From the NCBI RefSeq assembly GCF_006345805.1, contig NW_021829250.1, forward strand, positions 1 through 6,721: a DNA stretch of 6,721 bases, in the 5' to 3' direction. Source of the DNA: Octopus sinensis. Taxonomy: Eukaryota. The position numbers and the translations under genes were made by a program. The stretch's first letter is position 1. Each line of letters opens with the position of its first letter. The notes below the pieces were generated by a model that worked only from the letters and a program-made list of their open reading frames with translations, searched no databases and was not told where the DNA came from. Below, in pieces: positions 1-6,721 of this stretch.

Positions 1-22
1 TATATAGTTATTTCCCTTACAA

Positions 23-51
23 ACCCGAGCAACGCCGGGCGATACTGCTAG
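23..51 (+). mobile_element. Helitron 3' terminus (GC-rich hairpin + CTAG|T); element body extends left out of the window
   Basis: ACCCGAGCAACGCCGGGCGATACTGCTAG followed by T52. The imperfect hairpin CCCG(A)GC-AAC-GCCGGG lies a few nt before CTAG (48-51). It is near-identical to the reverse complement of the termini at 5142-5170 and 5534-5562. Confidence 0.8.
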
Positions 52-411
52 TATATATATATATATAAAGGCAAGGAATTCTGTCTTCTCTGTGATTTTA
101 AACTATTTTTCATTATTTTTTGTAAAAATCCCCCAGTAAACACGGTTATAGAGCGTGCATACCGAAGTAAACATTGGCAAAAACACACCTTTAGTTCCTA
201 TAAGTAATCTCTATCATTATATATAATTTAAAAATTAATTTTCTTTTTATATTTAACATTCACTGAAAAAATATCCCTACTCTTTCTATAGACTACTTCT
301 GACGTTATATCATATAACGTTTTTTCAAACAATATTAATAGCGTTCAGTAAATCACTATACATATCCATCATTTTCTGTTAAAATCTCTTATTGACGAGT
401 TTCATTTCTTC

Positions 412-500
412 ACTTCCCTGAAGAGAAGATTACATTGTTTTACACCATTTTATTCCTTTGGAATAATATCAGCGAAATCTTCGAAACATGTGTCGGAAGT
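412..500 (+). ncRNA. Type I hammerhead ribozyme motif with minimal stem III (Penelope-like element type)
   Basis: Stem I is ACTTCC(412-417)/GGAAGT(495-500). Core CTGAAGA at 418-424. Stem II is GAAGATT(425-431)/AATCTTC(476-482). GAAA at 483-486. Stem III is AC-ATGT-GT, and the cleavage triplet is GTC (492-494). All conserved core nucleotides are present. Confidence 0.85.
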
Positions 501-533
501 AGAAGTATTTGAATTATACCTGCGTTAAACTCC

Positions 534-571
<38 letters not shown>

Positions 572-625
572 CTATATATATATAATATATCTATATATAT
601 ATAGATTTATATAGATATATATATA
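534..625. repeat. Imperfect (TA)n microsatellite
   Basis: TA dinucleotide run with a few interruptions. Shorter TA runs occur at 52-67 and 779-797. Confidence 0.95.
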
Positions 626-1110
626 AAGTTAGAGATAAACCACTATTAGGCAAATCAAACAGTGAAAAACATAACCAATAATACAACAATAAAATTATTA
701 ATATAATATACAAAATATAAATATAAAATTCAAAATTAAAATTATTTAATTTAAATTTAAAAGTTGGGATTTACTCCCTAATATATATATATATATACAC
801 TGAGAAAGTGTTCAAATGAACTGTTATTAAATAATTAAAGATTTTTAAAAAGAAAGATGTCCCCTCAATGTAATATTAATGTTTTGTGGAAGAATGAGGG
901 GAGACATCAGGGCCGGAAGCGAGGGGGGAGTGACATCATGTCAAGAAGCGGGGGTTTTAAACAGCTTCTCTCTTGGTCAAGACTTTGAGCTGAACACACG
1001 TGAGGAGCGGATGTCAGAGGGATTGTAGTTTCTGGCCGGATGTTCGGGTAGAGTACGTTTGTAGGTACGTCTAGCAAGATCTTCTGATCCTGGTGCTTTA
1101 TACCCTGTTT

Positions 1111-1832
1111 GGATCTTTTCGGTTTGAACGGCAGTTTTTTTCTAGCGGTGTCATATGAAATTGTCACCCATAATTATGACCCTAGTATCGATCTATTGCA
1201 TTTCAAGCTATTTTAGGGTTAGGGTTAGTTAGGGTTGGGGGTGGGGGAAGGGTATATTTTTTTCTTCAGAAATGTAAATAAACCCAATCTGTTTCTTAAA
1301 CGAGGGACATATTCATACGGCACTGAATGTTTTCACCTCAATAGACGTCATTGATTGGTTGAAATTGCAGAAATTGAAGAAAGAAAACAACAAATATCTT
1401 ACAAACTATAGAATTTTCTCAATAAAGCCAAGAGAAACAGATGTTTTATAAACACATTCTACCAGTATACGAAGTTTAAAAGTGTTTAGTTACGTGGAAA
1501 TTATTTTAAAAAACTGCTGCGTTCAAACCGAAAAGATCCCAAATATCTTACAAACTATAGAATTTTCTCAATAAAGCCAAGAGAAAAAGATGTTTTATAA
1601 CACATTCTACCAGTATACGAAGTTTAAAAGTGTTTAGTTACGTGGAAATTATTTTAATAAACTGCCGGTCAAACCGAAAAGATCCCAAATATCTTACAAA
1701 CTATAGAATTTTCTCAATAAAGCCAAGAGAAAAAGATGTTTTATAAACACATTCTACCAGTATACGAAGTTTAAAAGTGTTTAGTTACGTGGAAATTATG
1801 TTAAAAACTGCCGGTCAAACCGAAAAGATCCC
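1111..1832. mobile_element. Non-autonomous TIR DNA transposon (MITE-like), possibly Merlin superfamily
   Basis: Left TIR GGATCTTTTCGGTTTGAACGGCAGTTTTT (1111-1139) is the inverse of AAAAACTGCCGGTCAAACCGAAAAGATCC (1803-1831) with one mismatch. Both sides carry the 8-bp direct repeat CCCTGTTT (1103-1110, 1833-1840). GG-starting TIRs with an 8-9 bp TSD fit Merlin, but that assignment is an inference. No transposase ORF. Confidence 0.85.
1392..1832 (+). repeat. Three tandem copies (149, 146, 146 bp) of the transposon right end including the TIR
   Basis: Unit AAATATCTTACAAAC...CAAACCGAAAAGATCCC at 1392-1540, 1541-1686 and 1687-1832. Confidence 0.95.
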
Positions 1833-1948
1833 CCCTGTTTGATATTTATCTCTCACTGGATGGAGTATTTCTTTTGTTGAATCTACCTCTATTGGATCTT
1901 TCAAAAGAACTATTATTATATAATTAAAGATTTTCAATAGTATATATA

Positions 1949-2331
1949 GGAGCACTCCGTCAGTTGCGACGATGAGGGTCCCAGCTGATACGATCAACGG
2001 AACAGCTTGCTCGTGATATTAACGTGCAAGTGGCTGAGCACTCCACAGACACGTGTACCCTTAACATAGTCCTCGGGGAGATTCAGCGTGACACAGAGTG
2101 TGACAAGGCTGGCCCTTTTGAAATACAGGTACAACAGAAACAGGAAGTAAGAGTGAGAGAGAAAGTTGTGGTGAAAGAGTACAGCAGGGATCACCACCAT
2201 CCCCTGCCGGAGCCTCGTGGAGCTTTAGGTGTTTTCACTCAATAAACACACACAACGCCCGGTCTGGGAATCGAAACCGCGATCCTGCGACCGCGAGTCC
2301 GCTGCCCTAACCACTGGGCCATTGCGCCTCC
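1949..2331 (-). mobile_element. Apparently full-length tRNA-derived SINE (family A)
   Basis: Minus strand starts GGAGGCGCAATGGCCCAGTGGTTAGGGCAGCGGACTCGCGG, with A box TGGCCCAGTGG and B box GGTTTCGATTCCC. A GC-richer body follows and ends ...GACGGAGTGCTCC next to a TA run. It resembles octopus tRNA-derived SINEs from memory; the family name is not confirmed. Confidence 0.85.
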
Positions 2332-2999
2332 ACTGATGAAAGAGTACAGCAGGGTTCACCACCATCTCCTGCCGGAGCCTCGTGGAGCCTTAGGTGTTTT
2401 CGCTCAATAAACACACACAACGCCCGGTCTGGGAATCGAAACCGCGATCCTCCGACAGCGAGTCCGCTGCCCTAACCACTGGGCCATTGCGCCTCCACTG
2501 GTGAAAGAGTACAGCAGGGTTCACCACCATCCCCTGCCGGAGCCTCGTGGAGCTTTAGGTGTTTTCGCTCAATAAACACTCACACAACGCCCGGTCTGGG
2601 AATCGAAACCGCGATCCTCCGACCGCGAGTCCGCTGCCCTAACCACTGGGCCATTGCGCCTCCACTGGTGAAAGAGTACAGCAGGGTTCACCACCATCCC
2701 CTGCCGGAGCCTCGTGGAGCTTTTAGGTGTTTTCGCGCTCAATAAACACACACAACGCCCGGTCTGGGAATCGAAACCGCGATCCTCCGACCGCGAGTCC
2801 GCTGCCCTAACCACTGGGCCATTGCGCCTCCACTGGTGAAAGAGTACAGCAGGGTTCACCACCATCCCCTGCCGGAGCCTCGTGGAGCTTTTAGGTGTTT
2901 TCGCGCTCAATAAACACTCACAACGCCCGGTCTGGGAATCGAAACCGCGATCCTCCGACCGCGAGTCCGCTGCCCTAACCACTGGGCCATTGCGCCTCC
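2169..2999 (-). repeat. Five tandem 165-168 bp copies of the SINE A 5' region (tRNA head + adjacent segment)
   Basis: Units at 2169-2333, 2334-2498, 2499-2665, 2666-2833 and 2834-2999. Each has intact A and B boxes, and the units differ at only a few positions. Confidence 0.95.
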
Positions 3000-3037
3000 A
3001 AAGATGTACAATATGAGTAAGGAGATAATATTTATAC

Positions 3038-3189
3038 TTTTCTATGAAAATAAATTCTTTTGGAACCCAATTCTCGTTTGAATTTTCAATGATTTTCTCT
3101 TTCTGGAACCATGATGTAGAGCTCGTCCCCGTTCCATTGAAGGTTATGACGTAGTCATTCTTTTGTTTCATTCTCACTCGAAATTCCAC
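3038..3189 (-). CDS. Internal coding exon (152 nt) of an uncharacterised protein: VEFRVRMKQKNDYVITFNGTGTSSTSWFQKEKIIENSNENWVPKEFIFIE
   Basis: Acceptor ctttctattttcag|GTG at 3190/3189, and likely donor GAAAA|gtataa at 3038/3037, which is weaker. The frame is open in non-repetitive sequence, and the phase-0 start matches the phase-0 end of exon 6718-6627. Confidence 0.8.
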
Positions 3190-3261
3190 CTGAAAATAGA
3201 AAGTTGACTCCGATCAGTAAAGAATCTAAGGGAGTGGGGAAGGATAGACTTGTATATATTG

Positions 3262-4940
3262 CTTTATTGCCCACAAGGGGCTAAACATAGAGGGGACAAA
3301 CAAGGCCAGACAAAGGGATCAAGTCGATTACATCGACCCCAGTGCGTAACTGGTACTTTATTTATCGACCTCGGAGGAATTTGAGCTCAGAACGTAACGA
3401 CAGACGAAATACCTATTTCTTTACTACCCACAAGGGGCTAAACATAGAGGGGACAAACAAGGACAAACAAAGGGATCAAGTCGATTACATCGACCCCAGT
3501 GCGTAACTGGTACTTTATTTATCGACCTCGGAGGAATTTGAGCTCAGAACACAACGACAGACGAAATACCAATTTCTTTACTAACCACAAGGGTCCAAAC
3601 ATAGAGGGGACAAACAAGGACAGCCAAAGGGATCAAGTCGATTACATCGACCCCAGTGCGTAACTGGTACTTTATTTATCGACCCCGAAAGGATGAAGAC
3701 AAGTCGACCTCGGAGGAATTTGAACTCAGAACGTAGCGGCAGACGAAATACCTATTTCTTTACTAACCACAGGGGGCTAAACATAGAGGGGACAAACAAG
3801 GACAGACAAACGGATCAAGTCGATTACATCGACCCCAGTGCGTAACTGGTACTTTATTTATCGACCCCGAAAGGATGAAAGGCAAAGTCGACCTCGGAGG
3901 AATTTGAACTCAGAACGTAGCGGCAGACGAAATACCTATTTCTTTACTAACCACAGGGGGCTAAACATAGAGGGGACAAACAAGGACAGCCAAAGGGATC
4001 AAGTCGATTACATCGACCCCAGTGCGTACTGGTACTTTATTTATCGACCCCGAGAAGGAGAAAGGCAAGTCGACCTCGGAGGAATTTGAACTCAGAACGT
4101 AGCGGCAGACGAAATACCTATTTCTTTACTAACCACAGGGGGCTAAACATAGAGGGGACAACAAGGACAGACAAACTGATCAAGTCGATTACATCGACCC
4201 CAGTGCGTAGCTGGTACTTTATTTATCGACTCCGAAAGGATGAAAGGCAAGTCGACCTCGAGGAATTTGAACTCAGAACGTAGCGGCACCGCAAATACCT
4301 ATTTCTTTACTACTCACAAGGGCTAAACATAGAGGGGACAAACAGGACAAACAAAGGATCAAGTCGATTATATCGACCCCAGTGCGTAACTGGTACTTTA
4401 TTTATCGACCCCGAAAGGATGAAAGGCAAAGTCGACCTCGGAGGAATTTGACTTCAGAACGTAGCGGCAGACCTGTTTCTTTACTACCCACAAGGGGCTA
4501 AACATAGAGGGGACAAACAAAGACAGACATAAGTATTAAGTCGATTACATCGACCCCAGTGCGTAACTGGTACTTTATTTATCGACCCCGAAAGGATGAA
4601 AGACAAGGTCGACCTCGGCGGAATTTGAACTCAGAACGTAACAACAGACGAAATACCTATTTCATTACTACCCACAAGGGGCTAAACACAGAGGGGACAA
4701 ACAAGGACAAACAAACGGATCAAGTCGATTACATCGACCCCAGTGCGTAACTGGTACTTTATTTATCGACCCCGAAAGGATGAAAGACAAGGTCGACCTC
4801 GGCGGAATTTGAACTCAGAACGTAACAACAGACGAAATACCTATTTCATTACTACCCACAAGGGGCTAAACACAGAGGGGACAAACAAGGACAAACAAAC
4901 GGCGGAATTTGAACTCAGAACGTAACGACAGACGAAATAC
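3262..4940 (-). mobile_element. Tandem array of 10 copies of a 5'-truncated SINE body (family B), full unit about 184 bp
   Basis: Units start at 3262, 3419, 3576, 3758, 3942, 4124, 4305, 4479, 4663 and 4847. On the minus strand most carry B box GAGTTCAAATTCC followed by GAGGTCGACTTTGCCTTTCATCCTTTCGGGGTCGATAAATAAAGTACCAG. From memory this resembles a conserved SINE central domain (Meta/MESC-like). No A box is seen in the units. Confidence 0.85.
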
Positions 4941-5018
4941 AACGCCCGGTCTGGGAATCGAAACAACGATCCTCCGACCGCGAGTTCGCTGCCCTAACCA
5001 TTGGACCATTGCGCCTCC
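4939..5018 (-). mobile_element. Isolated SINE A tRNA head fused to the SINE B array
   Basis: ACAACGCCCGGTCTGGGAATCGAAACAACGATCCTCCGACCGCGAGTTCGCTGCCCTAACCATTGGACCATTGCGCCTCC matches the heads at 2169-2999 with a handful of substitutions. Confidence 0.9.
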
Positions 5019-5141
5019 AAATTATACCCTACCGTCTAGTAAAAGATAGAACAGAGGGGATAATCTAATTATGGATATTGTATATAGGAAAGTAAGACAA
5101 GGTATCAAAATTTCAAATAAAATATTCAGATTTAGAAAATA

Positions 5142-5533
5142 CTAGCAGTATAACCCGGCGTTGCTCGGGTGTGCTTCGACCCTTTAGAAGTGGAATTTTT
5201 GAAAAGTAAAACCTTTGCATTATGTAGCTTGTTATTCTCTTTAGGTGAACATTTTTCTGGTTGAAATACACCGAAAAATGGCGACACAGCAGTCAAAAAA
5301 TCGTAAAAAAAAGGGATTTTCATAGAAAAAAAGCACCTTTTTTTATGTAAATAATTTTTTCGTCTTAACATGGTCAGATTTGAATCTTATCTTCTATGGA
5401 ATGAAGAGCAAGCCTTCTTCTATCATACTCTCAATTTTGGTCGACTTGCGTCGCAGGGTCTCGGAGGAGATAGTGTTAGTTGAAGGCTACCAAACCTTCC
5501 ACACACAGACATCTTCAGATTTATATATATAGA
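5142..5533 (-). mobile_element. Complete non-autonomous Helitron (392 bp)
   Basis: Minus strand begins TCTATATATATAAATCTGAAGATGTCTGTGTGTGG and ends ACCCGAGCAACGCCGGGTTATACTGCTAG|T. It has the 5' TC, the subterminal hairpin and the 3' CTAG. Confidence 0.85.
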
Positions 5534-6391
5534 CTAGCAGTATCGCTCGGCGTTGCTCGGGTGTGCTTCGACCCTTTAGAAGTGGAATTTGTGAAAAGTA
5601 AAACTTTTGCATTATGTAGCTTGTTATTCTCTTTAAGTGAACATTTTTCTGGTTGAAATACCCCGAAAAATGGTGACACAGCAGTCAAAAAATCGTAAAA
5701 AAATGGGATCTTCATAGAAAAAAGAAGCACCTTTTTTTATGTAAATAATTTTTTGGTCTTAACATGGTCAGATTTGAGTTTTTTTTCTTCTACGGAAGGA
5801 AGAGCAAGCCTTCTTCTATCATACACTCAATTTTGGTCAGCTTGCGCCGCAGGGTTTCGGAGGAGATAGTGTTAGTTGAAGGCTACCAAACCTGCCACAC
5901 ACACACAGACAACTCCAGCTTTATATATAGTAACAAATAGAGATTTTCATAGAAAAAAAGCACCTTTTTGATGTAAATCATTTTTGGTGTTAACATGGTT
6001 CGATTTGAATTTCTTCTTCTACGGAATGAAGAGCAAGCCTTCTTCTATCATACTCTCAATTTTGGTCAACTTGCGCCGCAGGGTTTCGGAGGAGATAGTG
6101 TTAGTTGAAGGCTACCAAACCTGCCACACACACACAGACAACTCCAGCTTTATATATAGTAACAAATAGAGATTTTCATAGAAAAAAAGCACCTTTTTGA
6201 TGTAAATCATTTTTGGTGTTAACATTGTCCGATTTGAATTTTATCTTCTATGGAATGAAGAGCAAGCCTTCTTCTATCATACTCTCAATTTTGGTCAACT
6301 TGCGTCGTAGGGTTTCGGAGGAGATAGTGTTAGTTGAAGGCTACCAAACCTGCCACACACACACAGACAACTTCAGCTTTATATATATAGA
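5534..6391 (-). mobile_element. Non-autonomous Helitron of the same family with a triplicated 5' segment
   Basis: A|TCTATATATATAAAGCTGAAGTTGTCTGTGTGTG at 6392/6391, and 3' hairpin + CTAG at 5562-5534. The 5' segment of about 230 bp is repeated at 5696-5930, 5931-6159 and 6160-6391. Confidence 0.85.
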
Positions 6392-6626
6392 TTAGATGTT
6401 TATTAAAACTAAAAATTTTATTACAGGTTATTACTTCTATTTCATTGGATTCTAAAGGTTAAACTGCAAGAACAAAATGGAGTGTACGAAGGAAACAAAT
6501 GACATATTCCATTGCAATATCGACAGACAAAAATAAAAAGCCAAATCACTCCCAAAATGGCGGATTAACAAATATGTAGATAGCTTCTTAAATGAGACTC
6601 GTTTTGTAGTTTCAAACTTTCATTAC

Positions 6627-6718
6627 CTCTTCAATGGCCAAGTTGTCCCAGTTTAAATACAAAGGACTCCTTATAAATGAGTCTTCGGTCATCTCATACA
6701 CTTTCTCCCAGCTTGTAC
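6627..6718 (-). CDS. Coding exon (92 nt): (x)TSWEKVYEMTEDSFIRSPLYLNWDNLAIEE, spliced in frame to exon 3189-3038
   Basis: Donor GAAGAG|gtaatg at 6627/6626 and an open frame of 30 codons. A putative acceptor cag lies at 6721-6719, at the window edge, so the upstream boundary is unverified. Confidence 0.78.
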
Positions 6719-6721
6719 CTG

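What the first reader, a model, noticed from the sequence alone, without database searches (positions are those of the whole stretch)
408..505. Intact hammerhead ribozyme with an enlarged, structured loop II and a self-complementary stem III
Seen: complete core (CUGAAGA 418-424, GAAA 483-486, GUC 492-494) and a perfect 7-bp stem II. Stem I is 6 bp and can extend by CTTC(408-411)/GAAG(502-505) across a 1-nt bulge. Predicted cleavage is after C494. Loop II is 44 nt and contains its own hairpin TTATTCC-TTT-GGAATAA (450-466). Monomeric stem III has only 2 bp, but ACAUGUGU (486-493) pairs with a second copy over 8 bp, including two G-U pairs. Established: minimal type I hammerheads with palindromic stem III occur in Penelope-like retroelements and retrozymes and cleave best as dimers. 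Inference: this is the end of a Penelope-like or retrozyme-type element ending near 533 at a (TA)n tract. It is antisense to the host gene, so it would not cut that pre-mRNA.
Basis: partly seen in the sequence, partly recalled or inferred. Interest (0 to 1): 0.85.

Follow-up and report, generated by a model that had tools for sequence, protein, structure and literature searches.

The report
Long-armed hammerhead of octopus Penelope retrotransposons
This is a hammerhead ribozyme motif at the end of a broken copy of a very abundant Penelope-like jumping gene, a known pairing, but its helix II arm is unusually long, and the youngest copies of the family have drifted to a likely weaker catalytic core, which offers a natural test of whether these elements need self-cleavage.

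Summary
The motif is real: every stated coordinate checks, and 0 of 1000 shuffles give such a hit. Window 67-533 is a 5'-truncated copy of a high-copy Penelope-like element (PLE) between two (TA)n tracts. It holds the end of the GIY-YIG endonuclease frame, the 3' UTR and the hammerhead, all on one strand. A young intact relative has pLTR + 775-aa ORF + pLTR and an inverted copy. Its motifs place it in the Hydra clade, whose hammerheads are published, one from Octopus.

New here: the '44-nt loop II' is an extended, covarying helix II capped by a hairpin. Hydra-clade relatives elsewhere have loops of 3-11 nt. A long-spacer pattern matches 14,060 places in this genome against 27 for the control; only some are shown to be PLE-linked. 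Four nested subfamilies first keep the fold by compensatory change. The youngest, ORF-intact one then acquires U4C, a G.U closing pair and a shorter helix I.

The window copy appears to be a neutrally decaying passenger. Cleavage is untested. Verdict: new variant of a known kind.

The parts
52..66 (.). (TA)n tract at the left junction (target microsatellite)
   Evidence: sequence; homology to other copies starts at 67
67..533 (+). 5'-truncated copy of a Hydra-clade Penelope-like element, oldest sampled subfamily (A); 15 private differences from the subfamily majority
67..207 (+). last ~46 codons of the GIY-YIG endonuclease frame (CxxC kept, CxH mutated in this copy) and stop at 205-207
208..407 (+). 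3' UTR, part of the pseudo-LTR
408..417 (+). helix I 5' strand: proximal 412-417 (pairs 495-500), distal 408-410 (pairs 503-505)
   Evidence: compensatory 416/496 and 408/505
418..424 (+). catalytic core C3-A9 (CUGAAGA); U4 is C in the youngest subfamilies
425..482 (+). extended helix II: 7 bp (425-431/476-482), purine mismatch 432/475, 5 bp (433-437/470-474), asymmetric internal loop, apical hairpin 450-466
483..494 (+). G12-A14, self-complementary helix III (486-493) and N17; predicted cut after 494
495..533 (+). helix I 3' strand and the 39 nt up to the first of two family 3' ends
534..625 (.). (TA)n tract at the right junction; many other copies go on here for ~160 nt (tail = 5' UTR of the next ORF)

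Best explanation
This is the type I hammerhead motif in the pseudo-LTR of a truncated Hydra-clade Penelope-like element, and it is predicted to cut tandem element transcripts weakly after C494, likely only as a dimer or with the element's protein. Shown: the element context, the same-strand link to the RT-endonuclease ORF, the position 207 nt after the stop codon and 255 nt before the next ATG in tandem copies, the extended helix II with covariation, and neutral decay of inserted subfamily-A copies. Inferred: two copies pair through the palindromic helix III into a double hammerhead and trim read-through or tandem RNA to ~2.9-kb units. Insertions are then primed about 40-50 or 200 nt downstream of the cut on uncut or re-ligated RNA, so each new copy carries a whole hammerhead. 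The window copy itself is likely an inert passenger.
For: Element: 44 DNA matches (40 others of full or partial length at 91-96%, from 3,084 candidates, 40 scored) and 17,152 protein candidates (150 scored). L045 has inverted copy + pLTR + 775-aa ORF + pLTR, its repeats 99.5-99.8% alike. Selection on the fold between master lineages: A to B has 11 substitutions, none in the core, no pair broken (P=0.048 with all helices, 0.10 with helices I-III only), and two compensatory pairs (P=0.034). Across 20 sequences, 8 of 13 helix II pairs change on both sides; covariation 0.234 against 0.085-0.145 for slid partners. Dimer: the active monomer fold has probability 0.0005-0.16 in 8 copies, and the double hammerhead lies within 0-3.6 kcal/mol of the dimer minimum in 7 of 8. 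Ends: 104 of 112 3' ends lie at +39..+52 or +197..+204 and none at the cut; 1 of 14 (TA)n junctions near the cut starts within 2 nt of it. Literature: PLE hammerheads cut weakly and as dimers (PMC4209133), and the Anolis one needs protein (PMC11167929).
Against: No cleavage was measured. Between subfamilies the hammerhead is not better conserved in sequence than the UTR beside it (19 of 98 against 27 of 197 positions, A vs C2). The youngest ORF-intact copies carry U4C, G10.1.U11.1 and a 5-bp helix I, so full catalysis may not be needed. RNAalifold recovers only helix II, not helix I or the apical hairpin, and the hairpin has 0 of 7 pairs changed on both sides. The P values are modest, sequences are related, and the structure was drawn from them. 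The end counts are biased because most loci were fetched with queries spanning the cut.
Confidence: 0.62

Rival explanations
1. Catalysis is being shed. The long helix II arm is the selected part, likely a binding platform for the RT-endonuclease or a host factor, and the core is now vestigial in the active lineage.
For: B to C2 puts 8 changes in 96 hammerhead positions against 11 in 338 upstream (Fisher p=0.045), among them U4C and loss of the conserved G10.1-C11.1 pair. Meanwhile the arm gains a 4-bp helix (443/466). C-type motifs stand at 254 places. Ribozyme mutants did not affect insertion in vitro in Anolis (PMC11167929), and Naiads lack canonical hammerheads (PMC8557442).
Against: The same lineage perfects the helix III palindrome and changes GUC to GUA, a triplet common in relatives. 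The other ten core positions stay. U4C lowers activity in vitro yet supports viroid infectivity (PMC3088659), and one unrelated locus (L087) has the same core with perfect stems.
Confidence: 0.22
2. The cut's main use is translation: it frees a 5'-OH RNA starting 255 nt before the ATG of the next tandem ORF, which would be translated without a cap.
For: Geometry. Self-cleavage drove cap-independent translation in fungal and plant reporters (PMC13725137, passages).
Against: Nothing here tests translation; a pLTR promoter would give capped RNA instead; the active lineage has the likely weaker core.
Confidence: 0.08
3. The window copy has been co-opted by the host, for example to process an antisense transcript of the minus-strand gene.
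For: It is one of only 5 of 21 sampled A copies with core and helices I-III intact, and it lies near likely host exons.
Against: Private changes in A copies fall equally on core, paired and other sites (0.039, 0.039, 0.036 per site), so about a quarter stay intact by chance. This copy has an ordinary 15 private differences.
Confidence: 0.03
4. It is a non-autonomous retrozyme of 170-400 nt tandem repeats.
For: Type I topology with a palindromic helix III, as in animal retrozymes (PMC7229834, passages).
Against: The upstream sequence is the endonuclease frame, and the repeat unit is 2,863 bp with an ORF.
Confidence: 0.02

Closest known systems
Hydra-clade PLEs and their hammerheads (Craig et al. 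2021, PMC8557442), including Hydra-1_Obim
   Same: Single ORF under 3 kb, DKT motif, C-terminal endonuclease with CxxC and CxH, (TA)n targets, sense-strand type I hammerhead after the ORF with a short palindromic helix III.
   Different: A different family: Hydra-1_Obim's protein start and hammerhead differ, and its motif stands separately at 17 places in this genome. Loop II is 3-10 nt in all 26 published Hydra rows against 41-44 nt here. The CxCX5C linker is lost, RWK reads RWL, and the tail is ~160 nt rather than 30-40.
Minimal PLE hammerheads (Cervera and De la Pena 2014, PMC4209133)
   Same: In pLTRs, helix II of 7-8 bp, G10.1-C11.1, palindromic helix III, thousands of scattered truncated copies, predicted dimer action.
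   Different: No unpaired base between positions 9 and 10.1; helix II continues to ~12 bp plus an apical domain; helix I has a distal extension.
PAc (Poseidon, Anolis) protein-assisted hammerhead (PMC11167929)
   Same: Two insertion 3' ends downstream of the cut, giving a tail; no ends at the cut site.
   Different: Other clade; there the ORF starts inside the ribozyme, here 255 nt after the cut.
Spike-moss PLE-X1 hammerheads (File S2 of PMC8557442)
   Same: Long loop 2 (about 29 and 35 nt): a precedent for enlarged loop II in PLEs.
   Different: Endonuclease-lacking, rDNA-targeted plant elements, flagged non-canonical; no homology tested.

Membership tests
Type I hammerhead ribozyme | Conserved core (C3UGA-N-GA, GAA, A15.1-U16.1, N17 not G) | tested here: met
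Type I hammerhead ribozyme | Three helices, ends in helix I, supported by covariation | tested here: met
   helix III is invariant in that alignment, partly by the choice of search pattern
Type I hammerhead ribozyme | Match to an Rfam hammerhead model | tested here: not met
   no hammerhead hit at E<=1; the long arm is the likely cause (inference)
Type I hammerhead ribozyme | Self-cleavage after N17 | not testable with these tools
   needs an in vitro assay or raw RNA reads
Type I hammerhead ribozyme | Loop I-loop II tertiary contact | not tested
   an internal loop in helix I and a purine mismatch in helix II are candidates only
EN+ Penelope-like element | Single ORF with RT and C-terminal GIY-YIG endonuclease | tested here: met
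   775-aa ORF with RT motifs shared with the published Hydra alignment. Pfam GIY-YIG only E=0.0046, under cut-off, on 1 of 4 fragments; no Pfam or PDB hit for the whole ORF
EN+ Penelope-like element | Partial-tandem pLTRs, inverted truncated copy, tail | tested here: met
EN+ Penelope-like element | Hammerhead within the pLTR | tested here: met
Hydra clade | DKT motif | tested here: met
Hydra clade | CxxC and CxH around the conserved E and N of the endonuclease | tested here: met
Hydra clade | (TA)n targets, unit under 3 kb | tested here: met
Hydra clade | RWK motif | tested here: inconclusive
   reads RWL
Hydra clade | CxCX5C linker zinc finger | tested here: not met
   present in the 9 homologues, replaced in this family and in L202, L204, L215; so a derived Hydra-like lineage, not a textbook member
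Hydra clade | Placement in a tree with the published reference proteins | not tested
   the tree used only proteins fetched here
Non-LTR retrozyme | Non-coding 170-400 nt tandem unit | tested here: not met

The most novel reading that the evidence does not exclude
Octopus Penelope-like elements have radiated with a long-armed hammerhead in over ten thousand copies. The arm has become a protein-binding module, and the youngest active lineage is shedding catalysis step by step: a ribozyme caught turning into a non-catalytic signal.
Probability: 0.2. Interest if true: 0.7.

Novelty: new variant of a known kind. Interest (0 to 1): 0.42.

Why it matters
Why PLEs carry hammerheads is open: Craig et al. 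(PMC8557442) call the function unclear and raise the possibility that they parasitise PLEs, and in Anolis the cut was dispensable for insertion in vitro (PMC11167929). This family gives an ordered natural series, from canonical core to U4C with weakened helices, ending in ORF-intact near-identical copies, so cleavage rate can be set against transposition success. The single copy in the window matters little.

Tried and rejected
Rfam scan: no hammerhead. Pfam and PDB profile searches of the whole ORF and its alignment: nothing informative. RNA: no RNA holder listed; four runs laid were contigs of guessed or unknown kind and cannot show ends, strand or level, so expression, cut ends and circles stay open. 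DNA around the two nearest outside proteins (P0001, P0002) could not be had, so whether they carry the long arm is unknown. A short-loop ancestor of this family was sought: of 20 loci one (L189) had family coding sequence and looks like a deletion derivative. The idea that the apical hairpin is a cUUCGg tetraloop was dropped: the pairing register gives a 3-nt loop. A pairing of the internal loop with helix III was looked at by eye and does not hold in subfamily C. A third host exon was sought by a recalled motif and not found; the two exons have no Pfam match. L021 folded poorly as the 'typical A' copy because of private changes; it is counted among the 8. Earlier scan notes: nothing.

Full report
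OBSERVATION. A type I descriptor gives this single hit in the window, and 0 of 1000 dinucleotide shuffles give any at either stringency. The minimum-energy fold of 400-512 holds helices I and II but not III (z -1.68). Rfam returns no hammerhead at E<=1.

THE ELEMENT. Window 260-533 draws 3,084 candidates in the 2.7-Gb own genome; 40 were scored, giving 44 matches at 91-100%. Homology runs from 67 to 533 between two (TA)n tracts. The frame starting at 61 reads the last residues of an endonuclease, and longer copies continue upstream into RT sequence. That endonuclease draws 17,152 candidates, 150 scored. I fetched 10 of those with long open frames. L045 shows the textbook layout: inverted truncated copy, upstream pLTR with hammerhead, a 775-aa ORF, downstream pLTR with hammerhead, the repeats 99.5-99.8% alike. 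The unit is 2,863 bp; the core lies 207 nt after the stop and the cut 255 nt before the next ATG.

CLADE. The ORF has 51 unnamed homologues at 27-40%. It shows DKT, the C-terminal CxxC/E/N/CxH pattern and (TA)n targets described for the Hydra clade, but has lost the CxCX5C linker. Pfam support is thin: GIY-YIG at E=0.0046 on 1 of 4 fragments, nothing on the whole ORF or in PDB. The published Hydra-1_Obim is another family; its hammerhead motif occurs 17 times here, which is the ground for calling the host an octopus (inference).

THE LONG ARM. All 26 Hydra-clade rows of the published table have loop 2 of 3-10 nt. Of 78 metagenome loci with Hydra-type ORFs (the best 80 of 271 were kept), 50 have a hammerhead, best loop 3-11 nt; some may belong to other inserted elements. 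None of the 78 has a long-spacer form. In the own genome, core + 40-70 nt + the window's helix III type matches 14,060 places (control 27), against 781 for 9-39 nt (control 23). These patterns fix helix III and can overlap, so they are not copy numbers. Of 31 sampled long-form loci, 5 have a Hydra-type endonuclease end within 700 nt upstream (my reading of the table; the script's 600-nt cut-off flagged 2, one of them weak). The rest are truncated or of other kinds and are unassigned. The 11 own-genome endonuclease fragments group with P0001 and P0002 at support 0.986 in a short-fragment tree of 86. In a 20-sequence alignment chosen from the related group, helix II extends to 13 columns, 8 with changes on both sides. 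Paired cells are 80% against 38-50% for slid partners, and 0 of 500 shuffles reach the covariation score. Relatedness and a structure drawn from the same sequences inflate this; two of five measures were not above shuffles. RNAalifold independently predicts 10 pairs of this arm and nothing else. The apical hairpin is conserved in sequence but has no double changes. A precedent exists: two spike-moss PLE hammerheads have loops of about 29 and 35 nt.

SUBFAMILY SERIES. 72 copies were aligned after dropping 11 re-fetched loci and partial copies. A tree on the part upstream of the ribozyme gives a ladder: A (21 copies, window included, 3.5% from the group majority), B (10, 2.6%), C1 (5, 0.7%), C2 (36, 0.7%). 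It is midpoint-rooted, and A and C were top hits, so ages are biased low; intact ORFs and identical copies on several contigs support C being youngest. Exact patterns count 46 A-type, 323 B-type and 254 C-type motifs. A to B: 11 substitutions, none in the core, none breaking a pair (P=0.048 all helices, 0.10 helices I-III). They include compensatory 416/496 and 408/505 (P=0.034 for two; 0.34 for one without the distal pairs), A.A to G.G at 432/475, and 443/466 forming a new helix. B to C2: U4C, GUC to GUA, a perfect helix III palindrome, G10.1.U11.1 and loss of the last helix I pair; 8 of 96 positions against 11 of 338 upstream (p=0.045). Intermediates suggest U4C came first (inference). Changes private to inserted A copies hit core, paired and other sites alike, and 5 of 21 remain intact, so the window copy's intactness needs no selection.

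MECHANISM. In 8 copies the cleavage-competent monomer has computed probability 0.0005-0.16 (window 0.023); the double hammerhead is within 0-3.6 kcal/mol of the dimer minimum in 7 of 8 (window 2.2). Insertion 3' ends fall at +39..+52 (38) or +197..+204 (66) of 112, none at the cut (biased by how loci were fetched). 46 matches at 14 places join (TA)n to the region just before the cut, and 1 starts within 2 nt of it. So productive templates carry an uncut or re-ligated ribozyme (inference). This fits weak, dimer- or protein-dependent processing (PMC4209133, PMC11167929), at 0.62. The rival, shedding of catalysis with the arm kept for binding, stands at 0.22; U4C lowers activity in vitro but supports viroid infectivity (PMC3088659).

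HOST CONTEXT. Two likely minus-strand exons with AG/GT borders lie at 6627-6719 and 3040-3189; the second has 32 matches in the genome. The element is opposite to them; an intronic position is not shown.

LITERATURE SEEN. PMC4209133: parts 1-2 of 4 of the text, no figures or supplements. Craig et al.: passages and the Hydra section of the preprint, passages of PMC8557442, part 2 of 59 of its supplement plus search hits. Passages only: PMC11167929, PMC3088659, PMC13725137, PMC13282606 (no mention of ribozyme or Hydra in its main text), PMC7229834. Six searches found no description of this long-armed octopus form. Subscription papers, Repbase, Dfam and the supplementary alignments of PMC4209133 were not seen and may hold it.

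VERDICT. Real motif, known association, new variant. Interest 0.42, carried by the family and not by this copy.

Noticed in passing
L045:4210-6534; L202, L204, L215: This lineage has replaced the CxCX5C linker zinc finger by a conserved cysteine-free motif yet still inserts in (TA)n, which cuts against the proposed link between that finger and microsatellite targeting.
   Followed up: partly
L045:6857-7022 and many copies: The optional tail is about 160 nt, against 30-40 bp described for other PLEs.
   Followed up: partly
L087:2168: A hammerhead with the same U4C core and perfect helices I and II, about 330 nt upstream of a Hydra-type ORF in a metagenome contig.
   Followed up: no
L200, L209, L217, L221-L230: Several other long-armed hammerhead families with unrelated arm sequences but the same helix III type; no Hydra-type coding sequence found close upstream for most.
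   Followed up: partly
L045:6500-7030, run X3: Contigs of one run guessed to be RNA show 18 A>G and 37 T>C places among 80 changes, as A-to-I editing of inverted copies would give; strain or species difference is not excluded.
   Followed up: no
window 6627-6719 and 3040-3189 (-): Two likely exons of an expanded gene family without a Pfam match; 32 matches in the genome.
   Followed up: partly
window 2169-3000, 3257-4902, 1391-1832, 5707-6387: Tandem arrays of 168, 157-184, 146 and 229 bp; the first two resemble octopus SINEs (recalled, not tested).
   Followed up: no
window 1-52 (-), 5140-5170, 5533-5565: Repeated end motif with a short inverted repeat next to (TA)n, resembling Helitron-derived elements (recalled); also found in L005, L009, L026.
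   Followed up: no
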